Below, piece by piece: positions 1 to 61,210 of a stretch of 61,210 bases of DNA. Source of the stretch: Bacilli bacterium (GTDB lineage Bacteria; Bacillota_I; Bacilli_A; RFN20; CAG-826); the NCBI GenBank assembly GCA_045615665.1, contig JAZLFJ010000001.1:1-61210 (forward strand). The letters are read 5' to 3'. The translations under genes and the position numbers were made by a program. Positions within the stretch are counted from its first letter, which is position 1. The number at the start of each line of letters is the position of its first letter. Under the pieces are notes generated by a model that searched no databases, was not told the origin of the DNA, and saw only the letters and a list, made by a program, of their open reading frames with translations.

Positions 1-54
1 AGATTATATTATTTCTTTACTATAATATATTAAGGGTCAATCAAGACCCTAACT

Positions 55-131
55 GGCCGCATGGAGAAGTGGCTTAACTCATATCCCTCTCAAGGATACA
101 TTCATGGGTTCGAATCCCATTGCGGTCACCA
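55..131 (+). tRNA. tRNA-Glu (anticodon CTC)
   Basis: Acceptor GGCCGCA/TGCGGTC, anticodon arm TATCC-ctCTCaa-GGATA, T-arm GGGTTCGAATCCC, encoded CCA at 129-131. Confidence 0.97.
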
Positions 132-282
132 ACGATATTCGAACGAAAAACATCTATTGTGATCTTTATGTCTATGGCATAATGATTGACTTGAAGCCAT
201 ATTTCAAGAGATGGTGGGATCGTTATTATAAAAATAGAAAAAGAAAGTAAGGAACAAAGTTCCTAATTTCTTGATTTATCCA

Positions 283-315
283 TTGTAATATCACGGAAAA
301 GTGATATAATATAAT
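283..315 (+). promoter_or_regulatory. sigma70-type promoter of the TA operon with overlapping palindromic operator
   Basis: TTGTAA (283-288), TATAAT (305-310); inverted repeat ATATCAC-ggaaaa-GTGATAT (288-307). Confidence 0.6.
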
Positions 316-336
316 TGCAGGGGGGAAAAAACGAAT

Positions 337-591
337 ATGCCAATTATTTCAAGATTTTATGGAATTATAATTAAAATGTATTTTCAGCAAAGCGAGCATC
401 AGCCTCCACATATTCATGCAATTTATGGTGAATTTTCTGGTTCGATCATTATTTCTGATGGTTCTATTCTCGATGGTGATTTACCTAAAAAAGCAATATC
501 TTTGATAAGGGAATGGTTATCAATACATAGAGATGAAGTTCAAAAAATTTGGGATACGCAAGAATTTGTTGATATTCCAGGATTGGAGTAA
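337..591 (+). CDS. DUF4160-family putative toxin
   Basis: 84 aa, MPIISRFYGIIIKMY...EHQPPHIHAIYG signature; directly upstream of a DUF2442 gene. Confidence 0.88.
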   Translation: MPIISRFYGIIIKMYFQQSEHQPPHIHAIYGEFSGSIIISDGSILDGDLPKKAISLIREWLSIHRDEVQKIWDTQEFVDIPGLE

Positions 592-594
592 TTT

Positions 595-1032
595 ATGTTT
601 CACAAAGTAAAGTCAGTATTACCACAAAAAAATTATATTTTACTTGTTTTATTTAGTGAGGGTGTAAGTAAAACATATGATGTAAAACCATTATTTGCAA
701 AATGGAAAGTTTTTAATGATTTAAAAAAAGAGCATGTATTTGAAGAAGTAAAGGTAGACCAGGGAGGATATGGAATCTCATGGTCAGATGATATTGATTT
801 ATCATGCGATGAATTATTTTATAATGGAAAAGAAATTAAGACCCCATTTGATGGGTTAATCGCTTTTACTGAAGCGTGCCAACTTTGGAATTTGAATGAG
901 TCTACACTTAGAAAAGCTGTTTCGTATGGAAAATTAGTAGAGGGAATCGATGTTTGCAAATATGGGAAACAATGGGTTGTTTCCGTTAATGCAATGGAGA
1001 GAGAGTACGGTTCTTTGACAATAAAACAATAA
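595..1032 (+). CDS. DUF2442-family putative antitoxin with C-terminal helix-turn-helix
   Basis: N-terminal KVKSVLP..Y.LLV.FSEG...GISW..DIDL pattern; C-terminal EACQLWNLNESTLRKAV...YGKQWVV HTH; 3 bp after the toxin gene. Confidence 0.82.
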   Translation: MFHKVKSVLPQKNYILLVLFSEGVSKTYDVKPLFAKWKVFNDLKKEHVFEEVKVDQGGYGISWSDDIDLSCDELFYNGKEIKTPFDGLIAFTEACQLWNLNESTLRKAVSYGKLVEGIDVCKYGKQWVVSVNAMEREYGSLTIKQ

Positions 1033-1098
1033 ATTAAATACATTGTATTTACTTAAGTTCGTTTACATAACTTCTCGGTTCACCAACTTAAAAACATA

Positions 1099-2933
1099 GG
1101 GGCTGTTAAGAAATTAAAATCTTAACGCCCTTTTTCTTATACTAAGAAAGCCCGAAATATCGAGCTTAATGTACAATATTCTTGTCTAAGGAGGTATTGT
1201 ACATGCCTTATTTTATCACAGAAAAAGTTTTTCTGATGCCTTCCTTCGATATAAGTGAGAAGGAAAAACGAAAACTTGATACTTTTCTCGAAATATTAGA
1301 GAGATCAAACGCTTCTAAGATAATAGAAAAAGAGGTTACAAGAGACATAAATGTTGGAAGAAAATCTTATAATCCATATCGATTATTCGCTTCTATAATC
1401 TATGGCTTTTCTAAACATTCAGGAAGTGTGAGAAGCTTAGAAGAAAGCTTAGAATTTGATCTTCGTTTTATATATCTAATGGAACAAGAAAGGCCATCAT
1501 ATGTAACAATATCTAAATTTCTTAACAACGTAGTTGTTCCACATCAAAAAGAACTTTTTTCTAGTATAGTTTCCACTATCATCAAATATTTTGATATTTG
1601 TATTGATGATGTGTTTTTAGATGGAACAAAGTTTGAAGCAAACGCTAACAAGTATAAATTTGTTTGGAAGCCCACAATGTTTCACGAAAAGCTTAATGCA
1701 AATATTAAAAATTTATTAGTTAAATATTTCGATATTCCCACTTCAAAGAAAACATTTGTTTCTAAAGAGATAGGCGAATATATAACTCTTCTTTTAGGAA
1801 AAGCAAAAGAACAAGGTGTTGATGTCGATAATTTAAAAACTGGAAAGGGCCACAAAAAGGTTGAGATTGTTTCAGATATTAGAACATTAAATAACTACCT
1901 TAATAGATCTTTAGAATATGAAGAAAAAGAAGAAATATGTGGTGATAGGAATTCTTTTTATAAGACAGACAAAGATGCTACTGCAATGTGTTTAAAGGAA
2001 GATTATTACTCTGGATTAGGTAGCAACATGCATGCTGGATATAACATTCAAATTATTGTCAGCAAAGGCATAATTCTAGATTATTATGTTGGCCAGGAAA
2101 GAAATGATTTTTACGAATTTATCCCTTCTATTGATAGTTTCTACAAGAACTATGGGTTTTATCCAACTAGATTATGTGCTGATTCAGGCTATGGTTCCTT
2201 GCCTAATTATCGTTATTTAAAAGAACATAATATTGAGAACTATGTCAAATACAATATGTGGAGACAAGATGTATCTGGTGAAAACATAGACTATTATAAA
2301 TTCGTTAATGGGAAACTCATCTGCATTAATGGAAAAACCGCTATTGAGAAATCAGAATGTTATGGACGCCACCCAAAAGCTAAAAATAATAGATTTTATA
2401 TTATCGAAAACTGTCGCAGATGCAAATATAAGCAAGTTTGTTTTAGACCGATTAAGAATAAAAAATCTACATATAGAGTTTTTGAAACAAACGAAGAAAT
2501 GTATTTATACAAAGAAGAAGCTAGGCAAAATCTGCTTTCAATAAAAGGAATAGAAATGAGAGTTAACAGAAGCTCTCAAGTTGAAGGTGCTTTTGGAGTC
2601 ATTAAGCAGGATATGAATTATGAAAGAATCAGAAGAAGAGGGTTAGAAAAAGTATCCGCAGAAATAATGCTTGTATGTTTGGGATATGTAATTAGAAAAA
2701 TATTCGGCTTAATTGATGGTACTGGAAGCATTGAATATTGGAAAGCTCCTGAAGGATTAGAACCAGAGAAAATACCATCGATAAATATTGAAAAAATTTT
2801 GAATAAAAAGCCAAGAAAAGGTAAAAATGAAACGCTAAGAAAATCATATAAAAGAGCAAATAAATAATTTCTTAACAACACAGTTGTTTACCAAAAGAAA
2901 AGGGCGTTAAGATTTTAATTTCTTAACAGCCCC
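1099..2933 (+). mobile_element. IS1182-family insertion sequence, apparently intact
   Basis: Perfect 36-bp terminal inverted repeats GGGGCTGTTAAGAAATTAAAATCTTAACGCCCTTTT (1099-1134 / 2898-2933) flank a single DDE transposase. Confidence 0.92.
1203..2867 (+). CDS. IS1182-family DDE transposase
   Basis: GRKSYNP, LDGTKFEANANKY, ADSGY and R...VEGAFGVIKQ motifs, Cys-rich insertion; ATG at 1203 follows GGAGG (ORF track starts at TTG 1182). Confidence 0.93.
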   Translation: MPYFITEKVFLMPSFDISEKEKRKLDTFLEILERSNASKIIEKEVTRDINVGRKSYNPYRLFASIIYGFSKHSGSVRSLEESLEFDLRFIYLMEQERPSYVTISKFLNNVVVPHQKELFSSIVSTIIKYFDICIDDVFLDGTKFEANANKYKFVWKPTMFHEKLNANIKNLLVKYFDIPTSKKTFVSKEIGEYITLLLGKAKEQGVDVDNLKTGKGHKKVEIVSDIRTLNNYLNRSLEYEEKEEICGDRNSFYKTDKDATAMCLKEDYYSGLGSNMHAGYNIQIIVSKGIILDYYVGQERNDFYEFIPSIDSFYKNYGFYPTRLCADSGYGSLPNYRYLKEHNIENYVKYNMWRQDVSGENIDYYKFVNGKLICINGKTAIEKSECYGRHPKAKNNRFYIIENCRRCKYKQVCFRPIKNKKSTYRVFETNEEMYLYKEEARQNLLSIKGIEMRVNRSSQVEGAFGVIKQDMNYERIRRRGLEKVSAEIMLVCLGYVIRKIFGLIDGTGSIEYWKAPEGLEPEKIPSINIEKILNKKPRKGKNETLRKSYKRANK

Positions 2934-4089
2934 TTTTTATGTAGATTACTTCAATGTTATCTAATGCCTCTTTGATCAGGGATTCGTAATCGAATTTACT
3001 CTCGTATTCTTTCGCCTTTTCTAAAGAAGGTTTTGTCTTTGGATTCTTGGGTGCAAATATCGTGCAGCAATCTTCGAATGGCCTAATCGATATTTCATAT
3101 GTATCAATCTTTCTAGCGAGATTAATGATATCGATTTTGTCATAAGTAACGAGTGGTCTAAGAATAGGAACATTTGTAACTTCATTTATAACATTCATTG
3201 ATTCAAGAGTTTGAGAAGCAACTTGGCCAACCGATTCTCCTGTTGAACAGGCCACGCAGTTTCTTCGCTTAGAGAGCTCACTAGCGAGTCTAAACATCAT
3301 TCTACGCATAATTGTGATCGCATATGATTCATCGCTTACTTCGTAGATCTTTTCTTGGATTTTGGTGAATGGCACGACATTTAATCTTATTGATTCTTGA
3401 TAAACATTAAGTTTTGAGAGCAAATCTTTTAATTTTTCAATAACGCCGATATTCGTATATGGAGGAGAAGCGAAATGAATGCATTCGATTCTTAAGCCTC
3501 TTTTCATTAATAAATAAGCTGCCACAGGCGAATCTATTCCTCCAGAGAGCATATGCATAACCTTTCCGCCTACTCCAAGAGGATAACCACCCGCACCTTT
3601 AAATGTTTTAGTGAATATATAACAGCCATCATCTCTAATTTCAATTGAAAGGAGGATGTCAGGATTATGCACATCAACCTTTAAATTGGTGTTTCTTAAT
3701 ATTTCCGCTGCAACCTCTCGATTAATTTGATCGGAGATGATTGGATATTTTTTATTAGCTCTTTTCGAATGGACTTTGAAAGTCTTTCCTTCTTCGAGTT
3801 TAATTAACTCTAAAGAAACCTTTTTAATATTAGATATTTCTTCGTCGGTTTTGAGCACTAAAGAAAGAGCTTGAATTCCAGAAATTCCCTGCAAAATTCC
3901 GATAATTTCATCAGGATTGTTATCGTTAAGTTTAACGTAAATATGGTCAAATCTCACAATGTATTCGAGGTTAGAGTAATCGCTTAAAGCGTTTTTAATA
4001 TTCCTCGCTAAAATGCGAATAAATTCTTTTTTATTTTTACCTTTGGTAGACAATTCACCAAAACGTACCATTATGTGATCGTAGTTCAT
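2923..4089 (-). CDS. thiI: tRNA 4-thiouridine(8) synthase ThiI
   Basis: RFGELSTKGKN, THUMP domain, SGGIDS PP-loop, GQVASQT, EDCC. Confidence 0.96.
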   Translation of the reverse strand: MNYDHIMVRFGELSTKGKNKKEFIRILARNIKNALSDYSNLEYIVRFDHIYVKLNDNNPDEIIGILQGISGIQALSLVLKTDEEISNIKKVSLELIKLEEGKTFKVHSKRANKKYPIISDQINREVAAEILRNTNLKVDVHNPDILLSIEIRDDGCYIFTKTFKGAGGYPLGVGGKVMHMLSGGIDSPVAAYLLMKRGLRIECIHFASPPYTNIGVIEKLKDLLSKLNVYQESIRLNVVPFTKIQEKIYEVSDESYAITIMRRMMFRLASELSKRRNCVACSTGESVGQVASQTLESMNVINEVTNVPILRPLVTYDKIDIINLARKIDTYEISIRPFEDCCTIFAPKNPKTKPSLEKAKEYESKFDYESLIKEALDNIEVIYIKRGC

Positions 4090-5219
4090 CTAATTGCCTC
4101 CAAAGTATTTTTAAGTTCCTCTAAAAATGTGTCAACTTCTTCAATTGTATTTTCGTATCCAAAAGAAACACGAACCGTGTTATGAGCAAGAGCGTCGCTT
4201 TTACCTAACGCTTTAACTACATATGAAGAAGATTCATTTTTGGAATTACAAGCGGAAACACTTGAAACATATATTCCTTTATTGGACAAATCTTCCACCA
4301 CAACACTAGCTTTCTTTTTTGTTAAAGAAAAGTTAACGATAAATGGCGAACATTTTAATGAACAATTTAGTTCAACTCCATCAATCTTAGATAAGCCTTC
4401 TACAAGAACATCTCTAAGTTCATAGACATGTTTATTATCTTTTAGCAAAGCTAATCTAACGGCTAATTCCAATGTCCTAGCATTAGAAACACTTACTGTT
4501 GAACTTCTAAAGCCATCCTCTTGTCCTCCTCCAGAAAGAAGAGGTAAAAATTGAAGAGAAGATTTATAAATAAGAGCTCCACTACCTTTAAGTCCATTAA
4601 TCTTATGCGAAGATACTACAAACATGTCGATTAAAGAATAATCTAAATTTAGTTTTCCAATTGCTTGAGTAGTATCAACATGCAAATTAGCTTTTGGATA
4701 TTTATGAACAACATCCGCTATTTCTTTAATAGGATTGATGCTACCAATTTCATTATTAATAGCCATTATAGAAACAAGAATCGTATCGTTTCTTATAGCG
4801 TCTTCAACTTGGCTAGGTTTAATTACTCCATTTTGATCTACTTCCAAAATGGTTAACTCAAAGCCAAAACTATCTCTTAATTGATAAAAACACTCTAATA
4901 CAGAAGGATGTTCAATATTTGAAGTAATAATATGCTTACCACGATTTTGATATTTTAAACAATATCCTTTAATTGCAAGGTTATTAGCCTCTGTAGCTGA
5001 GGAAGTGAGCATTACTTTGTGTTTACTTAATTTAAAAGCTTTTAGGATATTATCCTTGGCAATTTGGACATATTTTGCATTTTTGATGCCTAAAGCATGA
5101 ATCGAATTTGGATTAGCAAAATTCTCTTTTTCTGAGTTCACAAATAAAGCGACGACCTCGTCACTAGCTTTGGTCGTCGCAGCATTATCAAGGTAAATGA
5201 ATCTATTGCTGTCTTTCAT
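4086..5219 (-). CDS. iscS: Cysteine desulfurase (IscS/NifZ type)
   Basis: YLDNAATT, EHPSV, SSHKI PLP lysine, SAC catalytic Cys; ezrA-iscS-thiI synteny. Confidence 0.92.
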   Translation of the reverse strand: MKDSNRFIYLDNAATTKASDEVVALFVNSEKENFANPNSIHALGIKNAKYVQIAKDNILKAFKLSKHKVMLTSSATEANNLAIKGYCLKYQNRGKHIITSNIEHPSVLECFYQLRDSFGFELTILEVDQNGVIKPSQVEDAIRNDTILVSIMAINNEIGSINPIKEIADVVHKYPKANLHVDTTQAIGKLNLDYSLIDMFVVSSHKINGLKGSGALIYKSSLQFLPLLSGGGQEDGFRSSTVSVSNARTLELAVRLALLKDNKHVYELRDVLVEGLSKIDGVELNCSLKCSPFIVNFSLTKKKASVVVEDLSNKGIYVSSVSACNSKNESSSYVVKALGKSDALAHNTVRVSFGYENTIEEVDTFLEELKNTLEAIR

Positions 5220-6921
5220 TATTCGCTTTAATCTTTTTTAAGGCGTTTCCAGCGATGATATAAGCTTGCTCGAAATCGCCTTCGTTAAAGAATGTTTCGG
5301 CTTGGGCAACAAGTTGATCGATGTCACTTAAGTGTGAACGTCCCTTGTTTGCGTACATGATTGCGTTTTCCGCAAGAAGCATCATGTTGTGATCCTGAGC
5401 GATGGAGCCACCTTCAAGGACGTCATTACTAACGTCATAAAGATCGGAAACGCTTTTATTTACAGAATCAACATCTATTGGAGTCTTTCTTAAAAGATTA
5501 TTGATGTTATTGAGCAATTCATAAGATTTATCGAAACATTCATTATATTTTTCACTTAAACGAGGAATATTGATTTCGTGGACTTCCTTCTCCGCAATTT
5601 TAATTTTCTTGAAGAAATCAAAGATAAGTTTATAGGCTTCTTCAGAATCAACCTTCAAAGAGGCTAAATACGAATCGAATTCATCTAATTCTGAAATGAT
5701 CGAATCAGAGGCATCTTTAAGTTCGTTCATTTTTAGCACCAAAGACGAATAAGGTTGTTTAATCGTGGAATGAATAAATGTATCTAAACTACGTTTAAGC
5801 GCTCCAACTTTATTGATGTCGGTCTGAATTTCAGTAACTTTTGTTTTATGTGAATTATTTATTAAATAAATATTTGAAACTTCAGGGATGATATTACAAA
5901 GTTTGATGAAGCGTCTTTCAATAAGATTGACCGTGCTATAAACAGAATCGTTTTGTTCTTCGAATTGTTTTCTAGCTTCTTTTTCCTCTTCAAATTTCTT
6001 GAAGAAATCATCAATTTTATTGCTGATTGCTTCGAGTTCGTCTTTAACACCGCGGGCAGCGAATTGACGTAATCTGGTTTTATAATTGTCTAGCTTTTCG
6101 CGAATAATCTTAATAGATGCGTCTAAACATAAATGATGAAGAGGATAGCCATCTTCTTCCATTTTGATTGCGGCATGTTCCAAATCGCTTAATTTATTAG
6201 GTAAAACATCACTTACTAAAATACAAAGGCTTGGTAAATCAACCATCGAGTTTGTTAATTCATTAAGAATACCTTCGATTTTTGGAAGGACATTATTCGC
6301 ATCATCGTATTGAGCGGATTCGACAAAGCTTTCAAAGTTTTCGAATTCTGTATCGATAAGTTCAAAAACTTTTTCAAAAGATGTTGCCACCATAGCGAGT
6401 TCGCTTTGTTTAGCAGCATAATCTTGTTTGATACGTCTTAGTTGCTCCTTAAGCACCAAGGATGATTGACGGCAATCTTCTTCAGGTTTAACCACTTGAA
6501 GGAGTTCGTTATTAAGATTACTAACCGCCTTTTCATAACCATCAAGTTTATTTTTTAGCTCAGGAAGGAATTTTTTAGCTAATTTAAAATGACGATCAGA
6601 AATCATATCCGCCATTTTATTTATTTCGGTTTGAATGTTGGCGTCTTGTTTATCTCTAATTTCTTTAAATTGCTTTAAGAATTTGGTGTGAATCTCAACG
6701 TATAATAAATTTGTACGAGAAATAATTTCAAGACGCTTAACATATTGGGCGTTTTGTCCAATTAATAATGCGTGATAATATTGGAAAAGTTTATCGAGGG
6801 AACGGAACTCTTTACGAATCTTATTCTTTCTTAAAACGAAGACATAAAAAGCAACTAAAAAGAGGGAAACCCCGACAATAACACCTAGAACAACGATGAG
6901 AATAATAACTGATTCTGGCAT
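5203..6921 (-). CDS. ezrA: Septation ring formation regulator EzrA
   Basis: 572 aa, single N-terminal TM helix, long coiled coil, GYPLHHL motif; conserved position divergent from rpsD. Confidence 0.85.
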   Translation of the reverse strand: MPESVIILIVVLGVIVGVSLFLVAFYVFVLRKNKIRKEFRSLDKLFQYYHALLIGQNAQYVKRLEIISRTNLLYVEIHTKFLKQFKEIRDKQDANIQTEINKMADMISDRHFKLAKKFLPELKNKLDGYEKAVSNLNNELLQVVKPEEDCRQSSLVLKEQLRRIKQDYAAKQSELAMVATSFEKVFELIDTEFENFESFVESAQYDDANNVLPKIEGILNELTNSMVDLPSLCILVSDVLPNKLSDLEHAAIKMEEDGYPLHHLCLDASIKIIREKLDNYKTRLRQFAARGVKDELEAISNKIDDFFKKFEEEKEARKQFEEQNDSVYSTVNLIERRFIKLCNIIPEVSNIYLINNSHKTKVTEIQTDINKVGALKRSLDTFIHSTIKQPYSSLVLKMNELKDASDSIISELDEFDSYLASLKVDSEEAYKLIFDFFKKIKIAEKEVHEINIPRLSEKYNECFDKSYELLNNINNLLRKTPIDVDSVNKSVSDLYDVSNDVLEGGSIAQDHNMMLLAENAIMYANKGRSHLSDIDQLVAQAETFFNEGDFEQAYIIAGNALKKIKANNERQQ

Positions 6922-7117
6922 GCAATCTTTTCCTTTACTTTGCTAATTTTATCACATAATAATCTTGTTTTATAGAAAAACAAATAGATTTTTTTATCGC
7001 TTTTTAACAAAATTCAATATCCCTAAATATTTAGGGATGAAGGTGATATTCATCCGCACGATTTTGTAAGAAAATGTCGCTGCTCGAATATCATAAATTC
7101 GATTTGAAAAATCTTTG

Positions 7118-7145
7118 TTGACAAAAAAATCACTATATTTATAAT
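7118..7145 (+). promoter_or_regulatory. sigma70 promoter of rpsD
   Basis: TTGACA-16 bp-TATAAT. Confidence 0.85.
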
Positions 7146-7151
7146 ATCTTT

Positions 7152-7290
7152 TGCATTGTTGCAGCATGTAAATACTGCTTGTCCGATGTCCTAACAACCG
7201 TGGAATAGTAGCCAAAGCTCATAGGTGAAATTCAATTTAGTGCACATCCGAAGTAAGGAATTTACACCTCTTGCTAAATAATGCATTTAG
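7152..7290 (+). ncRNA. Structured rpsD 5' leader (probable S4 autoregulatory leader)
   Basis: Nested pairings TGCATTGTT/AATAATGCA, AGCA/TGCT and TGTAAAT/ATTTACA between promoter and SD; contains GTAA; S4 leaders are known in Bacilli. Confidence 0.65.
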
Positions 7291-7308
7291 TGAAAGGAGT
7301 CATATATC

Positions 7309-7911
7309 ATGAGATATACTGGTTCAGACTACAAACGTTCACGTCGTCTCGGATTTTCAGTCCTCGAAAGTGGTAAAGAACTCTCAAAGAGAGCTTATGG
7401 CCCAGGACAACACGGCAACGGCCGCAAAAGAAAACCATCCGAATACGGCAAACAATTGATCGAAAAGCAAAAACTTGAACAAATGTATGGCGTTAACGAA
7501 AGACAATTCCGTCGTTTATTCATGCTTGCTAGAAAATCTGACGAAGTTACCGGTATCGCATTCTTCAGAATCCTTGAATCTCGTTTAGACAACCTAGTCT
7601 ATCGTATGGGATTTGCAAGAACACGTCGTGCCGCACGTCAACTCGTCAATCACGGTCACATCACTGTTAATGGAAAGAAGGTTGATATTCCATCATACCT
7701 CTGCTCCGTCGGTGATAAAGTTGCTCTCAAAGAAGGTCACGACTTAGCAGTCGTCAAAGCTTCCTTAGAAAGCAAACCAGCTTCTGTTGGATATGTCAAA
7801 GTCGATGCTAACAAGCTCGAAGGAACATTCGTCCGCGTTCCAGAACGTAACGAACTTCCAAGAGATATCAACGAAGCCCAAGTCATTGAATACTATAACA
7901 GAATGTTATAA
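7309..7911 (+). CDS. rpsD: 30S ribosomal protein S4
   Basis: RYTG..KRSRRLG, PGQHG, LESRLDNLVYRMGFA, ARQLVNHGH. Confidence 0.99.
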   Translation: MRYTGSDYKRSRRLGFSVLESGKELSKRAYGPGQHGNGRKRKPSEYGKQLIEKQKLEQMYGVNERQFRRLFMLARKSDEVTGIAFFRILESRLDNLVYRMGFARTRRAARQLVNHGHITVNGKKVDIPSYLCSVGDKVALKEGHDLAVVKASLESKPASVGYVKVDANKLEGTFVRVPERNELPRDINEAQVIEYYNRML

Positions 7912-7927
7912 TTCACTGAATATGAGC

Positions 7928-7965
7928 AAAAAGAAACGGAACTTAGCGTTCCGTTTTTTTCTTTC
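7928..7965. terminator. Bidirectional intrinsic terminator
   Basis: AAACGGAAC-ttagc-GTTCCGTTT with A-tract before and T-tract after, between convergent genes. Confidence 0.85.
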
Positions 7966-7967
7966 TT

Positions 7968-8735
7968 TTATAGATAAATTGGAGTCTTTAATTTGAATTC
8001 AGGATACAAAATATCGCCTAACGAATATTCATATTTTGTTTCTGTGTAGTTTTTATCGTTAACACAATTTTTAATGCTGATAAGTTGACCATTTTGAATA
8101 TCTAATGTGTATTTGGATTCTTGGGTCGATGATCCAGAAATTTTGGTTCTAGAATCGACAAAAAGACTATTACCATTAAATGATTTCAAATCAACTTCGC
8201 TTTTTGAGTCGTTGATTAATGTCTTAGAAACTTGAAGAGCATCGCTGAAGTTTCTTACGAGTCGTCCTTCATAATCATCAGAATATTTTTTCCAGGTTTC
8301 TTCGCTATAAGGTTCGTAGCTAACGTTGTTACGATCTTCTGGTTTGGCGTCGACATCGTTAGGCATAGTTGAACGAACGACATAAAAAATAAAATCTTTT
8401 GAAGCGTCGATTGTAGTGCTTCCGTCTTCGCTAACGACCTTGTATTGATAATTCATTACAAATCGCCAGGATTCGCTGAAACGACCATTATTTTTAGAAA
8501 TAATTGAATAAGTATGGAAGAACTTTGATTCTTTCGAATAAATCGAAACAACGGTCGTATTGTCTTCGTCATCTCGGCTAACTCTCTCACTACGATAAGA
8601 TTTTGAAGATTGATTCTCAACTGTCGTTTCTAAACTTGAAATTATGTTTAAAGCGTCATCTTTAGAGATAGGAAAACCACTGCAGCTTGCTGCTAAAGGA
8701 AGAGTTAATAAGACTAATGCAATTTTTCTTTTCAT
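7968..8735 (-). CDS. Hypothetical lipoprotein
   Basis: MKRK + hydrophobic core + LAASC lipobox; overlaps the tyrS stop (ATGA). Confidence 0.75.
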   Translation of the reverse strand: MKRKIALVLLTLPLAASCSGFPISKDDALNIISSLETTVENQSSKSYRSERVSRDDEDNTTVVSIYSKESKFFHTYSIISKNNGRFSESWRFVMNYQYKVVSEDGSTTIDASKDFIFYVVRSTMPNDVDAKPEDRNNVSYEPYSEETWKKYSDDYEGRLVRNFSDALQVSKTLINDSKSEVDLKSFNGNSLFVDSRTKISGSSTQESKYTLDIQNGQLISIKNCVNDKNYTETKYEYSLGDILYPEFKLKTPIYL

Positions 8736-9988
8736 TTATCTAGTTCAACTAAATAATAGTTTTTCTTTCCTCTTTTGATAACTACATATTGATCAAATAA
8801 TGCATCATCTTTACCAATAACTTTAGTTAAATCTGTGCATTTTTCACCATTGATAGCGATGGAATTACCATTAATAAATTCACGAGCTTCACGTTTACTC
8901 GAAGCCGCTTTGATTGCAATAAGCACATCTTCTAAAAGGAGGCCGCTAGGTTCGTTAACTTTAAAGCTACCAAACAATTCTTCGATAGCTTCCTTTGATA
9001 ATGATTTAATATCGTTTGAGAATAAAACTTCGGACATCTTTTTACATTCAGCGGCTTTTTCTTCGCCATGAATTAAAGAAACAATCTCGTAAGCTAATGC
9101 TTTTTGAGCTATTCTCATACCAAGATTAGCATAATGATCTTTGGTAATTTGTTCGATTTCTGCTAGCGATTTAAATGAGAATACCTTTAAATACCTAGCT
9201 GCATCATCATCAGTTGTATTTATAAAATATTGATAAATTTTATATGGTGAAACAAGCTTAGCGTCCAAATATAAAGCGCCATCTTCAGATTTGCCAAACT
9301 TTTTACCGTTTTGATCAAGAAGAAGAGGAACGGTAAAACAACCAACTTTTGTCTCGATACCTTCGACCTTACGAATTAATTCAAGACCACTGGTCAAATT
9401 GCCCCACTGATCACCACCACCGATTTGAATCCTACAGCCTTCGTTCTTATAAAGGGTTAGGAAATCGATCGATTGAAGAATCATGTAAGAAAATTCAGTA
9501 TAAGAAACACCGCTTTGAAGTCTCGATGAAACGATATCTTTATTAAGCATGTAATTGACTGGGAAATATTTTCCATAATCTCTTAGATAATCAAGGACAC
9601 TTAATTTTGAAATCCAGTCGTAATTATTGACGATAATACCCTTTTCAGGATTACTTAAATCGATGAATCTTTCGAGTTGATTCTTAATTTTTAAAGTATT
9701 TGAAGCTAAAGCTTCCTTGCTTTGGAGGTTTCTCTCTTTGGATTTTCCAGAAGGATCACCAATCATTCCGGTAGCGCCACCAACTAAAGCAACAATCTTA
9801 TGACCGGCTCTTTGAAGCCTCATTAGCATCGAAATCATGACAAAATTGCCGACGTGCATCGATGCGGCGGATGGATCAAAACCACAGTAAATAGTTTGTT
9901 TTGTATTCAAAAGCTCGCGTACTTCTTCTTCGTTAGAGAAATCTTTAATTAAACCTCGAGCTTTTAATTCATCAATAATATTCTGCAT
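8732..9988 (-). CDS. tyrS: Tyrosine--tRNA ligase
   Basis: YCGFDPS, HVGN, QIGGGDQWGN, KFGKS, C-terminal S4-like domain. Confidence 0.98.
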   Translation of the reverse strand: MQNIIDELKARGLIKDFSNEEEVRELLNTKQTIYCGFDPSAASMHVGNFVMISMLMRLQRAGHKIVALVGGATGMIGDPSGKSKERNLQSKEALASNTLKIKNQLERFIDLSNPEKGIIVNNYDWISKLSVLDYLRDYGKYFPVNYMLNKDIVSSRLQSGVSYTEFSYMILQSIDFLTLYKNEGCRIQIGGGDQWGNLTSGLELIRKVEGIETKVGCFTVPLLLDQNGKKFGKSEDGALYLDAKLVSPYKIYQYFINTTDDDAARYLKVFSFKSLAEIEQITKDHYANLGMRIAQKALAYEIVSLIHGEEKAAECKKMSEVLFSNDIKSLSKEAIEELFGSFKVNEPSGLLLEDVLIAIKAASSKREAREFINGNSIAINGEKCTDLTKVIGKDDALFDQYVVIKRGKKNYYLVELDK

Positions 9989-9991
9989 AAA

Positions 9992-10993
9992 CTACTCCTT
10001 TGTTGAACCACGTTTCTTATAATGAGATTCTACACGATATGTCTTGGTACTTAATTCATCTTTTGATAAATCGATGAGCATATACATTGCTCTACGACCA
10101 ATATCTTGCATATCAATATTCATACTAGACAATGTTGGTCTAGTAATCTTGGCGTATTTAGTTCCAATAAGTGACAGGACTTCAACATCTTCAGGAACTT
10201 TTAAACCCGAATCAATTGCAGCATCAAGTATCGCGGCAGCAATCGAATCACGATAGGCTATAAAATAACCTTTCTTATGAGTTTCAAAATATTTCATAAA
10301 ATCATGATATGTTCTCGATGAAGAATCATCGACATTCATAATCTTATAATTAACCTTTTTAGCCTCACAAATAGAAGAGAATCTCTTTTCAGTTCTCGCA
10401 AGTAAACGTCCACAATTATGAACATGGAGGAAAATAAGTTGTTTACCGTCATTAACGGAAATCTTATTTTCAATAATTTCGGCTAATTTGTGCTCATAAC
10501 CAAAGGTTATACAACCAACTTTTTCTCCTTCGATGTTGTTGTTGATGACTATCGCAGGAACTGAATAAGAATTTAGTTTTGCGATATCTTCTTCATCAAG
10601 TTCATCATCGAAAATGATCGCTCCATCAACGTGTGAAGTAATGACATTTTCAACCATCTTAAGAGCATCTTCTTTTGAATGTGAAGTGACAAACAAAGAA
10701 AGGTTAAAACCTTTTTCTTTAGCAACTTCGGTAATGCCGTTTAAAACACTAGAAATATAAACGTAGTTGGCGCTAGGAATAACAACACCAATGGTTGTTG
10801 TCTTATTTTTAGCAAGAGCTTGTGCTAATCCAGAAGGTTTATAACCAAGCCGAGCAATTGTATCTTCAACTTTTTTACGGGTAGCTTCAGTCATGCTTCC
10901 TTGTTTATTGATAACGCGGGAAACAGTCGCGAGAGAAACGCCGCTTGCTTTAGCAACTTCATAAATTGTTACACGTTCTTTCAAGTTTTTCAT
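9992..10993 (-). CDS. ccpA: LacI-family regulator, CcpA-like
   Basis: TIYEVAK..GVSLATVSRV...TRKKV...LGYKP...KTTTIGVVIP closely matches CcpA; synteny with tyrS/rpsD; C-terminal domain divergent. Confidence 0.75.
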   Translation of the reverse strand: MKNLKERVTIYEVAKASGVSLATVSRVINKQGSMTEATRKKVEDTIARLGYKPSGLAQALAKNKTTTIGVVIPSANYVYISSVLNGITEVAKEKGFNLSLFVTSHSKEDALKMVENVITSHVDGAIIFDDELDEEDIAKLNSYSVPAIVINNNIEGEKVGCITFGYEHKLAEIIENKISVNDGKQLIFLHVHNCGRLLARTEKRFSSICEAKKVNYKIMNVDDSSSRTYHDFMKYFETHKKGYFIAYRDSIAAAILDAAIDSGLKVPEDVEVLSLIGTKYAKITRPTLSSMNIDMQDIGRRAMYMLIDLSKDELSTKTYRVESHYKKRGSTKE

Positions 10994-11042
10994 GAAAATA
11001 TTTTCCTTTTATTATGAGTTCATTATAAATGAAAGTTTTTTC

Positions 11043-12170
11043 CTAAGCAATATGGTAAATTGGGTAAGGAACTTTTTTTAAGCGTGTAGATGGAATGTTG
11101 CTTCGACCTTCCTTGGCCTCGTTTTTGCCATCTAACATAACTAAATCGCCTGTAAAACCAACGGTCATATTATTAACCAAAGAAGTTCCAACTCCATAAG
11201 TATCAACGGGAACACCTAACTTAACCCATTCAGCAATTTTTTCAGCATTAAACGAAGAAGAAACAATAATTTTAACATAATTAAATCCGTGTCGATCTAA
11301 TGCATCTCGCAAAGCGAAAATAAGTTCTTTACAAACTCCATGAGGATCGAATTTTGAAGTATCTTTGTCATCGAAATAATGATCGATAAGAGATTTAGAT
11401 GTATCGACACGAACCGCTCTTAGAGTGGGTCCTAAATGCTCAGCAAGTTTTAATGAATCAGTAATTACATCATTATTGTAGTCAATTAATGCAGTGACTT
11501 GTTCGTTTGGGAATGTTTTATGATACATGTCTGCGGCTTTACAAATATCTCCACCACAAACCTGAATCAAAGCATGTGGCATAGTACCCATACCTTTTCC
11601 ACCCCACCATAAGCCTTGAGCATCAGTAGAGACTTTTCTAATACCTGCGACATAGGTGGCATAGCCATCACCAATTTGAGTATTATATTCATCTTGACGA
11701 TCGGCCATTGAAAAAACATCAGCACCTTTTAAGGCTTTCATAACTCGATAGACATTGGTCGCAACAGAACTCCTTCTTGCGAGTATGCCATCAATCATTG
11801 ATTCTAAAAAACCGAAATTTTCATATTTACCAGTGATTTTTAAAACGGGTTCATTCGCACTTATTAAATCCCCATCATTAAGAGCTTCAATAAGTAAATC
11901 TTCTGGTTTAACAGCAAAAGTATGAATAAGAGCGATAGCCTCATCTAATCCGCAAACCATCGCATCATCACTGCGTTGGAAAAATTGCATTGTTACAATG
12001 TGATTTGGTATGAAATTCTTAACTATTTTGCGACTTTTTAAAAAATAATTCGCAGCAAAAAATCCGGTTCCTAACCTTTCATCAAAATTGAAAGTTTTAT
12101 TGGTTAAACGTGAAATTTTGCCTTCATTTTTTAATTCGATTTCTAACTTGTCCATTTTAGATAACCTCAT
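11043..12170 (-). CDS. pncB: Nicotinate phosphoribosyltransferase
   Basis: GTMPHALI phospho-His motif, LIDYNND, VRVDTS, YGVGT. Confidence 0.85.
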   Translation of the reverse strand: MRLSKMDKLEIELKNEGKISRLTNKTFNFDERLGTGFFAANYFLKSRKIVKNFIPNHIVTMQFFQRSDDAMVCGLDEAIALIHTFAVKPEDLLIEALNDGDLISANEPVLKITGKYENFGFLESMIDGILARRSSVATNVYRVMKALKGADVFSMADRQDEYNTQIGDGYATYVAGIRKVSTDAQGLWWGGKGMGTMPHALIQVCGGDICKAADMYHKTFPNEQVTALIDYNNDVITDSLKLAEHLGPTLRAVRVDTSKSLIDHYFDDKDTSKFDPHGVCKELIFALRDALDRHGFNYVKIIVSSSFNAEKIAEWVKLGVPVDTYGVGTSLVNNMTVGFTGDLVMLDGKNEAKEGRSNIPSTRLKKVPYPIYHIA

Positions 12171-12788
12171 TTATTTCCTAACGATAATTCGATGGATGTG
12201 TTGGCCTAATCCACGAAATTTTCTTTCATATTCTGTCATCGCATCATTTTTTTCATCGAAAATATAATTCTCTTCCTCTAAGATAATTTTAAATTTTGTT
12301 TGTTTTAATTCTTCACAAGTAAATTCATACAAACCAGTATTATCCGATTTAAAGATTAGAAGTCCGTCTTTTTTCAAAATCCGATAATATTGGTTCAAAA
12401 ATGTAATGAAAGTCAAACGTCTTTTCGCATGTCTTTTCTTTGGCCAAGGATCAACGAAATTTAAATAAATTTCATCCACAAAACCTTCGTCTATTTCATT
12501 TGCGATAAGCGCAAAATCGTTTGGAAATACTTTTACATTCGTAATTTCTTCTTCAACAATCTTTTTAGCAAGCATTCCCGCAATAGTCCTGACCTTCTCG
12601 ATTGCTAAGAAATTGACATTAGGATTTTGTCTTGCTTTTTCAATGATAAAATCACCTTTACCAGACCCAATTTCAAAGCGAATTGGTTTTGAAGCAAAAA
12701 AGGCATTATTAAAATCAATCTTTTCAAAAACAACTTCTGAATGAAGTTCTAAATAATCTACAGCCCATTGACGATATTTTGCTCTCAT
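12171..12788 (-). CDS. trmB: tRNA (guanine-N7)-methyltransferase TrmB
   Basis: EIGSGKGDF, NFVDPWPKKRHAKRRLT, MTEYERKF. Confidence 0.97.
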   Translation of the reverse strand: MRAKYRQWAVDYLELHSEVVFEKIDFNNAFFASKPIRFEIGSGKGDFIIEKARQNPNVNFLAIEKVRTIAGMLAKKIVEEEITNVKVFPNDFALIANEIDEGFVDEIYLNFVDPWPKKRHAKRRLTFITFLNQYYRILKKDGLLIFKSDNTGLYEFTCEELKQTKFKIILEEENYIFDEKNDAMTEYERKFRGLGQHIHRIIVRK

Positions 12789-14128
12789 TTAAGCTTTCCT
12801 AATAAATCGATTGCATGAGCATAAATAACTGCACTTAGATAAAAATCTTCTAATGGCATATATTCATTTGGTTCATGCATTGTTGATTCTCGTCCTGGGA
12901 AAAGTGCACCGAACGCAATTGTGTTTTTGGCGTGTTTAGCATAGGTACCACCACCAGTTGTAAGAGGCTTACTCTTTTTATCACCACTTTCAGCACGATA
13001 TGCTTCAAGAAGAGTTTGAACAAGTTTCGATTTTGGATCAAATAAAAGATAGTGTGAAGGTTCACCTTTTGGAGTCGATTTCACCGCAAAAGTCGAATCA
13101 AATTTAGAAATAACGGCTTTCGGATCAACATTTTCTGGGTAGCGGAAATTGACGCTAAAGGTTAGTTTTAAACCATCGTAAGAAATCATACCGACACAGA
13201 AAGTTGTATCTTTTAATAAATCTGAATGTGTGTAACAATCAAAGGCTTTCCCACTTGAATCTTTAAGCTTTTGACCAATAAGTAAAATCTCAGGAACATT
13301 ATATAATTCGCCAAGTGTTTCTAGTGCGATTAAAGCAGCATTGACGCCAAGTTCTGGAGTCGAACCATGACAGGCTTTGCCGATCACTGTAACAGTATTT
13401 CCATTGACTTCAAAATTAACATTTATATTTTTTAAATAAGAAATATATTCGCTTGCACTATCTAATTCTATTTGGACTTTATCGCATACTGCATTTGTAG
13501 CGACGCCACCTTTAAGTGATTTAACGTGAGGAATTTTAACAGTGAAAGTTGGCCAAAAATCTAAAATAGCTTTCTCACCATAAATGAGTGGAAAATCGCT
13601 ATCAGGAGTAAAGCCGTATGTAGGAGCTTCTTTTTTAAGATTATTAAAATAATAATCAAGGCAACTGGAGCCTCTTTCTTCATCTCCACCAACGACAATT
13701 TTGACTTTGTATCCTCTTAATAAACCATTATCTTTTAAGGCTTTAACAGCATAAAATGCTGCGATCATGGGTCCTTTATCATCGCTAGTTCCACGCCCAT
13801 AGATATTACCGTTTTCAATAGTTGGTACAAATGGGCCATATTTCCATTCGCCAGTTACTGGAACAACATCGGCGTGGGCGTAGATTCCAATAGTCTTCTC
13901 ACCTTCACCGATTGTCAGTTCAGTGGCATAGCCATCGCACCTATCAATATCAAAACCAAAACGTTCACCTAGACGTGCCACATAAGTAAGAGCATCATTA
14001 ACATCCTTACCAAAAGGCATTTCTTTGGTTATAGTTTTTTCATCATAAACAGATGGGATTTGTACAAAGCGACGCAAAGCGTCGAGCATATCAATTTTAT
14101 ATGGTTCTAATAATTTCTTATAATTCAT
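12785..14128 (-). CDS. pepV: M20-family dipeptidase (PepV/Sapep)
   Basis: HADVVP, GRGTSDDKGP, DEE, GGGTYA, HEPNE. Confidence 0.9.
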   Translation of the reverse strand: MNYKKLLEPYKIDMLDALRRFVQIPSVYDEKTITKEMPFGKDVNDALTYVARLGERFGFDIDRCDGYATELTIGEGEKTIGIYAHADVVPVTGEWKYGPFVPTIENGNIYGRGTSDDKGPMIAAFYAVKALKDNGLLRGYKVKIVVGGDEERGSSCLDYYFNNLKKEAPTYGFTPDSDFPLIYGEKAILDFWPTFTVKIPHVKSLKGGVATNAVCDKVQIELDSASEYISYLKNINVNFEVNGNTVTVIGKACHGSTPELGVNAALIALETLGELYNVPEILLIGQKLKDSSGKAFDCYTHSDLLKDTTFCVGMISYDGLKLTFSVNFRYPENVDPKAVISKFDSTFAVKSTPKGEPSHYLLFDPKSKLVQTLLEAYRAESGDKKSKPLTTGGGTYAKHAKNTIAFGALFPGRESTMHEPNEYMPLEDFYLSAVIYAHAIDLLGKLK

Positions 14129-14129
14129 A

Positions 14130-14903
14130 TTACTTTTGCATTTTATAAATTAAATGCATTCCTTTTAAAACAAGTGTTTGATCAACAATTGCTGTACCTT
14201 TAAACTCATCAGCTAATAAATAAGAGTTTCCGCCAGTAACAACGCGTTTAAATTTATAACCAAATTCTTCTTCGGTTCGATCCATAAATCTTCTTATGGT
14301 TGCTAAATGACAATAATAAACACCAGTTCTCATGGCATCGATAGTGTTTTTTCCATAATATTTGTCCGGTTTTGTAACTTCTTTAATAACAGGTAATTGA
14401 GCGGTCATATCTGACAAGATATTCGCGTTCATTCTAATACCGGGGAAGAAACTAACTCCTTGAAATACTCCGTCTTTATCAATAATTAAGTTTTTCGAAA
14501 CAGTTCCTAAATCAGAAATTACGACTGGAGTGCCATAATAATGGAGGGCCCCAACAATATCAGCAAGGAGATCTTGCCCAATTTCGTTTGGATCATCAAC
14601 ATCGTGTTTAAGAGATGCGAGAACCGGCTTTGGATCAAAAGCTTTAATATCAATTCCAATTTCGCCTTTTAAAATGATTTGAACTAAACGAGTTAGATGC
14701 GGAACAACAGAAAAAATCATTCCACCTTCAAAATCTTTTCCATCGATACCAAGATGTGATAAAAACTGTTTTATTTTTCTATTATCATAGTCAGAATTTA
14801 TCTTATCGGTCTCAAAACGAATCTTATCAATTAAGTTATTCTCATCAAAAACAGCAAGTTCAGTTTGAGAATTTCCTAAGTCGACAATTAATGAATATTT
14901 CAT
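14130..14903 (-). CDS. coaX: Type III pantothenate kinase
   Basis: VDLGNS, SVVP, IGQD, DLGT, VVTGG. Confidence 0.9.
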   Translation of the reverse strand: MKYSLIVDLGNSQTELAVFDENNLIDKIRFETDKINSDYDNRKIKQFLSHLGIDGKDFEGGMIFSVVPHLTRLVQIILKGEIGIDIKAFDPKPVLASLKHDVDDPNEIGQDLLADIVGALHYYGTPVVISDLGTVSKNLIIDKDGVFQGVSFFPGIRMNANILSDMTAQLPVIKEVTKPDKYYGKNTIDAMRTGVYYCHLATIRRFMDRTEEEFGYKFKRVVTGGNSYLLADEFKGTAIVDQTLVLKGMHLIYKMQK

Positions 14904-14916
14904 AAACTACAGCCTC

Positions 14917-17319
14917 CTAAATGGCGACGATATTAACGATTTTATTTTTGACGATGATTACGCGCTTAATCTCTTTGCCCTCGATATGACGTTTAACTCC
15001 GTCTAATTCAAAGGCTTTTTGTTTTAAACTTTCATCATCTAAATCAACTTCGGCATCTAATGTACCGCGAAGTTTTCCGTTTACACTTACAGCGATTTTA
15101 ACAGTGTTTTGCACAAGTTTTGTTTCATCAATCGTTGGCCAAATTTCATGGTCAAATAATTGTTTTCCAGTGCAAATCTCGAATAATTCTTCGCCAACAA
15201 ATGGGCAAACGCAACCAAACATTTTGATGAAATTAACCATATACGGTTTATATAAAGAATTCGCTTTATAAAGAGCATTAACGAAAATCATCATTTGAGC
15301 AATTGCGGTATTAATTTGAAGCGATTCGAAATCAGATGTGACTTTCTTAACGGTCGCGTTATAGACAAAATCGAGTTCGTGAGTATTTTCATCACTGAAA
15401 CGTTTAATGAATTCTTCATCAGTATATAAACGGTAAACTCTTTCGATGAATCTACGAGCTCCCGCTAAACCATTTGTTGACCAAGCAAAGCCTTCTTCAA
15501 GTGGTCCAGCAAACATTTCAAATAAACGAAGCGCATCAGCGCCATATTCTTTAATGACATCATCGGGGTTAACAACGTTACCACGAGATTTAGACATCTT
15601 TTCACCATTCGATCCTAAAATCATGCCTTGGTGATAAAGTTTCTTGAACGGTTCTGGGCAAAAAACAACTTTTTGATCATAAAGGAATTTATGCCAAAAA
15701 CGCGAATAAAGAAGATGTAGAACAGCGTGTTCTGCTCCGCCGATATATAAATCGACAGGTAACCAGTGTTTAAGCAATTTTTCATCAGCAATAGCGTTAT
15801 TATTGTTTGGATCCAAATAACGAATATAGTACCAGCAAGAACCAGCCCATTGTGGCATGGTGTTAGTTTCTCTTTCGCCTTTTTTACCATCAATAGTAAC
15901 ATTTAACCAATCTTTAGCGTTTGCTAATGGTGATTTTCCATCACCGCTAGGTTCGTATTTATCAAGTTCAGGTAATGTTAACGGTAAATCTTTCGCTTCA
16001 TAGCAATACATTGTTCCATCGCTGAACGTGACGACAGGAATTGGTTCGCCCCAGTAACGTTGTCTAGAGAAAATCCAATCTCTTAATTTGTAATTAACTT
16101 TTGCTTTTCCAGCTCCGAGTTCCTCAAGTTTAGAAATGATTGCTTTTTTAGCATCAGCGATATTTAAACCATCTGCAAAATCAGAATTAATGTGTTTGGC
16201 GTCGCCTTCAAAAGCTTCTTTGGAAACATCACCTTCAAGAACTTGAATGAATTCAAGATGATGTTTTGTAGCGAATTCGTAATCTCTTTGGTCGTGGCAT
16301 GGAACCGCCATAACGGCACCTTCGCCATATCCATATAAAACATAATCCGCTGCATAAATAGGAACCTTTTTACCATTGATTGGGTTTATTGCATACGCAC
16401 CAATAAAAACGCCACTCTTATCTTTGTTTAGTTCGGTTCTTTCCATATCGGATTTAGATTTGATTCTATCAATATATTCTTCCACCGCTTTCTTTTGCTC
16501 TTTGCTAGCAAGTTTTAAAACAAGTGGATGTTCAGGGGCTAAACAACAATAAGTACAGCCAAACAAAGTATCTGCACGAGTGGTAAATACTTTAAAAGTT
16601 TCACTCGAATCAGCAACTTTGAATGTGATTTCAGCACCTAAGGATTTGCCAATCCAGTTCTTTTGCATTGTTAAAGTAGATTTAGGCCAATCAAGTTCAT
16701 CTAGGCCACTAATCAACTTATCAGCATAGCTGGTAATTTTTAAAACCCATTGACGCATCGGTAGTTTGATGACTGGGTAGCCACCTCTTTCAGATTTGCC
16801 GTCTATAACTTCTTCATTTGCTAAAACTGTACCAAGTTCAGGGCAATAATTAACAGGAATATTGCTTACGTAAGCTAAATTATTCTTATATAGAAGGGAG
16901 AAAATCCACTGCGTCCATTTGTAATAAGAAGGATCGCAAGTCGCGATTTCTTTACTCCAGTCATAAGAAAAACCAAGAGCTTTGATTTGTCTTCTAAAAT
17001 TATCAATATTATCTTTTGTAAATCCATATGGATGTTTATTATTAGCGATTGCATATTGCTCTGCAGGAAGACCAAAAGCATCCCAACCCATCGGATGAAG
17101 GACGTTGAAGCCTTGCATTCTTTTCATTCTGGAGATGACATCGCTAGCGGTATATCCTAAAGGATGTCCAACATGTAAGCCTTGTCCAGAAGGATAAGGA
17201 AACATATCTAAACAATAATATTTAGGTTTAGAAAAATCATATACATCACAATAAAATGGTTTCTTTTCTTCGTAAATCTTTAACCATTTCTCTTCAATTT
17301 TCTTGTGGTCATAACTCAT
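14917..17319 (-). CDS. leuS: Leucine--tRNA ligase
   Basis: MFPYPSG.GLHVGH, FTTRADT editing domain, SRQRYWG, KMSKS. Confidence 0.99.
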
Positions 17320-18719
17320 AAAACAATCTCCTTGTAAAGCTCAACATATTTATTCATTGATTCCACCCATGAACGATCAAGTTTCATCGCATTTTTAATC
17401 ATTTCTTTCATCTTATCTTTTTCCATGTAATAGACGTCTAGCGCTCTATCGAGAACTGCTCTCATTGAAAATGGATCATAATATTTGAAGGAAAAACCAT
17501 CTATTTCAGCATGGACAGTATCTACTAAACCACCTGTTTCTCTAACGATTGGAAGAGTTCCATATCTTTGAGCAACGATTTGACCGATTCCACATGGTTC
17601 AAATAATGAAGGCATGAGGAAGAAGTCTGAACCAGCGTATATCTTGTGTGCGAGAGCATCATTATAGCCGATATAAACTGCGACTTTGTCTGGTCTAGAA
17701 TCTCGAAGTTGCTGAACAGCTTGTTCAAGACCATATTCACCACTACCGAGAATGATAATATTGGCACCTCGATATAAAAGATGAAGGGCATTTTGAATAA
17801 CTAAATCCACACCTTTTTGATAAGTTAGTCTTGAAACTATTCCAAATGTTGGAGCGTTTTTATCCGCTATTCCTAACTCATCTAATAAAGCGTCCTTGTC
17901 TTCTTTCTTTCCTTTAAGGAAAGCTTTGTAAGAATAGTTGGCTTTAATTTTTTTATCATGCTCTGGATCAAATTCAACGACATCAATTCCATTAAGAATA
18001 CCGACAAAGTCATCTTTTCTAAATTCCAAAACAGAGCAGAGCCCTTGAGAATATTCTTCACTTAATAATTCGTTTCGATGTGTAGGTGATACGGTTGTAA
18101 TTTTATCAGCAAAATAAATGGCTGCTTTCAAAGTGGAAACCATTCCTTCAAAACGAACTGCACCGGTATCATATAAATCGGTGCTTAAATTATATAAATC
18201 TCCTAGAGATTCTCGGTATAAATAGCCTTTGAAGGCTGGATTATGAATTGTTAAAACAAAATGAGGTATGTGTTTTTCGATTGGTCTAACTTTCATTAAT
18301 GTTGGAAGCATGCCAGCTTGCCAATCATGAACGTGAACAATATCTGGAGTTAAAACGAATTTAGCGATAACAAGTTGAGCGGCTAAAGCAAAATAAGCAA
18401 AACGTTCACCATCATCATCGTAACCATAAAGGTTATCGCGTCCAAAATATTGTTCGCTGTCAATTAGATAATAGTTAACACCATCGAAAACTTTTTTAAA
18501 TATTCCAACATATTGATGTCGCCAGGACATATCTAGATAATCGTAGCCTAAATATTCGGCATCGATATTCTTATTTTTTATAACCTTATAATACGGCAAA
18601 ATGATAGAGACTTCGTGTCCTACTTGAGCAAGTTCACGTGATAAAGAATAAACAACGTCTCCTAAACCACCGCTTTTAATTAAAGGATTTGCTTCACTAG
18701 CGACATTAACAATTTTCAT
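17316..18719 (-). CDS. glgA: Glycogen synthase
   Basis: [34 protein letters not shown]. Confidence 0.96.
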
Positions 18720-18721
18720 TT

Positions 18722-19831
18722 TTATCTAACTTTCTTTCCTTGTGGAACATAGACGTGTTCATCTTGTGTTCCAATAACATCATTTTCAATGATGGCATAT
18801 TTATCAACGACAGCGTTTTCAACGTGGGCACCTTTTTTAATGACACCCTTAGTTAAAATAATTGAATTCTTCACGCTAGCGCCTGCTTCAACTTCGACAT
18901 AACGGGAGATGACAGAGTTTTCAACTTTACCATCAATCTTGGCTCCGTTAGCGACAAAGCAATTTTTTACGCTGGATTTTGGCCCATAAATTGCAGGTTT
19001 TGTATTTCTTGTGCAAGTATAAATTGGCCATTCGTGTCTAAAAACAGAATCAGCAATTTCAGGATCAAAGAATTCAAAAGAATATTCGACAAAATGCTCA
19101 AAGGAATCGACACAACGAGCGTAGCCATCATATTTATAACCAGTAATGATTTCTTCTTTTTCTTCAATGATAGTTTCGATTAGCATACGTAAAGAAGTCG
19201 CATCGCGATAATCGCGGTGTCTAAGCCACTTCACAAATGACTCAGCGGAAAGAATATAGGTTCTTAATGAAACATTTGCTTTTGCAACTTTTCCAGTATT
19301 CTTTACGTAGCCAGTAATTTGATTACCATCTAAAGTAACAATATTTGAAGTTAAGAAAGTTTTATCTGCATCCTCAATTTCTTTATAAACAATCGTTACT
19401 TCAGCGTTGTTTTTCTTATGAAAATCGATTACTTCATTAAAATCGATATTTGAAAGAATATGAGCGGGAGTAATCACAACATAATCAAAATCTGAATCAT
19501 AGAAAATCCAGTCATTTTCTCTTAAAGCATTTAAATCGGAATTGTATTTTGGATCTCTAATACCTTTTTCATTGATTAAAAGATTTTGTCTTCCAATCTT
19601 AGTGTTATTGACCCAAGTTTTAAGTGTTCCAACGTGCTTAGCAACACTTCTAAAATTATCTTTAACAAGGACATTGATTTCGTCAATATGCGAATTAGTG
19701 AAATTAGAAAGCGCGAAATCCATTAAAGCATAACGTCCCAAGAAAGATGTTGAACCTAATGTTCGATTTCTCGTTAATCCACCTAAGGATGGTGAATCAT
19801 ATAAATTAACAATACCTAAAATCTTACTCAT
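18722..19831 (-). CDS. glgD: Glucose-1-phosphate adenylyltransferase regulatory subunit GlgD
   Basis: LTRNR...FLGRYALMDFALSN without the catalytic GG.G.RL loop; beta-helix C-terminus; between glgC and glgA. Confidence 0.9.
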   Translation of the reverse strand: MSKILGIVNLYDSPSLGGLTRNRTLGSTSFLGRYALMDFALSNFTNSHIDEINVLVKDNFRSVAKHVGTLKTWVNNTKIGRQNLLINEKGIRDPKYNSDLNALRENDWIFYDSDFDYVVITPAHILSNIDFNEVIDFHKKNNAEVTIVYKEIEDADKTFLTSNIVTLDGNQITGYVKNTGKVAKANVSLRTYILSAESFVKWLRHRDYRDATSLRMLIETIIEEKEEIITGYKYDGYARCVDSFEHFVEYSFEFFDPEIADSVFRHEWPIYTCTRNTKPAIYGPKSSVKNCFVANGAKIDGKVENSVISRYVEVEAGASVKNSIILTKGVIKKGAHVENAVVDKYAIIENDVIGTQDEHVYVPQGKKVR

Positions 19832-20960
19832 GAGCTTTCACCTTTCTAGCGTATAAAACGACTTCTTCGCCTTCTCCGATGACTTCATCGTTTTCAAAAA
19901 CGACTGAGTTTGGAGCGATGACAGCATTTTTAACAACCGCATTCTTTTGAATTACGACGTTTGGCATAAGCACGCTATTTTCAACAGTCGCACCTTTTTC
20001 AACATAAACATAATCGGATATTACTGACTTTTTGACTTTGCCAAGGATTACTGCGCCTTGAGTAATAAGCGAATCAGAGATAGAGGCTTTACGACCGACA
20101 TATTGAGGTGGAGCGTAGGTATCAGCAGAATAAATCTTAAGACCACCCATAATAGCATCGAAATTTAAATCGGCTTTATCGCTGATTAAATCCATGTTTG
20201 CTTCATGAAGGGATTTGATTGTGCCAACATCTTTCCAATAACCTTTATATTCATAAGCGATAAGCTTTTTGCCCTCGCCTAAGAGCATTGGAATAATATT
20301 TTTACCAAAGTCATGATCGCTCTTTTCGTTTTGAGCATCTTTTATAAGGGCTCTTCGAAGAGTTTTATAAGTGAAAATATAAATTCCCATCGAAGCTAAA
20401 TTGCTTGTTGGATGAGCAGGCTTTTCCTGGAATTCAATAATCTTGCCATTTTTGTCAGCGACTAAAATGCCGAAGCGAGAAGCTTCTTCAATAGGAACTT
20501 CGTAAACCGAAATTGTACATTCAGCATTCTTATTAATATGTTCTTTAAGCATTTCATCATAAGTTGTTGAATAAATATGGTCTCCAGAGAGAATCAAAAC
20601 ATATTCTGGGTCACATTGATCAAGAAAATCGATGTTAGCATAAATAGCATCAGCGGTTCCTTTATACCACGATAAGCCTTCTTCGGTTTGACGAGGTGCG
20701 AGAGTGGTCGTAAGAGAACGAACACCATTTAGGCCCCACTTCTCACCGTTTCCAATATACTCATCTAGTGAAACGGATTCGTATTGCATCAAAACACCAA
20801 CTGTGTCGATGTGAGAATTTGCACAGTTAGATAACGGAAAATCAATAATGCGATATTTAGCACCAAAACTAACGGCTGGTTTAGCAACTTTTTTAGTTAA
20901 TGTTTCGAGTCTTGTGCCTTTTCCACCGGCTAGAATCATCGCAACTATTTTTTGTCCCAT
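19824..20960 (-). CDS. glgC: Glucose-1-phosphate adenylyltransferase GlgC
   Basis: LAGGKGTRL..LT...AKPAV, WYKGTADA, SGDHIY, YWKDVGT. Confidence 0.97.
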   Translation of the reverse strand: MGQKIVAMILAGGKGTRLETLTKKVAKPAVSFGAKYRIIDFPLSNCANSHIDTVGVLMQYESVSLDEYIGNGEKWGLNGVRSLTTTLAPRQTEEGLSWYKGTADAIYANIDFLDQCDPEYVLILSGDHIYSTTYDEMLKEHINKNAECTISVYEVPIEEASRFGILVADKNGKIIEFQEKPAHPTSNLASMGIYIFTYKTLRRALIKDAQNEKSDHDFGKNIIPMLLGEGKKLIAYEYKGYWKDVGTIKSLHEANMDLISDKADLNFDAIMGGLKIYSADTYAPPQYVGRKASISDSLITQGAVILGKVKKSVISDYVYVEKGATVENSVLMPNVVIQKNAVVKNAVIAPNSVVFENDEVIGEGEEVVLYARKVKAHE

Positions 20961-21072
20961 ATAACGTCCTTTCTTTGAGCAATCAAAAAATTATATTTTT
21001 TTGCAACTTAAAGTGTATCACATTCTTTTGCGCGAGTGTATGTATAAGAAAAAAAGAATCTTAAGATTCTTC

Positions 21073-23121
21073 TTATTTTCGTTCTCTTGTCTTATGTTGA
21101 TAATAGATTCCAAACAACCCGAATGGGACAATAGACACTAGTCCGACATAGAAGAACGGTCTAGCGATTTGATATCCTTTTGAATTCTTGAAAACTAAAT
21201 CGATTGAATATTCGCCATTAGGAAGTTCGAATGCAACTAATCCATCGACGTTTTTACCGCTTGCTAAATACTTGCCGTTTGAATAGATTTGATATTCGGT
21301 GTTATAGAATTGTGGGAACTGAATTAAGGCAGATTGACTGTTAATGTTAACATTAAACGAGTTATTTGGAGAATTGTATTTAGTAATCGCAATTTCTCCC
21401 TCACCTTCAAGGAAAACAGGATTGTATTTTGTGTAATCTTCCGCTGAATAAATGAACAAAGTTGGTTCGATATACCAGTAAGTTAAAGCTAGATGAACTT
21501 TCATCCAGAGCGAATTAGTGTAAGTTGGTTTATATTCCGAATCCATTAAAACGTATGGAACCATTTCGTTTTGGGCGCCCGAATATCTCGCGGTATAGTC
21601 GTTTGTTACATATTCGGCCGTAATTTGATCGCCATACATGTTGCGCTTCTCGTATTGATAATCCAAACGTTTTTCAATAAGTCCCTGCGATAAAGTAATC
21701 ATCAAAGTCGATAGCATTGCAAAAGATATAATTGTTTGGCGATACTTCTTCAAATAAGTAACGATTATGGTGACTAACATAAACACAAAGAACATAGTTA
21801 AGCCCCATAATCTCCAGGCAAATTGAGTCTGATAGAAAATGGAAGGCATATATTCCCAAACCCCAGGTACAAACATCAAGATGATGCAAATGAAAATTGC
21901 CACTAATAAGAAATAAATATCGAAATTGTACTTAGCTTTTCTTAAGCCAGTTTCTTCATCAAGTTCGGCCGGACTTCCTAGATAATCAAATGCTTCATAG
22001 ACAAGGAAAAATAGACCAAGTGCAACATATATTTCTAAACGAATTAAGAAGAAAACAGGAAGCGCGAATAAAGCAACCAAATTGATAAGCCAGCGATAGT
22101 ATTTATTTTTAGGAGCTTTCTTAATAAATGTATCCGCAATAAGCATGTTGATAATAGAGATAACGAAAATAAAAATAGAGAATAATATCACCGACACTGT
22201 TTCGACATTCCAACCGTCGCTTCCTTCGTTGTTTGAAATGAAAATTAAATTCAAAAAACCCGAGAAATGCGCGGATAATGAGGTTGAATCGGCCACATGC
22301 TCATAATTTGTCCAATCGATAATAGGATCATTTAAACGATAAATTCCAGATGTGCTAGTCGAAAGAGCATTAAAGAAATAAAACCCGACTAAACAAAGAA
22401 TCAAAACAGCTGATGCGGTAAGCGATGGCCAGATGGTAAAACCTTCTCTTTTTCGGATGAATTCTTTGACATTAAATGCAAGATAAAGAACACCAAAAAT
22501 TGCACACATTAATCCAGTATAAGGATGCGACATAATTGCACCAGCAGAACCAATCACCAAAGCAATATAGGGTCCAACATTGTATTTTTGGTCATGAACA
22601 ATTGAATATGCTCCATAAAAAATAAGAGGGATGAAACAAATTGCAACCGCTTCTGCAAATGCTGTACGACATACAGCGCAGAAAATTCGATATGGCATGA
22701 CGACGAATAAGACCGCAGCAATGATCGAGATATGAACATTATTTGAAATTTTATAAGCCAGCTTATAGAAGAACAAACCACCTAAATATGTAGAAAGAAT
22801 AATAACGGCTTTATAACCAAAAACAGCGTTTTGACCAAAGATAAAGGAAATTATTGCGGCAGCATAATGGGGAACTGGTCCGTAGAATCCATAGGTATTC
22901 ATTGCAAAACCACCCATGAAAATGTGGTTTGTGCTTAATCCAAAGTAACCATGATTGAAACCGTAAATTAAGTCTGTAATTTGGAAAAGATGGAAGCGAA
23001 TATCATCGCCTTCCACCACTCCATTAAAAAAGACAAAATAGTTCGAAACTAAAGTTGCAGCTATAAGCAAAACATATGGATATGATTTTTTTAGAATATC
23101 TAAAACCTTTTTACCAAACAT
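21073..23121 (-). CDS. Polytopic membrane protein, PTPS-related/YfhO-like (probable GT-C-type glycosyltransferase)
   Basis: GDDIRFH, FYGP, PYR...R.AFAE and QFAWR motifs, many TM segments, C-terminal beta domain plus TM. Confidence 0.6.
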   Translation of the reverse strand: MFGKKVLDILKKSYPYVLLIAATLVSNYFVFFNGVVEGDDIRFHLFQITDLIYGFNHGYFGLSTNHIFMGGFAMNTYGFYGPVPHYAAAIISFIFGQNAVFGYKAVIILSTYLGGLFFYKLAYKISNNVHISIIAAVLFVVMPYRIFCAVCRTAFAEAVAICFIPLIFYGAYSIVHDQKYNVGPYIALVIGSAGAIMSHPYTGLMCAIFGVLYLAFNVKEFIRKREGFTIWPSLTASAVLILCLVGFYFFNALSTSTSGIYRLNDPIIDWTNYEHVADSTSLSAHFSGFLNLIFISNNEGSDGWNVETVSVILFSIFIFVISIINMLIADTFIKKAPKNKYYRWLINLVALFALPVFFLIRLEIYVALGLFFLVYEAFDYLGSPAELDEETGLRKAKYNFDIYFLLVAIFICIILMFVPGVWEYMPSIFYQTQFAWRLWGLTMFFVFMLVTIIVTYLKKYRQTIISFAMLSTLMITLSQGLIEKRLDYQYEKRNMYGDQITAEYVTNDYTARYSGAQNEMVPYVLMDSEYKPTYTNSLWMKVHLALTYWYIEPTLFIYSAEDYTKYNPVFLEGEGEIAITKYNSPNNSFNVNINSQSALIQFPQFYNTEYQIYSNGKYLASGKNVDGLVAFELPNGEYSIDLVFKNSKGYQIARPFFYVGLVSIVPFGLFGIYYQHKTRERK

Positions 23122-23191
23122 GGAAATATCTTAACAAACAAAATAATAATATACAATTCACCGTTACAAATTTATTTGTTAAAATCAATGT

Positions 23192-23656
23192 ATGGCAAAA
23201 GTGAAACAAAGCGATAAATTAAGAGTCTCCACTTTTAGAATAATTTGGATTTTTGCAATCCTTTTTGTAGTGATGACTGCAATATTTTATGTTTCTTTTC
23301 AACACGATAATTTTTGGCCACTTGAAATAAGTTTTTATATTTACGCGCCTATTCTATTAGTTATGTCGATTTTCTTTTCTATTCTCACAATTAGAGCGAC
23401 GTATTACCAAGTCGATAAACATAGACTAATTCATTCAAAGATGGGGCAAGTCAAAGAATATCAATGGAAAGATATCCTCTATATTAATGAGGAATGGTCT
23501 AGAAAACACAAGATGTTACTCTTCTATATGGCAGATGGAAAAGATCGATATTTAGCATTCGATAAAGAGGGAATTATTTTTGAATATGCTCTTACTTATT
23601 CTCGTCTTTTATCCGAAGAAGAGTTCTTAGCGCGCTTTCCAAATGCAAAACTTTAG
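23192..23656 (+). CDS. Hypothetical membrane protein (2 TM + PH-like soluble domain)
   Basis: Two hydrophobic helices, then Y.VDKHRLIH...KEYQWKDI pattern. Confidence 0.65.
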   Translation: MAKVKQSDKLRVSTFRIIWIFAILFVVMTAIFYVSFQHDNFWPLEISFYIYAPILLVMSIFFSILTIRATYYQVDKHRLIHSKMGQVKEYQWKDILYINEEWSRKHKMLLFYMADGKDRYLAFDKEGIIFEYALTYSRLLSEEEFLARFPNAKL

Positions 23657-23717
23657 TTTACAAGGTTAATTAGTTTTGATAAAATACACAATGCTTTTAT
23701 AAAAAGAGGTAGAAATT

Positions 23718-23906
23718 ATGTCAAGAAAATGCCAAATCTCAGGAGTCGGACCAAAAAGCGGAAACGCTCGTTCACACTCAAATATTGCTACACGTCGTGT
23801 TTGGAATGCCAATTTACAAAAATATAAAATCAATATTAATGGCAGAATGGTCACCGTTAAAATGACCGCTAGAGCACATCGTGCTTTACTCAAAAACGCT
23901 AAATAA
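23718..23906 (+). CDS. rpmB: 50S ribosomal protein L28
   Basis: MSRKC.ISG...GNARSHSN.ATRR.WNANLQ; GAGG SD. Confidence 0.97.
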   Translation: MSRKCQISGVGPKSGNARSHSNIATRRVWNANLQKYKININGRMVTVKMTARAHRALLKNAK

Positions 23907-23920
23907 GTTCGATTTTATTT

Positions 23921-23950
23921 AAAAAGAGGGATGCTTTGCATCCCTTTTAA
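23921..23950. terminator. Bidirectional intrinsic terminator
   Basis: AGGGATGC-ttt-GCATCCCT flanked by A and T tracts. Confidence 0.8.
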
Positions 23951-23951
23951 T

Positions 23952-24644
23952 TTACTTTATCAAACTTAAGAAGAACAATATTTCTCCAATTATTGAAGCT
24001 AAAATTGTGATCCATTCCGATAAAGCGAGAACAAAGATTTTACCCCTTGAATAAACTCTTTCACCGTTCTCATTTACCTTATATTCAAGCTTAGCCCAAG
24101 AAGATAATTTTGGATTAACAATAATAAATAAAATAGATAAGGAAACGAGCGTGGATAAAATAGCGAGCACTAAAGCGGGAATTCTAGTTTCCCCAAATCC
24201 CCAATAATGTTTAAAAACTAAAAATGATAATAGAGTCGCCAATGCATTTGCTAAAAATGTTAAACACATCGAGATGGTTGCTAGATAAATGTGTGTTTTA
24301 GTAAATCTAGCATCAAAGAAGAACAACAAACAGTTGCTAATTGCTGCTAGAGCAAAAATACAAGTAACAAAAATCGTTAAGAAACCTAAATCCCCAAATT
24401 CACCTATAAGCGGAGTGATAAAGAAAATTGGAGAAAATGCAAAACCTGTTAATACAAACATTAAAGATTTGAAAACTGAAGCGACATTTGAATTAAGTTT
24501 CAAAAATTCGTATGGGAAATTTCGTAACGGTGAAAATTCTTTTTTTCTAAGACTAGAATTTAGTAAAAGTATCACCAAAAGGATAAGAAAAGAAAGTGCA
24601 AAACCAGCCAGCGAAAAAACCCAAATTAAATTCGAAGAAATCAT
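23952..24644 (-). CDS. Hypothetical integral membrane protein (~6 TM)
   Basis: Hydrophobic segments; coupled to the rpe stop (ATGA). Confidence 0.7.
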   Translation of the reverse strand: MISSNLIWVFSLAGFALSFLILLVILLLNSSLRKKEFSPLRNFPYEFLKLNSNVASVFKSLMFVLTGFAFSPIFFITPLIGEFGDLGFLTIFVTCIFALAAISNCLLFFFDARFTKTHIYLATISMCLTFLANALATLLSFLVFKHYWGFGETRIPALVLAILSTLVSLSILFIIVNPKLSSWAKLEYKVNENGERVYSRGKIFVLALSEWITILASIIGEILFFLSLIK

Positions 24645-25294
24645 CTTAAAGTTTTAATCCTTTCTTCAAAGTCGTCATGACCAAATAAATATGATCCGGC
24701 AACTAGAATATCTGCTCCGGCTTTACGGCACATTTGACCGGTTTCCCCATTGATGCCACCATCAACTTCAATTAAGCAATTTAAGCGGTTTTTGTCGATG
24801 ATTTTTCTTAATTCTACGATTTTTTCAAGTGCTTCTGGCATGAATTTCTGGCCCCCTTTACCTGGTTCGACAGACATCACTAAAACTAAGTCTAATTTGG
24901 GAAGCAAAGATACGATTGAATCCACTCCTGTTGCAGGTTTTATTGATATCCCAGCTTTGCAATTTAAGGAATGAAGTTTATCAACGATTTTATTGGCTTC
25001 ATCAAGCGAGCCAACCGCCTCAATATGGAAAGTAACAAGATCAGCACCACAAGAAACAAATAAAGGCGCTTCAATTGCAGGATCGCTAACCATGATATGT
25101 ACATCGTTAACCATTTTGTGATTCTTAGAATTTTGTTTAACTGTGGAGGCTTTAAAAGAAACATTTGGAACAAATTTTCCATCCATGATATCCCAGTGAA
25201 TATATTCTGCGCCAGACTTCTCTGCCAATTTAATTTCCTCAAAAAGTCTTTCTTTATCGGCGGCTAATAATGATGGAGATACAAGATGTTTCAT
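24641..25294 (-). CDS. rpe: Ribulose-phosphate 3-epimerase
   Basis: SPSLLAAD, HWDIMDG.FVPN, MSVEPG.GGQ.F, EVDGGI. Confidence 0.97.
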   Translation of the reverse strand: MKHLVSPSLLAADKERLFEEIKLAEKSGAEYIHWDIMDGKFVPNVSFKASTVKQNSKNHKMVNDVHIMVSDPAIEAPLFVSCGADLVTFHIEAVGSLDEANKIVDKLHSLNCKAGISIKPATGVDSIVSLLPKLDLVLVMSVEPGKGGQKFMPEALEKIVELRKIIDKNRLNCLIEVDGGINGETGQMCRKAGADILVAGSYLFGHDDFEERIKTLR

Positions 25295-26157
25295 TTTTTA
25301 AACCTCTCAATTCTATAAGGAAGCGAATCCAACAATTTAATATATGCTTCATAACCTTCTTTAAAAAGGTTGCCTTTAGATATTTCTTCTCTTATTTTAC
25401 ATTGTTTTTCATTTTGATGTAGACAATTTGAAAAATAGCATTGGGTGTATAAATCATTATATCCAGGGAAATACATCGCCAAATCTTCTTTGAAGATATT
25501 TAAGTCTAATGAAGAAAATCCGGGAGTGTCTGCAATAAAACCGTCTTCATATGGAAATAAAATAACTTCCTTAGTTTGATGTTTTCCACGACCTAATGCA
25601 TATGAATAATCACCAATTTTTCTTTCAAAATTTTTGTCGATAGCGTTTATCGCAGAAGATTTACCAACTCCAGTTTGACCCATAAAAACAATTGTCTTAC
25701 TTTTGATATCGTTTATAAGTAGATCAATCTCAGAATTTTCGTCTTTGCTTAAGTAATAAACTTTGATGTTTAGTTTTAAAAGATCATTTTTGATTGCCTC
25801 TAAATGACTTTTATCGCTTAGTTTATCTACCTTAGTAAAAATGACTGAAGCAGGAATCGAATTCATGTTAGCGTAAGTCAAAAACTTATAAAGAAGTTCA
25901 ACCGATAGTTCTGGTTCCACCACCGACATCGTAACAAAAATCATGTCGATATTGGCAACTTTAGGTCTAATTAATTCGTTCTTTCTTTCCTCAATATACT
26001 CAATAACCATTTCCTCATCGTTAAAAAGAACATCATCGCCCACTAATAATTTTTGATTTTTATGACGAAATATTCCTTTTGGAAATAGACGGTAATTGAT
26101 TCCGTTTGAATAGACAACATAAATTCCACCAACCGTGGATAAGATTTTCCCTAACAT
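25291..26157 (-). CDS. rsgA: Ribosome small subunit-dependent GTPase RsgA
   Basis: RP.VANID, TKVD, GQTGVGKSS, GKH.T, DTPGF, C.F.NC.H..E..C. Confidence 0.96.
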   Translation of the reverse strand: MLGKILSTVGGIYVVYSNGINYRLFPKGIFRHKNQKLLVGDDVLFNDEEMVIEYIEERKNELIRPKVANIDMIFVTMSVVEPELSVELLYKFLTYANMNSIPASVIFTKVDKLSDKSHLEAIKNDLLKLNIKVYYLSKDENSEIDLLINDIKSKTIVFMGQTGVGKSSAINAIDKNFERKIGDYSYALGRGKHQTKEVILFPYEDGFIADTPGFSSLDLNIFKEDLAMYFPGYNDLYTQCYFSNCLHQNEKQCKIREEISKGNLFKEGYEAYIKLLDSLPYRIERFKK

Positions 26158-27035
26158 TATTTAAGACCAAAAAATCTTTTTATAAAATTGCGCTTTTCTC
26201 GGAAATTATCCTTGTTTTGCATTGATATTTTAATTGCTTCAAGCATTTCATCCGCGCTTTGATAGCGATCTTTTGGATTCTTTTTGCAGGCCTTTTGAAT
26301 GATTTTATCAATCTCTTTTGCGACCTCAGGATTATATTTTGTAACGCTTGGAAATGGCTTTTTAATATGAGCAATTGCAATATCGATTGCGTGTCCAACT
26401 TCATAAGGAAGTCGACCAGTAATAAGTTGGAAGAAAGTAACACCCAAAGAATAAATATCGCTTTGAACTGTTGCGGGTTGACCTGAGCAAACCTCAGGGG
26501 CTAAATAGAAAACTGAACCCATGATACCTTCCTCAGTTTTTGTTTCATTAACATTAGAATCAACAGCAATTCCAAAATCTGAAAGTTTAATCGTTCCATT
26601 TGGAAGATAGAAAATGTTTTGAGGTTTAATATCACGGTGAATGATTCCATTTGAGTGAATATAACTGACCGCGCTTAAAAGCTGACACATGATTTCGCAT
26701 GATTCATAGACATTGATTTGCGTTAAAAATTCAATCTTTTCAAACAAAGTTTGACCTTTAATATATTCATACGCCATCCAAGGACGAGATTCATAATATC
26801 CTTGATCGTAAACTTGAATGATATTTGGATGATGCATGCTAGCGCAAGCTCTAACTTCATTTTCAAATCTAGTGACATTGTCAGGATTATAGAGCAACTC
26901 TTCTCGCATAATCTTAATTGCGACAGTCCTTCTTAAAACTGTATCGCTTGCTTCAAAAACTTCAGCCATACCGCCTGTACCAATACGAGCCGTTATTCTA
27001 TACCTTTCATCAATTAGATCGCCTATCTTAATCAT
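26157..27035 (-). CDS. pknB: Hanks-type Ser/Thr kinase (PknB/PrkC orthologue, kinase domain only)
   Basis: IG.GGMAEV, VAIK, HRDIKPQN, DFGIA, YLAPE; follows the PP2C gene; no TM or PASTA domains. Confidence 0.9.
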   Translation of the reverse strand: MIKIGDLIDERYRITARIGTGGMAEVFEASDTVLRRTVAIKIMREELLYNPDNVTRFENEVRACASMHHPNIIQVYDQGYYESRPWMAYEYIKGQTLFEKIEFLTQINVYESCEIMCQLLSAVSYIHSNGIIHRDIKPQNIFYLPNGTIKLSDFGIAVDSNVNETKTEEGIMGSVFYLAPEVCSGQPATVQSDIYSLGVTFFQLITGRLPYEVGHAIDIAIAHIKKPFPSVTKYNPEVAKEIDKIIQKACKKNPKDRYQSADEMLEAIKISMQNKDNFREKRNFIKRFFGLK

Positions 27036-27786
27036 GCTTATATGCCTCCCAGTATGCTATTCCGATGTTATCGGAACCACCATGACTTTTAGCAACACCA
27101 ATCAAAGTCTCGGCTTTTTGATCTATTCTTTCATTTGTTGAAAGCGCACTATGAATTTCAACTTCAGTCGCATTGTTATATAAACCATCTGAACAAAGTA
27201 AAATAGAAAATCCATTATTTGGATAAACTTTATAATCAAAACTGACTGACGGGAATGTTCCAACAGCGTTCATTAAAATATGTCTTTGAGAGGAAGTTTC
27301 TCTTTCTTCTTCATTTATCTTACCAGTCGCATATAGATATTCGACATAAGTTTGGTCTTCGCTTAATTGTTGAAGACCTTTCTTTCTAACAAAATATGCT
27401 CTTGAATCACCAGCATTTGCTACAAATATTGAATCGCCATATAAAACCGCCATGACGACAGTTGTTCCCATATCTTTATAAATGGGATCTTTTTGGGCTT
27501 CATCAAAGATGACTTTGTTTACTTTTCGCATTGTAGTGGCAATCCAACGACGAACCGAAACATAAGAAAGAAATCCGTTTTTCTTTTTAAATTCGACACT
27601 GACTGTATCGATTGCTAATTTGGAAGCGTAATCACCTTTATTGTGGCCGCCCATTCCATCGCAAACACAAAGCAAAACATTGCCAGAGGCATTGATTAAA
27701 GCAGTCGCTTGATCTTCGTTGGTCGAGCGAACGCAACCGATGTCGGTTTTAGCAATAAATTGTCCTTTGTAATTAGTGCCCTTCAT
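27028..27786 (-). CDS. prpC: PP2C-family Ser/Thr phosphatase (Stp1/PrpC)
   Basis: TDIG.VR..NED, CDGMGGH, MGTT, GDSRAY, LCSDGL, GG.DN. Confidence 0.93.
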   Translation of the reverse strand: MKGTNYKGQFIAKTDIGCVRSTNEDQATALINASGNVLLCVCDGMGGHNKGDYASKLAIDTVSVEFKKKNGFLSYVSVRRWIATTMRKVNKVIFDEAQKDPIYKDMGTTVVMAVLYGDSIFVANAGDSRAYFVRKKGLQQLSEDQTYVEYLYATGKINEEERETSSQRHILMNAVGTFPSVSFDYKVYPNNGFSILLCSDGLYNNATEVEIHSALSTNERIDQKAETLIGVAKSHGGSDNIGIAYWEAYKHD

Positions 27787-28813
27787 GTTCTTCCTTTGCT
27801 CTTAATTGCCCACAGGCAGCATCTATATCATTTCCAAATTCTTTTCTTACTGTTGTATTAACGCCATGTTGCATTAAATAAGAGAAGAATTTGTGAACTT
27901 GTTTTTCATCGCTTCTTTTAAATGAATTTTCATCCACAGGATTGTATGGAATTAGATTAACGTAAGCGAGAGTACCATTAATTAGTTTAACTAATTGTTT
28001 AGCACATTCAAGAGAATCATTAACATCTTTGAGCATAATATACTCAAAAGTAACTCTTCTTCCCGCATTTTTCTCATAGTAACGAACCGCTTCCATAAGC
28101 TCTTCCATCTTATAACCTTTTGAAATCGGCATAATCTTATTGCGAATTTCATCATTAGGCGCATGTAAAGAAATAGCTAAATTTGATTGAAGACCTTCAT
28201 GAGCATATTTCATAATTCCTGGAACTATTCCACAAGTGGAAACTGAAATATGTCTCGCTCCAATTGCCAAGGCTTTAGGATGATTAATAATACGGATAAA
28301 ATCGATAACATTATCATAATTATCAAAAGGCTCACCGGTTCCCATAACAACAACATGAGATACTCTTTGGCCCTTTTCTAAAAGCACTTCATTCATTACA
28401 AGCACTTGACCGACAATTTCATGGACTTCTAGATTTCTTTTCTTTTTAAGAAGACCACTTGCGCAAAAAGCGCAGGCCATATTGCAGCCAACTTGACTAG
28501 AGACACAAATTGCATTGCCATATTTATATGGCATGAGTGCAGTCTCTATTTTCGAACCGTCTTCGAGCTCTAAAAGCAATTTAATCGTGCCATCTTTTGA
28601 TTCTTGTTTTTTAAATATCTTTGGAAGAGTTAAGCAAAAATCACGATTTAGTTCATCTCTAAATGATTTTGAAACATCGCTCATCTCGTCGAAGGTCTTA
28701 GCTTTCTTTTCGTAAATCCAAGTGAAAAGCTGAGTGGCGCGGTACTTCTTTTGACCTCTTTCCATAAGAAGAGATTCGAGTTTACTTATTTCTTGTCCAT
28801 AGAGATTAATCAT
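27773..28813 (-). CDS. rlmN: 23S rRNA/tRNA m2A methyltransferase RlmN
   Basis: CVSSQVGCNMACAFCASG, MGTGEP, DIDAACGQL; likely ATG at 28813. Confidence 0.97.
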   Translation of the reverse strand: MINLYGQEISKLESLLMERGQKKYRATQLFTWIYEKKAKTFDEMSDVSKSFRDELNRDFCLTLPKIFKKQESKDGTIKLLLELEDGSKIETALMPYKYGNAICVSSQVGCNMACAFCASGLLKKKRNLEVHEIVGQVLVMNEVLLEKGQRVSHVVVMGTGEPFDNYDNVIDFIRIINHPKALAIGARHISVSTCGIVPGIMKYAHEGLQSNLAISLHAPNDEIRNKIMPISKGYKMEELMEAVRYYEKNAGRRVTFEYIMLKDVNDSLECAKQLVKLINGTLAYVNLIPYNPVDENSFKRSDEKQVHKFFSYLMQHGVNTTVRKEFGNDIDAACGQLRAKEEHEGH

Positions 28814-30056
28814 TTTGTCTACCTCTACGAAGAATAGCAAAATACATCGTTGTCATAAATGGATCAGACGTGATTTGTTGTTCTTCTTTTTCTAAAGAAA
28901 AATCATGATGCTTTTCTAAAAATTCTTTTATTAAGAGACTACTTTCTTTCTTGTTCAATGTATTAACAACATAGGTTAGTTCACCATCTTCATCAACCCA
29001 CTTGGAGCATAATTCTAAAGCATCTTTTTCGCCTTGGATAATCGCATCTAAATCGTCGCGATCAAAATGGAGTAAAAAATCAGGATATTTTGAAACAATA
29101 TCGAAACGAGTGGATAAAGGGAAAACAATTACTTTACTAAGCTTATAGCTCACACCTGCTCTTAAGGCATACTCATCATTTGCTTCAAAGAAATTAATGT
29201 TGCGCAATTTATTCATCCTTAAAAAACGCATTAATTCAATCCTTTGATTAAGATTAGGCACCATTAAATGTAGACCTAGTTTACCTTTAGTCTTAATAAT
29301 GGCAGTTTTCGCGAAATCATCGTCATATCCTGAATAAAGTAATACTTCTTCAAAGGGATTAATTAGTTCATCAATCAAGTTCTTAAAGCCTACTTTGACA
29401 TCAATATAATCGTAATTTTTAAAGGCATCAGTTAATTGATAACGTTTTGCACCTTTAATAAGAAGCATATCTTCAAAAGGAGATGAAAATTCAGGAAATT
29501 CTTTTAGAATTTGCTTTGTTGATGTCTTCAATGAATTAACAACATAAGTTTGATAATCATATCTAATTGAAGCGTTCAAAAATTTATTAACTAAACCATC
29601 GCCATAATGTTTTCGCCACATGTGAATTAGCCAAATAGGCACATTATATTTAGTGGCGAAATAAAAATCGCTGTCTTTTTCAAAAGAAATCATTTCTTCA
29701 AGTGAGCCTTTATAATCCAAAATTTGCTCACTTTTTATAAACTCATCATTCGGGATTTCTTCTTTCAAGAACCTATTGCAGTTATTTTTTGAAAGTAAAT
29801 GCAAATAGAAATTATTGGTTAAAGTAATAAAGAATAACGATTTTTGTTTAGGTGAAAAATTTATATTAAATCTTTGTAACAAATGTTCGAAAAGAAAATA
29901 ATGTTTCAGCGCTTCTTTAGCTAGAAGGACTGATATATTGCTGGATTGAAGTGTTTTTCTTTCGCTTGGAAAAATTTCATCGACTGCCTCGACAAAGTCT
30001 TTGCCATCGATGAGCACTAAATCGAGGATTTTCGCTCCAAGTTTTATTTCAACCAT
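28806..30056 (-). CDS. Divergent RsmB/Sun-like protein lacking catalytic motifs
   Basis: rsmB position; NusB-like N-terminus, YNVP.WLI..W...YG, VNSLK and collinear C-terminus; DAPC and YSTC motifs replaced. Confidence 0.7.
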   Translation of the reverse strand: MVEIKLGAKILDLVLIDGKDFVEAVDEIFPSERKTLQSSNISVLLAKEALKHYFLFEHLLQRFNINFSPKQKSLFFITLTNNFYLHLLSKNNCNRFLKEEIPNDEFIKSEQILDYKGSLEEMISFEKDSDFYFATKYNVPIWLIHMWRKHYGDGLVNKFLNASIRYDYQTYVVNSLKTSTKQILKEFPEFSSPFEDMLLIKGAKRYQLTDAFKNYDYIDVKVGFKNLIDELINPFEEVLLYSGYDDDFAKTAIIKTKGKLGLHLMVPNLNQRIELMRFLRMNKLRNINFFEANDEYALRAGVSYKLSKVIVFPLSTRFDIVSKYPDFLLHFDRDDLDAIIQGEKDALELCSKWVDEDGELTYVVNTLNKKESSLLIKEFLEKHHDFSLEKEEQQITSDPFMTTMYFAILRRGRQND

Positions 30057-30565
30057 TAATGTTTATGATGATCGCATCCACAATCGCAGTCGTGATGATG
30101 CTTAGCTTCCTCTTCTTTTCTCTTACTGGCTTCTTCTAGTTTTTCTTCAAAACCTTCAAAAATATTGCCTTCGTATAATTCGCCATCATATTCATCTTCT
30201 TCAACATTTACGAGATTATCTTCTTTGATAAAGCGAGGGTAATCTTTATTGATGTGTTCATAATGGTGATGGGAATGATAATAATAGAATTCAACTTGTA
30301 AGTGAACCGAAAACTCTTTAAGAGTTTCAATTAAATATTTAGCAATAGCTTTTTCATTGTTTTCACAGTGCTCAGGAGCATTTACTTTAACGATTGCATT
30401 CCAACTTGTTTGTTCGACACCGTTATGGAATACATAAGCATCTGGAGCATAGAAAGAAACATTGTCTTCACTAACTTCAAATAAATTCGCGAGATTCTTA
30501 GTGTGATCTTTTGAATAATGACCAATTGTGTATTGATCTAAACCATAAATTGAGATTGTAACCAT
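30056..30565 (-). CDS. Hypothetical protein, DUF1904/tautomerase-like N-terminus with His/Cys-rich tail
   Basis: GAGG SD; repeated beta-alpha-beta pattern; ends HHHDCDCGCDHHKH. Confidence 0.55.
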   Translation of the reverse strand: MVTISIYGLDQYTIGHYSKDHTKNLANLFEVSEDNVSFYAPDAYVFHNGVEQTSWNAIVKVNAPEHCENNEKAIAKYLIETLKEFSVHLQVEFYYYHSHHHYEHINKDYPRFIKEDNLVNVEEDEYDGELYEGNIFEGFEEKLEEASKRKEEEAKHHHDCDCGCDHHKH

Positions 30566-30576
30566 TTTAGTACCTC

Positions 30577-32772
30577 CTAGAAGTCATATGGATCGACATT
30601 AACTTTAATATTTATTTGTGATTTGTTCTTAAGTGAATTTATTACTTCACCAAGATAGGCGTTAATTTTATCATAGTTTTTATATTTTATTAATATAATT
30701 CGGTGATAATTGTTATTCTCATAGGCAATATAAGGTTCAACTGGCCCTAAAACTGATACATTTTCAAAACCTTTGGAATCGATATCACGGCAAATCTTAG
30801 AAATAATATCAACAACCATATCTTCATTTTTGCCAATGATTTCGATGCTTGTTAAATAAGTATATGGGGGATATTGTGAAACTTTTCTCACCGACATTTC
30901 TTTAAGGAAAAATGCTTCATAATCCTGCTTGCTCGCCAAACGGATGGCGTAATGATAAGGATTAAAGGTTTGAATTATTGCATGGCCAACTTTATCCGCT
31001 CGTCCACTTCGGCCGACTGCCTGAGTGATTAGTTGAAACGCTCTTTCGGTCGAGCGGAAAGAAGGCAGTGATAAACCAATATCAGCAAGAACCACACCCA
31101 CTAGAGTAACATTTGGAAAATCATGACCCTTAGCAATCATTTGGGTCCCGACTAAAATATCTGCTTCTTGGTTAGCAAAGGCTTCAATTGTTTTAGCAAT
31201 ATTGTTTCTTACTTCTCCAACATCACTATCGAGTCTTAATACTTTAGCTTCTGGGAATAGCTTCTTAACTTCATCAACTATTCTTTCTGTTCCAAACCCT
31301 GACCTAGATAAATATTTAGAGCCACATTCTGGACAAACTTCAGCATTTAATTCGACGTGACCGCAATGATGGCACTTAAGCATATTGTCTTCACGATGAT
31401 AAGTTAAAGCAATACCACAGTTTGGACATTTGATAATATGCCCACAGCTACGACAAGTAATATAACCTGAATGACCTCTTCTATTTATTAATAGAATAGC
31501 TTGTTCCTTTCTTTCTAATACACCTTTTAATTGATCAATTAGATATTTTGAAAACATCGAAGATTCTCGGCTAAAAGAATATGCTTTTGACATATCGATT
31601 ATCGAGGTCTTTGGTAGTTCTTGTTTGTTAATTCGATTTGGTAAAGAAGCAAAATGATAAACACCTTTACACGCTCTTGCTTTTGTCTCTAATGATGGGG
31701 TCGCACTGCCAAGAATAACTTTAGAATTAAAGTGAGCGGCTCTCATAATCGCAACATCGCGAGCATGATAAAACGGAAGTGAATCTTGTTTGTAAGATTC
31801 CGTATGTTCTTCATCAAGAATGATTAAACCGATATTGTCTAATGGAGCAAATATTGCACTTCTAGCGCCAACGACAACGTGACAATCGCCTCTTGAGATA
31901 CGACGATATTCATCATATTTCTCAGCGGGCGTTAATTCACTATGAAGAATGGCGACATCTCCCGAAAATCTTCTTTGGAAATATTCAACCATTACTGGAG
32001 TCAAAGATATTTCAGGTACTAACATTAAAACGTTTCGACCCTGGGATAATATTTTCTCTGAGATAGTCAAATAAACTTCTGTCTTTCCTGAACCGGTAAC
32101 ACCTTGTAATAAAGTGACAGTTTTATCGGTTTTTAAAATAGACTCCACCGCTTGTTTTTGTTCATTGGTCAATTCTTTTTTATGTTCTTTTTTATATTCT
32201 GGAATCTCTAATCTAATCTTTTCTTCTTTTTCAAAATCAATTCGTTTCTTTTCATAGAGTTTTTGAACGATTGAAGGAGATTTGCAGTCTTTTTTGAGAA
32301 TTCGACCATTCGTTTTTAGTAGTCTAACCAGTTCAATTTGTTTAGGTGTTAAATCCTCTTCATCATCATCAATTAATTTGACATATGTGTCATATGCAAC
32401 CTTTGGTCCTCTAAGAGATGAAGAGGCTGGTTTCAAAGATGATGGTAGCATCGTCTGGAGGACACTAATTAAAGGGGCTAAATAATAATTTGATACCTCT
32501 TGAGATAGTTTAATAAGTTCATCATTTAGAAGTGGCTTTTCATCAAGAACATCTTTTATTTCTCCGATTTGAAAACCCATTTCCTCTTCGATTTGTTCTT
32601 TGCTTTTATCACTATCCTTAACATTTATTACATATGCAATGGTATTTTTGTGCGCAAAACTAACCAAAACACGATAACCAACACCAATCTGTTTATCACC
32701 TTTATAAATATAAGAAAAAGGGCGATTGAGACTATTGGCTTTTCTTTCAATTAAAACCTCAAGCAGCTTCAT
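30577..32772 (-). CDS. priA: Primosomal protein N' PriA
   Basis: GVTGSGKTEVY, DEEH, SATPS, four CxxC pairs, GTQMIAKGHDF. Confidence 0.98.
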   Translation of the reverse strand: MKLLEVLIERKANSLNRPFSYIYKGDKQIGVGYRVLVSFAHKNTIAYVINVKDSDKSKEQIEEEMGFQIGEIKDVLDEKPLLNDELIKLSQEVSNYYLAPLISVLQTMLPSSLKPASSSLRGPKVAYDTYVKLIDDDEEDLTPKQIELVRLLKTNGRILKKDCKSPSIVQKLYEKKRIDFEKEEKIRLEIPEYKKEHKKELTNEQKQAVESILKTDKTVTLLQGVTGSGKTEVYLTISEKILSQGRNVLMLVPEISLTPVMVEYFQRRFSGDVAILHSELTPAEKYDEYRRISRGDCHVVVGARSAIFAPLDNIGLIILDEEHTESYKQDSLPFYHARDVAIMRAAHFNSKVILGSATPSLETKARACKGVYHFASLPNRINKQELPKTSIIDMSKAYSFSRESSMFSKYLIDQLKGVLERKEQAILLINRRGHSGYITCRSCGHIIKCPNCGIALTYHREDNMLKCHHCGHVELNAEVCPECGSKYLSRSGFGTERIVDEVKKLFPEAKVLRLDSDVGEVRNNIAKTIEAFANQEADILVGTQMIAKGHDFPNVTLVGVVLADIGLSLPSFRSTERAFQLITQAVGRSGRADKVGHAIIQTFNPYHYAIRLASKQDYEAFFLKEMSVRKVSQYPPYTYLTSIEIIGKNEDMVVDIISKICRDIDSKGFENVSVLGPVEPYIAYENNNYHRIILIKYKNYDKINAYLGEVINSLKNKSQINIKVNVDPYDF

Positions 32773-32787
32773 GCCCTTTGTTCCTTT

Positions 32788-33351
32788 TTAATTACTAGTA
32801 ATTATTTTCCTAAAATCTTCGACAGCATCTTCCAATTTGTCATTAATAACAACAAATCGATATTGATCCTTTTGAGAAAGTTCGCGACTAGCTTGTGCTA
32901 GACGATTTTTGATAACTTCATCAGTCTCAGTTGAACGGCCTCTAATTCTATTTTCGAGTTCTTCTAAAGAAGGTGGCGCGATAAAGACGGAGATAACATC
33001 GTTTCGATCTAATTTAGATAAAACCTGGCTTGTGCCATTAACATCAATTTCAAGAAGGACATTTTTTCCTTCGTCTCTCATTCTTTCGACTTTGTCTTTT
33101 GGAGTGCCATATCGATTTCCAACAAATTCAGCCCATTCAAGAAGATTTCCGTTATCAATGTTCTTTTGGAATTCATCTTTAGAGACAAAATAATATTCCC
33201 GACCGTCGACTTCGCCCGGTCTTGGGTTACGAGTCGTCATTGAAACACTATAAAAGAGATTCAATGTTTTATCTTCCATTAGTTTTTCTCTAATGGTGCC
33301 CTTGCCAACTCCGCTTGGGCCAGACATAATAATAAGTAATCCACGTTTCAT
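32788..33351 (-). CDS. gmk: Guanylate kinase
   Basis: SGPSGVGKGT, SVSMTTR.PRPGE, LEWAEFVGNRYGT. Confidence 0.98.
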   Translation of the reverse strand: MKRGLLIIMSGPSGVGKGTIREKLMEDKTLNLFYSVSMTTRNPRPGEVDGREYYFVSKDEFQKNIDNGNLLEWAEFVGNRYGTPKDKVERMRDEGKNVLLEIDVNGTSQVLSKLDRNDVISVFIAPPSLEELENRIRGRSTETDEVIKNRLAQASRELSQKDQYRFVVINDKLEDAVEDFRKIITSN

Positions 33352-33412
33352 ATGGTTTTATTATAAATAAAAGAATTTAGATTCGCAATTAGATAATTGA
33401 TGCACAATATAA

Positions 33413-33441
33413 TTGAGAAGGAATTAAGTAATCTTTATAAT
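33413..33441 (+). promoter_or_regulatory. Promoter of rqcH, predicting a leaderless mRNA
   Basis: TTGAGA-17 bp-TATAAT-6 bp-ATG(33448), no SD. Confidence 0.7.
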
Positions 33442-33447
33442 GATTTT

Positions 33448-34806
33448 ATGAGAATTTCGCATGACTCCTATCAAAAATATTTAGAGACTAACGCATTAGA
33501 TTTTTCTAATAAAAAAGTATTTTCGCCGTTACTAATAAATAAAAAAACATTGTTTTTCCCGTATATGGAAGAAAAAGGAAAGGCATTGATAATTGATTTA
33601 AACCCATCGCTTCCACTTGTTTTCATAGCAAGTAAAGAAGCGTTCTTTTCTTCGTTTGAAAACTCTTTTTTGCAAAGATTTAGAAAACTGATTGGAAAGT
33701 CAGAGATTAAAAATATAAAACTTTCTGACAACGATTTAGTCATAGAAATCGATTTGTTTTCTTTAGATAACCTTGAATCTTTTAAACTAATTTGTGAATT
33801 ATTCCCAAATCATCCAAATCTCTTTGTCTTAAATAGTAGAAATGAGCTCGTCGAATTCTATTTCAAAAGCGCAACAAGACAATTCGAGATTGGTAAAAAA
33901 TTTATTCTAAATCAAAATGGCGAATTTCTTGATGGTGAAATAAGAGTGAGCGAACAATTAATCGACGAAAAATTTCAGAAGATTTTAGATATACGTGAAA
34001 GCGAAAAATATGCGGTTTTACTCAAGATTATAAATTCAAAGATTAAAGCTGCTGATAAACGTCTAAAAGCAATTGAAGATGATGTTAAAAATGCCCGCAA
34101 AAACCTGATATTTAAGGAAATTGCCGATACTATTCTCTCATCAGGATTACCATTAAAATCTCACCAAAATTCATTTATTTTTAATGAAGAAATGATCAAT
34201 CTTGATGATTCAAAAACATTACTCGAAAATGCTGAGATTTTTTACAAGAAATCTAAAAAAGCAAAAGAAACGATTTCTCGTTCTGAAATAAATATTCAAA
34301 ATGCGTTAGATGAAAAGACACAATATCAGAATCTATTAGAGGAATTTAATTCTGCAAATGAAAAGAAAAAAGAAGAATTAGTTGAACTTTACACTTTCTC
34401 TAAAAAGAAAAAAGAATTCAAACCAACTGCACTAAATCGTCCATGGAAAATAAATATAAATGGAACAATTATTTATTTCGGACGCAACGCTTCGCAAAAT
34501 GACTATCTAAGTTTTGCTATGAAATTAGACCGTGAATTTACTTGGATGCATATCAAAGACAAGAGTGGCGCTCATTTAGTCATTGCAAATAAAAAGCCAA
34601 CTGAAGAAGAATTGTTAGTCGCATCAGAGATTGCTTTATTATGTTCAAAAGCCTCTTGCGGCGAAATAAGTTATACAAAAAAGAAAAATGTCCGCCGCGG
34701 ACACGTTCTTGGCGAAGCCATCATTAAGAATTACTCCACCATTAAGGTTAATTCAATTAGAAAAGAAAATAGAGATTTGCTCGAAAAAGCTAAACGCTGC
34801 GATTAA
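33448..34806 (+). CDS. rqcH: NFACT-family ribosome quality control protein RqcH/FbpA (divergent)
   Basis: F...RK..., L..EL....N..., coiled coil with ENA..FYKKSKKAK, NFACT-R GRNA.QNDYL..W.H.KD..GAH; start revised from 33397. Confidence 0.85.
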   Translation: MRISHDSYQKYLETNALDFSNKKVFSPLLINKKTLFFPYMEEKGKALIIDLNPSLPLVFIASKEAFFSSFENSFLQRFRKLIGKSEIKNIKLSDNDLVIEIDLFSLDNLESFKLICELFPNHPNLFVLNSRNELVEFYFKSATRQFEIGKKFILNQNGEFLDGEIRVSEQLIDEKFQKILDIRESEKYAVLLKIINSKIKAADKRLKAIEDDVKNARKNLIFKEIADTILSSGLPLKSHQNSFIFNEEMINLDDSKTLLENAEIFYKKSKKAKETISRSEINIQNALDEKTQYQNLLEEFNSANEKKKEELVELYTFSKKKKEFKPTALNRPWKININGTIIYFGRNASQNDYLSFAMKLDREFTWMHIKDKSGAHLVIANKKPTEEELLVASEIALLCSKASCGEISYTKKKNVRRGHVLGEAIIKNYSTIKVNSIRKENRDLLEKAKRCD

Positions 34807-35303
34807 ATCTTATATTTTTTAATCATGTCGAAAGTTGCAAGCTCAGGGTATTTTTGTTGTCTTAAAATTTCGTAAGTAACAATCGCTACCGCGTTTGAGA
34901 GATTTAAACTTCTAGCGGTTGATAACATTGGAATTCGCAAAGTCTTATCTTTATTTTTGGATAGAATTTCTTTATCGATTCCTGTTGATTCTCTTCCAAA
35001 CATCACATAGACATCTTCAGTCACATCTTGGAACAAGTCTTCACTATAAAGATGCGTTCCATATTTAGTTACATAGTAAATGTTTTTATTAGCAAATGCT
35101 TTTTCAAATTCTTCATAGCTTTCAAAATAATCGTAATCAGCATCTTTTAAGTAATCCATACCAGATCTTTTAAGTGCCTTATCAGACAAGTCAAAAGGGA
35201 TTGGACCGATGATATGAACTTTGGAACTAGTTGCCATCGCTGTCCTTAAGATATTCCCAGTATTTTGAGGAATTTCAGGATGATAGAGAATAATGTGAAT
35301 CAT
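34803..35303 (-). CDS. trmL: tRNA (cytidine/uridine34-2'-O)-methyltransferase TrmL
   Basis: PEIPQNTGNI.R, FGRESTG, RIPM...RSLNLSN. Confidence 0.95.
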   Translation of the reverse strand: MIHIILYHPEIPQNTGNILRTAMATSSKVHIIGPIPFDLSDKALKRSGMDYLKDADYDYFESYEEFEKAFANKNIYYVTKYGTHLYSEDLFQDVTEDVYVMFGRESTGIDKEILSKNKDKTLRIPMLSTARSLNLSNAVAIVTYEILRQQKYPELATFDMIKKYKI

Positions 35304-35309
35304 GTTTAG

Positions 35310-35331
35310 AAAAAACGCTCCAAAGGAGCGT
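35310..35331 (-). terminator. Intrinsic terminator after ppa
   Basis: ACGCTCC-ttt-GGAGCGT followed by a T tract on the minus strand. Confidence 0.7.
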
Positions 35332-35338
35332 CATATAA

Positions 35339-35878
35339 TTATTTGCTTTCTTCGCCAAATTTCTTTTTATATGCTTCAATACAAAGAGAGATGACGTCCA
35401 TAGCCATCATTCGTCCACGGATATGGTTGACGATTGTTTCTTTACCTTCAAGTTGCTTATAAACAACAAAGAAGTGTTTAATTTCTTGAAGGATGTGGTT
35501 TGGAATTTGTTTAATATCAGAGAACGAGTTATAAACTGGATCATTTTTAGCGATTGCAATAATCTTAGCGTCCTTAGAACCGCCATCAATCATTTCGAGC
35601 ATACCGATTGGGTAACATTCAACTAAAGCAAGAGGAACGATTGGTTCACTACAAATAACCAAAACATCAAGTGGGTCACCATCATCAGCATAGGTTCTTG
35701 GAATAAAACCATAGTTATGTGGATAGTGAGTTGAAGTATATAAGATACGGTCAAGCTTTAAAGCGCCTGAATATTTATCAAGTTCATATTTGTTTTTAGA
35801 ACCTTGAGGAATTTCAATACAGGCTAAAAAGCTTTCAGGTTTAATTTGGGAAGGATCAGCACGATGCCATAAATTCAT
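35339..35878 (-). CDS. ppa: Family I soluble inorganic pyrophosphatase
   Basis: IEIPQGS.NKYE.DK, YP.NYGFIP, DGDPLDV. Confidence 0.96.
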   Translation of the reverse strand: MNLWHRADPSQIKPESFLACIEIPQGSKNKYELDKYSGALKLDRILYTSTHYPHNYGFIPRTYADDGDPLDVLVICSEPIVPLALVECYPIGMLEMIDGGSKDAKIIAIAKNDPVYNSFSDIKQIPNHILQEIKHFFVVYKQLEGKETIVNHIRGRMMAMDVISLCIEAYKKKFGEESK

Positions 35879-35970
35879 AATATAGCCTCCTTAACAAGCA
35901 CATTATTGTATGCTTTTATTTATAAATAGCAACAACAAAACTTGCTTTATAATATAATTATACACGAACT

Positions 35971-36729
35971 ATGATTAAAAAACTTATTCCTTTAACATTA
36001 TTAGCTAATCTATTGGTGGCTTGTTCGTCAAATAATTCAAAAGCTGTTTTAGCGAAAAGTTTCGATAGTTTTTTAACAAACGAAAATAAAATATTGGTCG
36101 CAGATATTGAATCCGTTTCTAGAAGTATCTCAATGGATGCTGGTTTCTTAATCTATATATCTGAGAAAGGTTGTTCTAGCTGCGAGGCATTTAACCCAAT
36201 CTTAACTTCCTATGTCGAAAAGACATCTTTATTAACTTATAAATTTGATGTGGAAGATAATCGCGGAGATTTAGCGGCGTTTCAATTATTTTATGGTGAT
36301 AGATTCTTCAAAAAGAATAGCTATGGAGATTATCAGATATTAACTCCATCACTTTACGTGATTCAAAATAATATCGTCGAAGAAATCGACTATGATTCAT
36401 ACATGAAAGCTTCTCGAGCATTCGAAAACTATCTAAATTCAAGATACGTCATAAAGAACCATTACTTTATCCATAAAAATGTTTCTGAATATGATTTAAA
36501 CGGTAAATCTTTTAGTTATGTTAGTTTTAATAAAGGTAAAGAAGGATTAGCAAATTTATATAAAACCAAAATCCTTCCTCTTATAAAACAAAGCGATAAC
36601 GTTATTGTCGTTTCTGACATAAATGAGAACGAGACTATCTCAATTGCAAAATACGAGAATGGCACCATAACTCAAACAAAAGAAATTTCCACTTCTACTA
36701 GCGAAGAAGAAATAAGACAGATGTTATAA
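35971..36729 (+). CDS. Lipoprotein with thioredoxin-like CxxC domain
   Basis: LVAC lipobox; GCSSC; downstream TP cis-Pro-like motif. Confidence 0.65.
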   Translation: MIKKLIPLTLLANLLVACSSNNSKAVLAKSFDSFLTNENKILVADIESVSRSISMDAGFLIYISEKGCSSCEAFNPILTSYVEKTSLLTYKFDVEDNRGDLAAFQLFYGDRFFKKNSYGDYQILTPSLYVIQNNIVEEIDYDSYMKASRAFENYLNSRYVIKNHYFIHKNVSEYDLNGKSFSYVSFNKGKEGLANLYKTKILPLIKQSDNVIVVSDINENETISIAKYENGTITQTKEISTSTSEEEIRQML

Positions 36730-36752
36730 AAAAAGGATGCATAGCATCCTAA

Positions 36753-37150
36753 TTATTGTTCGTATGTTTTTATTCTCGCAATTGCTCTTAGCAAGGCATG
36801 TCGCGCTCTTTCAACATCGATATTGATGTCATTTTTATTATCTAATCTATTCTCAGCACGTTTCTTCGCTTCTTTAGCTCGCTCAATATCGATATCTTTT
36901 TTAGCCTCGATGCCATTGACGATGAGACTAACTTTGTTATCTTTGACTGAGATGGCACCACCATGAATAGCAAAATATTCGACCTTAGCTCCTTTAACAA
37001 AGTGCATAGGAGCATATGCTAATGCACCGATAAGAGGAATATGATGGGCAAGAATAGTTCGATAACCGCTGGTAAGTTTCACGCTTAAAGAGTCTACCTC
37101 TTCTTCAAAATAGATTCCTTTTGGTGAAATTATCGCAAGTTTAAATGACA

Positions 37151-37151
<1 letters not shown>
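36753..37151 (-). CDS. atpC: F1 ATP synthase epsilon
   Basis: IISP.G, ILAHH.P, IDIERA..AK.RAE; last gene of the atp operon. Confidence 0.95.
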
Positions 37152-38563
<1,412 letters not shown>

Positions 38564-39409
38564 CTATTTATTGATAGAGCCTGATACAATTTCAGTGATT
38601 TCCTGTGTGATAGCAGTTTGTCTAGCCTTATTGTATTCAAGGGTGAGTTTATCGATAATTTCATCCGCATTATCATTTGCGTTTTCCATCGCAGTTCTAC
38701 GACTTGCTTGTTCGGAAACCTGCGATTCAATAATTTTGTGATACAAAGTCGAAGAAACATAGATAGGAACTAGTTCATCGATCAAGGTCTTGGCATTAGG
38801 ATCGAGAATAGGTTCATATCCCTCTTTACTTTCTCCTTCAACATTTTGAATTGGGAAAATACTAATTTCTTCAGGAACAAATTTAAGTGAATTCACATAG
38901 TGAGTATAAATTAATCTAATAGAACGATATTTTCCATTAACGAATTCTTTAGTTATTAATTCGCCTAATTTTTTGATTTCTTCAAATTCGAGACGTTCAT
39001 TAATAGAGACAAATTCATTTAAAAGTTTATAGCCTTCTTTTCTTAAATAATTTTGGCCTTTAAAACCAATAGGAATAATTTCGGTTTTGTCCTTTTTTAC
39101 ATTCTCATTAACAAAGTTAAAGATATTGTTATTATAAGATGCACAAAGGCCAAGATTAGATGAGACTACTATATATAAATCAGTCTCGGATTTAGTCTCA
39201 ACTAAATATGGATTATCTTCTACATCGATATGCGCAAAAAGATGGTGGATAATGTCCACTAGTTCTTTCGCATAAGCTTCGTTTTCAAGCATCACATTCT
39301 TGAATCTTTTCAGCTTCACAGTGGCAACTAATTCCATCGCTTTTGTAATCTTTTTGGTGGAATTAACTGATGCGATTCTTCTTTTTGTTTTGTGTAGAGA
39401 TTGCGCCAT
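38564..39409 (-). CDS. atpG: F1 ATP synthase gamma
   Basis: KITKAMELVA, YNKARQTAITQEITEI. Confidence 0.98.
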   Translation of the reverse strand: MAQSLHKTKRRIASVNSTKKITKAMELVATVKLKRFKNVMLENEAYAKELVDIIHHLFAHIDVEDNPYLVETKSETDLYIVVSSNLGLCASYNNNIFNFVNENVKKDKTEIIPIGFKGQNYLRKEGYKLLNEFVSINERLEFEEIKKLGELITKEFVNGKYRSIRLIYTHYVNSLKFVPEEISIFPIQNVEGESKEGYEPILDPNAKTLIDELVPIYVSSTLYHKIIESQVSEQASRRTAMENANDNADEIIDKLTLEYNKARQTAITQEITEIVSGSINK

Positions 39410-39410
39410 A

Positions 39411-40916
39411 TTAATTTAATGAATCAAAATATTTTTTAAGAACGTCTTTTAAGGTTTTTTCGAGTTCTTCTGAAATAACCTTCTTAGCATTAATCTCTTC
39501 TAAAATCTTCTTATGCGAAGATGATAAATGAGAATAGAGTTTATCAAGGTAGTCCTTAATCTTTTCTCTAGGAATAGATTCAAGATATTTGTGTTTTGCC
39601 GCAAATAACTCAATTATTTGACGATCAACAGGGTATGTATCGTATTGATTTTGTTTTAAGATTTCCATGAGGACAGCCCCATGATTTAAAACTTCTTTTG
39701 TGCTCGCGTCTAAGTCTGAACCAAATTGAGCAAAAGCTTGAAGTTCGCGGTAGTTCGCCAATTCAATCTTTAAAGAGTTTGCGACTTGCTTCATCGCTTT
39801 AATTTGAGCAGCGCTTCCAACGCGGCTAACCGATAAACCTGAATCGATAGCAGGTCTTTGACCAGCATTAAATAAATCTGTCATCAAAAAGATTTGACCA
39901 TCGGTAATAGAAATAACGTTAGTCGGGATGTAAGCGGAAATATCGCCTTGTTGAGTTTCAATTATTGGTAGAGCAGTAATAGAGCCGCCACCATAAGCTT
40001 TATCTAATTTACAAGCACGCTCGAGTAAACGGGAGTGTAAATAGAAAACATCGCCTGGATAAGCTTCACGTCCACTAGGACGTTTAAGAAGCAAAGATAA
40101 GGTTCTATATGCAACAGCGTGTTTTGATAAATCATCAAAGATGATTAAACTATCTTTCCCCTGTTCTAGCCATTCTTCCGCTATCGCCATGCCTGAATAA
40201 GGTGCTAAATATAAAAGCGGAGCGAGTTCACTAGCAGTAGCGGAAACAACAACTGTGTATTTCATTGCCCCGGCTTTTGCTAATTTGTCGACGATTGAAG
40301 CAACAGTTGAATTCTTTTGACCAATAGCAACATAGATACAATTAACATTTTGATCCTTTTGGTTGATAATCGTATCCACTGCAATAGCGGTTTTACCGGT
40401 TTGGCGGTCACCAATGATAAGTTCTCTTTGTCCTCTTCCTATAGGAATCATAGCGTCGATGGCTTTAATTCCGGTTTGAAGTGGAGTGTCGACGCTCTTA
40501 CGGAACATGACACCAGGAGCAATTCTTTCAACGGGGCGAGTTTTGCTAGATTTAATATCACCAAGGCCATCGATTGGTTGGCCTAGAGCGTTGACGACAC
40601 GTCCGAGAAGATTATCTCCAACTGGAACTTCGACAACTCTTTTGGTGCGTTTAACTAAATCGCCCTCTTTGATTTCTTTATCGCTTCCTAAAAGAACGCA
40701 TCCAACATTTTCTTCCTCAAGATTCATGACCATGCCATAAATTCCATGAGGAAATTCTACAAGTTCGCCTAGCATTGCTTTATCAAGACCATAAACCAAA
40801 GCAACACCATCACCAACGGTGATAACAGTACCAACATCGTTAGATTCAACTTTGCTAGAAAAATCTTCAATCTGTTTTTTGATTAAGGCAGAAATTTCGG
40901 ATGAATTAACTTTCAT
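39411..40916 (-). CDS. atpA: F1 ATP synthase alpha
   Basis: [26 protein letters not shown]. Confidence 0.99.
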
Positions 40917-41458
40917 TAATTGCTTCTCCTTTCTTTAAGAGTATTTTCAAGTGTTTCAAGTTTGTATTTGATCGACCCATCAAAGACGTGATCGTGAATG
41001 ACGACTTTAACGCCTCCGATTAAACGAGGATCAACTAAATTTTTAAGTTCAACTTCATGACCGAGTCTTTTAGCGATTGCTTCTTCAATCTTTTTGATTT
41101 GTTTTTCGCTTAATTCTTCGGTGGAATAAAGATAGCCTTCATCGATATTAAGCTGTTCGTTGAGTAGTTTGTTAACTTCCTTTTCAACATCTTTAAAACG
41201 AAAAATGAGGTGCTTTTTACAAAGTAATTTGATGAAGTTTGTGAAATTTTCGCTTTTATATGTTTTGGTGAGTTCATCCACGAAAGCATATTTTTCTTCA
41301 TCACTTACAAAATAAGATTCAAGATATTTTGCGATTTCAGGATATTCAAAAATGACGCTGGAAAATGAGGCAAAGATCTTTTTATATTCTTTGCATTTGT
41401 TCTCATCTCTAGCAATAGAAACTATCGCAGCAGCATATTTTGAAACAACCGATTCCAT
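40916..41458 (-). CDS. atpH: F1 ATP synthase delta
   Basis: YA.A N-terminus, VDP.LIGG...DGSI; operon position. Confidence 0.93.
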
Positions 41459-42036
41459 TATTTATCTAAATCCTTAATAAAATCATCAATGAGTTTTTCG
41501 TTATCCTTAGAATTAACTTCACGAGATAGAACTTTTTTAGAGGCATCTAAAGCAACTGAAACGATTTCTTTATGTACCTCGTCTTTGCTCGCTTCAATTT
41601 CTTGGGCGATTTCTTCTTTGGCTTTTCGAACTTCTTCTTCACGAGCTAATTTAGCTTCGTTAGCAATTCTTTGTTTTTCTAAAAGGGCATCTTGTTTGGC
41701 TTGTTCAACTATTTCCAACGCTTCTTGACGTGAAGCAACGATTTGCTTTTCGGCATCTTCAACTTTATTTTTTGCATCTAATTCTCTTTGTTCAGCGTTT
41801 TTAATTTTGCCTTCGACATAATCTTTTCTATTTTTGATAAGTTTTTTTACTGGCTTATAGGCAAAATAGAAAACAACGAGCAAAAGCACGACGAACGCTA
41901 AAAAGATTGCTAAGGCATCCCACGGATTCGGGAATAGATAATGCAAAAAGTCTTCCTGCTCAAACGGTTTGCCTTCGCAAGCTGAGACAGCGACCGTCGC
42001 AAGAACTAATGGAAATAATCTCACGAGTCTTTTCAT
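41458..42036 (-). CDS. atpF: Fo subunit b with N-terminal lipoprotein signal peptide
   Basis: GGAGG SD before ATG 42036; TM helix followed by YKP and coiled coil; extra MKR...VSAC lipobox. Confidence 0.92.
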   Translation of the reverse strand: MKRLVRLFPLVLATVAVSACEGKPFEQEDFLHYLFPNPWDALAIFLAFVVLLLVVFYFAYKPVKKLIKNRKDYVEGKIKNAEQRELDAKNKVEDAEKQIVASRQEALEIVEQAKQDALLEKQRIANEAKLAREEEVRKAKEEIAQEIEASKDEVHKEIVSVALDASKKVLSREVNSKDNEKLIDDFIKDLDK

Positions 42037-42047
42037 TGCGGCACCTC

Positions 42048-42281
42048 CTAGTGACCATAGACAAAAATAAGAAGAATGGAAATAAGTAAGGCATAGATAC
42101 CGCAAGTTTCAACTAATGCAGCACCGATAATCATCGAAGAACGAAGTTTGCCGTACATTTCGGGATTGCGAGCCATACCTTCAATAGCTTTTCCAACAAG
42201 GAAACCTTCACCGATAGATGAACATCCTGAAGAGAAGATTGCTATTGCGGCTGCTAAAGCAATTAAACCAACATCACTCAT
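42048..42281 (-). CDS. atpE: Fo subunit c
   Basis: Two TM helices, ARNPE loop, VETCGIY. Confidence 0.96.
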   Translation of the reverse strand: MSDVGLIALAAAIAIFSSGCSSIGEGFLVGKAIEGMARNPEMYGKLRSSMIIGAALVETCGIYALLISILLIFVYGH

Positions 42282-43045
42282 TTGTTAACCTCCTTTCTTG
42301 TAGCTAAAACTACATTATTATCTAAATCTTCTGGTTTTTCTTGAGCAATAAATAAGGCGGTCAAGAAAACAAACACCATGGTTTGGATGAAAGCAGAGAA
42401 TAAATCAAAATAAGCATGTAATAGCGGAGTAGCAATTGGAACAAAGAAAATTTGATTTGCGCCGCTATTAATAAAACTAAATAACGAAGCAGACACCGAC
42501 TCTAATGACCAGTTGATAAGCGATAATAAAACCCATCCAACAATCGCATTACCAAACATACGGATAGTCATCGAAATAAGTGGAGCCCACATCGAGATGA
42601 GGTTAATTGGAAGAAAGAACGGAAATGGATCAATGAAACGTTTGAAATATTTCCAGTGGTTATATCTTACTGCAGTGAAATGAATGAGAATAAAGGTCAC
42701 TAAAGCCAAAGATAAAGGAACGGCGATGTTGTTCATTGGAGTTGGCAAGCCAGTAATTCCGATGATGAAAGATAAGAATAGGAAAGGAATAACTCCTAGT
42801 AAGACACCACCGAAATTATCAAAACCTTCACCCATCGTATCAGAGACAAAGGCATCGAGTTTTTCAACCGCCCATTCAACGATCATGAGCAAACCTTTTG
42901 ATGGTTTCTTATAATCTGCTTTGCGGGCCTTGATACCAACAATGATAGCTAAAACGATCAAAATTAAAATAATGCACAATCCAATGAATATTGGAGCGCT
43001 GGGGAATTTAAATTTCAAATATTCTTCGGTATAAACTCCAGCCAT
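42278..43045 (-). CDS. atpB: Fo subunit a
   Basis: S.T.RMFGN, FDLFSAFIQ..VF..LT. Confidence 0.95.
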   Translation of the reverse strand: MAGVYTEEYLKFKFPSAPIFIGLCIILILIVLAIIVGIKARKADYKKPSKGLLMIVEWAVEKLDAFVSDTMGEGFDNFGGVLLGVIPFLFLSFIIGITGLPTPMNNIAVPLSLALVTFILIHFTAVRYNHWKYFKRFIDPFPFFLPINLISMWAPLISMTIRMFGNAIVGWVLLSLINWSLESVSASLFSFINSGANQIFFVPIATPLLHAYFDLFSAFIQTMVFVFLTALFIAQEKPEDLDNNVVLATRKEVNK

Positions 43046-43476
43046 TATTTCTCATCCTTTTTTTGAGCGATTTCTAGCGGTCCTTTTTTCGAACGTGCCA
43101 TAACGATAATAACAACTATTTGCATTGGACTAATTCCAATGAGAAAACCCCAGAACGAATTATCAAAAAACGAAATGTGCCAAAAATATTGAAGGAGAAC
43201 TAATACAAGTATTCCTGCAACATATAAAGACATTCTCACAAAATAAAGCAGTAAGAATAGAGAACTTTTTGTTTCTTTTAAAGCAAGTTCAGAACTCTTG
43301 TAAAGTAAGAATAGATTCAATACTTCAATGGCAGTTCCTACGCTTACACCAACCATCCAACCAAATTGACCGAAAACAGCACCGACAATCGAAGCAAGAA
43401 TTAAAACAACGCCAATTAAAATGGCTAAAAGAATCATTCTTGTTAATTCAGAACATTTAGCCAAATAATTTTTCAT
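43045..43476 (-). CDS. atpI: ATP synthase protein I-like membrane protein
   Basis: 4 TM helices with Y..R motif; first gene of the atp operon. Confidence 0.7.
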   Translation of the reverse strand: MKNYLAKCSELTRMILLAILIGVVLILASIVGAVFGQFGWMVGVSVGTAIEVLNLFLLYKSSELALKETKSSLFLLLYFVRMSLYVAGILVLVLLQYFWHISFFDNSFWGFLIGISPMQIVVIIVMARSKKGPLEIAQKKDEK

Positions 43477-43504
43477 AATTATTTATATTAATATTCACAC
43501 ACAT

Positions 43505-43535
43505 AAAAAAGTCAAGCATAGCCTGACTTTTTCTT
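43505..43535 (-). terminator. Intrinsic terminator after the PFK gene
   Basis: AAAAAGTCA..TGACTTTTT hairpin with T tract. Confidence 0.65.
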
Positions 43536-43549
43536 ATAAATTAATTATA

Positions 43550-44749
43550 TTAAACACGAACTTTTTTAAGAAGAGTGGTTTCAATAATGCCATCCTTCAT
43601 TTTGATTTCAAGTTCGCCCTTGATGAGAGGTTCACAGTATACTTTAAACGAAGCATCCATATGTGAATCATCTTTCATCATTGTAGAAGGAACTTTTCTT
43701 TCAACGTTAGCAATTTTGCTAATATCAACTGTTTTGTATTCAACTTTATAAGGAGCATCGCTTAAACGTTTGATGGCGATCATGTGTCCGGTCATACCTT
43801 CAACAGCGTGTTTCACCGCTTCTCTACCACAAGCTTCTGCTTCTTCTGAATCGACTTTGGATGTTAAGAAGGAGAACGCTCTTTGTGGAAGCGATAATTC
43901 AATTGCACGAACAGAAATTCCTAAGCGAGAATTGATAAGTTTAGCAAGGTCACTTGCAGCACCGCCTAGTTGCTTATGTCCAAAGCTATCGACTTTGACG
44001 TTTGTTTCATCTCTTTCAAAGTCAATTCCTTCGGAAATTGCAACAATACAGATGCCTTTCTTCTCATAAATTTCACCGAATTCTTTGACAAATTTTTCAG
44101 TATCAAATTTGTTTTCTGGAAGGAAAATTAAGTCTGGTCTAGCGTGTTCAGGGAGTAAATCAGTTGCAGCAGTTAACCAGCCAGCGTTACGACCCATGAC
44201 TTCAATGATGTAGCCTTTGTAGCGATTATATGATTGAGCATCGGCGATTATTTCACGAGTTGTGTTAATAACATATTTAGCTGCACTACCAAAACCATTT
44301 GAATGGTCGGTTTCAGCCAAGTCATTATCGACGGTTTTTGGAACACCCATAACTTTGATATCAAGATTTAGTTCTTTACAAAGTAAAGAAAGTTTGTAAC
44401 AAGTATCCATCGAATCGTTACCGCCATTAACGAAAACATAACCGATGTTGTGTTTCTTACAGGTTTCAATAATCTTGGAATATTCTTCGTGATGGAAATC
44501 TTTTGGAAGTTTGTGACGAGATGTACCGAGAATTGAGCCTGGAGTTTGTTTTAGTAATTCAATTTGAGTAGGATCTTCTTTGCCTAAATCGATAATGTTA
44601 TCTTTTAATAATCCTTCAATACCATTAAGCGATCCATAAATATGTGAAATTTCAGAATGTTTTTGAGCCTCTTTAATTGCACCATAAAGCGAGGTATTGA
44701 TGACTGAGGTAGGTCCACCTGATTGGATGTAAACCATTGCTTTTGCCAT
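43550..44749 (-). CDS. pfp: 6-phosphofructokinase, predicted PPi-dependent
   Basis: QSGGPT.VIN, GGNDS, PKTVDND, EVMGRNAGW; ATG 44749 follows an AGGAG SD. Confidence 0.88.
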   Translation of the reverse strand: MAKAMVYIQSGGPTSVINTSLYGAIKEAQKHSEISHIYGSLNGIEGLLKDNIIDLGKEDPTQIELLKQTPGSILGTSRHKLPKDFHHEEYSKIIETCKKHNIGYVFVNGGNDSMDTCYKLSLLCKELNLDIKVMGVPKTVDNDLAETDHSNGFGSAAKYVINTTREIIADAQSYNRYKGYIIEVMGRNAGWLTAATDLLPEHARPDLIFLPENKFDTEKFVKEFGEIYEKKGICIVAISEGIDFERDETNVKVDSFGHKQLGGAASDLAKLINSRLGISVRAIELSLPQRAFSFLTSKVDSEEAEACGREAVKHAVEGMTGHMIAIKRLSDAPYKVEYKTVDISKIANVERKVPSTMMKDDSHMDASFKVYCEPLIKGELEIKMKDGIIETTLLKKVRV

Positions 44750-44858
44750 ATTTGTTCTCCTAACTTGATAGAGATAATCTCTATAATTTGCACATATATT
44801 TTCCATAAATTGAATATTTTTGTAAAGAAGTAATCTAAATTTTTTAGATTTTAATCTA

Positions 44859-44872
44859 TGAAAGCGCTTGCA
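44859..44872. promoter_or_regulatory. cre-like operator overlapping a -35 box
   Basis: TGAAAGCGCTTGCA matches the TGWAARCGYTWNCW consensus; TTGCAT(44868)-17-TATGAT promoter. Confidence 0.65.
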
Positions 44873-44924
44873 TGAATGCGTTTAACTAGTTATGATATAA
44901 TGGCGAAAAAGGAGGCAAAATTTC

Positions 44925-46565
44925 ATGTCTTTCAAATTAACATTCCAAGGACAAGAAAAAGTTTTCGAGAAAAAAGTCCAATTAAAAGACCTTATTGATA
45001 ACAAGGATAAATCAATCATTTGCGCAAGAGTTAACAACCGTCTTCGTGAATTAACATACGAAGTAAGCGATGATGCCAAAATTGAATTCCTCACCGTTAA
45101 AGACGGCGATGCAGTTCGTATTTATGAAGCATCTTTAAGATATGTTGTTGCGATGGCGTTTGCTCGTGCTTATCCAATGTTAGAAATTAGATTTGCTTAT
45201 AATGTTTCTCGTTCAGTCTTCATCCAAGTTCTTAACAAGGGTTATAACGTTAACCCAGCTATGGTTAAGAAGATTAGAGAAGAAATGGATAAGATTATTA
45301 AAGCAGACTATCCACTCGTTAGAGGTAAATACACTAACGATGAAGCTGTCAAAATTTATAAAGACAACAATTTAAATGATAAATTAGATGCTTTACAATA
45401 CCGTCCAGAGAAGACCATTCATTTATATGAATGCAATGGTTATTACAACTATATGTTTAGTCGTATGGTCCCATCGACCGGTTATTTAAAAACATATGAT
45501 TTATTCTATTATTCCCCAGGTATGATTCTTCAATACCCAAGAGCAGAAGTTGGCGGAGTAATTCCACCATTTGAAGATGCTCCTACATTTGGTAAAACTC
45601 TTAAAGAATCACACGAATGGGCAAAGATCGCAGGCGCTGATACAGTCGTCGGCATCAACAAGCACATCCAACGTGATGGCGTCATCGATTTCATTCAACT
45701 TTGCGAAGCAAGACACAATAGAATGCTTGCAGAACTCGGTGAAAAAATCGTTTCTGATAGCAACATCCGTTTAATTTGTATCGCTGGTCCATCTTCTTCA
45801 GGAAAGACCACCTTTGCAAATAGACTGAGAGTTGAACTTCTTTCAAGAGGTTTAAAACCAATTAGAATATCTTTGGATGACTATTATCTACCAAAATCAC
45901 AAGCACCAAAAGATGAAGATGGTAAGCCAGATTTAGAATCCATCGAAGCTTTAGATATCGATTTATTCAATAAGAATATGCTCGATTTAATCAATGGTGA
46001 AGAAGTTCAATTACCACAATTTGATTTTAAACTTGGTAAACGTGTTCCTGGTCGTAGAATTAAAGTTGCATTAGATGAGCCAATCATCATCGAAGGCATT
46101 CATGCCTTGAATGACCGCATGACCACCCTCATTCCGAGACACCAAAAATTCAAAATCTTCATCGCGCCACAAGCACAAATTAATCTTGATAACACCAATC
46201 CAGTTTCCATCACCGACCTTAGACTATTACGTCGTTTAGTCCGTGACTATAAATTTAGAAATGCTGCCGCAGAAGAAACAATCTCTATGTGGCCAAGTGT
46301 TAGAAGAGGCGAATTTAAATGGATTTATGACACTCAAGAAGGTGCTGACTATGTTTATAACTCAATGCTTTCTTATGAATTATGCGTCATGAAAAAATAC
46401 GCTCTTCCACTACTTCAAAATGTTGATGTTGAAAGCGAATATTTCCCAGTCGCTGAGAGATTAATTAGAATGCTTAAATACTTTGAAGATATGCCAGATG
46501 AATGGGTCCCATGTAACTCGCTCATGAGAGAATTCATCGGTGGATCTTGCTACGAAGGTGCATAA
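44925..46565 (+). CDS. Uridine/nucleoside kinase fused to ThrRS-like TGS and SAD domains
   Basis: N-terminal ARVNN.LREL TGS domain; C-terminal IAGPSSSGKTT, SLDDYY, IEGIHALN, RRLVRD. Confidence 0.88.
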   Translation: MSFKLTFQGQEKVFEKKVQLKDLIDNKDKSIICARVNNRLRELTYEVSDDAKIEFLTVKDGDAVRIYEASLRYVVAMAFARAYPMLEIRFAYNVSRSVFIQVLNKGYNVNPAMVKKIREEMDKIIKADYPLVRGKYTNDEAVKIYKDNNLNDKLDALQYRPEKTIHLYECNGYYNYMFSRMVPSTGYLKTYDLFYYSPGMILQYPRAEVGGVIPPFEDAPTFGKTLKESHEWAKIAGADTVVGINKHIQRDGVIDFIQLCEARHNRMLAELGEKIVSDSNIRLICIAGPSSSGKTTFANRLRVELLSRGLKPIRISLDDYYLPKSQAPKDEDGKPDLESIEALDIDLFNKNMLDLINGEEVQLPQFDFKLGKRVPGRRIKVALDEPIIIEGIHALNDRMTTLIPRHQKFKIFIAPQAQINLDNTNPVSITDLRLLRRLVRDYKFRNAAAEETISMWPSVRRGEFKWIYDTQEGADYVYNSMLSYELCVMKKYALPLLQNVDVESEYFPVAERLIRMLKYFEDMPDEWVPCNSLMREFIGGSCYEGA

Positions 46566-46578
46566 GAAAAAATCAATT

Positions 46579-46605
46579 GAAAAGCCTAGTATCTAGGCTT
46601 TTTTT
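46579..46605. terminator. Bidirectional intrinsic terminator
   Basis: AAAAGCCTAG-tat-CTAGGCTTTT between convergent genes. Confidence 0.8.
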
Positions 46606-46606
46606 A

Positions 46607-47713
46607 TTACTTATTTTCTTGTTGTGCTTTTTTGAAGAAGATTTGTCTTTCATTTTGATATATGACTTGGAGAGACGAATAATAAACATTCCTCATCATC
46701 ACATATCTAGTGGCTTCTTCTTGACTTATTCTCGTTAGATAAATCTTTGAGAATATCTCTTCGAGTCTAAAGAAAGATTCATAGAGTTGTAGAATCGTTA
46801 AATGGTAATAATATTGGGTGCGAGAATAAATTAATAATGGTGATGAATGGGCGATTTCAGAGGCCATTTCATAAACTTTAGAATAGTCGCTTAATCCTGC
46901 AAGCTTTTCGACACCATCGCGGAAATTAAATTTATAAGAGCACTCTGGCCCGTATTCTTCGATAGAAGTTAGCCAGCCATATTCGATGAATTTTTTCATA
47001 TCTTTGCTCTTTAAATCATATTTTTTCATATCTGCTTTAATATCGACAAAGACAGCGTCCGTTTCTTCACTTGAATTTAATGCGCCACGATATGCTAAAG
47101 CGTACCTTAAATGTTTTAAATATGATTTAATAACTGGATCACCATATTTATTGATTAATATCAATATACATTCAATTTCATGGAGTGTTCTCCAAGTTGA
47201 GAATGCTTCTGTTTCAAAACCTTTAACAATTAATTCAATAATTGCTTTTGAAACTTTGAAAGCTTTGTTCGCCATGTCCACCATCAAAGTTTCTTGAGGA
47301 TTCTTCTGTGGGTAATTACGTAATATTCCTAAAATGAAGTTTAGATATAACTCGATAGTAGAAATTGCAGGTGAAAACTTATTTGTGAATTGATCATTTT
47401 TGAAATCTAGATGTTCGTTGGTGAAATATTTATCAAGGGCAACAGAAACAATCTTAGAAAGCGCTAGGTCTTTATCTTTGATTTCTTTATTAAATGTAAA
47501 ATAAAAACCGTATTCATTAATTAAATACAAAAGAAGAACAACGCTATTGATAGGTAAGGATTTACCAAAAATGTTTTCCTCCATTAATTTAGAAGCATTC
47601 TCGAAAGCAAATTCGTAGCATTCAAAAATCTCTTCTTTATTTATAGAAGTAGGAACTCGAAGTTGTTCATAAACTTGATCGAATTGTTCTTTGGTTAATT
47701 TTAATGAATTCAT
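46607..47713 (-). CDS. DUF5677-like all-helical protein
   Basis: A...WRTLHE, YGW, Y..AS..AHSS pattern. Confidence 0.55.
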   Translation of the reverse strand: MNSLKLTKEQFDQVYEQLRVPTSINKEEIFECYEFAFENASKLMEENIFGKSLPINSVVLLLYLINEYGFYFTFNKEIKDKDLALSKIVSVALDKYFTNEHLDFKNDQFTNKFSPAISTIELYLNFILGILRNYPQKNPQETLMVDMANKAFKVSKAIIELIVKGFETEAFSTWRTLHEIECILILINKYGDPVIKSYLKHLRYALAYRGALNSSEETDAVFVDIKADMKKYDLKSKDMKKFIEYGWLTSIEEYGPECSYKFNFRDGVEKLAGLSDYSKVYEMASEIAHSSPLLIYSRTQYYYHLTILQLYESFFRLEEIFSKIYLTRISQEEATRYVMMRNVYYSSLQVIYQNERQIFFKKAQQENK

Positions 47714-47718
47714 ATTCC

Positions 47719-49203
47719 TTATTTGAAAGCTTTAAATGTTCGAGCGGATTGAACGGCACATTCCCAGGTTTTGCAGGCATTTTGCGCTGAAATAGCATCA
47801 ATTTGAGGTTTAAATTCTTTTTCGATGCAACGCATCATCGAGATTTCTTTTAATGAGCCAAAATATTTAGATTTACAACCCGCCATAAAAGCAGCGCCTA
47901 AAGCGGTAGTTTCTGTACAGCAAGGTTTTTCGATATTGATTTGAAGGATATCGGATTGGAACTGCATTAAATAATCACTCTTTGATGCACCACCATCAAC
48001 TTGAAGTGAAGTTAAGGATATTTTTGCTTCTTTAGCCATGACATCAAAGACGTCTTTAGTCTGAAAAGCAATTGCTTCTAATGCTGCACGACAAATATGG
48101 TTTTCGGTCGTCGCTCTAGTCATGCCGAAGATTGTGCCTCTTACATCGTTATCCCAATATGGTGTGCCTAAGCCAACAAAAGCTGGAACAAAAACTACAC
48201 CACCATTATCTTTAACGCTAGTTGCGGCTCCATCAACTTCAGGAGCACTGCTAATGCATTTAAGGCCATCTCTAAGCCATTGAATAACTGCACCACCAAT
48301 AAAGACGGAACCTTCGAGGGCATAACTAACTTTTCCGCCGATATTCCAAGCAACGGTTGTTAATAATCCGTTTTTAGAAAGAATTGGTGTACTACCTGTA
48401 TTCATTAGCATAAAACAACCAGTACCATAGGTATTCTTACAATCGCCCTCTTTAAAGCAGGCGTGTCCAAATAACGATGCTTGCTGATCGCCTAAAACTG
48501 CATAGATATGAACTTTCTTAGAAAAATATGAAGCAGTTCCAAAATCATAGTTACACGGGAAAACTCTTGGAAGCATTTGTTTTGGAATATCAAATAACTT
48601 CAATAAATCTTCGTCCCACTTTAAATCGAAGATGTTATAAAGCATCGTTCTACTGGCGTTAGTTGTATCTGTCGCATGAACAGCACCGTTGGTGAGACGA
48701 TAAATGAGCCAGGAATCGATGGTTCCAAAAAGAAGTTCGCCTCTTTTAGCTCTTTCTCTACTACCCTCGACATTGTCGAGAATGAATTTAAGTTTTGAAG
48801 CAGAGAAGAATGGGTTTATTAATAAACCGGTCTTGTTATGAATATATTCTTTTTTATCATTAAATTTATCGCAAATATCGCTAGATTGACGTGATTGCCA
48901 AATAATAGCGTTATAAATTGGTTTTCCAGTTTGTTTGTCCCAAACGACTGTGGTTTCGCGTTGATTTGTTATGCCAATTGAGTCTATATCAGCCCAAGTA
49001 GCATTTGCTTTAATTAAACATTCATTTATAACGTTAACGACACTGATCCAAATCACTAAAGCATCAGCTTCAACCCAACCTTCATGAGGATAGATTAAAG
49101 ATACTTCCTCTTGAGCAGTTGCGATAATATTGCCTCTTTTGTCAAAAAGGATTGCTCGAGAAGATGTTGTTCCTTGGTCGATAGATAAAACGTATTTTTC
49201 CAT
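47719..49203 (-). CDS. glpK: Glycerol kinase
   Basis: IDQGTTSSR, GITNQRETT, GDQQASLFG, KNTYGTGCF, YALEGSVF. Confidence 0.97.
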   Translation of the reverse strand: MEKYVLSIDQGTTSSRAILFDKRGNIIATAQEEVSLIYPHEGWVEADALVIWISVVNVINECLIKANATWADIDSIGITNQRETTVVWDKQTGKPIYNAIIWQSRQSSDICDKFNDKKEYIHNKTGLLINPFFSASKLKFILDNVEGSRERAKRGELLFGTIDSWLIYRLTNGAVHATDTTNASRTMLYNIFDLKWDEDLLKLFDIPKQMLPRVFPCNYDFGTASYFSKKVHIYAVLGDQQASLFGHACFKEGDCKNTYGTGCFMLMNTGSTPILSKNGLLTTVAWNIGGKVSYALEGSVFIGGAVIQWLRDGLKCISSAPEVDGAATSVKDNGGVVFVPAFVGLGTPYWDNDVRGTIFGMTRATTENHICRAALEAIAFQTKDVFDVMAKEAKISLTSLQVDGGASKSDYLMQFQSDILQINIEKPCCTETTALGAAFMAGCKSKYFGSLKEISMMRCIEKEFKPQIDAISAQNACKTWECAVQSARTFKAFK

Positions 49204-50465
49204 TATTTAGCCCTCAGAATTCTTTCAATATCATCAATTTCTTTAATAATGTCTTTTGACAAAACATCGCTGCCATTTTCAGTTACTAAGACATCGTCTT
49301 CAATACGGATACCAATGCCATATTCTTTAAAATATAAGCCTGGTTCGCAAGTAATAACCATTCCTGGAGCGAGTTTGGAATCGCGATCATTTCCATCGTG
49401 AGTGTCTAAACCGAGATGATGAGAAACGCTATGATAATAGACGTCTCTAATTCTATCTTTGGATGGAATGAGTCCTTGAGCAAAGCATTCTTCCGCTAAA
49501 TAATTAAGAGCAAAATCTTGCACTTCCCTTAGAAGAATGCCCGGTCTAATGAATTTAGCGGTTTGTTTATTACATTCTAAAACGATCGAATATATTTTCT
49601 TTTGTAAATCAGAATATTTCCCACTGATTGGATATGTTCTTGAAATATCGGCGCAATAATTGCCTTTGGCCGCACCAACATCTAAAAGAACTAAATCTCC
49701 GGCTTTAATAATGTCTTGCGCATCAGGATAATGGAGAATTACACCGTTTTTACCAGCGGCGACAATTGAAGGGAAAGCTAGCCCGGCATTCAAATCTTCC
49801 TTAACAGTGAACTCAAAAATGTTTCTTAGATTGTATTCAAATCTACCAGCCTTCATTGTGCTAAGAACATTTTTCAAAGCGACATCGGTAGTATTTATAG
49901 CATCTTTAATCATCTCGATTTCAGCAGGTGATTTGATGATTCTTAAACGCATGACAAAATCATGAATATCTTCAACACAAAGATTTGGATATTTGGCTTT
50001 GATTTCTTCTTCAAATTCGCGAGTTGATTTACGTTCGTCGATTTTAAGTTCGGATTCTAAATCTAAATATATTTTCTTAATCTCACCAAAGTGAGTCATA
50101 TTATTACCGAGTGAAGCATCGAGTTTGCCATCAAACGAGGAACGAACACATACATTTTCAATTCCAGATATTTCTCTAGCTTTTTCATCAGTTAATTTAA
50201 TACCAATCCATTTTTCAACCTTTTCATCTTTTTCATCGATGAATAAGTAGGTCGAAACTTCACCATCCGCTTTTACAAGCATAAGAATCGAATTATCTTG
50301 CTCTATCCCAGTTAAATAATAGAAATTGCGGTTAACTGCAAAATCGTAATCTTGATCACCGCTTCTTTTCTTCCCTACTCCTGCAAAAAGGATGGCGATT
50401 GAACCATCTTCTAATTTTTCAACTAGTCTTTCTCTTCTTTGACAATACTCTTCAGCTTTAATCAT
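49203..50465 (-). CDS. pepP: Xaa-Pro aminopeptidase (M24)
   Basis: NFYYLTG, LHY, DVGA...YCADISRT, HHLGLDTHD, EPGLY, RIEDD; likely ATG at 50465. Confidence 0.92.
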   Translation of the reverse strand: MIKAEEYCQRRERLVEKLEDGSIAILFAGVGKKRSGDQDYDFAVNRNFYYLTGIEQDNSILMLVKADGEVSTYLFIDEKDEKVEKWIGIKLTDEKAREISGIENVCVRSSFDGKLDASLGNNMTHFGEIKKIYLDLESELKIDERKSTREFEEEIKAKYPNLCVEDIHDFVMRLRIIKSPAEIEMIKDAINTTDVALKNVLSTMKAGRFEYNLRNIFEFTVKEDLNAGLAFPSIVAAGKNGVILHYPDAQDIIKAGDLVLLDVGAAKGNYCADISRTYPISGKYSDLQKKIYSIVLECNKQTAKFIRPGILLREVQDFALNYLAEECFAQGLIPSKDRIRDVYYHSVSHHLGLDTHDGNDRDSKLAPGMVITCEPGLYFKEYGIGIRIEDDVLVTENGSDVLSKDIIKEIDDIERILRAK

Positions 50466-50469
50466 AACT

Positions 50470-51063
50470 CTACCTTCTATAAACCTTCTTTGTTCCCATG
50501 ACTTCAATCGAAGCGTTAGGGAAATAATTTGCAAGTTCTTCTCCCGAATTTTCTTCGGCAAGAACGTCTACATTTATTCTATCCTCATACATTACATTTT
50601 CAAAAGAAAATTGTAACTTTCTAGATAAATGTTTAAGCTCTTCAAAATCACGATATGAGAGCGACATATGATAAATAAATTTGTTTTCAATAGTAACAAC
50701 ATCGGCGTTTGCTAAAACATTTACTCCGGTTTCTAAATAAGTCGACATTAGTCTTGATGCACCCAAAAGGACACCACCAAAATATCTAACTACAATCAAT
50801 AGAGTTTCGTCCATTTCCTTCTTTTCAAGAAGTTCTAATAAAGGGCGGCCGGCAGTTTTGGCTGGTTCGCCATCATCAGAACATTTCTTTTTATCGCCTA
50901 AAATGTAGGCATAACAATAGTGCTTAGCTTTTGGATATTGTTTACGGATATCATCAAGATATTGTTTTATTGATTCTAATGAAGTGACGTGAATTAAAAC
51001 ACCAACGAAGGAAGATCTATCTCTCACAAGTGTTATTTCATTTCGCTCCAATATCGTATTCAT
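50470..51063 (-). CDS. YigZ/IMPACT-family protein
   Basis: S.F, A.HYCYAY, SDDGEP..TAGRP, VVRYFGG.LLG. Confidence 0.92.
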   Translation of the reverse strand: MNTILERNEITLVRDRSSFVGVLIHVTSLESIKQYLDDIRKQYPKAKHYCYAYILGDKKKCSDDGEPAKTAGRPLLELLEKKEMDETLLIVVRYFGGVLLGASRLMSTYLETGVNVLANADVVTIENKFIYHMSLSYRDFEELKHLSRKLQFSFENVMYEDRINVDVLAEENSGEELANYFPNASIEVMGTKKVYRR

Positions 51064-51119
51064 TATGAGATATTATACTTTTTGTTTTTAAAATAGTATA
51101 ATCTTTCCACTACGCAATT

Positions 51120-51872
51120 ATGTTAGAAAGAGCAAGAGTAGAAAAAACTACCGACTTAAAAATTTGGAAGCAAATCCTCTTTTTTACAATCGGTTTATTC
51201 GGATTAACTGTCATTAGCCTACTTATTCAAATTATTGTTCAACTTGCCGCAAGAAGGACTATTGTTAGCGATTATAATTATCAAACATTCATGGGCTCAA
51301 GTACTTTCGACATGATTGTAAATGGCTCAACATATCTAATAATTGCGGTGATTTTTCTCATTTTGATGAAAGATGATACCAACGAATTTTTCAAATCATT
51401 CAAAGATTGGAAACCTTATGTTGCTGCCGCAATTGGTTTCAGCGCTATTCTCACATTTAATCTATTCTACAATCTTATTCTCAATGCGACAGGCGTAGTC
51501 ATCAGCGATAACGCAAACGAATCATCTTTAAATAGTATCGTGTCGGATTTTCCATTTCTTAGTTTATTAATATTTGCTTTAATTGGACCAATTGTTGAAG
51601 AATTTACTTATCGAGTTGGTTTATTCTCTTTACTAAAAAGAGTTCATATTTCTTTAGCATATGTAGTTACAATTATCGTTTTCACATTCATTCATTTCGA
51701 TTTCCAATCAAATAATATGGTTAACGAATTGTTGAATATTCCGTTTTACATGTTTGCGGCAGCCACATTCTGCTTCTTATATCATCGTTTTGGTTTAGCA
51801 TCTAGCATCAGCGCTCACGTAACCAATAACCTTTTATCAATTGGAACCGCAATCATCGCATCTTTTAAATAA
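51120..51872 (+). CDS. CPBP/CAAX-family intramembrane metalloprotease
   Basis: PIVEEFTYR, F...H, H...N motifs, multiple TM. Confidence 0.88.
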   Translation: MLERARVEKTTDLKIWKQILFFTIGLFGLTVISLLIQIIVQLAARRTIVSDYNYQTFMGSSTFDMIVNGSTYLIIAVIFLILMKDDTNEFFKSFKDWKPYVAAAIGFSAILTFNLFYNLILNATGVVISDNANESSLNSIVSDFPFLSLLIFALIGPIVEEFTYRVGLFSLLKRVHISLAYVVTIIVFTFIHFDFQSNNMVNELLNIPFYMFAAATFCFLYHRFGLASSISAHVTNNLLSIGTAIIASFK

Positions 51873-52744
51873 TGAAAAAGCAATTTTTATTTATAAATAG
51901 TTTTGTCTTAAAAATAGTGGCTTTTTTATTAATGACATTAGATCACATCGGAATTTTCTTAGTCGAAATGGAAAGCGATGCTGCAGTTTTGACTGGCGAA
52001 GTCTTCCGTTTGTTCGGCCGATTCGCCTTTCCTTTATTTGTTCTTATGCTCGTGGAGGGCATAAGGCACACTCATAGTTTTGCTAAATATGCTTTAAGAC
52101 TAGGAATAGTTGCCTCTATTGTCTTAGTCGCCCAAGCCGTTATAATCTATTGCTTAGATAGTTCTTTAGATAACGCATATTCTCCTCTATTAGATTTGCT
52201 ATGTTATGGAACTATACTTTATTTATTGTCTCGAAAAGATCGCTTTTCATTTCTTTCGATCATTCCATTTGCCTTGGTAATAGGTTCGTTTGCGGTAGGA
52301 ATTTATGAATTAAACAGTGAAAACACTGTAATTTGGTTCCCGGTTTTCTTAAGAAGCGGCTATAACATTTTTGGCCTAATCATGGCTCTTATAATGTTCT
52401 ATTCTTATCCATTACTTAAAAAATTATTTGAATCCTATCACATGGATGAAGAAGGTTATGAAACTTCAACTAGATTTAGATTCTATTTAAACATTCTCTT
52501 TTCTTTCGCGGTTTTCTTCGCAGTAGTCGTCATTTATTTGATTGCCAAAATACCAAACTGTGACTTATTTATGGTCAATGCTGAATTTTATTCAGAAACT
52601 TGGGCTTTATTAGCGATTCCAATAATCTTGTTTTATTCAGGAAAACTCGGTTACAAATCAAAGTGGTTCCAATATGCGTCTTATTTGTATTTTCCACTGC
52701 ATTTAGTTATTATCTATTTTGCCTTTTATCTAATAGGCTTTTAG
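51872..52744 (+). CDS. TraX-family membrane protein (putative acyltransferase)
   Basis: LKIVA..LM.LDH, GRFAFPLF...VEG..HT, Y.G.LG, Y..FP.H. Confidence 0.85.
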   Translation: MKKQFLFINSFVLKIVAFLLMTLDHIGIFLVEMESDAAVLTGEVFRLFGRFAFPLFVLMLVEGIRHTHSFAKYALRLGIVASIVLVAQAVIIYCLDSSLDNAYSPLLDLLCYGTILYLLSRKDRFSFLSIIPFALVIGSFAVGIYELNSENTVIWFPVFLRSGYNIFGLIMALIMFYSYPLLKKLFESYHMDEEGYETSTRFRFYLNILFSFAVFFAVVVIYLIAKIPNCDLFMVNAEFYSETWALLAIPIILFYSGKLGYKSKWFQYASYLYFPLHLVIIYFAFYLIGF

Positions 52745-52755
52745 GAGAAATTAAC

Positions 52756-53055
52756 ATGATTAAACACATCCATTCAGTCGATGAATTTAAAAAAGAAGTT
52801 GCTTCAGGCACAGTCCTCATTGATTTCTTTGCAACCTGGTGTGGACCATGCCAAATGCTTTCGCCAGTCATTGAGGAACTCGATAAACAAGTTAGCATCA
52901 AAGTCTTAAAAATTGATGTCGACGAAGTTTCTGATTTAGCTAGAGAATATCGTGTTATGTCGATACCGACATTAATCGTCTTCAAAGATGGTAAAATGAT
53001 TAAGAAAGAACTTGGCTATATGCCGCTCGAAAGACTCAAAGCACTTATTTCATAA
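52756..53055 (+). CDS. trxA: Thioredoxin
   Basis: DFFATWCGPC, SIPT; AGGAG SD before ATG 52756. Confidence 0.96.
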   Translation: MIKHIHSVDEFKKEVASGTVLIDFFATWCGPCQMLSPVIEELDKQVSIKVLKIDVDEVSDLAREYRVMSIPTLIVFKDGKMIKKELGYMPLERLKALIS

Positions 53056-53107
53056 ATCTTGTCTTTTATCTTTAAATCACTTGTGATAAAATTTTTGTCG
53101 CTTGTGT

Positions 53108-53182
53108 GGATCATTGGTCTATCGGCTATGATGCCTCCCTGTCACGGAGGCGAGACGAGTTCGACTCTCGTATGATCCGCCA
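53108..53182 (+). tRNA. tRNA-Asp (GTC)
   Basis: GGATCAT/ATGATCC acceptor, CCTCC-ctGTCac-GGAGG, TTCGACT loop, G discriminator, CCA. Confidence 0.95.
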
Positions 53183-53185
53183 TCT

Positions 53186-53259
53186 GCAGGCGTAGTTCAA
53201 TGGTAGAACTTCAGCCTTCCAAGCTGAATACGCGGGTTCGATTCCCGTCGCCTGCTCCA
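53186..53259 (+). tRNA. tRNA-Gly (TCC)
   Basis: GCAGGCG/CGCCTGC, TCAGC-ctTCCaa-GCTGA, T discriminator, CCA. Confidence 0.97.
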
Positions 53260-53269
53260 TTCTGTTAGA

Positions 53270-53300
53270 AAATACTCCTAAGGAGTATTTATTTTTTTAT
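53270..53300 (+). terminator. Terminator after the tRNA pair
   Basis: AAATACTCC-taa-GGAGTATTT followed by a T-rich tract. Confidence 0.75.
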
Positions 53301-53327
53301 TTTATAAACGATTATTTCTTTAAAAGA

Positions 53328-53355
53328 TTGACACTTTGTTACAAAGTGATACCTT
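53328..53355 (+). promoter_or_regulatory. Promoter with palindromic operator in the spacer
   Basis: TTGACA-16-(TG)TACCTT; CACTTTGT-t-ACAAAGTG (53332-53348). Confidence 0.55.
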
Positions 53356-53362
53356 ATTAACT

Positions 53363-54394
53363 ATGTACGATCAAATAATGTCTATAATCACTTATCTAAT
53401 TATCGCAGGAGTAGTTGTTTTTTCTTCGATTAAATTATCCGATTACGTTGATTTATTAGATAAAAAAACAAAATTATCCGGCGCTTTACTTGGCGGTATT
53501 TTATTAGCCGCGGTAACTTCATTACCGGAACTATTTACTTCAATTTCATCAACCTTATTTATTCACAAGAATTCATTTGTGGTAGGAAACATCCTTGGAA
53601 GTAATCTTTTCGATATTTGTTTATTCTTTATTCCCTACCTCTTCTTCTTTGGTAAATTAGCAACTTCAAAAGTAAATAAATCTCATTTATTAAGCATGCT
53701 TTTTATTGGTTTACTTTACGTAACGGTAACTGTTGCGGGCTTTGTTTTTAACTTCAATAACATTCTTTGGGGTTGGTTTAATCCAATGTCAATTCTTATT
53801 GTTGCAATCTACGCATTATCGATTCTTAAAACTCCGAAAACCGAGGATGACAAAGAAGAAGATGAAGTTGAAAGTAAACTCAGTGTTAAACAAATCGCAA
53901 TTTTATTTGTAGTCTTTACGGTTCTATTAATTGCAATGTCAATTGGCATTACTTATCACACAGATTGGATTGTTACAACATTTGGCTTTGGCGAGACTTT
54001 TGGCGGAGCGTTGTTCTTAGGAGTTGCTACTTCTTTGCCAGAATTAACTTCCACTATTAATTTGTGTCGCAAGAAAAACTTCAATGCTGCTTATGGAAAT
54101 ATCCTTGGCAGCTGCGTCTTCAATTTCATAATCTTATCTTTTTCCGACATTCTTTCATTTAACTGCGGACCGCTTTACGTGATGGATCAATCTTCATTCC
54201 TTCTTATCATTGGTGGTACGTTAGCCCTAATAATCTTTTTACCAACGTTATTACTTACTTATTTTGGTAAAACCAAACCGACCATTAAATTTAGAATCAT
54301 TTATGTTCTTGTAGGAGTAATTATTATTGGATCTTACATTGCATTTTTAGTGTTATCTAACATTAATCTACATTTAGAATTTGCCCCATTTTAA
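53363..54394 (+). CDS. Ca2+:cation antiporter (CaCA) family protein
   Basis: Two alpha-repeats TSLPEL...GNILGS; likely ATG at 53363. Confidence 0.9.
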   Translation: MYDQIMSIITYLIIAGVVVFSSIKLSDYVDLLDKKTKLSGALLGGILLAAVTSLPELFTSISSTLFIHKNSFVVGNILGSNLFDICLFFIPYLFFFGKLATSKVNKSHLLSMLFIGLLYVTVTVAGFVFNFNNILWGWFNPMSILIVAIYALSILKTPKTEDDKEEDEVESKLSVKQIAILFVVFTVLLIAMSIGITYHTDWIVTTFGFGETFGGALFLGVATSLPELTSTINLCRKKNFNAAYGNILGSCVFNFIILSFSDILSFNCGPLYVMDQSSFLLIIGGTLALIIFLPTLLLTYFGKTKPTIKFRIIYVLVGVIIIGSYIAFLVLSNINLHLEFAPF

Positions 54395-54404
54395 GGAGGA
54401 AATT

Positions 54405-54998
54405 ATGTTCGAATTAGTGGTCGCCACAAATAACGCTCATAAAGTTAAAGAATATCAAGAGATGTTTTTAGGCTATGACATTAAATTCTATTCGATGAAG
54501 GATTTAGGAATCGTATGTAATCCTGAAGAAAACGGAACAACATACGAGGAAAATTCACTAATTAAAGCGTCCGCCTTAGCAAAGTTAACTAAGCTTCCTG
54601 TCATCGCAGATGACTCGGGATTAAACGTTGTCGCGTTAAATAATTTTCCAGGCATTTATTCATCAAGATATGCCGACTCCTATGGAGGAAACAAAGTCGC
54701 AAATCTTGAGCTTATTAAGAAGCTTAAACCTTATGAAGATAAATCCGCTTTCTTCGCTTGTTTAATTACCTTAATGAATGTTGAAGAAAAACCAGTTCAA
54801 TTTAAAGGAATTTGTCGAGGAAAAATTCTTGATAAGCCAGTTGGTGAAGGTGGATTTGGCTATGATCCAATCTTCTATAGCAATGAAGCTAAAATTGCCT
54901 TTGGAGAAGCATCTCCAGAAATTAAAAACAAATATTCTCACCGCGCGAAAGCAGTTAGTCAATTAATCGAATATTTAAAAAACAAGAGACTAATATAG
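54405..54998 (+). CDS. rdgB: dITP/XTP pyrophosphatase (HAM1)
   Basis: ATNNAHK..E, ADDSGL, PG.YS.R, GFGYDPIF, KN.YSHR; GGAGG SD. Confidence 0.96.
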   Translation: MFELVVATNNAHKVKEYQEMFLGYDIKFYSMKDLGIVCNPEENGTTYEENSLIKASALAKLTKLPVIADDSGLNVVALNNFPGIYSSRYADSYGGNKVANLELIKKLKPYEDKSAFFACLITLMNVEEKPVQFKGICRGKILDKPVGEGGFGYDPIFYSNEAKIAFGEASPEIKNKYSHRAKAVSQLIEYLKNKRLI

Positions 54999-55006
54999 TC
55001 TCTTTT

Positions 55007-55690
55007 TTATGCTAAGTAAGACAAGGCAAAACCAATTACAATTAGAAATTGAGCGATTAAATATGTGCCCATAACATAAAAATCATATCTTTTGAATTTT
55101 TTAATATTTTTTGTGTATGTAATTAAAAGATCGCTAGATAAGAAGAAGATTGAGCCGATAAGAGATAAATACATCATCGCTCCACCTTTAACCGCAGTAA
55201 AGACCATGATGACTACCAAAGTAACAAGAGGCGAAAGATACAAGCCTAAACAAATTTGTTCACCTCTATTTAGTTTAATCTTAGGTCCAACAAAGAATGC
55301 AAACATGAAAAACATCACAACATATGTTCCGATAATTACAAGAATCATAAAGAGAGGAACGTTCGCACTCATATAAACGATTAGAGCTTCTAATGCATAG
55401 AAAACAAACCCAAGGAAAAAGGCGACTGCTCCTGCATAGAAAAATGGCTTTTTAGGAAGGATGACAAAGATATCACCAATCATTCCTAAAAATGTTGCGA
55501 TATAGATAAATGGATGATTTGGTAAAGTTACCGCTGCAAACGCTGTTAGCAAAGCTAAAAGTAGTGGCTTTTCGATGCGACGATATTTCTCTAATTCAAA
55601 AAAAGCAAAAATTAATTGAACCACCACCGCGACAAAAAATAATACTAAAAGTATAATCGACGGGATACTTAATTTAGCAAATACTTCCAT
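55007..55690 (-). CDS. YhhN/TMEM86 lysoplasmalogenase-family membrane protein
   Basis: KP, GDIF, G..FFLSSD, VM.TY..AQ motifs; likely ATG at 55690. Confidence 0.8.
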   Translation of the reverse strand: MEVFAKLSIPSIILLVLFFVAVVVQLIFAFFELEKYRRIEKPLLLALLTAFAAVTLPNHPFIYIATFLGMIGDIFVILPKKPFFYAGAVAFFLGFVFYALEALIVYMSANVPLFMILVIIGTYVVMFFMFAFFVGPKIKLNRGEQICLGLYLSPLVTLVVIMVFTAVKGGAMMYLSLIGSIFFLSSDLLITYTKNIKKFKRYDFYVMGTYLIAQFLIVIGFALSYLA

Positions 55691-55745
55691 ACTTCTTAAT
55701 TTATTATACATTATCAAATAAATAATGATATAATCTATCTCGCTT

Positions 55746-55837
55746 GGAGCAGTACTCAAGAGGCTGAAGAGGACGGTTTGCTAAACCGTTAGATCGGGTT
55801 TACTGGTGCGAGGGTTCGAATCCCTCCTGCTCCGCCA
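55746..55837 (+). tRNA. tRNA-Ser (GCT)
   Basis: GGAGCAG/CTGCTCC, ACGGT-ttGCTaa-ACCGT, long variable arm, GCCA end. Confidence 0.97.
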
Positions 55838-55864
55838 GGAAGAAAAAATTGACACCTAATAGCG

Positions 55865-56270
55865 GGGCGCCTTCTCTATCTATTAGATAGGCGAATACTT
55901 CTTTAGATTTTTTATAAGAGAATTTAACGGGTTCACCGTTATAAAAAACTTCAAAATTACCAAAACATTTATTCTGAAGCTTCTTGTTCGATTGGAGAGG
56001 TGCAATGTTTTGAAGTTCGTCCACTTTTTCTTTTATCTTCGCTTCGCTCACTGGTTTAGTAACGTAGCCGTGGGCATGGATTTTAAATGCTTGTAAAGCG
56101 TATTTGTTATAAGCGGTAACAAAAACAATCTTTATTAGTGGGTTAATCTTTTTTAAATTTTTAGCGAGTTGGATGCCATTTATTCCAGGCATTTCAATAT
56201 CGAAAAAACAATATCAAAGAGCGTTTTATCGTTTTCTTGAAGCGCTTTGACCGGATTGGTATATGAACTA
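55865..56270 (-). pseudogene. Truncated, frameshifted response regulator (receiver + start of wHTH/SARP-type domain)
   Basis: Y TNPVKAL...FDIVF/DIEMPG split by a 1-nt frameshift near 56205; IVFVTAY, YVTKP, CFGNFEVF; no start codon, homology ends after DREGA. Confidence 0.8.
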
Positions 56271-56274
56271 AATA

Positions 56275-57618
56275 TTATTTTAGTTCACTTTCAAAACTAT
56301 TATATGCATTATTCGCATTATCAAGGAAATGTTTAGCGACAGCAAGGAAATCAAAGCCATGTGCCTCTCCTTCACCACGATAATGTTTAACGATTGCAAC
56401 GTTATACCATTGAAGTGAAATGTAAATTCTCCAAAGATAATAACGTTTTATTTCATCTTTAGTTGGCTTTCCAAAATAATAATCGAGGAGTTTACGACCT
56501 TCGCTTACTAAAGCATTTCCAAATGTTCCGATGTCATAAATCGGATCATTATTACCAACGAATTCAAAGTCAATCAGGAAGTAATTACCCTGCAAATCAC
56601 GGATAATATTACTTCTTTGGGCATCGTTATGGCACAGAGTTTTCTTTTGTGATTCAAGATATTTTCTGTAGCGGAAAAGGAAAGTCCTAAGGTCTTTATA
56701 TTTTGGATCAACATCTTTTGAAAATTCTAAAGCTTCTTTTTCATAAGTATTAACAAATCTCTCAAACGGATTGTAATCTGCTTTAGACAATTTCTTCGAT
56801 GCGTGGAATCTTTTAAATAAATCCGCCACTTTTTGATAATCGACATCTTCTACCTTATCAATCGAGGTGCCATCAATATATTCATTGATCTTAATTCCTC
56901 TTTCGGTATCAAAATAAACATTTTTACTAGTAAGTCCAAGGTCAGAGGCAATCTTTTGATGTTCTTTCTCAAGTGGGCGATCAACCATTTCGTTAGCTTG
57001 CTCAGTGGAAATATAAACAACGTATTTTTTTTCTTTGGAATTTCTAACAATATAAGAGATATTCATCATACCTCCTTTAAGAGGGCAGAGAATTTTGGCG
57101 CCTCGACCTAAAACTTTCTTAATAAGAGAACGAACTTCACTTTCAACTCTTTCGTTCTCTTTTTCTTTATTAAATTCTTGTGTCGCTGCTTCGACGATTG
57201 ATGGAGCAGGTTTAAAAACTAGATGATAAACACCCTGAGCAATATAAATGGCAGCGATGTAATAAAAAGCAATTGAAACAAATAAACTATAGTAGCTAAT
57301 CTCATCATTCCATTTAATAAAGCAAATGATATCGAACACCAATAAAGAAACAGCGAATGGTAAAAGAGAGATTTTATCAAACCACGAATTTCTTTTTTGC
57401 CTTGGTTTTGAAAAACATAACCAAACGAAATCAGTAACGATATAAATAGCGGCGATTGTAGTGATAATGTTAAACACGTGATGGAAATTTTGACTTTTTC
57501 CTATGACGTTTAACAGCTTTAGGGTCGCTAAAGTGATAATAACGGCCGCAATGACGAATAATTCAATAACGTAGATCCTATTGAATTTTTTAATTTGTTT
57601 TTCTAATTGTTTTTCCAT
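56275..57618 (-). CDS. 4-TM membrane domain fused to a choline/ethanolamine kinase (LicA-like) domain
   Basis: Four hydrophobic helices, charged linker, GGMMN, CHND....NI, LIDFEF.G.ND..YDI; likely ATG at 57618. Confidence 0.82.
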   Translation of the reverse strand: MEKQLEKQIKKFNRIYVIELFVIAAVIITLATLKLLNVIGKSQNFHHVFNIITTIAAIYIVTDFVWLCFSKPRQKRNSWFDKISLLPFAVSLLVFDIICFIKWNDEISYYSLFVSIAFYYIAAIYIAQGVYHLVFKPAPSIVEAATQEFNKEKENERVESEVRSLIKKVLGRGAKILCPLKGGMMNISYIVRNSKEKKYVVYISTEQANEMVDRPLEKEHQKIASDLGLTSKNVYFDTERGIKINEYIDGTSIDKVEDVDYQKVADLFKRFHASKKLSKADYNPFERFVNTYEKEALEFSKDVDPKYKDLRTFLFRYRKYLESQKKTLCHNDAQRSNIIRDLQGNYFLIDFEFVGNNDPIYDIGTFGNALVSEGRKLLDYYFGKPTKDEIKRYYLWRIYISLQWYNVAIVKHYRGEGEAHGFDFLAVAKHFLDNANNAYNSFESELK

Positions 57619-57636
57619 GCTAAATATTCTATGCAA

Positions 57637-58305
57637 TTAAAGGGAAAATTTGTAGTCACAATTTGAACAATTGAAAATATTATTTTTTATTTTCATCTTG
57701 TGGCCGCAGCGAGGACAAACCCCATTTACGATCGCGTACTCCTTTTCTTTTTGTATTTCACGGCGAAATGCCTTTAAATATCCAATATTTTCGATATGTT
57801 CCCTTTTGGAAACGTTAACGACCTTTTGTTTTATTTCGTTTGCAATCTTTTCTATAGTTGTATCTTTGTATCTGTGTTCATAAGGATAAGAATCGACAAA
57901 AAGAATCAAATCATCAAGATTAATAACATTCTCATCGCCAGTATATGGGGCGTTATTTTTTACAAAAACAACAACTGGAATAATCTCATATTTCCTATCT
58001 AATATCTTATATAAAGTAATCGCGTGTGATTTATTTTGTTTGATTGGATCAGGAAGCTTTTCGCTTTTATTAGCAATTCTTCTTGTCCATCGATTATTTT
58101 CATAAAAAATCTCACCATAATAATTTTTGGTTTCAATAGCAAATATGCCATGCGGGTGAATAAGGACATGATCAATCTGATGAGTCATTTCAGAATTGTT
58201 ATTAAGAAAAGTGACATCATTATAGACAACATGTTTCTCTTTTATGTTTCTTAAAATTTCCTGAACTTTCTTTTCGCCTTTTTCACCGCGAGATACTTTA
58301 GACAT
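57637..58305 (-). CDS. NERD-domain nuclease-like protein with C-terminal Zn ribbon
   Basis: GEKGE, QIDHVLI...GIFAIETKNY.G, P..QN..H, CPRCG...CSNC. Confidence 0.88.
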   Translation of the reverse strand: MSKVSRGEKGEKKVQEILRNIKEKHVVYNDVTFLNNNSEMTHQIDHVLIHPHGIFAIETKNYYGEIFYENNRWTRRIANKSEKLPDPIKQNKSHAITLYKILDRKYEIIPVVVFVKNNAPYTGDENVINLDDLILFVDSYPYEHRYKDTTIEKIANEIKQKVVNVSKREHIENIGYLKAFRREIQKEKEYAIVNGVCPRCGHKMKIKNNIFNCSNCDYKFSL

Positions 58306-58355
58306 ACTAAAAGTATATTCGAAATTTTTAAAAATTATATATAATAAAATAAATT

Positions 58356-58805
58356 ATGAATTATTCACCAATCAATAAAGAATTCATCAAAAAAGATAAA
58401 AGCCATTCTCAAAAAAGAATCAAACTCACCATCATGTGTATGGTTTATAAAGACGATGGTTCTTTTCTAGTTGAAAATAGATTAAAAAAAGATTGGCCAG
58501 GACTCACATTTCCGGGCGGACACGTCGAAGATGATGAATTAATAGAAGACGCTGTCATAAGAGAAATGAAAGAAGAAACAGGTTTAGATTTATTCGAAGT
58601 TGAACCACGCGGTTATATCGAATGGAATGAATTTGGCGATAATGTTCGTCATTTGGCAATGCTCTTTAGAACAAACAAATACAAAGGAACTTTGAAAAGT
58701 TCGAAAGAAGGAGAGATTTTCTTTATAAAAGAAAAAGACATAGAAAAATATTTGCTCTCCAACGACTTTGAAAAGATATATCGAAAACTAAAAAAAGATT
58801 ACTAG
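58356..58805 (+). CDS. Nudix hydrolase (MutT-like)
   Basis: FPGGHVE.....DAVIREMKEETGL. Confidence 0.9.
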   Translation: MNYSPINKEFIKKDKSHSQKRIKLTIMCMVYKDDGSFLVENRLKKDWPGLTFPGGHVEDDELIEDAVIREMKEETGLDLFEVEPRGYIEWNEFGDNVRHLAMLFRTNKYKGTLKSSKEGEIFFIKEKDIEKYLLSNDFEKIYRKLKKDY

Positions 58806-58816
58806 GCCAATCTTTT

Positions 58817-59626
58817 TTATGCTTGTAAATATTCCTCGTAAATCTTATGTAATCTATTTGCGATTTCCACCGTTGATAGATTCATATATTCTTCGGGTTC
58901 CATGATATAGATAATATCGCAGTTTATTTTAGTGAACTTCTTAGGGAAGTTTTTATGGATCATATTGGTGTTTTTTATACCAACGCAGACGATTGGGACT
59001 CCGCTTCTTTTTGCGATATTAAATGTTCCGGCATGGAACGGTAGTAATTCGAGGGTTTTACTTCTTGTGCCTTCAGGGGCAACGGCAATACTAGCCTTAT
59101 GTTCGTTAAGAGTGTCAATCGCTTTATGGATCGCTTTAATACCTTCTTGGTCGTGTTCTCGATCAACGGTAATATATCCAGCTTTATGAATCATTCCGCC
59201 GACAATAGGAATCTTTTTATTTCCGTATTTCGTAATGCAAATAAGTCTTCTAACTTTATACATTAAAAGCATTGGATCAAAATTAGAAACATGATTATAA
59301 ATGAACAAATACTCTCGGTGTTTATTTAACTTTTTAAAGCCAGTAAATTTCACTCTTGTCAGGGCTAATTGGCAAGTTAAATAATCCATTTGTCGAACAA
59401 AAAAGCCCGCAATTTTCGAGTTTCTTTTGACTTCCTTATCAACATTAACCATTTTTGCAAATGGGAATAAGAAGAATAAAGTAATGCCAAATAGAAGGAC
59501 ATATCCTAAAGGTATTCCAATAAGAGGAATCCAATACCAATACCACTGAGAATAGAGGCCTGTAAAGTACATTAAGCAGCCAAAACCGCCCAACAACAAA
59601 ACAACATAACTAACAGCTAAAATCAT
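58817..59626 (-). CDS. plsC: 1-acyl-sn-glycerol-3-phosphate acyltransferase
   Basis: NHVSNFD, VDR, PEGTRS. Confidence 0.88.
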   Translation of the reverse strand: MILAVSYVVLLLGGFGCLMYFTGLYSQWYWYWIPLIGIPLGYVLLFGITLFFLFPFAKMVNVDKEVKRNSKIAGFFVRQMDYLTCQLALTRVKFTGFKKLNKHREYLFIYNHVSNFDPMLLMYKVRRLICITKYGNKKIPIVGGMIHKAGYITVDREHDQEGIKAIHKAIDTLNEHKASIAVAPEGTRSKTLELLPFHAGTFNIAKRSGVPIVCVGIKNTNMIHKNFPKKFTKINCDIIYIMEPEEYMNLSTVEIANRLHKIYEEYLQA

Positions 59627-59628
59627 TT

Positions 59629-61062
59629 TTAATAAGCCCTTGCAAAAAAGACAACTTTCTCTGCTTTCTTACCACAGACAAGACATTTATGTTCGAATGG
59701 CACTTGATCAAATGGTAAACATCTTGCGGTCGCTTGATAGAGTTCTTTGATTTTATCTTCGCACTCTTGAGATCCACACCACATCACTTTGGCGTAACCA
59801 CCGCGATCAAGAATCTTTTCGAGTTCTTCTAAAGAGTGTGCTTCGGTCGTGTGATCTAAAAGATATTTGAAAGCTTTTTTATACATTTCTTCATGAATCG
59901 TTTCTAGTAGTTTAGGAAGAATGCTTTCAATTTCGTTTTCATTAACAGTCAATTTTTGTCCATCGTTACGCTTGGCTAAGACGCAAACGCCATTTGCAAT
60001 ATCTCTGGGACCAACTTCGAGACGAACTGGAATTCCTTTCATTTCGTATTCGGCATATTTCCAACCTGGAGAACGATCAGAATCATCAAGTTTAACTCTT
60101 AAACCTAGTTTAGATAATATATCTAAATATTCATGAGCTTTCTTTAAAACATCAGGATTTTTTTGCTGAATTGGAATGATGACAACTTGAGTTGGAGCAA
60201 CCTTTGGTGGAAGCACTAGACCATTATCGTCACCATGAACCATAATAATTGACCCTAATAAACGAGTTGAAACACCCCAGGAAGTTTGGAATGGTGATTG
60301 AAGTTTATTTTCACGATTCTGGAATTGAATACCAAAAGCTTTAGCAAAACCATCTCCAAAATAATGAGTTGTTCCGCTTTGAAGAGCTTTTCCATCTGGC
60401 ATCAAGGCTTCGATAGAATAAGTTTCTTTAGCGCCAGCAAATTTTTCTTTATCAGTTTTGATGCCTTTAACAAATGGAATGGCCAATAAATCGCGACCCA
60501 TCTTGTCATAAATTTCTAGCATTCTTAAAGCATCTTTACGAGCTTCTTCTTCGCTTTCATACATGGTATGACCTTCTTGCCAAAGGAATTCGGAACCTCT
60601 TAAGAATGGACGAGTTGTCTTTTCCCAACGAACAACGGAGCACCATTGGTTATAACGTTTTGGTAAATCACGATATGACTCAATAATGTTTTTGTAATGT
60701 TCACAGAATAAAACTTCACTAGTTGGACGAATAATAAGCTCATCTTCAAGTGTATTTTTGCCACCTTTTGTTGCAATTAATGTTTCTGGAGCAAAACCAC
60801 TGACATGATCTTTTTCTTTTTGGAATAAAGAACTAGGAATTACTAAAGGCATGTAGACGTTTTCGACCCCTACAGCTTTAAATTTTGAATCAAGATATTT
60901 TTGAATCTCTTCCCAAATAGCGTAGCCATATGGTCGATAAATAATAAAACCTTTAACGGATGAATAATCCATTAATTCGGCTTTCTTACATACATCTGTG
61001 TACCACTGAGCAAAATCTTTTTCTTGTGATGTAATTTGTTCTACAAATTTCTTATCTGACAT
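59629..61062 (-). CDS. proS: Proline--tRNA ligase (archaeal/eukaryotic type)
   Basis: DFAQWYTDV, RPTSE, EFLWQEGHT, SWGVSTR, C-terminal ARAY. Confidence 0.98.
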   Translation of the reverse strand: MSDKKFVEQITSQEKDFAQWYTDVCKKAELMDYSSVKGFIIYRPYGYAIWEEIQKYLDSKFKAVGVENVYMPLVIPSSLFQKEKDHVSGFAPETLIATKGGKNTLEDELIIRPTSEVLFCEHYKNIIESYRDLPKRYNQWCSVVRWEKTTRPFLRGSEFLWQEGHTMYESEEEARKDALRMLEIYDKMGRDLLAIPFVKGIKTDKEKFAGAKETYSIEALMPDGKALQSGTTHYFGDGFAKAFGIQFQNRENKLQSPFQTSWGVSTRLLGSIIMVHGDDNGLVLPPKVAPTQVVIIPIQQKNPDVLKKAHEYLDILSKLGLRVKLDDSDRSPGWKYAEYEMKGIPVRLEVGPRDIANGVCVLAKRNDGQKLTVNENEIESILPKLLETIHEEMYKKAFKYLLDHTTEAHSLEELEKILDRGGYAKVMWCGSQECEDKIKELYQATARCLPFDQVPFEHKCLVCGKKAEKVVFFARAY

Positions 61063-61210
61063 CTACTTGCCCCATCGTTCCATAATAATAATTGTTTATT
61101 GCATTGATCAAATCATATTTAGCAACATTAACTGTAAGTTTGTCTCCAAGATTCATAAGTTCTAAACTATCATATTCGAGTTTTGATACGAGGTTGGTTT
61201 CAAGCTTTCT
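61052..61210 (-). CDS. 3' end of an unidentified gene (window-truncated)
   Basis: Open frame RKLETNLVSK...TMGQVDVR* overlapping the proS start by 11 nt. Confidence 0.6.
   Translation of the reverse strand, partial: RKLETNLVSKLEYDSLELMNLGDKLTVNVAKYDLINAINNYYYGTMGQVDVR

Follow-up and report, generated by a model that had tools for sequence, protein, structure and literature searches.

The window analysed here, a stretch of 61,210 nt of a Bacilli genome (G000), starts with a tRNA-Glu(CTC) gene followed by two short open reading frames and by what looks like a second, degenerate copy of the tRNA 3' end. The locus raises the following question: by which process did a segment of about 0.95 kb (132-1085), devoid of any recombinase or transfer gene, come to lie between two tRNA-like ends? 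Most probably, this islet is a miniature derivative, similar to the CIMEs and pseudo-SCC elements discussed below, of a family of elements that use a large serine recombinase (LSR) to target tRNA genes, the LSR gene being missing here. Little has been described of this family of tRNA-targeting mobile elements, of which the islet would represent a small relic, or else a hitch-hiker.

The islet and its two ends

The features of the locus are collected in Table 1. The canonical tRNA-Glu(CTC) gene of the genome is located after gltX on a different contig (C11), as in relatives, and compensatory acceptor-stem changes separate the two copies. Because the contig begins 54 nt before the second copy, the upstream context of this gene is missing; positions 1-61 of the window had no match in 40 relatives or in the contigs of four other runs.

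Table 1. Features at the left end of the window (positions in nt)
Feature	Position	Strand	Details
tRNA-Glu(CTC), second divergent copy	55..131	+	ARAGORN; attB-type left arm
Putative P' arm remnant	132..250	+	ATTCGAAC at 137-144, ATCTAT at 154-159, open frame
Hairpin GGAAC-AAA-GTTCC	251..263	+	Read from sequence; between P' remnant and cassette promoter; function conjectural
Cassette promoter with operator-like inverted repeat	283..310	+	TTGTAA (-35), ATATCAC-N6-GTGATAT, TATAAT (-10)
ORF1, 84 aa, DUF4160, DhiT-like putative toxin	337..591	+	Pfam PF13711, E 2.5e-19
ORF2, 145 aa, DUF2442 and C-terminal HTH_59	595..1032	+	PF10387, E 5.1e-11; PF20038, E 1e-7
P arm (attP-type left half-site), GTTCGTTTACATAACTTCTCGGTTCACCA	1057..1085	+	Core TCACCA at 1080-1085; attR junction
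Host flank remnant (B'), ACTTAAAAACAT	1086..1097	+	ACTTAAAA is native flank in relatives
Insertion sequence, outside the islet	1098..2934	+	37-nt inverted ends, 1098-1134 and 2898-2934
thiI	2923..4089	-	Last codons replaced by IS end

The T-loop of the second tRNA-Glu(CTC) (GTTCGAAT, 108-115) and its core TCACCA (126-131) recur at the opposite end of the islet, where GTTCG (1057-1061) and GGTTCACCA (1077-1085) form a pseudo tRNA 3' end, GTTCG-N19-CACCA; the core TCACCAAC is common to 126-133 and 1080-1087. A preliminary description of this DNA had reported these strings, together with an inverted copy of the T-loop, and all of them are found where it placed them. It had also given the distance from GTTCG to CACCA (start to start) as 19 nt for the tRNA itself and 24 nt for its copy, and new measurements returned the same values. 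An alignment in which the copy equals the tRNA end plus one inserted T was rejected; the alignment anchored at CCA gives a G-to-T difference (GGGTCACCA vs GGTTCACCA).

It might be argued that such tRNA-like strings arise by chance in AT-rich intergenic DNA, a reading that appeals to the palindromic character of TTCGAA and to the fact that the 11-mer TCGGTTCACCA alone is about as common as its reversed control. Indeed, this 11-mer is present in 99/301 genomes, its 30 returned loci are all in coding sequence, and it is uninformative as a marker. Likewise, the 29-nt pattern with one mismatch gave approximately the control number of matches, and exact and LSR-linked matches alone were used. By contrast, the expected counts of the full pattern are low: the strict form, GTTCG-N19-C[ACG][CT][CT]A, has 20 matches in the genome (2.37 Mb, both strands), so that about 0.008 are expected in the 1 kb after the window tRNA. 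Besides, across 401 genomes of the order, GT[TG]CG-N13-TCGGTTCACCA has only four further exact matches; another tRNA-Glu(CTC) precedes two of them by 1-1.7 kb, and one falls inside a serine-recombinase gene. With this recurrence, and with the LSR link and the N19 peak described in the next section, chance is refuted for the P arm and, for the locus as a whole, is the least probable of all the explanations considered, being practically discarded.

For the right end, other samples were compared as assembled contigs of four runs, and the contigs of three of them (Logan) cease to match the window at 1085/1086: (i) a 9.4-kb contig (X1) covers 96-1085 and then diverges; (ii) a second one (X2) continues after 1085 with CTTAGTTAAATAGGATTGATAC, of the native flank type that also follows the P arm on C11 (TTAAATAGGATTGATACAA); and (iii) a third one (X3) reaches 1086. 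The match of X2 begins at 129, where the alignment may have been clipped inside the tRNA, and hence the left breakpoint is approximate. In the window itself, ACTTAAAA is the sequence that natively flanks the canonical tRNA-Glu(CTC) gene of G014 and G017, and CACCAACTTAAAAA occurs only once in the genome. Since the native-type flank after the P arm amounts to 9 nt only, the attR assignment leans in part on the contigs from elsewhere. Neither the junction between tRNA and flank nor the 5' half of the tRNA had any match when metagenome contigs were scanned for the exact patterns. Likewise, the contigs of the four runs, a data type that does not display circle junctions, yielded no excised form, no circle junction and no empty site of this tRNA copy.

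Regarding the left end, the open frame that runs through the P' remnant stops at TAA (248-250), and its peptide (..NIYCDLYVYG..) seems to resemble the C-terminal recombinase tail that intact elements encode in their P' arms. Nevertheless, when the 150 nt that follow each tRNA were compared (Smith-Waterman against shuffled sequences), this flank showed a weak DNA similarity to the P' arms of L085 and C11 that did not reach significance (p = 0.23 for window and L085), and so the P' assignment stays an inferred one. In the inverted copy, CGAAC is at +9..13 after CCA, whereas in 6/6 complete elements (C/T)GAAC is at +14/15, that is, 5-6 nt further out; in consequence, the left site is attB-like in geometry on both sides. 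The P' side of the window thus departs from the family pattern both in the misplaced CGAAC and in an open frame that is not in the TCA-CCA phase. Among the 45 tRNA/tmRNA genes of the genome, the window tRNA-Glu(CTC) is the one gene with CGAAC within 30 nt after CCA, and the CCA-N5-7-TTCGAAC motif that had been anticipated at other tRNAs of this genome was found at none. TTCGAA is its own reverse complement. Against chance, the inverted copy is less secure than the P arm copy. The suggestion that joining both ends yields a near-symmetric attP did not hold either: the arms measure 23 and 18 nt about T126, as against 23/23-24 in intact elements. Altogether, and going by the sequence, the attL of the window appears degenerate and its attR clear.

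Between these ends, and in agreement with the preliminary description, the cargo consists of a toxin-antitoxin (TA) pair only (337-1032). A DUF4160 gene followed, after a 3-nt gap and under a common promoter, by a DUF2442 gene, with Pfam scores above cut-off, makes it DhiTA-type by gene content, ORF2 being a putative DhiA-like antitoxin and autoregulator. Both domains are listed for the dhiTA type II TA system of Dickeya dadantii (PMC8198452, in its table 1; see also PMC12065111), and a Thermus plasmid pair appears in PMC12724237. The two Pfam families and their order are alike in the window, where the genes are 3 nt apart and a palindrome resembling an operator overlies the promoter; in contrast, ORF2 possesses an extra C-terminal HTH_59, and TA function in the window is a predicted one. 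Homology among cassette copies begins at the promoter, whose 28-nt layout is shared, according to one regular expression, by four of the seven copies (window, L084, L085 and L086), with near-identical ATATCACGGAA.AGTGATA strings in G019 and L091. As no clean P arm exists 3' of ORF2 in the TA cassettes of G019, L084, L085, L086 and C47, the P arm is part of the element end and not of the cassette.

Serine recombinases with tRNA and tmRNA targets

In the model of LSR recombination, attP and attB half-sites are offset by 5 bp at the outer recognition motif, that of the zinc-ribbon domain. The claim that the degenerate copy is a serine-recombinase half-site was borne out in relatives: in one LSR family of the same bacterial order (domains Resolvase, Recombinase and Zn_ribbon_recom), the motif GTTCG-N19-C.CCA lies inside the 3' end of 11/30 LSR genes, with 11 matches in 8,559 nt of LSR 3' ends vs 5 in 224,885 control nt. 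When spacings of 8-30 were scanned, N19 gave these 11 matches and every other spacing 0-1. In every case the spacing is 5 bp longer in the copy (attP type) than in the tRNA (attB type), as had been proposed for the window.

Six complete elements of 4-9 kb have a tRNA or tmRNA gene upstream on the same strand (attL) and the LSR as their last gene: (i) G246 and G241, at tRNA-Arg(TCT); (ii) G026 and G194, at tRNA-Ala(TGC) and tRNA-Ala(CGC), respectively; and (iii) G220 and G230, at tmRNA. In four of these six, the pattern search recovered the P arm where the LSR gene ends. An intact attP spans about 47 bp, GTTCG-N19-C.CCA-N13/14-CGAAC. G202 represents the attP form: nothing separates its P arm from its P' arm, and the LSR frame therefore continues into a P'-type tail. 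The P' arm that follows the tRNA was tested in five elements, and in all five it stays open over 20-43 codons in the reading phase of the LSR. A locus (G094:C41) without a tRNA, in which an LSR is accompanied by two directly repeated site copies at a distance of 11.8 kb, was left out of the counts, its orientation being insecure.

An LSR had been expected in the lineage, where the family does exist: it is present in 38/301 genomes of the order and in 1/15 of the genus. That one (G024) has an LSR that ends in ..GGCTCACCA and is followed by native-type flank, and the flank after its tRNA-Glu(CTC), which has an open frame in the phase of the LSR, resembles that of the window. In the window genome, by contrast, no LSR of this Shimadzu-type family was found. 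Only ORF2 precedes the P arm and the genome lacks a family LSR, and hence the window locus was filed as a derivative and not as an element.

From these data, a probable sequence of events can be outlined. Judging from their sequence, the parent elements would insert at tRNA/tmRNA 3' ends via an LSR related to the integrase of the Roseburia phage Shimadzu. The P arm, within the last LSR codons, mimics the tRNA T-loop and CCA end with five extra bases between them, and recombination inside or next to the common TCACCA block would create a junction at each end: at attL the tRNA stays intact and the P' arm comes after it, whereas at attR the former flank of the tRNA comes after the P arm. The order in the window (tRNA-Glu(CTC), P'-like remnant, cargo, P arm and start of a native-type flank) corresponds to such an insertion in which the LSR gene is gone and the cargo is reduced to one DhiTA-type operon, a state that would have arisen either through LSR loss or by two half-sites having trapped the TA pair between them. 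The TA pair would have aided islet persistence, and the islet would now be stranded unless a cognate LSR arrives.

Classical islands that use tyrosine integrases have tRNA 3' ends as their usual targets, at least in the parts of the review consulted (PMC5704250), and the common block of 6-8 bp, TCACCA(A), would suit an overlap region. It is, however, very improbable that the repeats are remnants of an island of this kind: the homologous P arms sit in LSR genes and not by tyrosine integrases, the three tyrosine recombinases (PF00589) of the genome are on other contigs, and the stretch in which repeat and tRNA agree is short and has the 5-bp offset typical of LSR sites.

Related islets and recent history of the locus

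Different cargo between similar ends, another element of the preliminary description, is found in relatives, where it adjoins the same kind of P arm. Homologous P arms without an LSR follow tRNA-Glu(CTC) on C11 of the window genome, with an AAA_14/DUF4143 ATPase as cargo, and in L085/G073, with wHTH and PRiA4_ORF3-like genes. Overall, three LSR-less islets with differing cargo retain the P arm, at a distance of 13-100 nt from the end of the cargo gene. Neither the second tRNA with its islet nor C11:7074-9933 is present in the closest relative (G014); in G017 and G012 the tRNA is followed by a terminator and then by pyrG.

One may ask if the islet is a working non-autonomous cassette that Shimadzu-type LSRs move in trans, with the tRNA end as a capture platform of SCC-like or, loosely, integron-like type. 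In line with it, the three islets carry different cargo and each has a P arm, the P arm of the window still matches the strict consensus, the same TA islet adjoins differing tRNA variants and flanks in contigs from other samples, and P arms are directly joined to P'-like arms in G410 and G220, which points to repeated insertion at occupied sites. Such tandem junctions show accretion in the LSR family and nothing beyond. But the genome has no cognate LSR, the P' arm is degenerate with its tail motif, on our reading, out of the TCA-CCA phase, the P arm has an in-frame stop in the phase used by G246, neither circle nor empty-site junctions turned up in the contigs, and exchange of islets is equally explicable by homologous recombination of the flanks; we consider this mobility in trans unlikely.

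The insertion sequence (IS), which encodes a 561-aa DDE transposase (1182-2867), adjoins the right end of the islet and truncates the 3' end of thiI, whose product terminates in ..IKRGC* in the window vs ..IKKED* in the closest relative. In that relative the sequences that flank the IS are not contiguous. A later IS insertion or rearrangement would have joined the right flank of the islet to the end of thiI. These facts, together with IS copies at six other contig ends of the genome, an IS-end remnant beside the cassette in L085 and a gltX-tRNA flank that is 96.5% identical between G000 and G014, lend some weight to a fixed scar, in which strain differences since decay come from homologous recombination of flanks and IS rearrangement rather than from site-specific events. 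This is a possible course of events, albeit with less than even chances: it leaves unexplained both the good fit of the P arm to the LSR consensus and the three islets that keep just this half-site. Being a matter of recent history, this scenario does not conflict with an origin as an LSR derivative.

Returning to the LSR-derivative origin, a wider generalization can be made for small-genome gut Bacilli, namely that Shimadzu-type LSRs use the universal T-loop and CCA of tRNA/tmRNA as a landing pad, with a pool of recombinase-less mini-cassettes that keep both half-sites and are inserted, excised and stacked in trans. We regard it as doubtful. If true, it would be a serine-recombinase, tRNA-anchored counterpart of SCC and integron gene capture, and the last 20-43 recombinase codons, split across the att site, could sense the integrated vs the excised state. 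The cargo in question comprises so far the DhiTA pair, the AAA ATPase, wHTH with PRiA4, and RhuM-like genes.

Comparison with known systems and significance

In staphylococci, ccr-less pseudo-SCC and SCC composite islands at rlmH lack a serine recombinase of their own and are bounded by its short sites; SCC cassettes stack at one chromosomal site and can be moved by CcrAB in trans. The likeness to the window is one of description: the SCC target is the 3' end of rlmH and not a tRNA, and Ccr belongs to another LSR group. As for integrons, they likewise stack small cassettes at one site, units of a single operon or poor in promoters that often contain TA pairs. Nonetheless, the window has no IntI tyrosine recombinase, attI or attC hairpin, and its cassette has its own promoter; the integron-like system once suggested for this locus comes down to small arrays in relatives, with no integron feature present.

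By itself, the window is a modest result, a stranded relic beside an IS. The family to which it leads offers a natural, many-fold replicated case of the 5-bp offset between attP and attB half-sites of serine integrases, in which the conserved tRNA T-loop stands at the place of the outer (zinc-ribbon) motif of the model, testable on defined sites. Serine recombinases, usually tied to protein-gene targets, use here tRNA/tmRNA ends, and the tRNA is restored. This suggests a route by which gut bacteria with genomes of about 1 Mb may gain small accessory modules at the ends of their tRNA genes and keep them there, among them toxin-antitoxin, ATPase and restriction-modification modules. A recombinase with a target in nearly every genome could also interest genome engineers.

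Among the elements described in the literature, CIMEs are those without integration and transfer genes that keep attL and attR (Guedon et al., 2017; PMC5704250). They are often found in tandem (accretion) with newer elements at one target (PMC5704250). Known CIMEs derive from ICEs or IMEs and, in the tables of that review, at least those considered here, tRNA targets pair with tyrosine integrases; the window differs in its LSR-type sites, its size (<1 kb), a TA pair as sole cargo and a cis-mobilisation that is putative. In the streptococcal ICEs whose serine integrases target rumA, attR is within the integrase gene, according to the sections of Ambroset et al. (2016; PMC4701971) used here, and therefore the integrase C-terminus differs between the integrated and excised forms. 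There a protein gene is altered, whereas here the tRNA is restored intact. The literature searched, main texts only, yielded no description of serine integrases that copy the tRNA T-loop, and the word 'tRNA' is absent from the main text of Durrant et al. (2022).

The best named phage match of the G026 LSR is the integrase of Roseburia phage Shimadzu (39.9% identity over 88% of the G026 protein, E 9e-88), which is a member of this LSR family. The integration site of this phage is within its integrase gene (Cornuault et al., bioRxiv 10.1101/575076) and, for this reason, the integrase ends in different residues (the last ~22) in prophage and free form; a further copy of the prophage is described as 'inserted in a tRNA' (bioRxiv 10.1101/575076). 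Unlike the window, the phage has an integrase, and the part of the preprint text examined makes no mention of a T-loop/CCA mimic, a 5-bp offset or integrase-less derivatives (bioRxiv 10.1101/575076). The 3' end of the Shimadzu integrase gene carries an antisense tRNA-like string, and a like arrangement is found in 4/30 LSR loci.

The islet beside tRNA-Glu(CTC) and its cargo

The islet that follows tRNA-Glu(CTC) in the window (132-1085) appears, from its sequence, to be an LSR-less derivative of a family of elements that target tRNA genes by means of a large serine recombinase (LSR). The ccr-less pseudo-SCC cassettes are comparable to it. The same holds for CIMEs, cis-mobilizable elements whose integration and transfer genes are lost and whose attL and attR are kept (excerpt of PMC5704250). 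The ends of the islet would correspond to (i) attL, composed of the tRNA and the P' arm (right half of attP); and (ii) attR, composed of the P arm (left half of attP, here the copy of the tRNA 3' end) and the old tRNA flank. From start to start, GTTCG and CACCA are 19 nt apart in the tRNA versus 24 nt in the copy. All these motif strings and distances were found where the preliminary description had placed them, and its interpretation as att sites of an integrase-free islet is, as regards sites and islet, largely right; mobilisation in trans and a likeness to integrons, also suggested there, are possible at most.

Features of the window and complete elements of the recombinase family
Feature	Positions	Strand	Details
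tRNA-Glu(CTC)	55-131	+	ARAGORN
T-loop of tRNA-Glu(CTC)	108-115		GTTCGAAT
Inverted T-loop copy	137-144		ATTCGAAC
Promoter with operator-like palindrome	283-310		start of cassette
ORF1	337-591		DUF4160
ORF2	595-1032		DUF2442 + HTH_59
tRNA-end copy	1057; 1077-1085		GTTCG at 1057; GGTTCACCA at 1077-1085
Insertion sequence	1098-2934		37-nt inverted ends; 561-aa DDE transposase
Complete element G246			target tRNA-Arg(TCT)
Complete element G241			target tRNA-Arg(TCT)
Complete element G026			target tRNA-Ala(TGC)
Complete element G194			target tRNA-Ala(CGC)
Complete element G220			target tmRNA
Complete element G230			target tmRNA

The window tRNA, 92% identical to the canonical one, is a second such gene and shows compensatory changes in the acceptor stem. 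In the genus, gltX lies directly 5' of the usual tRNA-Glu(CTC), and the copy of that kind in the source genome (G000) is on contig C11; the order gltX, then directly tRNA-Glu(CTC), was seen at G000:C11:9935-11705 and in most genus genomes inspected. The 54-nt flank upstream of the window tRNA, where the contig begins, matched nothing in the 40 relatives compared.

Only two genes, ORF1 and ORF2, lie between the sites. The DUF4160/DUF2442 pair appears as the type II toxin-antitoxin (TA) system dhiTA of Dickeya dadantii in a table of PMC8198452, is treated as toxin and partner in an excerpt of PMC12065111, and is of a type carried by a Thermus plasmid (excerpt of PMC12724237). The promoter-palindrome was found with one regular expression in four of seven cassette copies scanned, near-identical strings being read in two more, and homology among copies starts at this promoter. 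Relatives of ORF2 with 62-70% identity occur in many phyla, a taxon range that is a sign of wide horizontal spread of the pair. The records (loci L087-L163), most of gut or rumen origin, are titled Treponema, Oxalobacter, Victivallales, Bacteroidaceae, Anaerolineaceae, Coriobacteriales and many Clostridia.

Among 80 loci, a same-strand tRNA lies 0.4-1.5 kb upstream of ORF2 in the four closest (81-91% identity, titled Bacilli bacterium MAGs) versus 2 of the 76 others. No clean P arm follows ORF2 in the five other cassette copies scanned (G019, L084, L085, L086 and C47); thus, the TA pair is cargo that tends to stay at tRNA ends, and not the mobile unit itself. In genome G019 (L010, G019:C2 1053-2330), a 72%-identical TA cassette sits between tmRNA, which has its own terminator, and rlmH. 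These two genes adjoin each other in five genus members and have lipoprotein or other genes between them in other genomes: the interval is a second variable hotspot. The source genome has a second DUF4160/DUF2442 pair (G000:C47:6249-7067), whose second protein has an HTH_3-type C-terminal domain, and no tRNA was found within the 1.4-1.5 kb flank scanned on either side.

The recombinase family and the geometry of its sites

The preliminary description had proposed a search of the genome for an LSR. With one LSR as query (E <= 1e-70), a family with a matching site motif was found in the lineage: 38 of the 301 genomes searched in the order have it, as does one of 15 in the genus (G024). At this threshold, the source genome has no member, and its own four LSRs show only 21-28% identity. 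The family proteins contain Resolvase, Recombinase and Zn_ribbon_recom domains, and the Shimadzu integrase is a member (39.9% identity).

Across 401 genomes of the order, matches to GTKCG-N13-TCGGTTCACCA were overall no commoner than those to a control; several lie in LSR gene 3' ends, on the same strand. The strict motif GTTCG-N19-C[ACG][CT][CT]A is present in the 3' region of 11 of 30 LSR loci (11 matches in 8,559 nt versus five in 224,885 control nt) and, when spacings of 8-30 were scanned, N19 alone stood out, with 11 matches versus at most one elsewhere. At four further LSR loci, the LSR 3' end abuts the 3' end of an antisense tRNA. No account of T-loop mimicry by tRNA-targeting LSR sites was found in the literature searched.

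Six loci, the complete elements of the table, show a same-strand tRNA or tmRNA and, 4-9 kb on, an LSR as last gene; in four, a pattern search located a P arm where the LSR ends. Counting the A of CCA as position 0, GTTCG is at -23 in the tRNA and -28 in the P arm, and (C/T)GAAC at +14 or +15 in all six attL flanks. From these positions, attP is about 47 bp long, its edges being formed by inverted GTTCG/CGAAC and its centre lying near -5. Relative to this, the tRNA half-site lacks 5 bp, a geometry that agrees with the serine-integrase site model reported by Rutherford, Van Duyne and colleagues (2013). Since TCACCA(A), 6-8 bp, is common to tRNA and P arm, the tRNA is restored after insertion.

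In each of the five elements tested, no stop interrupts the LSR phase of the core for 20-43 codons beyond the tRNA and, in consequence, the recombinase C-terminus differs between integrated and excised forms. Such a change is reported in excerpts on phage Shimadzu (10.1101/575076) and on rumA-targeting ICE integrases (PMC4701971). In G202, the LSR frame continues without a break beyond the P arm, and its tail and the post-tRNA-Ala sequence of G026 are about 75% identical; this is the attP arrangement before integration. Window 132-250 would encode the peptide NIYCDLYVYG, resembling CYIDYGVY (G246) and NIYVDSNSF (G024), in a different phase from the LSR tails; the similarity of its DNA to other post-tRNA flanks is not significant. 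The window CGAAC is at +9 instead of +14/15, with CGAAT at +8 in G024; this position may reflect a small deletion, a trait of the subfamily or a site of attB-like type.

In G220 (L265) and G410 (L205, G410:C19:1181-1300), P and P'-like arms are contiguous, in that order, and form an attP-like chromosomal junction. Such junctions imply insertion at occupied tRNA/tmRNA sites, that is, stacking by tandem accretion.

Variability of the site and the islet in other samples

On C11, GGTTCACCA, with GT[TG]CG 24 nt before it, lies 1.66 kb after the canonical tRNA, the preceding gene being an AAA_14/DUF4143 ATPase. In a related MAG (L085, G073), a GGTTCACCA-type copy with GT[TG]CG at the same distance is found about 1.0 kb after tRNA-Glu(CTC), preceded by a small wHTH gene and a PRiA4_ORF3-like gene. 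C11:7074-9933 is absent from the closest relative (G014), and the order in G017 and G012 is tRNA, terminator, pyrG. The comparison across relatives proposed earlier thus reveals a variable tRNA-Glu(CTC) site, with differing cargo before P arms of one kind. An HNH-endonuclease-like gene past the C11 P arm (G000:C11:7158-8270) has a terminator hairpin on each side, the two being similar (GATACAA..GTCCTTTTTATTTTT), an arrangement that resembles a duplication of the tRNA flank around the gene.

Logan contigs (contigs only) of runs from one study were compared with the window, and the islet is present there with few differences (16 other letters and four gaps in run X1). A 9.4-kb X1 contig matches window 96-1085 and is unlike it beyond, its islet-side tRNA having the canonical acceptor 3' strand; an X3 contig matches as far as 1086; and, in X2, 1085 is followed by CTTAGTTAAATAGGATTGATAC.., the native flank type, as after the C11 P arm. 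Hence, the right end of the islet at the core is a real breakpoint, and the islet is also found next to a different tRNA-Glu variant and a different flank. In those runs, the islet lacks the junction with the insertion sequence (IS).

The insertion sequence and other recombinase loci

The IS, which we take to belong to the IS1182 family, encodes a transposase with DDE_Tnp_1_6, DDE_Tnp_1 and DUF772 domains; six further contig ends carry copies, in each case preceded by an A-rich flank. In thiI (2923-4089), IS sequence takes the place of the last codons. In G014 (ThiI 98% identical), neither IS flank continues as in the window and the two are not contiguous, which points to an IS-linked rearrangement as the origin of the 1097/1098 joint of islet to thiI. 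In L085, direct repeats of about 48 nt (2576-2625 and 3503-3550), consisting of tRNA downstream flank and terminator, enclose the TA cassette together with what is left of a window-type IS inverted end, outside the first islet's P arm.

Other recombinase loci of the source genome include (i) an element of about 25.7 kb with two tandem LSRs at its right end (G000:C48:6545-6715 and 28833-32400), bounded by direct repeats of about 82 nt (about 90% identical; C48:6634-6715 and 32319-32400) whose first bases are the CA of the tRNA-Ser(GGA) CCA end; (ii) a tyrosine recombinase, an XRE regulator and two tandem LSRs (G000:C26:1082-7152) that adjoin an antisense tRNA-Arg(TCT) (7076-7152) at its 3' end, on a contig that starts inside this element; and (iii) a small (211-aa) resolvase-type serine recombinase (G000:C25:22174-23863) about 1 kb from the 3' end of tRNA-Glu(TTC), about 100 nt after which a T-loop-like GTTCGAATC string is found.
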